In this document: piece by piece, positions 1-64,000 of the stretch | Numbering within the stretch: the stretch's first letter is position 1 | How the letters are laid out: the number at the start of each line of letters is the position of its first letter | NCBI GenBank assembly: GCA_964304625.1 | Contig: OZ199838.1 | Span: 5,530,178 to 5,594,177, forward strand | Reading direction: 5' to 3' | Source: Kudoa neothunni | Taxonomy: Eukaryota > Animalia > Cnidaria | DNA: 64,000 bases | Notes under the pieces: model-generated | What the model was told of the DNA's origin: nothing | The model's input: only the letters and a program-made list of their open reading frames with translations | The model's database searches: none | Translations under genes and position numbers: made by a program

Positions 1-3000
1 GTTAATGATGAGGTGATTGCATAAACTACTTTTTGTTTTAATTTCAATATCATCGCCGGTCTGAATATCTTCGGTTTTTATAGGAGTGATGCTTAAATTA
101 TTTCTATCTAACAGTTTACTTTCGTTGCGTTAAAAAAATGATAGGTAACATACTAAATAGATATTTTCTAACTAATTAACTCAAAGTATCCAAATTTAAT
201 TTATGTTTGCATTTGCTTGCGTACGTCTAATCTCCATAGTCAATTTTAAGATTTTGATTTATGGAACGCATCAGAGAATGATTATAAGGTCATATGCACA
301 GTTATTTATAAAAAAATTATACTCTTCTTGTATGTAATTAAAATGCTTGATGATTCGAAAATTAGTGCAATAAGATTGTAGGCGATATTAGGCGCATTTA
401 GATGCTTATATATTTAAATTACTTTGTAAATGCTTATCTAGCTACATACTTCATGAGGACGAACGAATTTTTTGATAATTGAGTATGCCGACAATAAATA
501 CAGAAATGTAGTTCCGTATTTATTTTATTGGAGTACCATTTAACATATTTTTAACTATTTGAATTTATAAATATCAAAATGAATAAAATTCGATAATACA
601 GACATGTAGACCGTTACTTTTTAATGTGTTTAAATGGCGTTGATTTTGGATCATTACGTGGGATCTGCTTACATTTTAATTAAGGGCACTGCTGACAGCT
701 GCTGTATTGCAACCCAGCTTTGTTTTGATCTCTACGAAAACGCTATGCCTAGACTGATCGAAGAAATACTAGTCCGAATAAAGTATTGTGGATTTTACCG
801 CGAAGGAAAACGTATTACGTTTGAGAGTTCCACCAAAAAGAAAGTGAAAAGCCCATCGGATAGACCTGCCTACACATCTGTAGTTTTGGAGCCATGCTCT
901 GATGTACCTCCTGTATTCAACGAGGCTGAATTGGTAGGATCTGAGGAGTTTAATGCGTTATCGGTTGAGGAACAACAACAACGCCTAGATGAGTCACGGC
1001 AGCAAGCCAAAAATGCGCGACTCAAATACATCTACGAAAAGCTGACCAAATTTATAATTGTTCTTCGAGGAAAGGCCACCGTCAGATTATGGTTTGAATA
1101 CATTATCAAGACAATGCGAAGTGATTCGCTTACGTTGCGTCTTCTTAGAGTATTAATTATTATATTTTCCTGAGAGTCGCATCATTCGTTTCTAATCGAT
1201 TCAAAAATGTTAGAATTCTGTTAAATCTTCTGTCTCAATGACTGCAGTGATATTTGCAAATGGTATAATGCATTGTGGTACCACTGGAGATTCTTTTGCG
1301 AGGTGAGTTTTTTAAGTTTTTTGATTAATTTATCCATTTATTTAATGTTTTATTCTATATAGGGAGAATGCCGAGTGGTTCGTTAAGTGCAGCAACTGGT
1401 CCAAGTTCGCCTATGTTGTCAGTTTTGGTCTTATTCATGCTGTATGTGTGTGTTTATCTTTTAACATCACATCGTAGATTACATTTTTGGTATTGATTTG
1501 TGATTTAATAGGGTAATAATGCCGAAGGGATGCGAGTTCTAGGCTCATTCCTACCTAAGAATAGTGGTGGGAATGCTGATAGAAAGTATGAAGAAAGTGG
1601 AGCTTTGTGTGCTCTTGGTAATCTATATTATTTTGGCGTGTTAATGCGTGTTGTATATGGACCAGGCAGGGTACGTCAAATGCGGTTATTTAATAAATTT
1701 TTGAGGAGTTTAATGATTCCCAGAAATCTTATCTAAAAATATTTCAGATTCTAGTGTTTTGGTTTTATTAAAAATAATACTCATTAATAGCACCGTTTTA
1801 ATGTATTTGAATCATTTAGATTTAAACTTGTGCTAAATTAAACTCACAACTTTTTGCAGCTATTTTCGCCGAATGAAATTTAATTTGAAATTCTCATGAT
1901 TTGTTGAGCGATTCAGTTAATATTTCATAGCTTGTAATTAAAACATTTTTATAATTATAATTAGAACAGTGAGATATACCAGGGGTGCACAAACTCCGGC
2001 CCCCAATGAGCTTTTTTGTGGCCCGCGATGAACCATAATTAAATTCAGATTAATTTTATACTTTTAAATGAAATGAAAACAAACATTCGATTATTTAACT
2101 TCAATTGGCTTATCTAGTTATTGAATATATCGGAAACATCTAACATTCTATTAAATAAACTTATCTGATTTTTTTATTATATAAGAAACATTAAGAACGA
2201 ATTATCGAAAATATTCCCTAAATAGGCAATAAGATTTATTGCTATTGTCCACATCACCATGTGATACAGGAAAAACGTTTCTTAATCGAAGTTCATTTAC
2301 CAATTTTAATTATTTCTTCTTGAGTGTGTATGGAGGAGAAGAAAATTATACAGGTATTGAGTGGATTTATGATTTAGAAATTCGTTTGGCAATGCTGATC
2401 CGAAGTTTAAGTTAAGTTGAAATAAGAAAAATAAATAAAACAAAATAAACTTTGACGCAAATGATAAACGATAAAGCCGTTTTTTGCTGATACTGAGCGC
2501 ATATTAAAGGGAAATTTAAACTGCACTTTATATATACGCACACAATCATTTTTCTCTCTCAAGATATATTTCATATTTAATTCTGCTTATTGTTATTTTA
2601 ATTCCAAGCTTAAATGACTGAAATTCGAAAAAAAGTTGACGAGGAGAATAGAAAATTTATTGACGTCTGGACAGCAAAATATTGTTTTATTCAGCAGGGG
2701 ACGAATATTATTTGTTTACTTTCGTTCGTTATTCAATTTAAATAATTTAGTAAACTTATTATTTATGAATTATTTTTAATATTGCGTTCCAAAATTCGTG
2801 AATTTATCCAATGTGTGAGCTATAACTTCGATTTTAAACTTTCTGACCCCCGGAAGTTATCTAACATTAAAATTTGACCAGAGGCTCAAAAAGTTTATGC
2901 ACCACTGATCTACAGTATTATTTAAATTCCCGTTGTGGTGATTTCCCCTGATTCATATTCAAACGCTTAAATTCATGTCTAAATATCAATAATATCGTAT

Positions 3001-5455
3001 GTAGGTTTCATTTTCGGCAATCGATCCAGCAAGGCCAAAGAATTCATCCTCCACAATTTCTACAGCGCATCTAATGATGTATTTGATTTTTGATGCTGAT
3101 TGAATATGGATAGACGGCTAAACGTACTGATTGAATCATTCTAGGTTATTTTTCATGGATGTTGTCTTGGTATTGGTCTTACGTGTTTTGGTAGCCACGA
3201 TGCAGGTAATTTGTCTTCATTTCCGGAAAGTATGTTTCTATGATGATCTAGATTTGCTTAAACATTTGTGGAAGAATATTGAAGGTGGTAGTCCTATTAA
3301 AGGTATGAGTAGATTTTTGGTAGTCGCCATACACATGTTATCTACGTGTATTAGCTCTTGGTGCTTCTATCTGCTATGGTATGGTTAATATTGGTCTTCA
3401 TAACGAGATTAACTATCCTGATCTTAAAAAGGTAGCTCTTTATTTGATATTGGAAGATGAATTGTTTTTGTTTAGTTATTAAAAGATTCTAAACACGAAA
3501 AGACAAAACTTGGGTTATCGCTGCTTATGGCATTTGTAAGTTGTTGAATATATTTCTGCAAATTTTCTACATTCTATCTAAATGATAAAAATGCAACTCT
3601 TAGGTGCATTTACAAGTTGGACATGCTGCATGGGATCGCATCAATGACCTTATTACTGATACTGTATTTAAAGTTTGTTCGAATAATTACATCCTTAAAT
3701 TTGATGTAGAAAGCTGCTTGTCGTTTGGCTGCCGCGTACACCATTGGAACTGCTTACGTCGGTAGTGGTGATATCAATGCTGTGAATGCCCTTTGGACGT
3801 TGGTCGTGTTTGATGTGGATGATCATGTGAAGAGAGCTGCAATTATCTCACTTGCATTTGTGTTGCTAAGGTAATATTAGTGTATACCGTTTAGTTTTTT
3901 ATTTGGGCGTGTTTTTGCACACGTAAATATTACAGAGACAAACCCCAACTCTACGATGTCATGACTCAATTGTTTAACAGTCATAATTCCATGGTGCGCT
4001 GTGCCAGTGCATTTGCACTTGGTGCTGTTTTTGCTGGCACCGGTCACCCGGTATGTAACAATTGTTATCGATATATCCCTTAGTTTTACGGATTGATTAA
4101 TATTTATTTATTTTAGGATGCATATAGTTTGGTTAGCAGCCTCTTTATGGATATGGATGTGAGAGTCCGGCAGACAGCGTACATTTCCGCTTCCATGATT
4201 ATGATGCATCTAAATGAAGAGAAGGCGCCAGCTTCAAAAATTGTTAGAGATTCATTGTTGGCCGTGATCAACAACAGCAAATCCATAGACCAGTTGGTTC
4301 GTTTTGGCGCTATAATTGGTATTGGTCTTATCGATGCCGGTGGAAAAAATATGGCTGTTTCCTACTTTACAAGCGATGGTAGCATTAGAATCCATTCCAT
4401 TGTTGGTATGTTATTGTTCTCTGCCTCCTACTATTGGTATCCCCTTATTGGATTTGTGACCATGTCATTGGTGCCTTCCGCTATAATTGCGGTCAAGGAT
4501 GATTTTTCTGTAAAACACAAAAATTTGTTAATTTTTGTTCGTAAGATTTAAATTTTAGATCCCAATTATGAAATTTTATGCAAACCAACCTCAAAGCTAT
4601 TTCAAATATGCTGCATTCACTCAACTGCCTAGAAGAACCAACAAAAACAAAACAAGTTCCAAGTTGTCGGCTCATCGAAAATCAAGAAAATCTAAGCGCG
4701 CAGGAAATGATTTCCCCTTTTGATTTAACCCAGAATGAAGATCAAAATTTTGTTATTAGTGCAGGTTGGTTTTCAATTTGCTATGCGTAACTGTAATTTT
4801 TCAATGTCTGTAGGAAAGAAAAATGCTCCTCTCACTGCCAAAGCTATCCATCATCCTGTCATTGATGCTATTTTTAAATTGGATGAGGCAAAAGCCAAAG
4901 AAGCCAAAAATGAAAATCTCGCCAAAAACCACCACCACCACCTCCTCAGCAGCTGTTCAAGATGGTTCCACTCAACCTGCTGAAACCAAAGAGGAACCGA
5001 AAAAGGAACAAACATCATCCACAGGTGATACTGTTGCTTCAGCTGACCAGTCACAACCTAGTAATGCTGATCAGACTATTAATAATGCTGCCAATATGTC
5101 TCAACAGAAACTTGCTCTGCTTACTATGGATTGGGATCGTGCACGATTGGCTTCATTATACGAATCGACGTTTCCCTCATCGTATAAACCTCCGGAACCA
5201 TTCACCTTCCTTTACAATCCAGCAAGAGTTTTACCCCTTTTGTGGAATACTGTCAAGTTGGATGAGTCGTGCGGATATGTGCCATTCAAACCTGTCAACT
5301 CTGGAGGCATTGTTGTTGTCAAAAAGGTCGGAAAAGCCCCTGAGTATCTCATATTGGAGCCATTGCAAGTGAAAATTGTGTCTTCTAAATCCAAAAGCAG
5401 TGAACCATCTGCTGATCCACCAGCCAAGGGGCCTGCAAGTTCATCAGATAAATAA
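1..5455 (+). CDS. PSMD1: 26S proteasome non-ATPase regulatory subunit 1 (Rpn2), multi-exon, 5' end outside the window
   Basis: Spliced exons give Rpn2 motifs: QLCFDLYEN, FANGIMHCGTTGDSF, NWSKF, YEESGALCALG, DVDDHVRRAA, RFGAIIGIGLIDAGGKN, YYWYPL, NPARVLP. Short GT-AG introns plus one long intron (about 1618-3004) holding a hAT element. Stop at 5453-5455. Two apparent +1 homopolymer frameshifts near 4718 and 4926. Confidence 0.93.
1980..2907 (+). mobile_element. Non-autonomous hAT (Charlie/SPIN/Buster type) element in a PSMD1 intron
   Basis: TIRs CAGGGGTGCACAAACT and AGTTTATGCACCACTG. Internal remnant from 2614 reads MTEIRKKVDEENRKFIDVWTAKYCFIQQGTNIICLL, like a SPIN/GTF2IRD2-type transposase N-terminus. 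TSD not recognisable. Confidence 0.8.
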
Positions 5456-5797
5456 AACTCTCCCTCAACCCAATAACTACGTACTATTGTTTGTCTGATA
5501 ATTATCGAATTTGATTTCTCTACACGTACAATGACAGTTGCCCAATAACAACTTATCCAATAATAGTCACTGTAGCAACACTAATCGTTTATCTAATGTT
5601 TTTTTTCGTTATCTTTTCGATTGTGAATTTTTCTTTGGTTTGCATTCACCAATCTTAATATGTATTTGACTTTTTCCATATAAATTTATCTAACCTGTTC
5701 ACGTAATTTTGCATTTTTCGACGATATTTCCAGATTTCCTAATACGCTCAAACAGAGGAAGAGGACAAGGGGATTTTGTTTAATAATATACAGTTAA

Positions 5798-7160
5798 CCT
5801 TTAAAAGCTCACGTTGGGGTTAAGACGGTTCGGTTTCGATTATTCCAAACACAGTTTTCGATTTTGTAGATAATTTTTCCAATTATCGATGCCAATTTTG
5901 CTTATGCACATATATGTAAAAATGTGGTTGATTGAAATCTTATTTTAGTCGTTCTTTGTTTAAATATGCTCTTTAGAACAAAATTTTGAATTATTTTACA
6001 ATTGAATTCAGTTTGATATTATCTTTAATTGTTTTAATTAATTTTTCTTTAAAAATTATTTTTTACTGCATTTAAAAACGATTATAATCTTTTACGATAA
6101 AATGTTTTCAAACACAATAAAAAATTTCATGTCTCAAATTTCAATTTAATTATTTCATTCCCATAAATAAACAATGGTTTCAAGTTTCGAGTCGCTCAAT
6201 TTTGCTATAAATGGGGAAATAGCACGGTTGTATAAGGTAAAACATGTGTCTGAGTCAATACTCGTAGGTCTAACATTAGAAGGAGTTTTTACGAACCCTT
6301 TCTAAATGATCTGACGCCACACCGTGATTAATAAAATTTGTAATTTTGCCAAATGCGAACAATATTTTGTTCTGTTCGATCTGGAAACGTAATGAATTAA
6401 ATTGTCTAAATTTATCTCAGATTCGGAAGGTTCATAATTTTGGCTTTGATCATTCAGTTCAATGAAATTAACGGCATCCTCTAGATCCAAATTTATAGTC
6501 TTTTGTCGAAAATATTCTTTATACAAATGTTTAAATTGAAGCTTAAAAACATAAATATATCGGACCAAATGGCGCGTAAATCAAACAACGTTTGATAAAT
6601 TTCATTTTTAAAATTTCTGAAACTATTCCGTCAATACACGAGAAATCCTCAATTGTATTGGTGAGTATGAATTTACATTTATTGCATTTTTCTCCTTTAT
6701 TCGAAAGACTAAAAAAATAGCTCCAAATACCGGATATAATTCTTGTAATGCTAAATACAAAATTTGTTCACTGTCAAAACAATCATTCAAAAATATTTTG
6801 TCCGTTTTCTATTTAAAAACGATTTTACTTATTGAAAAGATTGTATCAATTAATAATAAAAGTTATTTTATATTAAAAAATAAATTTTAAACATCAGTTC
6901 CGGTTTTGGATTTTCGGTTTTCGGGTTTGCCAAAAACCGAACCGATCTTAACCCCTAATTTCACGAGTCCATCGTTATATTGTTTGGTTTAGAAATTTTC
7001 TCATTAGATTTGTTATATATTTTGTATTTTCACTCACTTTTTAAAAAAATATTAACAATCGGCTGGTGTATTAAAATTAGTTAAACTTCTGGTGAAAGTA
7101 CACAATTTTTGGAGCGAAATATAGAGGTGGGCGCGTGAATTCCAAGGTTAGCTTTATGGG
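5798..7160. mobile_element. piggyBac-like MITE interrupted by a hAT insertion
   Basis: Begins TTAA|CCTTTAAAAG and ends GAGGTGGGCGCGTGAATTCCAAGGTTAGCTTTATGGG|TTAG. Ends match the intact copy at 28632-28867. Confidence 0.65.
5814..6957 (-). mobile_element. Deleted hAT (Ac-type, TAGGG ends) element
   Basis: TIRs TTGGGGTTAAGACGGTTCGG and CCGAACCGATCTTAACCCCTA, subterminal CGGTTTT repeats, imperfect 8-bp TSD agctcacg/atttcacg. Minus strand near 6240-6268 reads PTSIDSDTCF, a decayed PxTSxxSERxFS dimerization motif. Confidence 0.75.
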
Positions 7161-8792
7161 TTAGTACTAATCAGATTGTTTATGGAAATGACTATTAACG
7201 CGATCATAATATCCAGGCGGGTGTAGTTGGATTGTAGTTAATTGATTTAAACTTTTAAGAGCGATAGAGATAGGGAGCAATAATTAAATATAGCAGGTTC
7301 TTAAAAATAAACATTATATATCCACTCTAAATAGGAATTGTTGGATTAATCATGAGCACCGTGAAATCATAAACATCATTTAGGATTAAAAATACCTTAC
7401 CGATTTTTAATATATGTACTTAAATGTTGGAAATACAATTAAACAATTTTTTAAGTCATCTTTGGAATACATCAAATTTGGCAATATTGTCGAGATAATA
7501 GAAGTTATAAATAAATCCCGTTTATCTATGGATGTTGTACATGTGCTTTCAATTTCAAATGGAGTTAAAAACTAGAAATGAAGTTTTGCTTTAACTTTGT
7601 AAAGTTTAAATATAACGTGCTACTCGACTCATTACTTAAATCAGCACGGAAAATTATTTCATTTTTCCTTGAATAATTTATTGTAAGAGGAACACAAATC
7701 AACCAGAAAATCAATGGTTACATTAAAACCCATAATTTACTTGATTTAAAATGTGATGTCCCTAGAATATAAATAATTTGATATATGAACTAATTCAAAC
7801 CATTGAAATTCCACATGTGTATGTATTCTTTATTTTTGTCTTTAAAGAATTAAGGTATTTTTAGCATAAAAATGAAGTAATTATAAAATTATTTTGATGA
7901 TATTGTTTTTTGCATTATTTGAGGTATGTCAGAGTTCCTTTTATTATTGTATCGATACAAGAAGTTTATCTTATTTAAACTATTAGGCAAACGTAAATTT
8001 TACTGTATTAACAATTTTCAGGTATTTGTATGATGGAAATATTTTTCTTTAATTATCGTTTACTGCCATTTCAAATATTATTCGGTATTACAGTTGATGG
8101 TGAATATTATAAATAATGAGGTTAAAACCGGATTTTTATCATGTTTATTATTGTTTTGATATCTATATTTTTTCTAAAAATATTCTTTTCCCGATAATCA
8201 ATTAAAAGCAAAAATATTTAGAGGATGAAATTTATAATTAAACATAAAATATTTAAATTTCCGAGTGTATGTGGGATCAGTTTGACCCAAACGCACCATA
8301 TGTATAGTATAGTGGATTTTGAGGCGCTCGAAAGGTTAATCGCACATAATTTCAACTAAATAGCATTACTTGACTATTTTTAAAATTTTTAGATAGTAAG
8401 TATTTGGGGGATAATTTTTTGAGTAATTTTAATATTTCGTGTACAATGAGATACAGTATTGTTATATTAGTTGTGAAAGACAGCTCATGCCCGTTATCAT
8501 TATGCTTGAAAAATTTCGATTTTTATATTTATTTTGAAATATTTATTGTATATTGAATTTAAAAGTGATAGCATTTGAATTATAGCATTCTCCATATATT
8601 TCCTCAAATTTCCTTTTTGGATTCTACCAATGCAAGTCTAATATTGAAAATTAAAGAATCATCACATGATAATTTGGGGGTTATTAATTTACAATGTAGG
8701 AATAGGTTAGGATATACCAACAATTTTGGTTGTAATGCTACGACTAGTAAATTGATACGAAATAAACTGTACATTATTAAGAAAATATTTAT

Positions 8793-10324
8793 TTATGGTG
8801 AATTATAATGAAAGCAATTAGTTAATAAAAATTTTGGAGATACGATCCGACTCATATCATCATTCTTTTTATCGAATTGGGGATAAAACTTGATCAAAAG
8901 TCCAACACTTACGGCACACATTACATACATCATGCAGAGTGCACCAAGTGCAATGTAAAGATAATAGTTTCCAGTTCCACCAATAACTTCATTTGAAATT
9001 ATTAATTGCTTAGAAAATATGTTTGCTGAAGGATAATCTAAAATTAATTTTGCAATGAAATAAATAAATAAATGTATAAGGATAGTACTGAAATCTATTT
9101 CTAAGGTATACATTCCAGGTGGGAGATTTCCATTTGGAGTCACACTGTTATTTTCTACAATTGCGTATGGTTTTATCAAGGAGTTGAAAGGTGATGACCA
9201 CATCCAAACTAAGAAATGACGATTTAGAATTCCATTATTATTAGGGTCATCTTGGTCTAATAGGTAGATGGGTTGTTTCCACGAGGAAGGTTTAAAGTAT
9301 TTTGTCAATAATCCAACTAAATTAAACCAACCATCATTCATCATAGTTGTAAAGGTGGCTGAATACAATTCTCAGGATTTTTATAAATTGATGATCGTTT
9401 GGAGAGATTAAATCGTTGATTCAATTCAATATGGTGATCATTCCAATTTCTCAGGGTAAATGAATCTAGAAAACCAATTTTACAACAATAATCAACTACA
9501 GTGTGATAGTTGTAATAATCAGAAGTTAATTTCGTCTATGTTGATATTATTTATTTTCGATACAACAATAATTATTCAATATTTTATATTGTGTTGAGTG
9601 TTTTTTTATAGATTTACGGTAATTTATTAGGGTGGACCCAGTGTTAAACAGTCTGGCAAATCCAATAATATTAAAACCAAACCTTACCATTGAAAATCGA
9701 GCTGGCCAAATAACCACAAGGTAGAATATATTTTGTTTCGTTGGGATTATCGAGGGTAGTGGTTTCTGGACTGCATCCACCACCTGGAAGTTCGACTTCG
9801 GTTAGAACACCACTCAATTGATCCTTATCATAGTTGCTATAGAAAAGGGCATAATTCTAAAGTTTGTTAGTATTAATTTTTGGGTAAAAACTCGTAAAAA
9901 ACTTGATAAAATGGATTTAATCGATAATAGATCGTAACGGGAGAAGGAATCATTGTTGGAATATAAAAGTTAATTTTGCAGAAACATTTTTCCGGGACAG
10001 GTATTAGAATCCCGCACGGATGGCATTTACTATAATCTACTGTAACTTTTTCTATCTGGAAAAACGTTAATTTAACAAAAATAAGCTTTATAAACATAAA
10101 ATCGCTTGTACGACAAATGAAATACCTGAGTATCACAAATAATCAATAAAATCATACAAAAAAAAGATAGAACGCATTCTATAATACAGAAAATGAGTAT
10201 TTTCTTCAAGTTGATATTTGGTCTTATGGATTTATGTTTATAAAACATATATTGAATAACTAAAGTTATATTAACAAAAAATATGTTTTGAATGTGATTA
10301 TATACATTTTTTTGCAATATTCAT
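8793..10324 (-). CDS. CDC50/LEM3 (TMEM30) P4-ATPase flippase beta subunit, divergent, multi-exon
   Basis: Spliced product starts MNIAKKFIQYMFYKHKSIRP followed by a TM segment, then IYYRLNPFYQ-NY, DQLSG, PCGYLASSIFND, KPSSWKQPIY, NNGILNRHFLVWM, LPPGMYTLEI, IGGTGNYYL and a second TM. All joins use GT-AG introns. Confidence 0.85.
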
Positions 10325-11488
10325 TATAATTATTGTCTTAATTCTTTATCTACAATTTTTAATCTTAATAAAATCACATATATCATGAGTATTCGATTAA
10401 TGGTCATTAAGGAAAAAATCGAAAATACAGATAACTACCTCGTTTACTAAATTATCATATCCATTAGTAGATACTGATTCAATGGAATACTAGAAAATTC
10501 TCGACTAGAAAATTATTATAATAATATCTAATAACGTAATCAAGATGTGATTTTTTGTCATTGAATGTTCCCATATTTAGATATGATTGAACGCAATATA
10601 ATGATATTACAGCGTATATTACATATGACACGATTGCACAATTTTTGCTGGTTCATTTTGATTCGACGTTAATAAAAATTAAATGAGATTAGTATTAATA
10701 ATATATATGTATGTGTGTGTGTGTGTAAAATTTAAATAGATAATTCAATTGAAATATTTATTTAGTGGAATATTCCAATAACCCATCGTATATAAAGACG
10801 GAAGCAAGGCATTCCGTCATACAGTGAAATAATTAAATACTCTTGATAGTAATTAATGTCTCTAGACTACAGTATGGATTGGGATTATTTTTGTCAGAAG
10901 CCAGTTTCTCAGAATATAATTAGGAAGGTCAAACATTCCTCACAAATGCTATTCACTAATTAATTATTTTAATTATTAATTTTATTCTTAGTATTTGAAT
11001 ATATACGAAGAATGTTGAATAAGTATTATAAAATAATGTTTCATCTTTAAATTTCGACGGCGTACACATGATATATATTTATCAAGATTTATTTGTCTAG
11101 TTGTAGCACTCAGTAAATTCAAAAATCTAATATTACAACGAGCGTTGTGAAAGTATCTATTATATTGTCTATCAATATTTTTTATTCCGAGTTTGAATTT
11201 ATTAAGATTACTAAATCAAAATAACCTCACAAGATTATCTACACACAGAGATTAATTCCAAATGCTGGATAATAATTCTTTTAGCGTTATTGAATTAAAA
11301 TGTCATCTCACTGCATAATGTGATAACTATATCCCTGGATATAATTGCAAAAAGTTTATTATTTATTCTCATATTCTTTTTCGCTTAAAGGATGGGATGA
11401 AAACATAAATGTTTATTAACTAAGCTATCTAATCTAATTTAAACTTTTGTGAGTTCATTTAATTAAATCATAAATATACATAATAGTA

Positions 11489-12029
11489 CAATGCAACCTC
11501 GGACTTCGACCATAATCCGTTTTAGCAGTGTGTTCGAACTCCTAATCAATTTTTCCAACGTAAAATAATGAAAATTAGTTTAATCCGCACCGCTCATCAA
11601 ATAAATGACCATTTTTATTCTTATTTATAAAAATCTAACCATCTCTCGTGATTATGAATATATAACAAGTAAAAATGATATATTCGATGTAACACAAACT
11701 CCGAATTGAGGTTCGAATCTGAGTTATTAGCATTAAAGGTGGTGGTGCCATACCGCTCTGTTCTCGATCGCGCATGTGATTGGTGGATTACAACCCTTAT
11801 AATCCACATGTTACATAGGATAAATATTTGTTGGTCGGCATACGATAGATTATAAAGGGTTATCTTTTGATGACGTTCCCACAATTTGATTGAGAAATTC
11901 TCCTTCTAGAATTACTTTTCTTCGCTATTTTTCGCTCCAACTGGATTTGTTCTGAATATCCTTTCTATGTGTCTGAACTCAAAAGTGTTTCTGCCTCAAA
12001 ATTATTGGTTGAACTCCGAGGTTGCACTG
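11489..12029. mobile_element. pogo/Tigger-type MITE
   Basis: TA|CAATGCAACCTCGGACTTCGACCATAAT ... ATTATTGGTTGAACTCCGAGGTTGCACTG|TA. Confidence 0.8.
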
Positions 12030-12230
12030 TATACCGAAACTAAAATAACGCCCAACTTATTTCTCTCTTGATGCGCATGCACGAAATTAAATTTAAAAAC
12101 AGTATTAAAGTTTGGCCGAACTTTTATAGATTTCCTACAATTTTTAAAATTCATCATTTTAGTCAAATTGATGAGCAGTTTGGGTAAAGGAAGTAGTTAT
12201 TATTAAGTACGTAATATTCCAGCAGAACTA

Positions 12231-13676
12231 CAGTTGAACCTGAATATTGCGTAATTTCACAAGTTTATTGAAATATAAAGAATATTTTAATTTTTTACTT
12301 AAACTTTTCTTGTGTATTATTTAAATTAATGTTACCGGGGTGAACAAAGATAAAAATGTTTTACTAAAGAAGTATAAACTTAAGATAGCCCCCAAAAATT
12401 AAAATCTCGCTACTGCGTAACGTTTTATTCGGTTTAATCCTCAATTAATCTTCTTTTTGAATTCTGCAAAACGAAAATAGCAACGAATAAGCGAACAGTG
12501 GCTGAAAAAATTGAAATAATCGAATAATATAATTCAATTAAATCACTCAAAGAAGAAAAATGGATGACTTTTAAACTTTACAAGTCATCTAATATAAAAT
12601 TATCTAATTCCAATATAATATATTTTAAAGGCATTCCTCTATTAATAGAATTGTAATTTCTCAATGTGATATTATTAATTCTATTATTTCGGCTTCAACA
12701 AAAAGAATGAAAGAAGACAATTACACGGAATTAGTTAATTTATTCTATACATGAATAACTAAAATGCGAAATGAAAAAAAGGTTATTTATGTTTACTTAA
12801 TTGTTGAAAAGACAAAAAGTATCGTTAAATCCATAGATATTGACGAATTTACCGGTAGTAACGGTTTTTTCGTAGAATTTGAAATTAATTTTAAAACAAT
12901 TTCATGATGAAACCAACAATGTGAATAATCCAACTATGATGGCTTTTTTGATAAAATTCCCAAAAATTTCACTACAGTACGAAGAGTGTAACGTAATAAA
13001 CATGGATAAATCAAATTTAATTAAATATATCATTTTTGTTTTATTAAAACTTTAAATCAAGCATGGGAAAATGTATCATCGACTATAATTCAAAACTGAT
13101 TTAGAAAATCTAGACTTTTTGAACATTGTGCATTGATACTATGATATATCAAATTAAAGATTAATTAATAGATAATGAAAAATTATCTCAAGGTTTTTCT
13201 GAAAATAATATTGAAAATCTCGTCACACTATTTAATTGTTTATCAACTTTAATTTTTAGATGAAAATATGACGAAACCAACAATATTGACGAAGAGGGGA
13301 AAATACATGAGGAATCAATCGCTTTACCTGAAGCGTATGCAGTTGATAAATTTAAAGAAAATTTCGATCGAACTTTTGTAAATGATGAAGCGATTGTGAC
13401 AACTGTGGAACTCAAACAATCAATTAATTCAATCAGAAAACTTTTATGTTAGAAAACTCGGCAGCATTATTTTCAAGACACACAGTTATGGAGTTCATAT
13501 CTGAAATAATTCGAAAATGGTGCAAAAAATTGAAATTACTATTTATTTTAAACCCCTCAAAATTTTTGTTTTTTGTACATAACGCGCTTGCGCTAACAAC
13601 CTGTATTGCGTAAAATCTCCCCGTTGCGTAATTTTTTCCCTTTCCCGAAAAATTACGCAATATCCCGGCTCTACTT
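12231..13676 (+). mobile_element. Decayed pogo/Tigger DNA transposon
   Basis: TIRs CAGTTGAACCTGAATATTGCGTAATT and AATTACGCAATATCCCGGCTCTACTT with TA flanks. Remnants TVAEKIEIIE, FTGSNGF and QAWENVSSTIIQN*FRKS. Confidence 0.8.
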
Positions 13677-14024
13677 TATATTTAATTATTTTTGTTCCCC
13701 CTCTTCGCTCTTATGGGTCAGAAATAATTCATTAAGCAGATTATAAAAAATTATATCAGTATAAAGCTTGTAAGAAAAAGTTGCTGGGATTACAAATTTC
13801 CATCGCGTAAGTGTATGTTCAGTTTAGGACGGGGTCACCAAAGTTTTTGACTGGCGGGCCACATTTTGGATCTTGACAAGCTTCGAGAGACGGATTCAAA
13901 ATTTTTTTTTGAAAACCGAACAATTATAAAAATGAAACAAAAATTATATAAATATAACAAAATTATGAATTTTTTTTAATGTGAAACATGGAATTGATTC
14001 ATTTTTGATAAAAGTTGTTTCTTG

Positions 14025-14514
14025 TTTTTTTTGCTTATAAGGTCAAACCCCTGGCGCAACTTGTTAGGTTGTGAAGTTCGACTGGTTAGGCCTTCTCCAT
14101 TTATGCTTTGGGCGCCGCAACGTCATATTAAGGCGACTTACGTTTATGCAGTATTGTAGGATTTTAACCCATTAAACATCCCCGTTTCGGAGCAACCACC
14201 ATCCCACCATACCCTGGACTAACCCAGAATTAGTCTGAGAAAGTCGTCTGAATGCGGGCGTCGGCTCTACGGAAACCCCCTACTGGATTGTATTTCGGGT
14301 CTGTACCCCGGCGTTTGTGAGCGCTTGAGTCCACCCTTTCGCCAGCCCCCCAGCTGTAAGCAAGGAAACGATAAATCGTAGACTGCTGCTATTATTACAG
14401 CCATCCTACTTATTTAATTTCGGATTACGAGTACAGGAATGTCCGGACAAGGTTTCGAATTCGCAGCCTCATGTTATACGACTCGACCTAACACCAATAT
14501 GCCATATTGTCTAA
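14025..14514 (-). mobile_element. tRNA-derived SINE
   Basis: Minus-strand head has an A box (TGGCATATTGG) and a B-box-like ATTCGAAAC. GC-rich body, oligo-A tail at 14025-14032, flanked by an 18-bp imperfect direct repeat (14007-14024 and 14515-14532). Confidence 0.7.
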
Positions 14515-14588
14515 GATAACGGTTTTTTCTTGAGAGATACAAACAAATCAGGCCCGTGGCGTCAGGGTATACATTGCTTACCCTGGAT

Positions 14589-15249
14589 CAGCGTTTTCCA
14601 ACATGGGGCCTTGCCCCACGTTGGAGAGTGAAAAAATGTTGGTGTGGCGTGGAAACTTTTAAACGATTATTGGACCGCCTCGGTAGGAAGTGGAAAATCC
14701 TGAGTATTGTTGTGACAGGATAATGGTGGGATGATTAGGCATTATGATGCATTTTTAAGTGACAATTAACATCTTAAAAATACAAAAAGCAATGCCTCAT
14801 TATATAAAAATTAATAATAGTATTTTACGTGTCCTTTATCCGAATAGAATCAGAATAGTTTGATCTTATTCTTGTTTCATTCAGAATCGTTTAATACGTT
14901 TTCTGACCAAACCTGATGTAATGTTGATTAATTTTATATTTATACTCTTTATGTTCCGTTTATTAACCCCATATACACGAAAGTCTATCCTAATGAAGGC
15001 TGGATTACCACGAGTTTCATTTGACGCTGTTTTGGACGGTATAGAGAACTAAAGATGTTAGTTTTTAAGGTCCATCGATAAATTAAATTAGATCCAATCG
15101 AATACATTTTAATGAAAAAAAATATATTAATTGCTTTCAAATTTTAATGTGATAGTAAGCTTTATTTAATGTTATAAACAGTCCCAGTTAAAAAAATCAA
15201 TACATTTGAAAAAGATGGGACGTGATAGAAAAAAGGTTGAGAAACGCTG
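14589..15249. mobile_element. hAT MITE, same family as 51624-55917
   Basis: CAGCGTTTTCCAACAT ... GGTTGAGAAACGCTG with TSD ccctggat/ccctggag. Lies inside a Tip100-like fragment starting CAGGCCCGTGGCGTCAGGGTA at 14549. Confidence 0.8.
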
Positions 15250-15989
15250 CCCTGGAGAGTACAAAAAGAAATAAAATATTCTTATAAACGTAGTTTTTCT
15301 TTTATTTAAGATTTTTATATCAATTTATTTGTGTATATTGCATAAAATGATAAAAAATTTTCTAAGTTTTTGTTAGCATGAGCCCAACCTGACACTGCTT
15401 CCAGGTTGCCCCATTAATTCTACAGGCGTACCTGAAATCAGGAGTTGTCGCATGCGTATCCGAGTTTTAAGGGGGACACCGTGGGCAGCATTTTGGTCAC
15501 CCCTGGTTTGGGATTAAGATTTAACCTGTAAATAACGTTTGCCCGTTCATACCCAACTTCATGAATCAATTTAATTTACTACTCAACCCATAAAGAAACA
15601 TGGGCGTGCTTATTCTGAATACTCGTTATCATATTTTTATTGCACCGATTCAAACTTTACAAATATCCAGTCATAAATTAACATCTTCCCGGAAAATATA
15701 TAAACATTTTAAAGTATATAAAAATCTTAAAAAGAGGGATAATTTAAGCAGACACTATCATAAACATAATGGAGCGAGGATGTAAATCGAAAGGGATCAC
15801 TTGATCGTTAAAATATAACAATCCATCGATAGTAAAAAAATACATTGCAGCATTTGTTAAAGCTTAGAATTAAATATTACGGAGAATCTGACAAAACAAA
15901 GCTTTTATTCTTATTGTCAAACAAGAATTATGTTGTTAAAACATATTTATATGAAAAATGTTTCTCAATAAGAAGTATTCTTTCTTGAA

Positions 15990-16323
15990 TTAGTCGACAT
16001 CTTCCTTGGTAAGAGAGAACTCTATACAAATATCAATAGTTGCAAAACCACTAACGCTTACGAATGTTATCATTCTCATAATATTCTGATGCAAACGCTC
16101 CAATAATGGCAAATGGAACTAAAACCATAAACGCTTTTAAAATGTTCGATTGAACTAAAAGTAATATGAAATGTTAATATACCCACCAACATTGTCAAAA
16201 TCAATACTCACCACCACATGTATCTCTGGAAAGGTAGTAGTCATTGTAGAGTATTCGATCATGTAAGCCTAGACCGGTTCGATAATAGGAGCGAAATCTT
16301 CGAAACAGAGTCGCTGTGATCAT
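15990..16323 (-). CDS. SMDT1: EMRE-like essential MCU regulator (mitochondrial calcium uniporter subunit), 3 exons, 78 aa
   Basis: Exons 16323-16212, 16154-16062 and 16021-15990, with GTGAGT and GTAAGC donors and TAG acceptors, give MITATLFRRFRSYYRTGLGLHDRILYNDYYLSRDTCGVQSNILKAFMVLVPFAIIGAFASEYYENDNIQFSLTKEDVD*. Arg-rich presequence-like N-terminus, one TM with PFxxxGxxxS, acidic C-terminus. Confidence 0.7.
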
Positions 16324-16658
16324 TTTAAAGTGGCGATCTATTCCGACAAGTCTTACGATAATATTCAAGAAGTGGAATATCAAGTGGAGCTATTATCGCT
16401 TTAATAGAATAATAGTCGAACATTGGTTTTTTAAATTTCCACGCCATATATTATTGCACCGAAATTTACAATAAATTTTACAGAGTTCACCCAGCATAAT
16501 AAAGCCGAGAATTGTCCAACATTTTTTCTCTTTATAACTCAAAAAATTTTAATTTAGATTAATAAGATATTTTGGGCAGAAGCTGGTGATATATTTGAGC
16601 GGAAAAACTGCTTTTAAAAATTCGCCTGAGTTCGTGCTACCTTCGGTTACACATTGTG

Positions 16659-17069
16659 ATGTCTGTTCCTAGAGTTTTTCACGTTACTTTGGTGCACAGC
16701 CTGATCAAAACACCCCGTAAAACAAAAGAAATTGCGAATTCTATGGGACTGAATAAAAGATTTGATAGTTTTGTGTATGTAAGTGCACCCAAAATGAATA
16801 AATTTTTAAAAAAGATTGCACATTTGATTCAAATCGTTCCTGTCAAAACCCTTCCCACGGACATCAATCTTCCTTCAAATATTCCTAAATGGGTGAAAGA
16901 ATCTGATTTTATCGACAAAGATTCACTGAAAAATGATGTGAGATTTCAAGATACTGAGCTTTTGAATCGATTTGGTTATTGTGATGCGGCAAAAGTAGAT
17001 AAATGCGAATCCGCGTATCCTGATGTTGTTTTGGACTACCATGAGTCAATTAAAAACAGTAGAATCTAG
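16659..17069 (+). CDS. MRPL30: Mitochondrial ribosomal protein uL30m-like
   Basis: VFHVTLVHSLIKTPRKTKEIANSMGLNKR...PKMNKFLKKIAHLIQIVPV fits the L30 pattern. Start uncertain; an upstream exon is possible. Confidence 0.72.
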   Translation: MSVPRVFHVTLVHSLIKTPRKTKEIANSMGLNKRFDSFVYVSAPKMNKFLKKIAHLIQIVPVKTLPTDINLPSNIPKWVKESDFIDKDSLKNDVRFQDTELLNRFGYCDAAKVDKCESAYPDVVLDYHESIKNSRI

Positions 17070-17396
17070 TTTTTGTAATAATTGCACCTCGTTTTTTTAT
17101 TTCACTAAAAAACTCGCTAGATTCTATTAAATTCTCTAAATAATTTTATTTAAATATTCAGCAATTTCTTCATTTATTAGAATTTATTTGGTCCTTTTCG
17201 GCGCTAATTTAAGTTCCGTTTATAAAGTTTAATATGACAACTATTATCTAATAAATTTCCATATAATAAATATACAATCGACCCTATTGTTCAAAATTTA
17301 TTTTTAAAATTACCTATAATTCATTTACAGTAGAATCAATATTGCGTAATTTAACGTTTGTCTTCCATACATTATTTAGTCTAATCATTCAAAGGA

Positions 17397-19371
17397 GTGA
17401 CTATTGCAACGGATCATAATTTATAGGTGAGTGTAGTTTTGAATGTATGTAATTATTTTTGGCCCCTAAGAGTGATAACGATGACTCGCGAATAACTAAG
17501 CAGATTCTAAAAAATAATTTTTATTCGTCAACTACAGATAGGAGTTTCTGGGATTAAAAATCAGGGTTGCCGGCAAGGTTTTAAGAAAACCCTAAGTTTA
17601 AGTAAAAAAACCAAAAGTGAGAAAAACGCCAGTTTAAAGTACAATAAAAATAGAATCGAATCTATTAAAGTGATTAATCTTCTTCCTATTATATAATTAC
17701 GTCTTCAGATATTAAATTTAAATGTATCGTCATATTATTGCAATGTTTTTGCACGAACTCTCACTCATAATTATTGTCTAGTAAAGATCAATATACTCAC
17801 AATTAATTACTTCAATGTTCAAGATATATTTTGAAATAACGTTTATATTTTCTAACAATTTGCGACAATGTTTACTGAGTAATTGTGTAATCGTGCAACA
17901 TTAAAAAATCAAATGTGTTGTCGTTCAATATTGTGAATGTTTAAACCAGGGCTTCCCGGACCTCTAAGAGGTCTGAGATTTACGTCTAGAGTCAACGACA
18001 AAATTGTAGGGCTAAACATTCCCCGTACATAATGTACCAATTCCAAATAATCGTAATCTCTCTCGACAATATATCATGTGCGATTCGTGCACAATCGAAG
18101 ATGAGATAAGTCTATTAAATAAATAGTCGTTTGATGAATATTACTGAAGATTAATTTATGATGTCAATCTACTATTTACCATTATCAGTATATGAAATAA
18201 AAGTGATAACTTATTCCTCTTTCATTCGTAAATAAATTATTTAGTTTAAATTTGAAATGGAACAACGTAAAAAATTATGAAGTATTTACTTTTTGATAGA
18301 AAGATAAACGACATATAAAAGGTTTTAAAATGGATGAATTATTAAAAATTGTATTATTATTTTCAATTAAACTATATGGCAAGTAAGAATTAAATTTTAA
18401 TTGGTGTCAAGGTTACTACGTTATTTAGATTTTGTTGTTAAGTTATTTTAAATTTTCATACTTTAAATTAAAATCAATTTGCATTCGAGATTGGTTCACA
18501 TATTTAATTTCCTCACGAAATTTTTAAATTAATAATTAAACAACAAAATCCAAAACTTCGCGTAAGCCCAACTATTCACATCTGTTCTTTTGCACAAAAA
18601 CGTGAACATATATTGTACCTTTACAAATTATGATTTAGTCATAACTTTATCTGATAAAGAGTCCCATTTTGACCCAATCATTGTTCAAAAGGGACAAGAA
18701 AAAAAATTCAAAACATTTAATTTATTATCAGTTGTATTTATTTCAATCACAACTTTTTGTTAAAATAAGCTGTTTTTTTCTATTTAATGTTATTTTAATA
18801 AAAATATTTTCCCCACCTAAAAATAAATCCATTTTGAATCTCTTTTTTGAGAAGGGATGTGGAGTTGTCCTCGTAAATGGTAGGGGTCCGGAAACTAAAA
18901 TGAATCGGGAAGCGCTGATTTAAGACCTGTATAATAGCGGTTCCTCCACCCCAACCTCTAAGAGGGTGGGAATTATGGAATTGGTTTGGGGGTGGTACAA
19001 GGTACCGCCACAATAGAAAATAATTTTTGAGAAATTTTGAGTCACATCTTATCTTATCCAAGGGGGTACGAATTTTGTTTCATCGCCAAATGGGAGTGCG
19101 AGTCCAATTTTAGTTAGGAAGTGCTGCTGCATGATATAATCTGAATAGGACATGTGATTAAAAATATAAATATTAATGCTGCACATAAAAAATAGTGTTA
19201 TTATTTAATGTTTACAAGTTTTCAATAAAAACTCAATATTGTGTAAATATAAAAAAAACCAAGAGCCCAAGGTGACTATAAAAACCCGAAGCCTTAACAG
19301 TCCCGTTTAAAATAGACCCAGTGCATGCGTATATACAATTTAGGATTAAAAATATCCGTTGCAATAGCCAC
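17397..19371. mobile_element. Unclassified TIR element with nested hAT-like fragments
   Basis: Inverted repeat GTGACTATTGCAACGGAT / ATCCGTTGCAATAGCCAC. Internal CAGGG-type ends at 17562 and 17947. No clear TSD. Confidence 0.5.
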
Positions 19372-19383
19372 CGTCTACTAATT

Positions 19384-20450
19384 ATAGACCGTCACCATGA
19401 CAATATTGAAAGATTGTTTTTTTGAAATTACAGCAATCTTGAAAATTTGTTCATTTAATTATTGCAGAAGAAAGGAAGCAATGGGCGACGATTTTAATGA
19501 GTAAAAAGGAGAGCAAATAATGGGTTTATTCTTTTGGGAATGAGAACTGCTGTGATTGTCCCCCAAATTAATTTATCATAAGCTACCGTAGTTACAATAA
19601 TTTCGATATTTCAAATGACTGGAATTATCGAACTGAAATCTAGAGGAAGCGACAAGCGCTCTATTTTGGTATTAGAACAGAAAGAAAAAATTATTTCGTG
19701 AGCGGACGAAAACTCCATGCTTACAGTAAAAGGGCTTAAGAAAAATATTTTAGGTGAAGTCGGCTTTGCAGTCGTTACGAAACCAAAGCGATGTAGGTCA
19801 CTGAAAGCTACACCTGCTTACGCTTATATCAGTGCTGTCAGGAGCATAAATATTTCTTTGGTGGTTGTCATTAATAAAAACTGTATAATTCACCGTAACA
19901 TAGATGGCAAAGTTGTCACTGATGGAGAGTTCAAACTTTGTGTCATTGAGTTAAAGAAAGCTTGTATGGAAAGATACTAGAAAATCCAGTCTTTCTTATG
20001 GATAATGCTAGGATACACCATCACAAAGGCTTTGAAACCGATATTTTAGAGGAAAATTGAAATATTGAATTAATGCTTCCAAATTCATTATTCCTCAATC
20101 AAATTGAAAATATGTTTTCAATCTGGGAAAACTTTGTGATTAGAAAGAAGAGCAAAAATGAAAATGAACAAATATTGGCAATTTCCGAATGTTTTAAACT
20201 AATCATTCCGTCTCGCTGCGATAGTTTCTATCGAAAAATGTTAGGAAATTTCTCTAGATCACCTTGACGGGAGATAATCTAAGAATAAAATAGTTAGGAA
20301 ATTTTTAAGGTTTCTTTTTGAAAATTTTATCGTTGTGTTTTTTGGCGATTTTTATTATTATTATTTTTTGAGATTTATTGTAAGTTGTCAATTTTGATCG
20401 CAAGAATGTCGAGTTTTATTGCAATAATTTTGTTTTTGACTGAAGAACCA
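19384..20450 (+). mobile_element. Decayed IS630/Tc1-superfamily transposon
   Basis: Fragments LGEVGF, VFLMDNARIHH and LPNSLFLNQIENMFSIW correspond to the D, D and E motifs. Multiple stops and frameshifts. Ends approximate. Confidence 0.8.
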
Positions 20451-21610
20451 CATAATTTTTACTCATTCCTGTCGCTTTCGGAGCTAAAAATCATTAATGG
20501 CAATCAAAACTATACTTGCCTGGATATTAGAATCCATGCAGATAGTTACTTTCTAATATCGTTTTATCGAATGAGATTATGAAAGAAATATTAAGTAAAC
20601 AAGTGATTCTGATAATCAAGCAATCCCTCAAAGATAACGTCATCATAGAGAAGGATTGATCGTACCATCTTATCGTGACATATTTAAAAAACCTAACGAG
20701 GAGCAGATAAAGGTTTGATCTAAAGAATTCCTCCCTGATTTTACGCTTTCTGATCTTTTTGAGTGATTCCTGCGCTGTCATTCAAATAAACACTTATTAT
20801 TTTCATTTATGGATTCGGATATAATTTATGATACAGACTTCGCTTTATTTAATTATTAGTTGTCCGTTAAATATATTAGTTTTATATATTTCTCTACGCG
20901 CTCAAAATGTTATTCCTTATCTACTGGAACAATATTAAATTTTTTTAATCGCAATAATGGGGAAATTACTCGTATACTGAAAATTATTAATCATATTTAC
21001 CGCTTACTTTTAGCAAATATTATACTCTTAAAATTTCATACGCTCCTTTAAACAGTGTTCTTATATGATATCATAAATGAAAATTAGCTCAAAATTTGTG
21101 CAGGATCATTTTGTGAGTAATTAGAATATTAAACTTGAGATAATATTACTTTTTAATTTAATATCATTTATAACGAAATGATTTTGAATTGTTAAAAATT
21201 TTTATCGATAATATCAGATATATATTTATGATTAAAAAACCTTTAATTTACAACTTAAATTCTTAGGTTGAAAGATGAAAGATGAAACATGATATCTATT
21301 AATTTACATACGGATAATATGCCATATTTTTAAAAATTTCATATCTTTTATCCAATAATTGAATAACATCGAAATTCTGTGAAGCTACAAAAATGAGATA
21401 TAAAAATGCATGTTATAATCGGCTGAACTCATTACTAATAATATTATCACTAATGATGAGTGGTGCCATGACAGAGTTAACATCATTTGAAGTATTTGAT
21501 ATTTTTAACTTGGTATGTGAGATAAAAGAAATTTATTTATGGTTTTCCAATAGGAAGGGTTTCGTTGGATCCCATATTTTGTGGAGGGAATCCGCCAGTT
21601 GATACACCCG

Positions 21611-22606
21611 ATGTGGTCATTATTGCAGAAAGTTCAAAAAAGTCTTACTCAAGCAGGTCAGAAAATGAAAATTATAATCGACTGCGATCCTGGCCTGGAC
21701 GATATTGAAGCAATTATTTTGGCTTTAGCAGCTAGACATGTAGATGTTGTTGCCATCACTGCCGTTGCCGGAAACACTGTAACCAATCAAACCTTTATCA
21801 ATGTCCAGAAAATATTATATCATTGTGATCGCACAGATATTCCAGTATACAAGGACCCTAGAATAAATCTGATGGGGTATGAGCCTAGGTCAGATGGTTA
21901 TTTTGGAGCGGACGGTTTGTGTGACTTGGATCTCGAATATGATAAAACCATTCCTTATCAACGACTCAATAGTCCACAAGCGCTTCTACATTACACGCAA
22001 AAGTACCCTGGAGAAATCCACCTTGTTGCTGTCGGTCCTCTAACAAATCTTGCAGTTGCATATCTCATTGATAGTTCATTTCCTAATAAACTGGCTTCGC
22101 TGCATGTAATGGGTGGGGATCGCTCTGAAACCACTGTCAATAACGTGACCCCCTACGCCGAATTCAATTGCCATTGTGATCCTCCAGCATGGAGACTGGT
22201 AATGAATAATTTTAGACTGAAAGGAAAAAAAAGAATTATCATAATTGATTATAAATTTTGTGGCGTCCATCTACTACCCCTACCATTTTTAAATGATTAT
22301 TTCAATAATACGCTTGCCGATGATGTTAGAAATAAGAAAGCCTTTCTAATCAGAAAATCATATGAATACATGTCGAAGAAATTCACGTCGTTTGGAAGTG
22401 TTACCTGCGACCCCTTCGCGTTATTTGTCTGTATCTATCCCGAATTAGAATTCACCGGGAGAGCGTGTGTACTAGAGAAAGTTCATATGGATGGTAAAAC
22501 TTACGGTCACACCGAATTTCGATACGATGATAATGGGCACCTTTTCCTGGTTGATGAAATTGACTTTGATAATTTTCTTCGACTCATGCTAGATTCGTTG
22601 AAATGA
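21611..22606 (+). CDS. Nucleoside hydrolase copy 1 (Ca2+-dependent, Cys-Asp group III type), intronless
   Basis: IIIDCDPGLDD (DxDxxxDD), AGN, YFGADGL, VGPLTNLA, MGG, AEFN and VTCDP. Start at ATG 21611 or 21665. Confidence 0.93.
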   Translation: MWSLLQKVQKSLTQAGQKMKIIIDCDPGLDDIEAIILALAARHVDVVAITAVAGNTVTNQTFINVQKILYHCDRTDIPVYKDPRINLMGYEPRSDGYFGADGLCDLDLEYDKTIPYQRLNSPQALLHYTQKYPGEIHLVAVGPLTNLAVAYLIDSSFPNKLASLHVMGGDRSETTVNNVTPYAEFNCHCDPPAWRLVMNNFRLKGKKRIIIIDYKFCGVHLLPLPFLNDYFNNTLADDVRNKKAFLIRKSYEYMSKKFTSFGSVTCDPFALFVCIYPELEFTGRACVLEKVHMDGKTYGHTEFRYDDNGHLFLVDEIDFDNFLRLMLDSLK

Positions 22607-23347
22607 TAAACACTACACTTGTTACTTAATATTTAAAGATTGTTTTTGAAGTTTATTTCACTGTGGTAAGTTTTATGAAGTTTTTTTATAGGAGTTAATT
22701 AACAATTATCTAAATTGTTTATAAATTCTTTTCAAATTTTTTTGTTTTTTTCAATCATGTATCAATTTGGAATTAAATTTAAGAAAAATCTCTCTAAAAT
22801 GTGTTCTTTTTTTACGCCTCGTATATAGTTATTTGCTTAACTGGAAATTATATGGATTTAGATCTAATATTTAAACGCACAGTGGGTGTTACTATATTAG
22901 TTGTTGTTATTTTAAATTATTCATTAAAGTTTTCGTTTACATGAAACAACTATCCATCCTATTTATTTGTTTGCCGTCAAATATCAACTTATGCTATTTT
23001 TCTTCAGGTTGTTTAAATAAAAATGTTGGTATTATGTATTGTTGGTTATGAACTGTTGAAACAAAACTTTATTTGTTTATATTTAATAATTTTTTCACCA
23101 ATTACGAGCTCCACACCTTAAATTAAGGATTATAATAATGAACCATTCGTAGTTAATACCTTAGGGAGGAAGAGAGGTAGACAATAAGCATCCCAACCGA
23201 AAGCGCAGATGAAAATTTGGAAATCAAAAAGTAATTATTAACGCAATATTATTAGAACATTTCATTGAATATTTATTTTAATAATTAAAAATAACAATAA
23301 TTATTATTATCATAATCTAGCATAATTTTGATGATGTCTATTTTCAC

Positions 23348-26300
23348 CAGGCACGTGCCGTCAGGGTAGGCAAAGTTAGGCAGTGCCTACCCTATTGAAT
23401 CAAAATTAATTAATTTTGTAAAGATAAAATTCCTTTTATCTCAAACCTACAATAGTTATTTAAATATTCATATAAAACTAGAAAAAATTCGAGGTATTAG
23501 TAACAAGATAGGCACCAGTTGACTCTGCCTTCTAATCGCTACATGAATTCCACGTAAAATTTCGTGACTGGCACGCGCCGTATCATTCTGCGCTTCATTA
23601 CAATTTTAATGACCGACGGTAGGCAGAGCTTATATTGCCTACCGCCGTGTCACGTGGCCTGCTTTAAATATTCCTGTCGTGCGTGCATTATTTATTCAAA
23701 TAAATTGTTCTGTTTATTCAATTTTTTTTCTTATTATTGATTAAAGGACATCTTTGAAATAAGATAATCTATATGACAACTATACCGGTAATATCGCCCA
23801 AAGTTAATACTAATAATTGTCCAACTTGTCATAAGGCGCGCACCCCTGTTAATCTTACTTTATCTCTTCAAGTATGGATAGTGGGCATCTTAAAGAGTTT
23901 TCAAAACTTCATTATGAAGATAAATTACAAATTATAAGAAATGGTAGTCTGACTCCTGGTCTTAAAGAACTTAAACAACTGAAAGGGATGACAATTATCA
24001 GGACGTTTAATACTTCGAGTTATTAGAAAAAAGAGTGATTATGTGGATGTGCTGCAACAATAAGGCTTTTTTGCTTCCCATGTTTGCTTTTATCAATGAC
24101 TAATGAAAGTGTGTGGGTCAAAGAAGGATATTTCGACTTCAATAATTTGCCAATCGCTTTAAATAAGCATGAGCGATCCGCAGCACAGTATCGAAGTCAA
24201 CTCTAATGGAAAACGTTTGGATATGTACGAGTAGCTTTGTTCCTTGATAAACAGAAGATTATTTCAATTGAACTTCACAATCAAAATGTTAAGGAGAACA
24301 AAGAGATATTGAAAACATTGATCCGGGCGGTTCGCTTTTCGATTAAACAAGAACTTACTTTTCGCGGTGATAATGAACACAAACTGCCTTTAAATCGTGG
24401 TAATTATTTGGAGTTGTTAAATTATACGGCAAAATTTGACGAAAAATTATCAAATCATTTACAGAATTCATCAATTTTTTCTGATATTTCCAACAGGATT
24501 CAAAGTGATCTGATTGAGGCTATAAAGGTGGTTTTTGAGAATAATATTAAAGAGGAACTAGCACAGGCTCCGTTCGTTGCGATAGAAGTGGTTGAGACGA
24601 CCGATGTCTCATGCACATCTCAATGTTCAACAATATTAAGATACATATTGGCATCCAAAATTAAGGATGTTTGCATTGGATTTGATACTCTTCGTGACAG
24701 AACAGCGGGTGGTGTAACGGAATCTGTATTTAAAAACATATATAAATACAACATTGAAGAGAAATTAGTCGCACAAACGTATGATGGAACAATAGTTATA
24801 ACCTCCCACTTAAATGGAGTTCAGTCAAAAGTTAGACTAGACAATAGATATCGACTTCACTGTTTACTCGCTGTTATACCCATAAGTTAAATCTTGTGTT
24901 GTCACAATCCGCCGAGTTTATCCCTGATTGTACGAGCTTTTTCAAGACTAATGAAGAACTTTCCTCTTTTTTCAAAAATTCAATGAAACGGGTCCAATTT
25001 CTTGATGAGATTGTGCGGAGACGCAATCCAACAGCAGCGACAACGAGATGGAATTCAAATTCAAAATTAGTGCAAATGATATTAGAGTATCACGGTGATC
25101 TTTGCAAACTTTTCTACAATATAAACAACAATCCGCATTTTGGGATTCAGACACTTTACTTCGAAGTAATGGACTTCAATTGGCTAAAAAACGACTCAAC
25201 ATACTTTTTATTGATGATATATAATGAAATTTTCATGTTAACTGACGCGCTCTTCAATATATTGCAGATGAAAATGATAGACATTGCGTACTGCATGGAA
25301 AGAATCAATGGAACAATAACAAAACTTGAGGATATGCGCATAAAATTTGAGTCATTGTATTATAATTTCGAAAAATATTGTTAAGAAAATATCTTAACTA
25401 GACCTATCCTTCCCCTCAATGTGACACAAAAAATGAAAGAGCGATATTATTGGGTACAATAGTCAGTGATATAATAAAGAATCTGAGAACGAGATCTAAT
25501 GATTTCGAAAATCTCAAGTTTATTTCATTGATTAATAGAAATAATTTTAACAATTTATCATGCCAAATTGATACGAGTGCCCTTGAAAGTCTGCAAACGA
25601 ATTATGAAAAATGCTTGGACATTTTAAGACTGAAAGGTGATTTGGCCGGAATTTATAATGCTCACGTATTCAATGAATAGTCCCCTACAAAATTGTTCGA
25701 TTTTATCTCCCCAAATCCACTGGACCAAATATTTCCTGAAGTTGTTAAATTGTTACAATTAATTTTAACGATTCCTGCAACAAATATTTCTGTGGAAAGA
25801 TCGTTTTCTGCATTGAAACGAATTAAAATCTACACCAGGAACATGATAACAAACCAACGACCTTCTTCCCTTGCATTAATATCGATTGAAAAGGAAAGAC
25901 TTAACCAAATGGAACAAGACCCGACCTTCAATTTCTATGAAAAGGTGATTGATACCTTTGCTACAACAAAAGAAAGAAGATTAGGTTTCTTTTATAAGTA
26001 GAAAAATACAAAACACCAACTCTCAAATATTTTTGTAATCTTAACTTACAGCAATGATTTATCCGCTTTATTTTGGCCTATCATTACATTATTGGTTTTT
26101 ATTGTAAAATATTGTAAAAATAATCTCTTTATTAAGTAATTTAGATGTCTATGTAGCATAGGACCGGGTCACAAATTTAAATTAAGAATGTTCTATGGCG
26201 TTAACTAGATATTACCTCCATAATAATTGTTAAGAATTGAGTATTATTAATTTCATGATATATAAATCATTATAATATAAAAATTTATCATTCCATTATT

Positions 26301-26687
26301 ATTGTAACCTATTTAATTTGATAAGGAGACGTCCACTTTCCAAATAAATCGTTGGAATATAAATTAATTGCATTCTCACGCATAAACGTTAATTTAAGTA
26401 AATATTTTAAAATCCTGAAAAATTCTATTTATAATTGTAATATTTTATTTTTAGTCTACAAATACAACCTAAGAATTACAATTTCCGGTAAATAAGTTAT
26501 TACAAAATTTATTGAGCAATAATTCTTACTCATTAAATCAAAACTAATTTTCTTGAAAAATTATTTCTATATTAAATATCTTTTAGTTTCCTATATGCAA
26601 ATATAAATAGTTAAAATTTTGGTTGAAATTTTCTTGTACCAAGGCACCGGCTGCCTGCCCAGAGCAAATAACCACGGCACGTGCAAA
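23348..26687 (+). mobile_element. Near full-length decayed hAT-Tip100 (ZMYM1/DUF4371-like) transposon
   Basis: Left TIR CAGGCACGTGCCGT and right end CACGGCACGTGC, TSD attttcac/ctttgcac. Broken transposase about 23870-26001 with FCFPCLL, RGNYLEL, ETTDVS, QTYDG, TRWNS and PATNISVERSFSALKRIK. Confidence 0.9.
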
Positions 26688-28631
26688 CTTTGCACTCACT
26701 TGGTGCATGCGCAGAGGATTAAAGCATTATCTCTATATGTGCTTTTTCTCTTATATTAGTTGTTGCAGAAAAACACTAATAACCAAAAACGATAAATAAT
26801 ATTTTTTGAAAAATGAATAAAATAATAAAGATATTTTTTTCTACTTTTTTATAATCAACACAGTTTTTTAATTGTTTTAGTCATCCTTTAATTTTAATGG
26901 AACGAAAATTGAAATTATACGAGTTGGAATTTTTTTCATTTGGTTTGTTTATGGAAAATGTGGTTTTATTCTCGTATTTATCTTTTAAGTTTTTTAGGCT
27001 CTTGTAAAATTCGTTGTATTTACTACCACCAAGTGTATTTAATTGATTCAATATTTCAAAACATAATTTTTTATTTTTTTTAAAGTTTTATTTTAAATGT
27101 ATATTGTTAGTAGAACATTCAAGCTGATATTTTGTGAATCAATATCGGGGTAGTTTATAATTGTCGAAATATCGTCGTCTGTTATATTGCACACATGATT
27201 ATTATCGAGGAATATATCATTGCTTGTATAAACCACCTCCCGGTGCATATAGAATCAGAAATCAAAATTAGTGATTTTACTCATACAATTAAATGTTTTC
27301 ATGAGAGAGAATATTGTTGAAAAAATGTACAATCAAACTTGTGTATATCATCTTGAATCGTAACCATCGCTGAGTAAGACACAATGTGAACAAAGAACAT
27401 GTTTTTTAAATTCCTGATTGATAATAGTTTCAGATTTTGAGTCTCTAATTTGATTTTATCAGCGGCAAAACTGAACAAACGATTTATTATTGCCAAAATA
27501 TAAACATCATCGATGTTGTTTTTATTCATAAGAATCAGACCATTTTTTTATAAATTATCACCCTGGATGGTCTTACATTAGTTGAGTATTGGATTGACTT
27601 AGTGAATTAACGATGACTTTGGCATAAATCTTTTATCTCGTGATGCTCTTGTTCAATCCTGTTATTTGTATTTGAACCAAATGTCAGAGCATCGAGACAA
27701 TGAACATGATCCCAAATATTTTGAATATTAATCCAGTTTTTTTCCTAATATTGAAAATACAATAGTGCATGGATGTTGCGTAGCAGGGGTATTACGCACT
27801 TTTTGATATTATGGCAAGGTTTCCTATTAATAATACATAATATTGTTATTTATAGTACAATAAACTTAAAAATGTTTAATTAAGCAAAATTATTATTAAA
27901 AATATTGCTCCCAGCCAGAGAAAATTTGGATGCATGCTTATTGCGCACTAAAAATCCCCAAATTAAATCCAACGACATGGTTAGTACGCAATTAAGAAAT
28001 CAGAGAAAATATCGATCGTTAGAAGAGAAAATTAACATAATAAATTATTACCACGAAATAAAAGAATTCAATGGCTCAAAAACTAAAACCGTTGGGAAAT
28101 TTAATCTCAAATCGATATCTTCTTTGAATAGCATATTATTAAAAAGGAGCAGTATTATGAAAAATTTTAACTCTGGAGACCTGGATTGTAAGCGTTTGCA
28201 GCAGCCGCAGAGATGGAGACCATTTCAACAATAACAATAGTAATAATAATCACGTTCTCCCCGCCAGCCCGAAGCTAGGCGGTGTGTTACCTTTATATTA
28301 TTCTACATGGATCACAGCAGAAAAACCTTAACAAAAGGGAATTTTTCCTCGTTAGATTCCAAAGTTAAGGAATGGATTGAGCTAATAAGAACAATAATAT
28401 CGAGTTCTCAAGGGATGATATTATTAAAAAGACTAACGACTATTCATTTGAAGTTAAAAAAACAACTTCAAAAGTTGGTAGAGGTTGGTTTCAAGGCTTT
28501 GCTACAAGAATTGGGCTGAAGAAGAACAAATTCACAGGAGAGTCTAAGAGTGTCGATCCTGAAATAATTTCCTTTTGGAAAGATCAACTGTTAAAATTGA
28601 TTGACTATTATGGCCCAAACGATATTTTTAA

Positions 28632-28867
28632 CCCTTAAAGGATAACCTTCAGTTCCATGCGCCCAACTTTATATTATTTTGTTGTTATGCATGTTATATT
28701 TTGTGTATATTCGTCAGAATTTCATCTACATTTTTAAAAAAGCATTATCTATCGACCGACATAATAAAATAAGTTTATGGTCTGGCGAAATTACACAAAT
28801 TATAACACGTTTTACAACAAAACAATAGGGAGGTGGACGCGCGAATCCAATGGTTAGCCGTCAAGGG
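28632..28867. mobile_element. piggyBac-like MITE
   Basis: TTAA|CCCTTAAAGGATAACC ... GGTTAGCCGTCAAGGG|TTAA. Splits the DIFN/DETG motif of the host Tigger. Confidence 0.85.
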
Positions 28868-29699
28868 TTAATTAGGATGAGACTGGGCTATTTTATCAGC
28901 AAAGAAAAAATAAAATATACTTTAAATTTGTATCACAATATGAAATTTGGTGTATGGTTACGTGTTTAAAACGGAGGAAACTTGCACGGTCCTACGAAAT
29001 CGAAGAAGAGTGTAAGTATTGCTGCCATTTGCTCGATGTTAGGAGAAAAAAGACCGTTATCAATAATTGGAAATTACGAAAAACCTCGTTGCTTTAGGAA
29101 GATTAAGGACCTCCCACTTCCCATCACATAAATAAGAAAGCTTGGATGACCAGCTTGATTTTTTCAAAATATCTAACGGAGTGGAATCGCGAACTTTCTC
29201 GATGCAAGAGAAGTATCTTATTATTTGTTGATAATTGTCCAGCCCATCCAACACTAAATTTTTCAAACGTCCAACTCTTTTCCACTCAAAACAACCAGTG
29301 TATTGCAGCCATTGGATCAGGGAATTATTAACAGTTTTAAATGTACTTAAAAAAATCATCTGACAAATTATTTTATAAATAAAACTATTCCTAATTCTAC
29401 GGATGTTTCTGATAACAATTTAAGTGACGATCCTCTAGACTTACTTGAAGCTATGTATATGATTAAAGAAGTATGACAGTTAGTAACTGATAAAACAATA
29501 AAAAACTGTTTTAGAAAATCATTCTTTTTTAATAACTGTGATTCAGCAGACAACACCCTTTCGTTTGAAAGGAATTTACCGGGAAATCAACTTAGAGACT
29601 GCGTTGATTAAGAATGTGTTAACTTGATAAATAATGGAGTGGACGCAATGGATGAATCGTCATCTAATGCAAATTATGAACAAACTAGCACTATTTGGG

Positions 29700-31712
29700 A
29701 TCTGATGCAGTATAGTGGCCCTAATCCGCTATGTGCATTGATCCCGCCCAATGCGCAAAAATCGGATTACGTGGCGCGACACTTGTTGTTAGTGATTGAA
29801 CGAGATGTATCCTTTATTTGATCGTAAATGATATAATATAAATATTTTACATTATTCTACATGTAACAAACGTTTTTGAGTGATCCCAAGAACCCATTCC
29901 ATAGATCTGCATGGTTTTTGCGCCTCCATTGGAATTCAAACAAAAACTCATCTATGGCACTTTGGACAATTTCTCCGTTATCATTGGTGGATGATGTTCG
30001 GTTTCTTGGAGAAATTCTATATTTTATAGCATTCCAAGTATCCTTAATAAGAGTCATTGCTTCCCATAAATCTAGAGGTTTTATATCCAGTCCAAATCCT
30101 GCACGAAGCGTATTTCGCCTCGTTAAGTCTTTTCAGTATGTTGCCTTAAATGAACGAATAACACCTTGATCCATTGGTTGTAGGACCGATGTGGTGTTTT
30201 TGGGAAAATAGACTATTTGAACGTTAAAGAGTTACGTGTGTTGATGATCATTTGCATTGTCCATAAAAAGAACAATTTTTTTGTTTCTACTTCTGAAAAT
30301 ACTGTTAAGTTTTAACAGATAATTTCTAAAAATGCTTGCTGTCATCCAGCCTTTCGTGTTGTACTCATAGGGAACTGAAGTAGTATTTATACTTTAAAGA
30401 ATCTAGGTCGGGCATGATGACCTATCACTAAGGGGTCTAGCTTTTCACCATTCATTGAGACTCCAAGTAGTAATGTAATCCTTTTTTTGACTTTTTACCA
30501 CAAGACATTATTTTCAGTAGCAGAAACGTAACTTTTTCCCACAATAATATAGATAAACACTTAAGCAAAAATAATTGATTGTAGGATATTGTATAATTTC
30601 GATCATAACGAAAAAATAATAAAATACTCATTTGGCGCCCACAAAATAATCATATTGTGGAAGTAATACTATTAGAAAAAATTTTTCATTTAATGTATGT
30701 AAAAATATCTAATCGAAATAAAAATAACCATTTTTAGGAAAAACTCACGAGGCGTTGATTGATAGAACAACGCGGTCTCGTCGACATTGTATATTTGATC
30801 CTCTTTATAATTTTCAAGAATTTTAAGAAGTTGAGTCTTCCATTCTGTGATGATTCGTATGGGTACCATGTTAGCATCGTCATGAAAGCTGACTTTTTTT
30901 AAATTGAATCTATTTTTAAAGCCGCGAAACCATCCGTAGCTAATATTTTTGAAATCGTCATCAGAAGCACCGATCTCATTTCTTTTATTAATTATTTCGA
31001 TGGACGATAATTCGATACTTTTCGACCTCATCCAATTGAACCACCCATAAACACGTTGATAGGCTTCTTCATCTTTTCCTTTCCGCATTGATCTTCGTTG
31101 GGATGGAAACAATTGATCCTCAAATGATTGTGTAATTTTAGCCCTTTTTTCTAAAATGCCATTTAATGTTAAAATATAACCTATTTTGAAGTGTTCAATA
31201 GTTTCCGTCTTTCTATTTAAGGGCGGCAAACTATCATAATATTTAATTATGTCATATTTCTCTTGAAGCGTTCTGAATTTGTGAATTATTTTTCCGGGCA
31301 TTTAGAAATAATTACGAATTATCAGTCACCATGAATTATCGATTAATACACACTTTTAAAACTTCTTGTTTGACAAAATAAAAAAATAACTCGTACATTT
31401 AGTTAACAACTCATAATAAACGTTATTTGGCACATTTAACCGAATGGATAAAGTTTTAAGGGAAGTTACGAATTATCGGTCCTACGAATTAACGGTCACC
31501 TACTGTAGTTCGCGATCTACAGAAAACCCAATGTTTCCGCAATGAACGCAATGGCTTGGCTTGTTTATGATCCCTTCATCAAGTAGAAATTTTATTGCAG
31601 CATCTTCAGAATAGAAAATATTTTGCAATTTCTTCACAGGAGGAATCATTTTAAATTGGAGGGACCGAGCGCCGCACATATGGGATTAGGGGTCCCTATA
31701 TGCAAGGTCAGC
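29700..31712 (-). mobile_element. Merlin (IS1595/ISXO2-like) element, interrupted and internally deleted
   Basis: Imperfect TIR cores CCCTAATCCGCTATGTGC and GCACATATGGGATTAGGG. N-terminus MIPPVKKLQNIFYSEDAAIKFLLDEGIINKPSHCVHCG near 31650 and C-terminus WNAIKYRISPRNRT...DEFLFEFQWRRKN at 29857-30036. Ends approximate. Confidence 0.75.
30030..31505 (-). mobile_element. pogo/Tigger transposon, 3'-truncated, inserted in the Merlin element
   Basis: TA|CAGTAGGTGACCGTTAATTCGTAGG end at 31505. ORF 31301-30690 has CENP-B-like HTH domains and IYNVDETALFY. Downstream KKRITLLL, GEKLDPLVIG, GWMT, MDNA and LQPMDQGVI. Confidence 0.88.
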
Positions 31713-31859
31713 CAATTTCTTGAATGTACCTCTCCTTATCTACTAATTATGCGTCTGAATTATAGAAGTCATTCTACAACGTAAATAGATAGGCTCCTAT
31801 TAACCGCATCGTATTATTTAATATTATGTAATACGATTGCATCTTGAACTTGAAACACA

Positions 31860-33852
31860 TCTATATATATATATATATATAAAATCTTTTGTCTGTCAGT
31901 GCGTCTGTGTGTCCACAAATGCGCATGTGCCATGGAGAAACTTTTTTTAAATACAAATCTCAGTTTTCATTTGAATAGATGACACCGTTAATAACAAATC
32001 ATTCATTTACTTAGAAATATAAATATAATCAATATCGTTATCAGAAATAAGGAGCTTTCTGGTTGTGTATATCAATAAGTAGATTAAAAGTACCTGAATA
32101 ATATGGATGTTTGTTTACTTCGGGGTGATAGCCAATTGAAATGAACTTTCATTCGTCATATGCAAAGAGAATCTGTAAATTTGGTATAAAATATTCTCAA
32201 AATGTTACATATGCCTGTTAAAGTAATTTTAAGACAGATAATGCCACTAGAGCCATATTTACAAGAGTTGTTGCATTTCCTTTAAAATTTGAAGCGTAAC
32301 CAAATTATTTAGGATGTATTTTCACTTTTCAAATATTAAAGATATAATTAAGGGATATAGATTATGATCATTTTAAATAAAACACATAATTTGAGATTAT
32401 AAGTTGTTGCCACGTTGGAATAATTTGGTTCTCTATACGCCTTCTAAAAACGATGTAGGATGTGTGTAGAGTTTTCAAATAATTAAATTTTTTTGATAAC
32501 TTCTTAAATGAAAATTTCTTTCTATCAAATATATCGATTGAGATTGAAACTATGCTCGTCTTTCGATAAATATTCACTCATTTTTTAGTTTTTCTAAACT
32601 TTCTTGAAAAATAGCTGACATCACCAATTCGATAAGTTTTTATATTTGATGAGATAATTTTTTAAATAATTTTTAAGTTCATAGTAATATATTTATTCCC
32701 CACCCCCAGACCTTAAGATTAATATTCAGATCAATATACTGTTTTCTTTAGGCTCGCATTAATTCATTATGAAAAAAAGCTTCGTGAAAATATGCGACAC
32801 CGAATTCTAGGCGTAGTTTAAGAATTTATATTCACGATTACTTTTTCACATAATACAGTCCCCTCCCAATACGCGCCATGTAAGTTAATAAGAAATTATT
32901 GGTCTATTCGATCTAACCGACATTTTCACAAAGTTTTCGTTAACCTAAGAAAAGTTAAATATAAAATAAATTTATTAGAACAATCAAACAGCATGTTTAT
33001 TTTAAAAAGGGTGCACTCCTTCGAGAAAACCAGTTGATATTTAAGCATTACTGTAATTTTTCCACCCCAAAACACCTTTACAATTTAGATTTAATCATAT
33101 TCTGTTAATTAAATTTGTATATTTATGTTAAAAAACAAAGGTTGCATTTATTAAAAAATCGGGAAATTACGTTAAAACAGTGAATACCTAAGTTACCACT
33201 CACAGATTATTAAAACCTCATTAACATCCTTTATAAAATTGCGACATAGGAGTGACAATTAGTATTTTTATTTCAGACGCATCTTAGGTTTATGTTGTTA
33301 TTTTTTTATCGTTTGTAGATTAATAATAACATTATAACTAGGAGGATTAGTTTTTATCGCAAGATTTTTAAAAGAATTTAAGGTCCTATTTAAGTTACTT
33401 AATGATTTTGTTTAGTGAATAAATAAACTTTAATCGTTAATTAAATTTCTCATAAAATTATATTCATTATATTTTTGGCCATAATTTGTAAAATAAACTC
33501 GAAAATACTCATTAATTTCAACCAATACCCCTATCTATATTTGAATGTAAAATGCTTGCATAATTTTGTTGATTGAATCATCACATTTCAAAAGTAATGA
33601 CAAGCTTTAAATGCATCAATTAAAATAGAAAAATAAAAATTACAGTGTTTAACGTGTTAATTAGATTAACTCTTTCGTAGAATTTCACCATTCAAAAATA
33701 AAATTAAAAGTTAAAATTTGCAATCACACAGTACCAGGCAAAGCTGGGCATTAGCGTTATTTACTTAAAATTGAAAATTCTTTAGAACGCGCCAGGTTTT
33801 AGCCTACTTGGCTGGGCAAGGAAGCCTTCGCGAAGGGGGGCTTTTGCGCTAG
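31860..33852 (+). mobile_element. Non-autonomous Helitron
   Basis: 5' A|TC(TA)n followed by GTCTGTCAGTGCGTCTGTGTG. 3' hairpin containing CCTTCGCGAAGG followed by CTAG|T. No TSD. Confidence 0.7.
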
Positions 33853-35258
33853 TATCATAATTTTATTCTTCCAGAAAAAAATCATCTTTACATTCATAAT
33901 ATCTTATATATTTGGTGTATACGACTATAACATATTTTAATTGTTCGTTAATAGCAGAATTTAGGTAAAATCTCATAACTTGATCAGTGGCCCGTAGCAA
34001 AAGGTTTGTACGATATGTCAACACTTGACTTCTTTATTTCTCCTTTATCAACGGAAATTATACTTTAAAATTACTCGAAACAAATAATTTCACGATTATA
34101 CAAGTATTATGTCTATTTATAATAAAAAACTGTGTACAACCTAGAATACCTAATATATGTACAAGTGGATAATTTCTGTACAGCGTTCTCATTAATTTGA
34201 ATTCCTATTTGTATTTTATTTATTTTCACATTCCTATTTTGATTATAAGGCCAAAAATACGTAGAAAAAGATTTAATCATTCTTAATCTTGGTTCCGACG
34301 CATATTAGCATGGTTCAACACCGCCACAAACAGTTAATCTGAACAATGTCATCGTGGTTTAATTCATCCACCTTGCTGCAATTTGTAGATTACATTGGTT
34401 GCTATAATGGAAATGTCATAAACGTGGCACATTGAAAATTACATCTTTATTTAGTAAAAATTCATTGAGAGGATATTTTAATAACTACATGGATATGATA
34501 ACCGCTACCATTCGCAACGACGTGATACCTATTTACTACAGATTTACGAATGAAACAACATTCGTTTGAATCCTTAAAATAAAAATTTTTATTAGATTAA
34601 TTGTTAAACTAAATTTTTGACTGTAACTTAGACAAGCAGTCTTCTGTACGGTACTATACACATGAACATAAATATTCCTTGGATAATCTAAAATATTATT
34701 GAGTGCATATATATGGAAAATTTATTTCTCAAATCAAGAAATTAGTACGGAAAAAATCTTTATTCATATAGCGCAACTAATTAAATAAATTATAGATGAT
34801 TTGAAACAAACAAAAAAATACGTGCCAATATTAGTGACAAAGTGATAATAAATGGAGATGGGAAATATTATACCTTTGTTATATGTGTATATATATATAA
34901 ACTAACCACATTAGGTACCATCATTTATAGTTTAATCCGAACAAACGTGATGTTTCAAAGAGCATATGATAAAAAAAGAAAGGATACTCCCTAAAATCCC
35001 CGAAATAGCTCTTGAGTGATGGCGATTAAATAGTAGTTGATTCTTTATGTAAAAACTATGAGATTAAAATATAACCAGATTGATAACAATAAATATTAAT
35101 TGTTACTAACTTTAAGCAAAAATTAAGAAGTATTAGAAATAGATTAAGTAAACGCCAAGAGTTATTGTAGAAGTCAGTAATATCATTTTTGAAACCTTTA
35201 ATCTAGCGTTCATTCATATTAAAACAGTGAATATAGGTGTTGTTGGTAAGTATGAAAA

Positions 35259-36226
35259 ATGAAAATTATTATCGATTGTGATCCTGGAGTGGATGATATG
35301 CAAGCCATAATTATGGCCGTTGCGGCTAAACATGTGGAAATTGTTGCCATCACTGCATTACCTGGAAATGCTGTAGCCGATCAAACCTACATCAACATTC
35401 AAAAAATATTATACCACTGCAATCGCACAGATATCCCAGTGTATAAAGGACAACGGGTAAATTTCATGGGTGATGAGGTTTCGTCCGATGGCTACTTTGG
35501 GGCTGACGGTTTATGTGAGTTGAATCTCAAACATGATAAAACTATACCACCTCAACAACTCAACAGTATCCAAGCTCTTCTTCACTACACAGAAAAGTAT
35601 CCTGGAGAAATTCATCTTATTGCCATAGGCCCTTTAACCAATCTTGCCACTGCGTATCTCCTCGATAGTTCGTTTCCTCAAAAGCTGGCCTCATTGCATA
35701 TAATGGGTGGAGATCGTTCAGAAACCACCTCCTACAATGTGACAAAATATGCTGAATTTAACTGCTACTGCGATCCCCTGCTTGGAAATTGGTAACTAAA
35801 AATTTTAGGTTGCCTGGTAACAAAAAAATTAACGTGATCGACTTCACATTTTGTGTCGAAAACATGCTTCCTCTTCCATTTTTGAAGAGCTATTTTCAAA
35901 ATTCCGAATCTCAACACCCCCAAAATAAAAAAGCTCAGTTGGTGAGGATGACACATGAGTTTATGTCGAAAAAATTCACAAGCTTTGGAGCTGTTACCGC
36001 AGATCCGTTCGCATTGTTCCTGTGTATTTATCCCCAATACAAATTCACCGGAAAAGCTGCTTTTATTGAAAAGGTTCACATGGAAGGTGAAACTTACGGT
36101 CACACCGAATTCCGTTATGATGAAAATGGAAATCTTCTATTGATTGATCAAATCGATTTTGATAATTTCCTTCGCCTTATGTTGGAATCAATACAATCCA
36201 ACACTAATACCACCAACTCCATCTAA
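35259..36226 (+). CDS. Nucleoside hydrolase copy 2, intronless, one-base frameshift near 35777 (probable assembly error or young pseudogene)
   Basis: Two overlapping ORFs join if the C4 run in GATCCCCTGC is restored to C5 as in copy 3. All family motifs present; VTADP. Confidence 0.88.
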
Positions 36227-37417
36227 TATTTATAATGTATTTATTGATCACGCGTAGTATTTGTGTATAGTTTCAATTTTTTTGTTTATTAGCGTTTTAT
36301 GACAAAACAGTGTTGTTTAAAAATCATGAAAATTGTTTTAGATGAGTAAAGTCGTGGATGTTCGATTTAAAATAGGTTTCATATAGAGGGAGTTAAATAT
36401 TTTGTATTAATTGTCGGTTTTTTTAATTGCGCGGCATCTCTGTTATTATTGAATACCCATCATTTTTCTAATCAACTTACGAGGTGCATGTAAAATTTTG
36501 TAAATAACGTAGAAAGTCTTCTCAATATTAATCTGATTAAAATATTGAGTTATCGTTGAGGCAAATAAAATCAATTTTTGGTCTCACTACTACCTTAGGT
36601 CATTAAATAATTTTTTCTTTTGTCTCGGCGACAAAAAATCTGAATTTATTTTACCGAAAGGGGGATATAAAATTAAGGCGATCTCTCTTACATGATCCAA
36701 ACACTTGACAATCGTCTTAAGGAAATCTTCTACATATGCGAGATATCTCAAAATAACTTATTTTACGTTTATTAGAAACGCGTTATAATTTTTTAACGAT
36801 TTTTAATAGGCAAAAGCAACTCACGTTTCTTACACCTAAATCCGACGTGATATGGATGGCTATAACTTTGAATTAGTAAGTCAATTAAATCTTATTTAAT
36901 CAACTTTAAACATACAATGTCTATAGTTTCAGAAATATTGATGGAAATTAGCTATTGAAATGAAGGTAATAAGTGAATTATTGGGGTCGTATTGATTGAA
37001 ATACTTTGGGGATCAGTAAGAAAAATAATATTATCACTACAAAGATTAATATTCAGCGTTATGAAAGATTAAATTTACAAATTCTTCCTTTCTTAGATAA
37101 AAAAGCTATTAACTTTAAAAAAAATTATCATATGTTTTTTGGATAAAGCCAAGTGTAACGTGTATAATAGCATGATTCTTTAATAAAAACCGCATACGAA
37201 AAGAATAAATTAAAATAAATACTTGAATTATCTTAATAAAATGCATATACCAAAATTACAATCATTAATAATGGTAATAACAGGAAAAACAAATTTATTT
37301 ATTCCAATAATTTAATAAATCTGCTTAAAAGAATACTATAAAAACATAAGTCTTGTAAAATTAGGAATTAAAATTTAATTCAATAAAACTTTTAGCAGGC
37401 ATATATACATATAAAAA

Positions 37418-38371
37418 ATGGTCGAAAAAATGAAAATTATTATTGATTGTGATCCTGGAGTCGACGATATGGAAACCATAATAATGGCCATCGCGGCTAG
37501 GCATGTGGAAATTGTTGCCATCACTACAGTTGCTGGTAACACTGTAGCCGATCAAACCTACATCAACATTAAAAAAATATTATACCACTGCAATCGCACA
37601 GATATCCCAGTGTATAAAGGACAACGGGTAAATTTCATGGGTGATGAGGTTTCGTCCGATGGCTACTTTGGGGCTGACGGTTTATGTGAGTTGAATCTCA
37701 AACATGATAAAACTATACCACCTCAACAACTCAACAGTATCCAAGCTCTTCTTCGCTACACAGAAAAGTATCCTGGAGAAATTCATCTTATTGCCATAGG
37801 CCCTTTAACCAATCTTGCCACTGCGTATCTCCTCGATAGTTCGTTTCCTCAAAAGCTGGCCTCATTGCATATAATGGGTGGAGATCGTTCAGAAACTACC
37901 AAAAATAATATAACAAAATATGCTGAATTTAACTGCTACTGCGATCCCCCTGCTTGGAAATTGGTAACTAAAAATTTTAGGTTGCCTGGTAACAAAAAAA
38001 TTAACGTGATCGACTTCACATTTTGTGTCGAAAACATGCTTCCTCTTCCATTTTTGAAGAGCTATTTTCAAAATTCCGAATCTCAACACCCCCAAAATAA
38101 AAAAGCTCAGTTGGTGAGGATGACATATGAGTTTATGTCGAAAAAATTCACAAGCTTTGGAGATACAACTGCCGATCCTTTCGCATTGTTTGTTTGTATT
38201 TATCCCCAATACAAATTCACCGGAAAAGCTGCTTTTATTGAAAAGGTTCACATGGAAGGTGAAACTTACGGTCACACCGAATTCCGTTATGATGAAAATG
38301 GAAATCTTCTATTGATTGATCAAATCGATTTTGATAATTTCCTTCGCCTTATGTTGGAATCACTAAAATAA
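37418..38371 (+). CDS. Nucleoside hydrolase copy 3, intronless, 317 aa
   Basis: IIIDCDPGVDD, AGN, GPLTNLA, MGG, AEFN and TTADP. Uninterrupted ORF. Confidence 0.93.
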   Translation: MVEKMKIIIDCDPGVDDMETIIMAIAARHVEIVAITTVAGNTVADQTYINIKKILYHCNRTDIPVYKGQRVNFMGDEVSSDGYFGADGLCELNLKHDKTIPPQQLNSIQALLRYTEKYPGEIHLIAIGPLTNLATAYLLDSSFPQKLASLHIMGGDRSETTKNNITKYAEFNCYCDPPAWKLVTKNFRLPGNKKINVIDFTFCVENMLPLPFLKSYFQNSESQHPQNKKAQLVRMTYEFMSKKFTSFGDTTADPFALFVCIYPQYKFTGKAAFIEKVHMEGETYGHTEFRYDENGNLLLIDQIDFDNFLRLMLESLK

Positions 38372-39521
38372 TCAATTTCATCCTTATCGACATACATTCT
38401 CTGACATTTTTCGGCATTTCGATATTATTTCATTGATCTTTTATTGACAATACAAGTTGTCATTTTTTGCAATCTGTGTATTATGCTATCTGTAATAGAA
38501 TTTATATAATACAAGTGAATTCATATATTTTATTTTTGAATTTTGATGAAAAACTTTTGGTTTGTATTTGTGAATAAAGTAAATACTAATTAAATAAGTG
38601 TTCTTATCTGCCAATTCGTTTGAATTATTTCTTTAATTTTTTTCTTAAAAATTCAGAAAAATGAGTTAACGCTGAATAAGCATATTGGCTGATAAATGGG
38701 TTTCTATTGAAATATTAGAAATAAATATAAATGATTTATATATTTTTTAAGTATTTCTAATTTACAAAAATTGAATTTTAGTTCAACAGATAATCATTTA
38801 TAAAACATGAAATTTTACCGAATTTTAATTTTATAACCAAATTCTAATTAATAATGCCACTATTCTAATATATGACTTCATTTGGTTTTATTAATTTAAA
38901 AAATAAATTACATGACCTCATATAAACAGTATAATACTTTTTTGATTCTAATGAATATTGATATCAAAATTATAAAATTTTTTACAAAATCTCTTATTAC
39001 TCCTTACATTTTTACAAGACTAATCATCGTACTCATACCATCTAAATATAAGAATAATTTTGATCAAATTAACTGTATGTAAAAAGAAGGGAATTAGTGT
39101 GTTTGCATCAACATAATCGTATGCGCCAGCAACATTTGTTTCTGATAGAAGAATATGTGGAAACCCTTAGTTATAGAAACGTTAACACTTACGCGACGAA
39201 CGGGGTATTTTAGGAACCCCAATTATTTTGTTTTCCGAAATTTCTATTCTTACCTTTTTATTTTCTTTATAATTTTCCGTATAATCTTTTAATATCAAAA
39301 ACTTTAATCTAAACTAGCAAAAAATTCTTTCTTTAAGGTTATAAAATAATAGACTACTTTTTTAAACCAGTATATAATGAAGAATAATGTGTCAAAATAT
39401 CTTTAATTTGGCTCTTTAAAATTATTCTTACATTTTTATAAATCTTCACACATTTCGCCATTGAATGGTTCAAAAAAATATTAGATTTGCAATATTCATT
39501 AGGCCTGCCAATAAAATATCA

Positions 39522-40655
39522 GGTAATGGTAAATTTATGCGGCACCTAAGAAACGTCCTCTTACGCATTTTTTTCGCATTTCTTTGTTCATTATTCTTGA
39601 TAATAAAATAATATGGAGAGAGAAAATTTGGCTCAAAACAATAGTTTCAAAATTTTGATAATTTTTCATCCGAATGCAGCTGGATACACGTGTAATCTTT
39701 ATCTTTTTTCAAAAAACATTGAATTGATCTCTAATTTGTTTTGATAATCATTTATAAATTCGTTCTATTTCGTATTATTCACCACATAAACACAAATTTT
39801 ATAATATCAAATTTAATTATACAGGTTTTTATAGGTTTTAAACATGAATAGTTTAAAGGCGAGACGACAAACACGTGCTCTTAAAATATATTTTCTTAAT
39901 TGTCTTGGAGCTGACGAGTTTTTTCAATAATTAATCAACATTTTATTTCAATGGGGAAAATAACTTAAAGCAGATTATAGGAAGTTATTACTGCTGAGGA
40001 GTAATTCTTACATGTGTGTTAGTATAGCATAGGATAAACATGAAAATGTAGTTATAAAAAAACTTAAAAATAAAAAAATTGTTATTTCTATAAAATTATT
40101 AGTTTTAATCAATTATATATGTACCGATTAAAATAATAACCCTAGTTAACATATTGTGTTCACATCTTGTAATATTCCCAATTAGTATATTTTGTCGAAT
40201 TGTTTGTTAGGAAATTTCGGTATATAAAAAAAACTTATAAAACAATAAAAATATATTCTAACATTTTTTTTCCAACGTTTTACACATACTTCAATGTAAA
40301 AAGATTAATAAAAAATCATAAACTAAAACAAATCTTACTACATTAATATCTATATTCAAAAGTTCACAAAGTATTTTATTAAAGCGAAAAATCTAAATAG
40401 TAATAATAAATAACTTTTGAATTAATAACTAAGAAAGAAACAATGTAATTCAATGTTTGTTGAAAAAAAGATGGAAATTACATGTGTATCCGACCGCATT
40501 CGGATGAAAAATTCTCAAAATTTTGAAGTTATTATCCTGAGCCAATTTTTTTCTCTTCATATTCTTTTATTTTATTATCAAGAATCGTGAAAATGAAATG
40601 CGATAAAACATGCGCAAGAGGACTTTTTTTAGGTGCCGCATACTCTTCCATTACC
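39522..40655. mobile_element. Long-TIR MITE with GGTAATG ends (Merlin-like)
   Basis: About 190-bp imperfect inverted repeats beginning GGTAATGG and ending CCATTACC, the same terminal motif as the Merlin at 53134. Appears to sit inside a TAGG...CCCTA hAT-like MITE (about 39500-40830). Confidence 0.75.
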
Positions 40656-41095
40656 ACAATCAGTTAGGTTCCCTTATTAAGTAAAATCAGTCAATTTGAG
40701 AGAAAAAAAACTTTTTTTGAATAACTAAAAAATTTTGCGTAATCTCATTAGAATAAAACAATTGAAATTTAAAACGTGGGCATGCGTAGAATATGGTATC
40801 GGAAAGGTTATCGGTATCGGTGCAACCCTAGTATTTAGTGTTTAAAGGTCTTTGAATCTATCATATTTATTTAATTTTAACTAAAAATTAATTTATAAAC
40901 GAATGAAAGGAATAAGAGTATGACAAAGTTTTGATATTATCCTGAGATTTTTGTAAGATACGGGTGCTCTTAGTAGCATATTAATTTTGAAAGCATAGGT
41001 CGATTAATATTTAATTTTTTTCCAGCCGGGTTTTTCTTTTTACACCAACCATGATTTTTACCATCGAATGATAATTATAACAGAAAAGGTAGTTA

Positions 41096-42866
41096 CAGCA
41101 ATGCCCCGATATTGCGTAATTAAAGATGTTTCGATGTTTTCTAACTTAACAAATTTCAACAACGTTTTCTATTTAACAGTTAACGTGTTTAGAAATGTGA
41201 TCATTAATTTTTGGTTCAATCTAATTTAAAATTATGGAAGTCGGTGGTCTCCTTATTGCGTGGCTTTTTTGATGAAATAATCCGATTAATCCTATTTTTG
41301 ACCCCCAAAGTAACGGTGGGACGATCTCAGAGAAGTATAACAAGAAAAAATTTAAATAATTCAATATTACGATTCGATTAAAGCAATACCAGATGCCACA
41401 ATGATGACAATGAAACATTTTAACCTACCAAGTAATGACTGGATTTTAGCTTTCAATAAATCAAGATAACTCATTCCTCTCTGGATAGAATATTATCAAA
41501 AAAGAACAAACTTATTAGTTCAAACGTTTTAATTGATCGAATACGAGTTTCTTGGAGAAAATACACTCAGATTGAAAATGAGTTGTATGTTTGGATTGTA
41601 AGCATGCGAGAGAAAAAAGAATATCTCCAAATTTATAATTAAAGGAAAGGCGATGCTTATAGCAAGTAAACTTCGAATCAAAGATTTTCATTCCAGTAAT
41701 GGGTGGTTTTGCAATTTCAAAAAGCGGGTCAGTTTGAAAAACCAAAAGCTCCACGGAGAGGCAGGTAGTGCCGATACGATGGCAGTTACTAAATGGATTA
41801 AACAATGTTTGGATGTAATAAATAATTACAATCATGAAAATATGTTTAATCTCGACGAATGTGCTCTTGTTTGTGAACAACTTCCCTAGCGTACTTATAC
41901 AATAAAAAACGAGATCGAAGTGAGGGGTTTTAAACGATCAAAAAAAGAGTGACCGTGTTGGTAACTGCATCTTTAGTAGGAGAAAAACTTCCGCTTTATG
42001 TTATTGGTAAGTTTCAAAAACCATTTTTTTAAAGGGGTGAATAATTCCCCCTGCAGATATTTCGCTCAAAAAATGGTTGGATGACAGAAGCCATTTTCTA
42101 TGAGATATTAAAAGATTTGTATAATAAATGTATTCGAGAGAGTACAAATGTTCTTATGATATTAGATCAATGCCCTTTTCACCCTCAATCAATTAATTCA
42201 TTTAAAAACATCAAATTATTATTTCTTCTAAAAAAATACCGCCAACATCGCACAACCAATGGATCTCGGCGTTATTCATAATCTCAAGATAAACTACAGA
42301 ATAATATTGGTTAAAAATTTTATATTTGACAATGATGACACAAATATTCTGAAATACACCATATTAGATTGTACAAATACACTAAAAATGTTTGGAAACA
42401 GTTAGTAATTCAGCTATAATAAATTGTTTAATATACATAACGAAAAATCATTAATCGATTGTAATAGTGAAAATCAGAAAATTATTGATGGTATTAATTG
42501 TCGCTTGTCTGGTTTGATTATATTAGATGACCTCGATGACGTTGACGCTATGGAAGAGACTAAAACTGTTCATGATGATGGATCTGATGGTTACAACACA
42601 AGCAAATTAAATAATTCTATGTGTCCTGAAGACCCCGATTTTGATTTAGAAGAAGAAACAACTAAAAGCCTCGATCAGCACAATTAGAAAGGCCTTTATA
42701 GCCGAAAACCCTTCAACTTTTCCCTCTCTACATCTCACCATGGGTCACTTATACATAATATTCATAAAGTGAGAGAAACAAACTAAAGCAGACAGTTATC
42801 TCGTCAACAAATAAAATATTATTATAGCTGCGCATGCGCGACTCTCATTATATTGGGGTCTTACTG
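41096..42866 (+). mobile_element. Decayed pogo/Tigger transposon
   Basis: TA|CAGCAATGCCCCGATAT ... ATATTGGGGTCTTACTG|TA. Remnants SNGWFCNFKKR, LHGEAGS, FNLDECAL, GEKLP, WMT, LDQCPFH and QPMDLGVI. Confidence 0.88.
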
Positions 42867-44166
42867 TATTTAAAAATAAGGAAATATTCCTTCTTTTTAA
42901 TATCACCATTGCAAAATGTAATTAACGAAAACTTTCGGATATCTTTGTTGTGGCGGTTTTGTCGGTTGTTCCTTTCAGAGGATAAATTCGCTTGAAAATC
43001 AACCTTGAGTTTTCCAATAATTAGTTAATAGCTTTATACACGCATAACCTATATTTTTGAGGAATTTCTTGTTTATTCTCGCTTTTGTTCTTAAAAGTGA
43101 TGGTTACGAATTGCTTGCAATTTTTCCTAGCTGGTTAAATATCTCTATGTTTTGGGGGGTTACTTTTATTTTGAATTAAGTAATAACCACATAAAACAAA
43201 TTTTTTACTACTGCGAACGAATTAAGTTGAAAAACCTCTGGGGTACCATAGGTATCCCCTTCGGCACACGCGTAAGTTTTTCGAGTTCCGTCTTCGGGGG
43301 GTTAATAAGTTTTGTGTTTTAGTAATTTCACCTCCTTATATTACCATTGGGCATGTAATTTTTGAGTCAAATCGATTTCGATTTATTTAAACCGTCGATT
43401 TTGCCAGGGTGGTTCGACGTTTATTTTTTCGGATTATTTCAGAAAGGATGCTTAATAAGAATGGGCAGAAAAAGGTGTAATTTGGAGAATTACATTGAGC
43501 ATTGAGTTAATTTGGAAATTATTTAAAATGAATTTGTTTACAAATAATGCAAGTTATAGTTACCTATTAAACAAATCCATGTGCAAAAACATATTACATT
43601 ATTGAAGCATCGTTCAATGATAGACTCGTTAAAGCATGTCTCTTCTCGCCCTTTTTGTTATTTAGATACCATAAAAATCAAAAAATAAAGATTTGTTTTG
43701 TTCCAGCTGTAGTGTATGATGGATTGCCGTTTAAAATTATGGACAGTTAGGAAGACTCAGAAGTTTTTCCTAAAATTATTGTCCCACAGAACGTTCACTT
43801 TCGAATGCAAAAACTTTTGTTGATAAGCACTTACATTAATTAAATGAAGGAATTTTAGCAACGTCAACTTTGCAGATAATTTTGAAGGATCCTTAAAATT
43901 AAAATTACCGCTGTTTCGATCGCAGTAAAAAATTTTTCAGAGATTAGACATGTTCTTTCAGGGGAGAGAGTATCTCGTTAGAAAGAAGAAATCTCTATGG
44001 TACTATAATTATATTAAATCAGTGAAATTAAATATAATTTCATTATATTCTGTGTAATGTTAATTTGAGTTTTTTGCGTCAGAGATGTTTGTGTAGCTAT
44101 GTGTATAATCTCCTCTGTGTAAAAGCATCGAACAATTAGACGTTTATTCATAGACGTCAATTTAAA

Positions 44167-45169
44167 CTGGGGTCTCAAAACTTTTTTTTTGTCGACCCCC
44201 TCCAAAGATTTTATTAAAAATATCAAAGTATATTCAGCTTTTTGACTGGAAAAAGTAAAAATATGTGAAATATATCGCATTAATATCCGATTTCCAATAT
44301 ATAATTAAATGAAAAATTATACTAACCCCAAAAAAAACTTTTACAAACGATGTTTCATCAAAATATATCAGTCAAATCTTAGATATTTGTAAATTTACGC
44401 GGAAATTTATAATCAAGTCATGGGAAAAAACAACTATATTAAAAAATTTATCATAATGAATCTGTTTTTCATCATAAATAATATTCGGTTGGCCTTCCAA
44501 GTTATGTCGCTTGTATATGATTTTAGTTACATACTTTTGCACAAACATAAATACAACGGCAGATTTTAAGATTAAGTTTCATCGTATATGGATAAGATAA
44601 TATTTATTCATGGCTGCCTCTACAGATAAATAAGAATATCTTAATCCTTACCCTAAGATAGTGTTCCTTACTCTGGGGTTGATTGAAGAAATTTTTAAAT
44701 GTTCACAGGGGTCACATTTGCAGATTAATGTAATTATTTTCGTAACTTTTGTAATTTTTATTCAAATCAATTTTAAAAATTTAACTTATCCTTCCTAATC
44801 AATTATAAACTTAATATGAACTATCGTTTTTGTTGTATATACTGTTGATATCAATCAATACTGATGATCACTCAAATTTAGGGAAAATAAAGCCAGTGTA
44901 TTCGCTAGTTTTTATGAACTACAAAGTGCCTCTACACAAATGAAAAATATTGAATTATATAATTAGGAAAGGTGCAGATTGGTTTTAACTTAAAAATAAA
45001 ACACAAATGGTATGGGGTAGTTTTAATTAATACAATTAGATAATGTAGAATGGAGTAGAAAGATGAAAAGCATCACCTTAAAAACCTATAAAATTTTGTG
45101 GAATCTCTATAACAAGTATCGACCTATCGACTCCCTAGATGGTCTCCTCGACCACATTGGAGACTCCTG
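44167..45169. mobile_element. hAT (Charlie-type) MITE
   Basis: CTGGGGTCTCAAAAC ... TTGGAGACTCCTG, with flanks atttaaac/atttaatc. Confidence 0.65.
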
Positions 45170-45529
45170 ATTTAATCCGTCAATTCTTCCAAAAATAAAC
45201 GTCGAAACTTGCATGCCCTAATCACATGCAAGAATAAATAAGATTATCTACTATATACATATGATACAGTTATAAACAGCATATTAGAACATAATTTAGC
45301 ATGATAATGATCTACATCTAAATCAGCTAATAATTTCTCAAAATTCATCACACATCACAAGACGAATTGGCATTAGTTAATAATATTATTATTTTATTCT
45401 CGTTAATATTTTGACTCAATCTTGAATTATTTGAAAATATTAGTGAATAATATTTCATTACCCGGAATAAACAAAAATATCTGTTTATTTCAGAAATTGA
45501 CACTTATGAGGTATAACATATTCCTTTAA

Positions 45530-46397
45530 ACCTCGAATACCTGGAGGTGGCCGATCAACGCTTATTATATCATTAACTTTTACAGAATATTTTAGTTCCT
45601 TTTTTCCCACGATGTATTTTAAAGTATAATGGGGTTTTACGTTCAATATTTCGTTTGAAATAAAAAGAAGAAAAAAAGTTACACATATCTTAAGATGACC
45701 ACCATATAAGTAATAACGTTTAGATCGTTAAAGTATATAAAAAAGCTTTTCTGTATTAAAATAAAAGTTATAAAGGTATTTGAAGAAAAGAATTTATATA
45801 AATTCATTATTTTGCTTCTATAACAAGGTGATTCTGTTAACTAATTTTATAAGACATGGGAATCGCGCATATTATAATAATTTTGTTAAATTACATATCA
45901 ACAACAAGTAACAAGTTAAATACAATTGTTTAAAGCTTAATCTACACCATCTTATCGTAATTCAAAAATTCCAAATCTAAAAATCCGTTGACTGTATATA
46001 TTTAACATATTTCTGTCAGCAGGGGAAGTGATTTCATAATAAAATCATGGATTTCGAGAAGAAAAGAAAACCTCATCTGTTAAAATAATAATAAGAAGAA
46101 AATGCGAAAAATGAAAAAATAATAAGACTGTTTATCTCTCATGCTTCACGCTATTCAAAGTGTATACACGCATAATTATTCCTGTTCCTCGCACTTGCGC
46201 AAACAGACATCACAAAAATGCATCATTGATTAATTATTCTTAAATTTGTTATATTTTAAATGGAAAAAATAACCTAAATAATTATGTTCTTAATCTTAGA
46301 TGTAACAACTATTATTTTAATACATTTTGCGTGTGGTTACCCTGGCCACCTCCAGGTATTCGTGTAACTTTTTCCCTCAGGTGCAGGTGTTCAAGGG
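45530..46397 (+). mobile_element. piggyBac-like MITE, copy A
   Basis: TTAA-type flanks and subterminal inverted repeat GAATACCTGGAGGTGGCC / GGCCACCTCCAGGTATTC. Collinear with 56077-56958. Confidence 0.82.
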
Positions 46398-46601
46398 CTA
46401 AAGACCTCATTTTATCAAAATTACTAATTTAAAATTTTATCATCAAGAGAACATTGAGTTTATGCAGGTTTCATTAAAATGGAAACAGGCACGCCCCACA
46501 TGCGACGTATATTGTGCGGAGTTTGTCGATAGTTTGCGAAGTAATTAAAAAAGGCTCAAAAGGGACACTTCATTATTATTTAACTTTAGAATCCATATAA
46601 T

Positions 46602-49600
46602 ATGGCTTCTAATTCTTCAAAGTATTCATTAATTTTATTAAATGGATTTTAATATTAATCAAAATAAAGTTGTAAGCGTATACTGATACAGCTAAGACAT
46701 AAAGATGAGGAGGATTCCGGTATGAGTTTGGATTTGGCCAACGATATCACGACAAATGAACTACAGACTCTCTGTGAAAAGCTGGATAAATCTTATGAGG
46801 TGGATTTGTTTTGAGTTATGGTGTATTCTAAGTGTAGATTAGCCTGGCACGGTTTATAAATTTACACTGAATCAAGCTGTGATTGTTGGGTCGTTATCGG
46901 ACACCCTAACAAAAATCAATCACCCCTCTGAAAAAATTGCCGAAATTGTGTATAGCGCCGTGAGAATATTTCGTGTGAAATCTGTCACTCGATGCTCATC
47001 TACATTGGGGGGTATATTTCCAATAACTTGACTCTTTGTACCCATTTGAAAATTGTTTCTACAGCACACATTTAGGTCATGGACAGGCCATTGTTAGTGT
47101 TGCGTTTAGTCCTGATGCACAGTCAATCACTACTACTCGGACTCTTTTTAAATATTTGTAGAAATTTGGCTACCGGATCTGGTGACAATACTGTTCGACT
47201 GTGGGATCTTGTCACTGAAACACCCAAATTTACGCTGAAAGGTCCTTAATTGTGTTTCTCAACTCTAGCTAGCGACAATTTTTAACTTTACTTTGTAGGT
47301 CATAAACACTGGGTGTTAGCCTTGGCATGGTCCCCAGACGGTAAAAAATTGGCCTCCGGATGCAAAAATGGGACTGTATGTGTTTGACTTTCTTCATCTC
47401 ATCAGTTGATTTTTGATTGTGTTGTCTAGATTTGTTTGTGTGAATCCAAACAATGGAGAACAGTGCGGCAAAACACTTACTGGACATAAGGGATGGATTA
47501 ACAGTTTGTCATGGAAACCAGCGCATTTGTAATATTGTAACCATTGCCCTTATTGAATGATTCATAGAGATCCGGAATGTAAACTAATAGCCAGTTGTTC
47601 AAAGGACAACTCTATCATTATCTGGAATACAATAACCTGTGAACGAGTGATAACTCTTACAGGTCACACTCAAAGCGTAACTTGTATCAAATGGTCAGGA
47701 ACAGATCATATATTTTCGTCTTCCCAAGACAGAACCATCAAAATGTGGAATTCTACTGTATGTCTCATATGTGCACGCATATTATAGTATCGAGATGCAT
47801 TATTACCCACCTAAAAAATAACAGTTTAATCCGCCTTAAACGAGTAATTGAGCGAAAAGTGACAGGTTGTGATACTTGACCAGTTTAAATATAATCCTAT
47901 ATCCCAAAGTCTGTTTGCGCATCATCCATTTTAATCCTCGTGGCTACTATCTATGAGTGACATACGTCCATAATTCCCTCTAATCTGCTGCAATAAATTA
48001 TTTTTGGCCTATTGTCGTTTTTTATGTCTAGCAATAGTTAACTACATTAAAAAACATAGATGGGATTAAATTTATATTGGTCGATAGACGCGAACAATTT
48101 TTGTGAGTTACAATAAGGTCTCGATATTACAAGGTCCGGTATAGGGTAGTCGACATTTTCTTCAAATTTCTGTAACCAACATTGTAACCTTTTCGATGTA
48201 TATAGTCTTCTACCTTAGCGCTATTCCCCAAAATACGAAAAAAACATTTTGAAAATGCATTTTTTTGCAAAATTCAGGGTTTTGCTATTGGGTGGTGGTT
48301 ACTTCAATTTTAATCCGATTAATCTACTAAATTACACATTCGAACGTTTGGTACAGTGAAAGAAGAAAGAAGTTTTGGTAAAAAATTGGAACTATTCAAT
48401 ATTATGATTCAATTACCTCAACCTGAAATGCCAAAAAGTTACTTTGTAACACCAGATAATATCATAAATTCTGTTATTGTGAGTTTTTATTAAAATTAGT
48501 TATCCTTCTCTGAATAGAATTTTATCTAATACATCTGATATAATAAACTCCAATGTTGTTCTCCTCAGTAAAGTAATTACGAATAAAAAATACATCCAAC
48601 TTCATATCGAGGTATATGGTCGGATTGTGTCAGAACACCAATAAAAAGGAAAATATTCGAGAGTTTTTTATCATTGAGTAGGCAAAACTTTTTGCTGATG
48701 ATCTTAAATCACTGGTTTTAAATGGAGCAAAAAGTTTCTACTTACAAATTTTAAGATTCTCTGTTGTTTAAAAATTCACTCTTCGCGGAGAAGGGGGAAA
48801 GTTGATGATAATATTGTTAAGGATTAAAAAATCAAATTGTTTAGGGTAAAAAGTAGATATGTAAAAGAAAAACATATTAAATCTCGGTGAGACCGCTCTT
48901 TTCTACAAACAATGCACTAAACGAACATATGATATGAAGAAGGAGCTGAATTAAAAGGAAATGAAACAAACAATCACAAAACCTGTAATAGAATTATAGA
49001 GTGCTTAATTTATAGGTATAAAATTCCCCCATAGTGCCATTGGTAAACTTAAGGAAAAACCCTGCTATAAAGGAAATTTATAAATTTTCTGTTAAATATT
49101 AACGATCAAAAAAATGGTTGGAGAGCTCTTCAACTATCTTCATGATATTTTAACCCTAGAAGGTTCAGTATGCCCTTTTTTGGTCCAAAGTTTAATTAAA
49201 TGCTTATAAAATTATAGGATATTCTATATCACAAAATTAATGTTACGTAAAATATATCATAAATTTTATGTAATTATATTTACAGGAATCAACAAAATAT
49301 GTTCATCCTATTGTATGTTTTTTGTCAGATTTTTCAAAAAATTGGCGAACGATGAAGAAAAGTTCGCATATTATTAAATCGACGTCTTCCACATCTTTAA
49401 TTTAATAATACAACAAAGATAGATCATTTTTTTTGTTAAAAAATAAAAAATTTATTCTCTGTTTGGATATTGTGAGTTGAACGAATAAGGAGGGTAAGAA
49501 TAATGAAAGTAGGAATGTGAAATTGTTTCTCAGAGTTCTCTATAATGATCTTTTCTCTTTCATCTTTATTTAAAATAGGCCTTATTATTATTTACTATTA

Positions 49601-51344
49601 ACTGATGAAAATTATAACTCAGTAAGACTTTAAGAGATGGGATGTTATTGAAAAAACAAAAGTGTGGTGATCGTTGAATTGAGCCAGCTCCATGGATAAA
49701 TTTATCTTATTAAGTCATTCATAGTTTATGATTCAAAAATTTTATAATTTCCATAGTTTATTGCATTAAATTACTCGTGAAAATGTAAAAGATAATTTGT
49801 CTTTTTCAGAATTTATCTGCCCTCAATCAACATGGATGCAAGTTAAACTTAAAATACCGAATTGTTTATGCCAATTTGTTTCTATTAATCAAATATAAAC
49901 CTAAATTAAATAAATGACGATGAAATGAATCATAAACACAAGCCCGTGTAGCATTTTAATCAAGTGCTAACCAAAATTTCAGTGCACTTTATCCGAAAAT
50001 CCAAACAAAAAGTTGTTTCGGGTATTGAATTTGTTTCTAATATACGTCACTTTCAAATAAATTTTAAAAAATTGTTCGGAAAACGAAATTTCCATATGAA
50101 TGAAATTTGGATAAATGGATAGACTTTATTGGAGTGAATTAAGAAATTTCTGGAATTTATGCCTTTATCGGAATTAAAAGACCCCAACCTATTTTTTCAC
50201 CTTGAAAATATCAGTTGGCGATAATATTGTAGGGTCTTTGTTACCATAACATAATTAACGACATTTGTAATAAAAATGATTAAGTTGAATGGGATAAGTG
50301 ATTACTTTAATTTTTAATAGGAAAAAATAATAAAGAAAACTTTAAGATAGTTTTCTCTAGAATCATTATTTGGCTAATTATTACTTAATAGGAGCCTCAT
50401 GCAATAAAGACACTGAGTGGACATGCTCATTGGGTTAATCATTTAGCACTTTCTACAGATTATTCGCTTCGCTATGGCCCATTCAACTATTTGACAGCTA
50501 CACCATATAATAATGAACACATAAAACAACTAACTAATGACACAATCAAATCAAAAAGCTATGAAAATTATAAAAAGGTTTTATTTCCATATGCATTCTC
50601 ATAGCGATTTATAGCTTAAAATTAGATTGTTGGTGAGCAAGAAGAACGTTTAGTTAGTTGTTCGGATGATTTCACATTATTTCTTTGGCGACCGTTCTCA
50701 TCGAATCAACCTCTCACACGAATGACTGGTAGATTTCTTACATGTTGTGCCATTATCTGATAAATTTTATTGCGATGTTTTGATGTTGAATTCTATAGGT
50801 CATCAAGGCCCTATAAATCATGTGGCTTTTTCACCAGATACTTGTCTCATAGCTAGCGCATCATTTGATAAGTCAATAAAAATATGGGATGCGTATTGTG
50901 GCAAGTAAATTGTTTTTTGTTTTGTTTAGCGATTCTTTAAACGAAATTCTCCAGATTTATTACATCATTGAGGGGACATGTTCATAACGTTTATCAGGTA
51001 GTACTAAATTTGAGTGTGTTAATGATTGATTGTTATTCTTATTTTTGAAGATTTCGTGGTCAGCTGATAGCCAACTTTTAGCCAGTTGTAGTGCTGATAG
51101 TACAATTAAAGTGTGGAATGTTGCAAACCGTTGTATGTTGCACAATCTTGCAGGTCATGCTGACGAGGTAAATTTCGGTATTCACTCTTATTACAAAAAA
51201 CTTTGTTGTGAATGTAGATTTATGCTATTGATTGGTCTCTCGGTGGTGAGCATTTGGCTAGTGGGAGCAAAGATGCTCAGTTGAAAATGTATTGTCATTT
51301 TGGTGTATTTCATGTACTAATAACCATTTAGTTGGAGATGTTAG
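46602..51344 (+). CDS. NLE1: Notchless homolog 1 (Rsa4), NLE domain plus WD40 repeats, multi-exon
   Basis: [87 protein letters not shown] and HNLAGHADE. 2.6-kb TE-filled intron 47758-50391. One apparent +1 frameshift near 47441. Confidence 0.95.
48111..50245 (+). mobile_element. Heavily decayed pogo/Tigger remnant in an NLE1 intron
   Basis: TA|CAATAAGGTCTCGATATTAC start and [12 protein letters not shown] remnant near 48880. Ends approximate. Confidence 0.5.
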
Positions 51345-52260
51345 TATGTTGCTGTATGTATTTATTGAAAACACAAACACTTTTAGCTACTTTTGTTTAT
51401 TATTGTTAGTTCAAAACTCTTTTTTAATCGACCATTGGCCTAATGCGCCATGCATCTATTTTTCAATTAATATATCTCGCAATGAAGCTATTAACCTACT
51501 TCATATGTATTATAAGTAAATATTTCAAGTTTATCTACCTTCAAAGAAATAAAATAACTATTCATATCTTATTGTCGACAAAGGAACAATAAATTTTCAT
51601 CAGCATTTTCATAGCATGGACAATAGTGTTTCTCGACGTGGGTCCCACGCCCCACCGATGGGACGTGAAAAAATTTTGGTGGGACATAGAGATTTTTGAA
51701 CGTTTAATGAACCAATCCGGTGAAACGCGTAGAATCCTGAGTATTGGTGTGACTTGGATAATGGTGAGATACTGGACACTATGACGTACTTTGAAGCCAA
51801 TATTGCTATTTTCGATATCGCTGATTTTGAAGTAGCGGTTAATATCATAAAAATACAAAAAGAAATTATTTATTATATAGAGTTTAATAATAATATTTAA
51901 CGTGCCCTCATTCAAATAGAATCAGAATGGTTTAAATCTCAATCTTGTCTCATTTAAAATCATATATCCCCTTTTTTGATTAAACCTAATATAATATTGA
52001 TTGATTGATTGATTGATTTTTTAATTATATTATTTATTTTCGGTTCATTAGTCCTGTATACACGAAAGTCTTTCCTAATGAAGGTTGGATTGCTATGAGT
52101 TTCATTTGACGCTGTTTTGGATGGAATTAAAAATTAAAGATGTTAATTTTTAAGATCAATCGATAAATTAAGTTAGATCTAATCAAATTAATTATAATGA
52201 GAAAAGAAGTATACATTAATTGCTTTCAAATTTTAATGTGATAGGGAGCTTTATTCAAAA

Positions 52261-55200
52261 CTAGCGGGAACTGCCCAGCGTTGCTTGGGGAAGATTTCGC
52301 ATAGATACGTTTCTTAACAATATTCGAAAAATATATTAAAGCCTAAAACTCATAGATGCAAAATAACTAAAAATTCTTAAACAATATACTTTAACGATTT
52401 GGATTATGAAATTTAAATTATGTTCATTTATTTGAAGGTGTGTTCCAATCCTGGCGTTCATTTAAAATTTCGTGGCTCGGCACCAACGCTAAATAAGTTA
52501 AGGTCAGCATCGTATTTTTTTCATTCCCGAATTATTTAAATCCCGTTAAAGTGTTATCTAAAACGTTATTTTTTGGCCGGAGGATTTTTAAATGTCGGAT
52601 TCTGGTCCCGCTCAATAACTGTGTGTACCACTATCCTTTAAAGAGATAAAAAATGGAGAAAGTAATAGAGATAGAAGAAAACGTATGAAAATTAATTGAT
52701 ATTGCTAAAATTAATATCGTTTTGTCCGCAAAAACCTTAATGCGCTTTTTCTAACAAATATTTTAAATAATCGGATGAAATAACCATACAACCATTTGCA
52801 CTGAATTGAATTGAATCACTGACAGTTTAGCATAACGGACGGTTTCAATGAAATCTACGGACACGGTACTTGCGTTATAGTGTTTCAATCTATCTGATTA
52901 TAACACGCATAACCAACTCAATAATAATGTAAATATTGACATTTTTTCGTATCTAAATCCACTGATAGAGCCTTCAAAATATGTTTATCAAGTCAATTAC
53001 ATTAAAACTCCTGATATAAGGAATTTATTTGTGCAAACAATAAAATAAACGCGCAGATCATATACATAAAGACAGGTAGCATCGTTTAATTAACATATGA
53101 TGGAGCATATAAGGGAGATAGTTAACTTCAACCGGTAATGAGGGAGTATCCAGCTCCAAAAATTCGTCATTTTCCCGTACACGCGCATTCCCGATTGTTT
53201 TATAACTTAATTTAGCACATTTTTAAAATATTGAGTAATCACAAATCAGACCAAAATTTTTATTCTAAAGAATTGCAAAAAATCACACTTCGACAACAAT
53301 CGGACAGCGCGCAGTGTAATGCGCATATCTTTTCATAACCGTTTTCAGTCTAATTTGTCTTAAATAATTCATGAAATTTATATTTTTAATTTTTATAATA
53401 TTATCAAATATGTTCTCGCGATTAAAGAATCACACAGGATAAGAGATATTTGATTTAGTGGTGTTTTGAATTTTCGATAATTATAGATGTAATAGTAACT
53501 GCTATATTTATATCTCACGTTAAATTTAAAAATTTATGTTTTTATAATTTAATCCGATTAACAAATGTTTTTTCGATGGCGGATTTTTCACTTCAGCGTA
53601 AATTTTATAAACTTTTGTTTAATGTGAGTGCTCTATTTACTTACCTAGCGAATAAGAGTCTATTACAAAAAATGCCTGATCGGTGCAAGAATTGCCACAG
53701 GTATAACACTCTACGCCTCCAAGCTACAACGAGAAAAAGAAACAATACTTCAATCGATCTTTGTGACGATGATATTGAGAAATACTCGTATACGTGTTCA
53801 AAGTACTTTTATTTTATGTATAGTTTTAAAATATTAATTTTAGGAGTGATTGTAGAAGGCATTTTCACCCAGGACCTCTACCTTCTTTGGCATCAATAAC
53901 GCGATGGGGACGAATGTATCCAAATTAGCAGTATCTCAGCTATTTGAGTTAATATATCTTCAGTGTATTGAAGAAAGATGCATAGTGGTGGCATTAACTC
54001 AAATAACCGAGAAAATCGAATCGTCGAAATTGACAAATTTTTATGAAGAGGTCGCCGTAAAAACAACCGGGGAAGATTTTTAAGCATGGACAGATGGTTG
54101 GCCCTCCCTAACTATTTCTCAAGGACTAGGTTATTCCGTGGAGCGACTCCGTTGAGACGTCAGCGGAGAAATGAAAGGTATGGCTACAGAATAAACGGCC
54201 CTTGGGTTGTTGGCATTTGCGAATGCTCTGTTGATGAATATGGCAAACGCAAATTGTTAGAATCAAGATTTTTTATTGTCCAAAAAAGGGATAAACGAAC
54301 GTTGACCCAACTCGTCTTACAGGAAGTTGAAAACGGGACTACAATCTATACGGACGAGTGGTTGGGGTACATCTCTCTCCGAATTTACGGCTATAACCAT
54401 ATAACCGTTAATCACTCTAAAGAGTATGTCACTCCAGAGGGTTACCATACTAATACGGTCGAGGTGTGTTGCATCATCTCAAAACAAAACTCATTCAGAA
54501 AATGAGCGGTGTGCCACGAAATCAGCTGGATTTCTACCTACATGAATCATGATCGCGTTCCATTCATAAAGAATATTGGAATTTCTTCGAATATATTTTA
54601 ACAGCGATCGCTACTATTTAGCAATTAAATAATAGCTAGTGAAACAAAATATTTGTGTTTTGATTCCTTTCATCTTTTATATACTGCTATTTGTCAAAAA
54701 ACTTAAGAAAACTTTAGATTTTACAATATTAGTATTAACTATAAAATTATTATTATATTCACAGTAAATATATGTTTATGATTTACCGCTAAGGCTTTAT
54801 TAATGAAAAAATAATTTTTGCTTATAAATGAAATTAGATTATGAATTTTTGTTAAGAAAAACCAAATTAAAATTTTTGACTCACAATTGTTTCTGTTTTG
54901 ATAATCCAAGTGATTATGTAATACATCAACTATGAATTATAGTTATCACGGATCGTTCCTCAAAGAAGTCAATATATTTGTACAAATCAACATTAAATAT
55001 TTTATTTTTGACTTATTTATAATTAGATTATAAATAGTTAACGAATTATTCATTATAATTTTTGTAATATCATAAGGTTTTCAATTTCTTCAATATGGTT
55101 TGTTCGGTATACCGTTATATATTTAATATTAGTACATAAAAAAAATATATGAACTAAAAAATAAATTTTTAAGTAACAATTAAGAGTCGTTAACGTAAAA

Positions 55201-55835
55201 AATGAAAAATTTAGGTTTATAAACACAATAAATAACTGGCATATATCCTTTCGGTTCAATTTCATTAATAATTCACAGAACATATTTGATAATATTACAA
55301 AAATTAAAAATATAAATTTCATGAATTATTTAAGACAAATTAGACTGAAAACGGTTATGAAAAGGTATGCGCATTACACTGCGCGCTGTCCGATTGTTGT
55401 CGAAGTGTGATTTTTTGCAATTCTTTAGAATAAAAATTTTGGTCTGATTTGTGATTACTCAATATTTTAAAAATGTGCTAAATTAAGTTATAAAACAATC
55501 GGGAATGCGCGTGTACGGGAAAATGACGAATTTTTGGAGCTGGATACTCCCTCATTACCCTTCAACCGACCATCACCATGACGTAAGCAAGTACTAATCC
55601 TATAGTTGAATTCATGTAATCCGATGAACAAACTTTAAATCGACTAAATCACTATTTCATAAATACTTTTTGGAAATTATAGTCATCCGAAAACAATTAT
55701 ACAACTTTTTTAAATATCACAAATTTATAAAAATTTTATATATGACTCTCTATAAGGAAAAAATTACCCGCACATTCGTACTTAGGGCATACACACACAA
55801 ACATACCGACAGTCCTCTTTTATATATATAAAGGA
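52261..55835 (-). mobile_element. Non-autonomous Helitron
   Basis: Minus strand 5' A|TCCTTTATATATATAAAAG... and 3' CCCAAGCAACGCTGGGCAGTTCCCGCTAG|T. Removing it restores collinearity of the host MITE with its sibling copy. Confidence 0.82.
53134..55559 (+). mobile_element. Merlin (IS1595/ISXO2-like) DNA transposon with about 260-bp TIRs
   Basis: Near-perfect long TIRs starting GGTAATGAGGGAG and a perfect 8-bp TSD CTTCAACC. Disrupted transposase with CKNC, IVEID, NRGR, PWVVG, IYTDEWLGY, TVNHS and HTNTVE. Confidence 0.93.
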
Positions 55836-56076
55836 TTATCAATAGTTTAAGTAAAAAACAATACTTTTGAAAGAGGTGGCATGGGGGCGCGATAGAAAAA
55901 AAGGTTGGGAAACGCTGATCTACAACTTTCATTTTTAGTTGGTATTTCTATCATTCTTATTAATTTAACAAACCCCTAAAAATGTTTTAATAAAACTTAA
56001 TTATTAATATGAAAGAATAAGACAAAGTAGTTTCCTCTTTTGACAAAAAAATGGCTTTATTTTTTTTCGAGCTTAA

Positions 56077-56958
56077 CCCTAGAATACCAGGAGATGGCCA
56101 ATCAATGCTTATTATATCATTAACTTTTACAGAATATTTTAGTTCCTTTTTTTCCCTCGGTGTATTTTATAGTATAATGATGCTTTTAAAAAATATTCAA
56201 ATAATGGAGTTATACGTTTAATATTTTCGCTTGAAATCAAAAAAAGAAAAAAAGTTACACATATCTTAAGATGACCATCACATAAATAATGTTTGCATCG
56301 TTAAAATATATATAATCTTTTCTGCAGTAAAATAAACACTATAAATATACTTTGAAACAAGAAATTTATATAATTGCATTATTTTGTTTCTACAAAAGCT
56401 TGATTCTGTTACTTAATTGATTCTGGCTTGGGAATGGCACATATTATAATAATTTTGTTAAACTACATATCAACAAAAAGTATTAAGTTAAGTATAGTTG
56501 TTTAAAGTTTAATTTAGACCATCTTATCGTAACTCAAAAATTCGAAATCTAAAAATCCTTAGACTATATATATATATATATATATTTCTTATTCGTAAAA
56601 TAATTTATAATGCCAAATTTTAATTTATAAAGTACGAATTAATATATTTAACATATTCCTATCAACGGGGAAAGAGAATTCACAATAAGATCACGGATTT
56701 TGAGAATAAAACAAAACCTCAGCTGTTAAAATAATAATAAGTAAATGCGAAAAATGAAGCAATAAAAAAGAATTTATTCCTAATTTTTCGCACCATTCAA
56801 AGTATATACAGATATAATTATTCCCGTTCTTCGCATTTGCGCAAATAAACATCACAAAAATTCAATATTGACTTATTTTTATTATTTTATTACATATTTG
56901 CATGTGGTCACCTCCAGGTATTCGTGTAAATTTCTCCTCAGATGTAGGTGTTCTAGAG
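56077..56958 (+). mobile_element. piggyBac-like MITE, copy B
   Basis: TTAA|CCCTAGAATACCAGGAG ... GTGTTCTAGAG|TTAA. Collinear with 45530-46397. Confidence 0.85.
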
Positions 56959-57686
56959 TTAATTATTAAATTTTATTTAGGATGAACGGTAATCATTTAA
57001 TTTTAAAAAAAGTAAATATAAATGACCTCCTAGTCGAGTAGTATGAAGAAGACAGACTACTGACACGGTTATTTTTAACCCTAATTGTAATATACGCATG
57101 CGCGGCGCCAATTTAATTAGCGGGAGCCCCCACTACAGTTAATGTTTATAGTTAATTTTCTAGATTATGCGACGTTTAATTAATTTATCTCCTTAAGAAC
57201 GACGGCATTAGACTAAAAATAAGTAACTACAGTCAAAATTGCACTCACCTGAATACCATTTACCGCGCTAATAGCCATTTCCTCTCAATAATGTGTATTT
57301 TTAATCCCATATAGAGATTAAATGAGAATAAAAATACGTTGTCCAATAACGAGAACATTAATCTATTAAATTCAAAATTTATTAATTAATTGCATCTATA
57401 TGAAAACTTAGCGTCTATTAAATCAGATTTGAGTTGTATTTTTGTAGCTTTTTATCTGGTAATTCCCATTTTGTAAATTGATGTAATAGACAAAATAAAT
57501 AAAAATTAACCATAGCCGAATAAGACCACATCAAGAGTTTGATGTGTTGATCCAATGTTGAAGCGGCTATGCAGCTATGAGTATCCCTCTTAATCACGTG
57601 GGATCAGCTGTAACATTAAGCCGCAAATAGTTTGCTTTCTTGTGGCGCCCACCCATATTGAATGAGTAGTTTGTTTTCATTCCTCG

Positions 57687-60600
57687 ATGAGAAAGATACT
57701 GAATGTGGCAGAAAAAAATGCTGTCGCTAAGGAAATGGCAAAAATACTCTCAAAAGGCAGTTATTCCAATGTAAAGATACTTTACTATTCGTATCACTTC
57801 CGCCCGGTTGTTACTTTTCAATTATTTAGATACCATCACCAGCCAAATACAATATGAACTACACTTTTAACTATAACCTATTCAATGAGGTAAGCTTTTC
57901 GATTTAATAATGAATTTTATGGTTGCTTGACGTGGATGGGCGTGTAGCAAGTTGTGATGATTGCCACATCAGTAGCTGGGCATGTGTACGGTGTAGATTT
58001 TGATCAGTCACTAAGACAATGGTAATTTTTCTGTTCCGTTTTATATGGTGGACATGGTGATGTTATCACTGCTGAATTTTAGGCAAATGGACGTAATACC
58101 AAGATTGTTTGATGCGCCCCTATTTCAGAACGTGGTAAATGACCAGTCTGAAAAAATTATAGTATTTTATGATATATATATATATGTGTGTGTGTATAAG
58201 TGTGCATATTTTTTCTGTTGTAATTCACTCCAATAGTTACTCTATCGTACGTTAATACAAACACCATTGACGAATTCGTTTTAGAAAAATCTGAAAACAC
58301 TGGCCAAAGGATGTGATACACTTATCATATGGACAGATTGTGATCGCGAAGGAGAATACATAGGACAAAGTGTGGTTGATGTATGTCTACCTTCAAATCG
58401 ATTTCTTACCGTTAAAAGAGCAAGATTTTCAGAAGTGACACACAGGTACCTTTTAATTAATTTTTTCCAATCCACGATCGGCTTTTCTTCGTGCGTGGCA
58501 GAACGCAACTTTAAAATCTAATGTTATTTCATTTTAATTAGTTCTCTCTCGAATGCATTACTAAATTTGGGACAGATAAATCAAAGGGAAGTTGATTCTG
58601 TGAAATGTAGAATAGAACTGGATTTACGTATCGGTATAATATATTTAATCACTAAAAATGTCACCTATTAAAGTGTTGTGAGATGACTGAAGTTGTTATT
58701 TTATTATTTTTTTATTCAGGGGCATCCTTCACTCGAATGCAATCAATCCAATGTAAACTGCAACAACCCGGTTCCAATCATGATACAAGAGGGAATGTGA
58801 TTAGTTACGGTGTGGAATGAGTTGGTTTGATTGATCTATACTCACATTCGTTATAGGCCCCTGCCAATTTCCAACTTTGGGGTTGGTTGTTGAAAGAGTA
58901 GTTGGTTGTGTTTAGTGGATAAATTTGTAGTTTTTCTTTTCTATTATTAGTACAAAGAAATTGAAAAATTTGTACCTGAGAAATTTTGGAAATTAGAGTG
59001 TATTATTAATATTGTTGAGGGTTTTGTTGACACATTAATTTTACGCTGTTTTTATTAGTGAACCATAGGATGAATGAATTTAATGTGAGTTTTTCGTGGG
59101 ATAGGTATATTTTTTATGAGGAGTTGACAGAATTGACTCACATTTGTATCATCTATTAGGGGGCACCTATTTTGTCAAAACACATGTGATACCTTTTATA
59201 AGATTTGTAAATTGGTACATTTTGGTGAATGTGTCTCCTAAATAGTTCTTTTGTCGGCGTTTTTTTTATAGAAAGACTATGGAACTGTGACTGATCTAAC
59301 AACCAAGCAAGTAGTTAAAAAGAAACCGTACCCAATGGACACTATAAAAATGGAAAAAATGGCTTCCACCTATTTACATCTGAATTCCAAAACTACGATG
59401 AATTTGGCTGAAAAGCTTTACACAACCGGGTAATAATGCGCAATGTTTTGTCGCTATAGTAGTGTTTCTCAGTCTGCTATTACTGATTTACATAATTTTT
59501 AAATTCTTTGTTTAATTACGCATTAAAAATGATTCAACTCGCTTATTTAATGTTTAGCATAAACAATAGTAAGACAAGTTTTTCAACAAAGGTTTTGAAA
59601 AAATTTGTGTTGTATTTTCGAATTTAATGACTTTACAATGTCTATAATGATCATACGATACGTCCGTGACAAATGCTGCCTCAATTGTCACGGTTAATGT
59701 TATAAATAAGTTTAGCCTCTTATATTGAAATATATCCGAATGTTTTTATTTATTGAACTATAGTCTAATTATTATATTTACGGTTTTCTGCCTAAAATCG
59801 GCCATTGAGACACTTGGGGGAGTATTGCTTAGTTATTTAATTTTAAAGTGTAGTAATCAAGAAGTACCGTGTTTCCGCGAATATAACAGGCCTTAGATAT
59901 TTGTTTGGTCTAATAAAAGGCATTATTTTTTCTAAAAAGGAAAATAATATTTTATTGAATGAAATACGACGTGGAACATACAATGTGATGAGTATATTTA
60001 TGTTTTCTTTAAAAATTAAGATTAAATGACAGTCAAATCCCTAATCCGACTTGTTTATTGAGTATTTTACCTTAAAAAATTTTCTTATTATCAACTGCCC
60101 AATAAAATTACATTGTTTGAAGATATTTATGTATAATTCAGAATATCCATAACGTTGGTATTTTAATGGGTAGATCTTATACTAAAAACTAGCTCAACAA
60201 ATACTATTTGTTTTCTTTTCCGGGGTAGGTCTTATAACCGAGGAACCACGGTAATAATGAGTTGGTAGTTAATATCATTTTTAACTCGCTTATATTAACG
60301 CATTATAACATAAAAAGTGAAGGAATTTATAACAAATTTTTATTGCTACTTAATGTGATTTTTAATATATTATGTTTATGGTGTATGTTTAAGGATTTTT
60401 AATCTATTCTTAAAAAATGTGGATTTATGAGTTATTCCTAATATGGCGTTTTAAGTTTTTCAAATAAAATTTTAAAATTAATAAATATGTATTACTGGAC
60501 GCCAATTATTAGAAATATGAGAACACTGAAAAACCTGTCATAATTATGAGATAAAAATTCGATAGAAATGAAACGGAAATATATTATTTTGTTTCTAAAA

Positions 60601-62420
60601 TAAATGATAATTGGCTGAAATAAGTTTGAAAAAATAAATGATGCAGATACCCGTTTTTATATTTAGAAATATATTTATTTGAATTATTTGTAGTACATTT
60701 ATGCTCATTAGAATGAGCTGCGATTTTAGCTAGAGTTAATATTTCTAATTAACCAAAACTGGGACACTATTGTAGTCAATGTGACTTTCTACAATTTATA
60801 AATCTGCCTAAATTTTGTTATCGTGCTGACATGATGTCTAGTTATATCAGCTACCCTAGAACTGAGACCACATTATTTCCACCGAGTATCAATTTGAAAA
60901 AATTAGTCGAAAAACACACTGCTGACCCCAAATATGGAGGTAAACTCACAAGATTGCATTTATTCGATGTGAATTGGTTGTGACAATGCGAATAATAGGT
61001 TTTGCAAACAATCTTCTATCTGCAGCAATATCCACTAGAAATGGGCCAAAATTTGACAAAGCTCACCCTCCAATTCATCCCTTGAAATCAGGAGAAGGCC
61101 TACAAGGAGATAGTGCAAGGCTTTTCGAGATGATAACTCGTCATTTTCTTGCATGCTGTTCCAAGGACGCTATTGGAAATGAAACTATTGTTATTGTTGA
61201 TGTCAACGGAGAAAAGTTTAGTACTCATGGCTTGCAAATTATTGAAAAGAATTTTCTTGAAGTTTATCCATACATAAAATGGATTGAAAATGTATTTCAA
61301 CTGATGATTTAAATATGATTGGCTGAATAATGTGTTCTATGTGAACCAATTTTTAATAGAAACTACCCAATTATACCAAAAATCAAATCCTAAAGCCTAT
61401 ATGCGTGAATAAGAAAGATGGTGAAACGTCTCCTCCCAACCTTCTAACAGAGTCCGACCTTATAACGTTAATGGAAAAACATGGAATTGGAACCGATGCC
61501 ACACACGCAGAACATATTGCCAAAATTCAAGAACGAGGTTATGTTGAAGTGATTAGACGGCATTTTGTTCCAAAAGAACTTGGTTTAGCTCTTGTTGAAG
61601 GTGATTAACCGCATCAGCTACCAAATTAATCAATAATGATGAACAATATTGCAACTAATAGTTATCAAACTTTGACTTTAGGATATGAAGCAATGGGTTA
61701 TGATACTGTGTATAGTCCTGCTTTGAGGGCGTCATTCGAAAAAAAATTGTCTGCAATTTGTAAAGGAGAAGTTGAAAAATCAAGTAAACCATCTAACTTA
61801 CTGCTGATTCACAGTGTTCACTTCATTAATCATTTGACAAATCATCAATTTGAATAGACGTTGTATCCGAAATGGTTCAAAAATATAAACAACTATACAC
61901 CAAAGTTGTGGAAAATGTAATTCTATCTTTAATAATGAAGGATGGAATTTACCCAGTTATTCTGACCGTATCTAGATTTCCACTCTTATTAATTATGTGT
62001 TTGATTATTCAAACGGAACAAAAAAGGTTGATCCTTTCATTGTCAACAAGTTGAGGTCGTTTAACGATTTCTCGGGAAGAGGTTCTTCAGGTATATTAAA
62101 TTATTCTACTGACATAATCGATAGGTTTTTAATGTTAGAATTTTTTTCGTATTTCGACCAATTATATAATTAAAAAATTTTTAATAGTTAATTCTTTAAT
62201 CGTACTCAAATTTTATTATTAAAATGTCACTGCTTTCTCATTTCACTCTATAAATGGAGAACATTTATTAGGTGGTGGAAGTTCAACTCGTGGATCAAAA
62301 CCAACAAAACGTAAAGCACCTTCTTCAAATGGCGCCACCACCCCAAGAAAGGCCGTTACTTGTAGTATTTGTCATCAATCTGGTCACACCAGAAGATCGT
62401 GCCCTAGAAAAGCGTCTTAG
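57687..62420 (+). CDS. TOP3A: DNA topoisomerase III alpha, multi-exon
   Basis: LNVAEKN, TSVAGH, WTDCDREGEYIG, ELDLRIGASFTR, SYGPCQFPTLG, catalytic GYISYPRTET (split by intron 59430-60841), AHPPIHP, GIGTDATHAEHI and terminal CSICHQSGHTRRSCP. Confidence 0.95.
59867..60251. mobile_element. Tc1/pogo-type MITE in a TOP3A intron
   Basis: TA|CCGTGTTTCCGCGAATATAACAGGCC ... GGTCTTATAACCGAGGAACCACGG|TA. Confidence 0.72.
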
Positions 62421-64000
62421 CTTAACCAGTTTCTAAATATTTTTTTATTAAATTGATGTCGATTGTGATTTTATTTGTTTTTATTTCGCGCTAAAGTTAT
62501 TATTTCTAGTCTTAACAAGATTTAATTTTTTTCTCCTATAAACCTGCCCATTTATATATAACTTATACCAATCGCCATGACATTAGACTTTTTCCATCTA
62601 TAATAAATTTTCACTGTAGTGTAACTAATCTCAAGTCTCGATTTATTACGGCATTAATAAACAGCTATCATATATCGGATCGTGCGCATACGTGATTGAT
62701 TCAATTTTTTAAATAAGCCATCTATCTTGTTGATTTTAGTTTCCATTAGTGATTACTTCAATAAATATATTCATAAAAAGCTTCTAAGAGAATATTTATT
62801 GAAAAAGTTTAATAGTAAAGGCCTTATTAATTGAATTTATCGCGTTTTGTATTTGGGCTGTGGAACATAATCATTTTTGAAATTAAAATCCGTGTTCTTT
62901 ACATTTTGATTTCTCATTCGATAATTTAATAGTTGGAATGATTTCTTAGTGCAAATTTTTCATAATTTTTCTATTTTTCAACATCCTAGATTACGTTTAT
63001 TAACCTTCTCGTTCTTAATATTCGTTTACAATTTAAATTAAAACGAGAAAAATTGCTTTTTTATGGTGCTCTATTTTGAATATCTTCTCCAAAATAGTTT
63101 TAAAATGTTGTAAATGATTTTCATCCATTTTAAAATAATGTTAATTAAACAAAGAAATTTATTTTTTGCATAATCGTAATATATTTTATTAAAGATTAGG
63201 TTTAAATCTAATTCGTCGTAGGTTAAAAATATTCATATATTTTTGAAGAGTTGAAAAGTTACACAGGAGTTAATGATGTGTATTAATTATATTTATGTAT
63301 CAACTCTGCCTTATGAAGAAAATTTATATACTAAAACTCAATCTGATGTATATCTTTAAAATATTCCGCTTGAAATATTTTTAGATATGTAATAATTTTG
63401 AAAAAGAAGTTTACATCCAATTTCATGCGCAAGCGCCGAATTATATCGATGTAAACATATTGATTATATATAGCCACTGTTTACAAGGCGGTTAAAAAAT
63501 AAATTTTCTACGCATTTTAAACAAATCATGAAATTTTTACATGATTACGATGCATAAAAATAGGAGTTTTATTCAATTTTCATTATTTCCTGTAATTTAA
63601 TGATGATTAATAAACAAAATTTCTGAGCGTTTTAGCTTTTTAAATCTTTTAACTAACCATTTTTACGTTATATATTAGTTTTAGAGCGCAAACAAAACAT
63701 TTGGACACGAAAGAATTAAATTATACAATGAACTTATTTCTTCTGTTTGTATATTCACTTTCGAAATATGTCATTATACAAAACAGAAAATTTTCAGATT
63801 CAATCTAAACCTAGATATGAAACTCCAACTATGCTACATCGTAGCCTTACTCTAATTCTATCCAAAGTTTCCTGCGAATTTTTACAAAAATTAAATATCT
63901 AGTCGATAACAAGTGCCAATATCATTATTTTGATGAAAAAATTCCAACTCTGGAAATTTTGACATGGAGATGCCGCGGAATCATTATATAATATACCAAA

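Follow-up and report, generated by a model that had tools for sequence, protein, structure and literature searches.

Gene conversion has homogenised two tandem nucleoside hydrolase genes of Kudoa neothunni outside three short islands next to active-site residues

How can two neighbouring genes match almost letter for letter along most of their length while three short segments within them differ as old duplicates do? The question is raised by two nucleoside hydrolase genes in the window, the 64,000-nucleotide stretch of Kudoa neothunni DNA analyzed here. Copies 2 and 3 lie on the same strand about 2.2 kb apart and are identical over about four fifths (about 82%) of their coding sequence. The genome is AT-rich and belongs to a eukaryote that is probably parasitic. 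The relevant features are as follows.

21665-22606, plus strand: copy 1, an intact 313-residue paralog 13.6 kb upstream, 72% identical to copy 3 in amino acids
35259-36226, plus strand: copy 2, an intronless gene for an IU-type nucleoside hydrolase (PF01156, E = 5e-47 over the first 178 residues, the N-terminal reading frame)
35271-35372, plus strand: island 1 of copy 2, codons 5-38, with 17 nucleotide differences from copy 3
35373-35723, plus strand: homogenised tract or tracts of copy 2 between islands 1 and 2, equal to copy 3 at 37544-37894 except at 35400 (Q48K) and 35584 (H109R)
35724-35741, plus strand: island 2 of copy 2, codons 156-161, with 8 differences in 18 nt
35742-35989, plus strand: homogenised tract of copy 2 between islands 2 and 3, equal to copy 3 except for the C-run indel and 35954 (Y233H, derived in copy 2)
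35775-35778, plus strand: run of four C in copy 2 (five in copy 3, 37946-37950), a 1-nt deletion
35990-36022, plus strand: island 3 of copy 2, codons 245-255, with 10 differences in 33 nt
36023-36190, plus strand: homogenised tract of copy 2 from island 3 to codon 311, equal to copy 3 at 38195-38362; homology stops at its end
36191-36226, plus strand: 3' end specific to copy 2, nine additional codons in the corrected frame
37430-38371, plus strand: copy 3, an intact 313-residue nucleoside hydrolase (PF01156, E = 1.4e-55; pLDDT 95; nucleoside hydrolase fold, TM 0.85)
37442-37543, plus strand: island 1 of copy 3
37895-37912, plus strand: island 2 of copy 3
38162-38194, plus strand: island 3 of copy 3

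Alignment of copies 2 and 3 revealed differences at 38 of 933 aligned positions, 35 of which fall in the three islands. The other 768 nt hold three substitutions (35400, 35584 and 35954) and one indel, a single base that is the only gap in the alignment (offset 2171 or 2172 nt). The first-pass annotation had given the same difference counts, which a recount reproduces to the base, and the same three islands, with island 1 as codons 1-38; it had put the near-identical part at about 765 nt. Island 1 carries its 17 differences between 35273 and 35370, comprising six purely synonymous codons and eight replacements in copy 2 (residues 15, 16, 21, 24, 33, 34, 35 and 38); island 2 carries eight between 35726 and 35741 (TTSYNV in copy 2, TTKNNI in copy 3); and island 3 carries ten between 35991 and 36022 (AVTADPFALFL against DTTADPFALFV), which amount to four synonymous codons and the replacements A245, V246 and L255 in copy 2 for D, T and V. 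Homology extends from 5 nt upstream of the ATG to codon 311, and a search for similarity between the flanks of the two genes gave none at E<=0.01. An in-frame ATG at 37418, four codons upstream of the start of copy 3, would lengthen its product to 317 residues.

The islands and the rest of the gene differ in apparent age. Within the islands, dS is 0.72 and dN 0.15 (Nei-Gojobori), whereas outside them dS is 0 (0 of 154 synonymous sites) and dN 0.005. Purely synonymous differences affect 11 of 41 island codons but none of the 252 codons in the rest of the gene (Fisher 1e-10). The islands are 79% identical with a longest identical run of 29 nt, and the identical tracts measure 183, 141, 213 and 168 nt. 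With the unalignable flanks, the island dS makes the duplication older than the identical tracts imply, and the dN/dS of the islands, about 0.2, points to constraint that acted on the two copies over a long time. The first-pass annotation had read the pair as an old duplication with gene conversion between the paralogs and had proposed a GENECONV-type test. In such a test, on 537 polymorphic sites among six homologues, the copies match in runs of 135, 113, 92 and 64 sites, longer than chance allows (100,000 permutations; P = 3.5e-4 for the longest run, P < 1e-5 for the sum of the top four). Nor are the islands merely the variable regions of the family, since nucleotides 601-690, the part that varies most among paralogs (28-32 differences per 60 nt between copies 1 and 3), are identical in copies 2 and 3.

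The genome contains five hydrolase paralogs (copies 1 to 5). Copy 1 diverges from copies 2 and 3 at about 28% of nucleotides, evenly along its length, shows no sign of conversion with either and serves as an outgroup. No conversion was found in other paralog pairs, where identical runs reach at most 11-26 nt, compared with 213 nt between copies 2 and 3. The only close relative sequence found, P0001, is 70-71% identical to copies 1, 2 and 3 and forms a trichotomy with them; the nearest named homologues, from the myxozoan Thelohanellus kitauei, share just 34-35% identity, and the comparison base for the mosaic is one genome. Patching of the islands from a known paralog was considered and rejected: copies 1, 4 and 5 and P0001 match copies 2 and 3 about equally at the 38 differing sites.

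Apart from the C-run, contigs built from individual runs agree with the assembly letter for letter. They break exactly at the islands, each island variant is joined to its own unique flank, and the shared tracts have about twofold depth (in X2, 20-21 against 8-11); genuinely divergent tracts would be expected to yield additional single-depth contigs. Loose ends of two X2 contigs at 35759 and 36149 were considered as variants and discarded, each mapping once, 300-390 kb away in the same genome, with no hydrolase similarity, as chimeric contigs do. The island dS, the permutation result, the unrelated flanks, the lack of a paralog donor and the doubled contig depth together indicate that the mosaic is real gene conversion between old tandem duplicates and not assembly collapse.

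Copy 3 matches PF01156 over its full length (189.5 bits, cut-off 34.2; profile positions 1-296 of 297), as does copy 1 (E 8e-52). An AlphaFold2 model of copy 3 (pLDDT 95.2, pTM 0.94) retrieved only nucleoside hydrolases as top Foldseek matches (TM 0.81-0.88), in agreement with the fold. The aspartates of the DxDxxxDD motif and the C-terminal Asp (D6, D8, D12, D13 and D249) do not vary among 34 homologues, and both copies have them; N37, T127, N160, E166 and N168 occupy the positions of Crithidia Asn39, Thr126, N160, E166 and N168, with offsets to 1MAS checked from the aligned ranges. All catalytic residues are the same in copies 2 and 3. Placed by alignment to these residues and by the secondary structure of the model, the islands adjoin the invariant N37, N160 and D249 (Crithidia N39, N160 and D242), where the first-pass annotation had located them. 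Island 1 covers the DxDxxxDD motif, helix alpha1, strand beta2 and the G36-N37 loop; island 2 lies in a predicted loop 3' of strand 143-149, with replacements S158, Y159 and V161 in copy 2 for K, N and I on either side of N160; and island 3 surrounds the Ca2+-binding D249. By chance, three intervals as large as these would each contain a catalytic residue with a probability of about 0.017, a post hoc figure.

Base or leaving-group determinants of nucleoside hydrolases have been assigned to the beta3-alpha3 loop, the alpha8 region and the residue before the last Asp (PMC8910321, PMC10474468). These are the same in copies 2 and 3 except for Y233H; both have Y79-F80-G81 in the loop and A248-D249. 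Because the catalytic residues, this loop and A248 are shared, the best-known determinants do not predict a difference in specificity. At or beside the islands, residue 161 (V or I) matches Ile177 in the leaving-group pocket of Trichomonas TvRH, and N37 matches its base-contacting Asn39 (PMC10474468).

Copy 2 is set apart by its reading frame. The run of four C at 35775-35778, 34 nt beyond the end of island 2, shifts the frame, such that the reading frame opened by the ATG ends at 35795 after 178 residues; as assembled, it is without the C-terminal half, which reads on in another frame to 36226. This break is absent from the first-pass annotation. The stop common to copies 1 and 3 (after ..SLK) is missing as well, which gives the nine extra codons in the corrected frame. 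At the C-run, both covering contigs, from two runs, have five C and none has four; they are too short to tie the run to one copy, although one of them, from X2, has five C and also bears island 3 of copy 2. If the deletion is real, the loss of this single nucleotide may have inactivated copy 2. Whether such a gene looks dead or alive is decided by a homopolymer call in the assembly, which calls for caution. Two metatranscriptome runs labelled with the same species contained no reads of this organism and say nothing on expression. Polarised replacements number six derived in copy 2 and one in copy 3, and the branch of copy 2 is 2.7-fold longer, so that copy 2 is, judged from the sequence, the fast, derived copy. 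Its derived replacements V34L, T38A, N159Y, D245A and V255L adjoin N37, N160 and D249.

An explanation with about an even chance of being right is that old tandem duplicates were converted throughout except for islands retained by selection while copy 2 diverged in function. Copies 2 and 3 would then descend from an old tandem duplication of an intronless Ca2+-dependent nucleoside hydrolase gene, with interlocus gene conversion keeping about 82% of the coding sequence identical and three short segments escaping it with their old divergence. Sequences as divergent as the islands are poor conversion partners, which suggests that the tracts always stayed similar and that conversion was recurrent. 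Conversions that overwrote an island would have been selected against while copy 2 diverged functionally, and, in line with the Teshima-Innan model, synonymous differences would have built up near the protected sites; copy 2 was perhaps killed later by the 1-nt deletion, if that is real. Conversion may be ongoing, selection may act and the specificities may differ; the frameshift in the assembled copy 2 makes present-day selection on its islands doubtful. The conversion mosaic, the old duplication and the island positions of the first-pass annotation stand, whereas its salvage enzyme set tuned to different nucleosides is countered by this frameshift, by the identical catalytic residues and by base or leaving-group determinants that, Y233H aside, are shared.

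Conversion could also be real and the islands neutral, left behind by patchy mismatch repair, heteroduplex rejection or a 5' edge effect, an account that we consider unlikely but well worth weighing. In length, each of the four identical tracts resembles an ordinary conversion tract, and the few changes within them would fit one recent episode. Island 1 abuts the homology boundary, where conversion may be less efficient; a high density of mismatches could by itself prevent conversion, with no part played by selection; and the known base-specificity elements are the same in both copies. However, conversion is inefficient at island-level divergence, so the tracts must long have been similar, and islands as short as 18 and 33 nt, if neutral, should have been erased. 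Each of the three islands contains a catalytic residue (post hoc chance about 0.017). A general edge effect is also hard to square with the 3' tract, in which homogenisation extends as far as the homology itself.

It is improbable that copy 2 is dying or dead and is being overwritten by the functional copy 3, the islands being the parts not yet overwritten, under relaxed constraint. The frameshift, the lost stop with its nine-codon extension, the excess of derived replacements and the longer branch are what such decay would leave. Neutrality throughout would nevertheless give an island dN/dS of about 0.5, not about 0.2; the islands contain neither stop nor indel; the invariant T32, G36, N37, N160 and D249 are all retained; and the single disabling lesion is seen in no contig of the two runs. 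A scenario in which the coding sequence was duplicated recently and three patches then changed under positive selection or by clustered hypermutation is very improbable: it could account for multi-nucleotide codon changes (TCC TAC against AAA AAT) and for the many replacements adjoining active-site residues, but not for the confinement of synonymous-only codons to the islands, nor for an island dS of 0.72, and the flanks are unrelated right up to the start codon and from codon 311, unlike those of a recent segmental or retro-duplication. Hardly credible is paralog collapse or polishing as the maker of the identical tracts, the alternative named in the first-pass annotation, since, although tandem genes this similar are well known for causing such errors and the sole indel sits in a homopolymer where contig and assembly disagree, the copies are 2.2 kb apart and the single-run contigs, with their depth and island-flank joins, largely refute it for the mosaic.

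Searches of the genome for the de novo purine synthesis domains ATIC, AIR carboxylase and GARS found none, while the same search found OMP decarboxylase, and the genome thus seems to lack de novo purine synthesis. Together with five hydrolase paralogs, this suggests that salvage enzymes may be important here; mammals are without the nucleoside hydrolase family (PMC8910321). No paper naming both Myxozoa and nucleoside hydrolase was found in the literature. We tentatively propose, as a possibility short of a probable one, that selection keeps about 14 residues in three islands different between two tandem nucleoside hydrolases that otherwise undergo concerted evolution, in a parasite auxotrophic for purines. 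The islands would then be a natural map of substrate-specificity determinants on the ribose and Ca2+ side of the active site, which has not earlier been implicated in specificity. If selection does hold the islands, a few residues beside N37, N160 and D249 would tune a nucleoside hydrolase, and island swaps could test this; otherwise copies 2 and 3 illustrate conversion tracts and escape islands with a clarity well suited to teaching.

Compared with the group I Ca2+-dependent N-ribohydrolases (Crithidia IU-NH, 1MAS/2MAS; E. coli RihA and RihB; plant NRH; Trichomonas AGNH, 8DB6), copies 2 and 3 share the full-length PF01156 match, the conserved DxDxxxDD motif, N37, T127, N160, E166, N168 and D249, and the copy 3 model superposes with TM 0.82-0.86, but they are only 21-26% identical to the solved enzymes. 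Structural group I is marked by a His in the beta3-alpha3 loop and a His before the last Ca2+-binding Asp (PMC8910321); copies 2 and 3 depart from this signature, with Phe in Y79-F80-G81 and Ala at 248, the latter aligning with an Ala in 8DB6. With these substitutions, neither the route of leaving-group activation nor the substrate range can be read from the sequence. Group III, which includes the metazoan enzymes of C. elegans and Xenopus, is marked by a Cys before the last Ca2+-binding Asp (PMC8910321). These are animal-type enzymes, and the paralogs copies 1 and 4 share this Cys; copy 5 has Tyr, and copies 2 and 3, like P0001, have Ala and hence are without the group III signature.

For divergence peaks under conversion there are both theory and precedents (PMC3924837, PMC3728101). 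As in primate red/green opsin exon 5, the model of Teshima and Innan (2008), Tigriopus GOT1 and medaka RH2, nearby paralogs are homogenised and sharp peaks of divergence, linked synonymous sites included, lie near functional residues (PMC3924837, PMC3728101, PMC7337190). In contrast to those systems, the gene here encodes a metabolic enzyme, all three islands lie within its single intronless coding sequence of 0.94 kb, and one of the copies, copy 2, is perhaps frameshifted. The escape-island pattern is already known, as in opsins, and the nucleoside hydrolases are a new family for it.

The window, which is AT-rich (27-38% GC) with few long ORFs, contains eukaryote-type exon fragments (RPL7, RPN2, topoisomerase) and three full-length, intronless matches to the nucleoside hydrolase family PF01156, all on the + strand. 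Searching the entire genome (G000; 40.3 Mb, 4 contigs) in six frames revealed two extra paralogs, 5.8 kb apart on another contig:

21665-22606, + strand: copy 1, PF01156, full length, intronless
35259-36226, + strand: copy 2, PF01156, full length, intronless
37430-38371, + strand: copy 3, PF01156, full length, intronless
Genomic contig C3, 1551153-1552091: copy 4, nucleoside hydrolase paralog (extract L003:1501-2445, - strand)
Genomic contig C3, 1545352-1546290: copy 5, nucleoside hydrolase paralog (extract L004:1501-2445, - strand)

All five paralogs are colinear, with zero indels across 311 codons. Copies 4 and 5 share 64% and 52% identity with copy 3, and differ from each other by 28% at the nucleotide level without conversion. 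Copy 5 deviates at conserved positions (R for E155, Tyr preceding the last Asp, an SSHRLDG loop), and its activity may be changed or lost, judging from these residues. The best public-data protein matches are unnamed run-assembly sequences (P0001 at 71% identity, five others at 48-55%), while the closest named homologues, from the myxozoan Thelohanellus kitauei, reach only 34-35%; the source is likely to be a parasitic metazoan. Adjacent ORFs of 217 and 162 aa between copies 1 and 2 (24237-25384), the first matching the transposase-derived domain DUF4371 (E 7e-12), are probably the broken remains of a gene derived from a transposon. Copy 3 is followed, about 1.2 kb downstream, by an inverted repeat (39602-39716 and 40457-40571; 115-nt arms, 83% complementary, 740 nt apart) that possibly forms the termini of a small transposable element. 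A 139-aa ORF at 54086-54505 matches PF12762, the ISXO2-like DDE transposase domain (E 1.4e-14), an unusual domain for a eukaryotic setting.

Alignment of copies 2 and 3 revealed differences at 38 of 933 positions, concentrated in three islands: codons 5-38 (17 differences), 156-161 (8) and 245-255 (10). Outside these lie only the singletons Q48K, H109R and Y233H and one 1-nt indel, and the intervening stretches are identical base for base. Homology runs from 5 nt 5′ of the ATG to codon 311. Beyond these limits, on either side of the genes and between them, the DNA shows no similarity at E≤0.01. The counts of the first-pass annotation were exact, and its description of unrelated flanks holds. 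A GENECONV-style permutation, a kind of test that it had proposed (537 sites polymorphic among six homologues, 100,000 permutations), confirmed significant clustering: copies 2 and 3 match over runs of 135, 113, 92 and 64 polymorphic sites, the longest with P=3.5e-4, and none of the permutations equalled these four runs combined. Conversion was not found in the remaining paralog pairs.

The islands have a dS of 0.72 and a dN of 0.15 (Nei-Gojobori), versus a dS of 0 (0/154 synonymous sites) and a dN of 0.005 in the other 260 codons, and all 11 codons that differ only synonymously fall in islands (Fisher 1e-10). This contrast shows that the duplication is old, as had been suggested, and that most of the gene was homogenised afterwards; it rules out a young duplication whose patches diverged under positive selection. 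The islands are not simply the variable regions of the family, since the peak of divergence between copies 1 and 3 (nt 601-690) is identical in copies 2 and 3; copy 1 is ~28% diverged from both, inside islands and outside alike. Nor were they copied from another paralog, as copies 1, 4 and 5 and P0001 match copies 2 and 3 about equally at the differing sites.

Assembly collapse or polishing, flagged in the first-pass annotation as a possible source of the identical tracts, does not explain the mosaic. Four runs contain the region in the form of per-run contigs; they share one sample, from which the assembly was probably made. Over 35100-38500, contigs from two of these runs (X1 and X2) have zero substitutions relative to the assembly. 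They link island 1 of copy 2 with its unique upstream flank, and the 3′ end of copy 2, via the spacer, with island 1 of copy 3. The contigs end at islands and the shared tracts have ~2x depth (20-21 vs 8-11 in X2), which is the pattern of two truly identical tracts. Coming from that same sample, these contigs are not independent support, and island-to-island linkage within each copy rests on the assembly. Two X2 contigs depart from the hydrolase gene at 35759 and 36149; their ends, which lack similarity to it, each have a single match elsewhere on the same genomic contig, at distances of 390 kb and 300 kb (G000:C1:5140777 and 5868696), and both are probably chimeric.

An important caveat attaches to copy 2, whose reading frame may be shifted. 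The indel is a C4 run in copy 2 (35775-35778) versus C5 in copy 3, which ends the copy 2 ORF at 35795 after 178 residues and leaves the remainder in another frame. The sole X2 contig across the run has C5 and extends through the copy 2 variant at 35954 and copy 2 island 3; the sole X1 contig on the shared tracts also has C5 and is placed on copy 3. None of the X1 and X2 contigs over the region carries C4, and short-word contig graphs lose one bubble branch and cannot phase the run to a copy. We lean slightly towards the deletion being genuine in some or all of the population sampled. Copy 2 also lacks the stop codon common to copies 1 and 3 and would extend 9 codons. Polarisation with copies 1, 4 and 5 and P0001 assigned six clear derived replacements to copy 2 (V34L, T38A, N159Y, Y233H, D245A, V255L) and one to copy 3 (H109R), with ten ambiguous; protein-tree branch lengths are 0.038 and 0.014, respectively, in a tree where copy 1, P0001 and the copy 2/copy 3 pair form an unresolved trio. 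Copy 2 may be a recently dead copy; the island dN/dS is ~0.2, so it was under constraint for most of its history.

Residues D6, D8, D12, D13, N37, T127, N160, E166, N168 and D249 show little or no variation among 34 homologues and are the same in copies 2 and 3; aligned ranges of the Crithidia structure 1MAS give D8, D10, D14, D15, N39, N160, E166, N168 and D242 as equivalents. On an AlphaFold model of copy 3 (pLDDT 95.2; TM 0.81-0.88 to solved nucleoside hydrolases), island 1 is predicted to span strands 2-7 and 27-33, helix 11-22 and the loop with G36 and N37, while island 2 would fall in the loop that leads from strand 143-149 to E166, and island 3 around D249. If three intervals of such sizes were placed at random, all of them would include a catalytic residue with P~0.017, a rough, post hoc value. 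In Trichomonas TvRH, Ile177 lies in the leaving-group pocket and Asn39 hydrogen-bonds the base (PMC10474468); by homology these correspond to residue 161 (V/I) and N37. The earlier "active-site" label is therefore fair, the islands holding N37, N160 and D249.

According to structural work, the main base and leaving-group determinants are the β3-α3 loop, helix α8 and the residue that precedes the final Asp (PMC8910321). These elements are the same in copies 2 and 3 (YFG loop, A248), except for the singleton Y233H. Neither copy has the histidine pair of group I enzymes or the group III cysteine; copies 1 and 4 have the cysteine, which in copy 1 precedes the last Ca2+-binding Asp as a group III signature, whereas copies 2 and 3 have Ala, as does the aligned position of the Trichomonas adenosine/guanosine hydrolase 8DB6. 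Across copies 1 to 5, the two classic leaving-group positions read F/C, F/A, F/A, H/C and R/Y. Whole-genome profile searches found no ATIC (PF01808), AIR carboxylase (PF00731) or GARS (PF01071); OMP decarboxylase (C2:1105397-1106005) was recovered by the same method, as were two PNP/UDP-type phosphorylase loci, one of which has 6 in-frame stops (C3:1138696-1139280). De novo purine synthesis is probably absent, as reported for T. kitauei (PMC4986447), and the gene content suggests a purine auxotroph that still synthesises pyrimidines, which would fit a five-member hydrolase family.

The proposal that gene conversion between old tandem duplicates underlies the shared scaffold is very probably correct. 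The islands could be neutral in origin, left by patchy repair, by rejection where mismatches are dense or, in the case of island 1, by an edge effect. Sequences as diverged as the islands would be poor conversion partners, so the tracts were presumably kept similar by repeated conversion, and islands of 18 and 33 nt within such tracts should, if neutral, have been erased. We therefore favour selection against conversion of the island segments, around which linked synonymous divergence would accumulate. The first-pass interpretation is as a whole partly supported; selection may protect the islands, and the two enzymes may differ in substrate range. Divergence peaks under conversion and selection have been modelled for opsins and other gene pairs (PMC3924837, PMC3728101), and the islands would fit this opsin-type model as selected segments with linked synonymous divergence. 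Copies 2 and 3 are a clean new case of an already known pattern.
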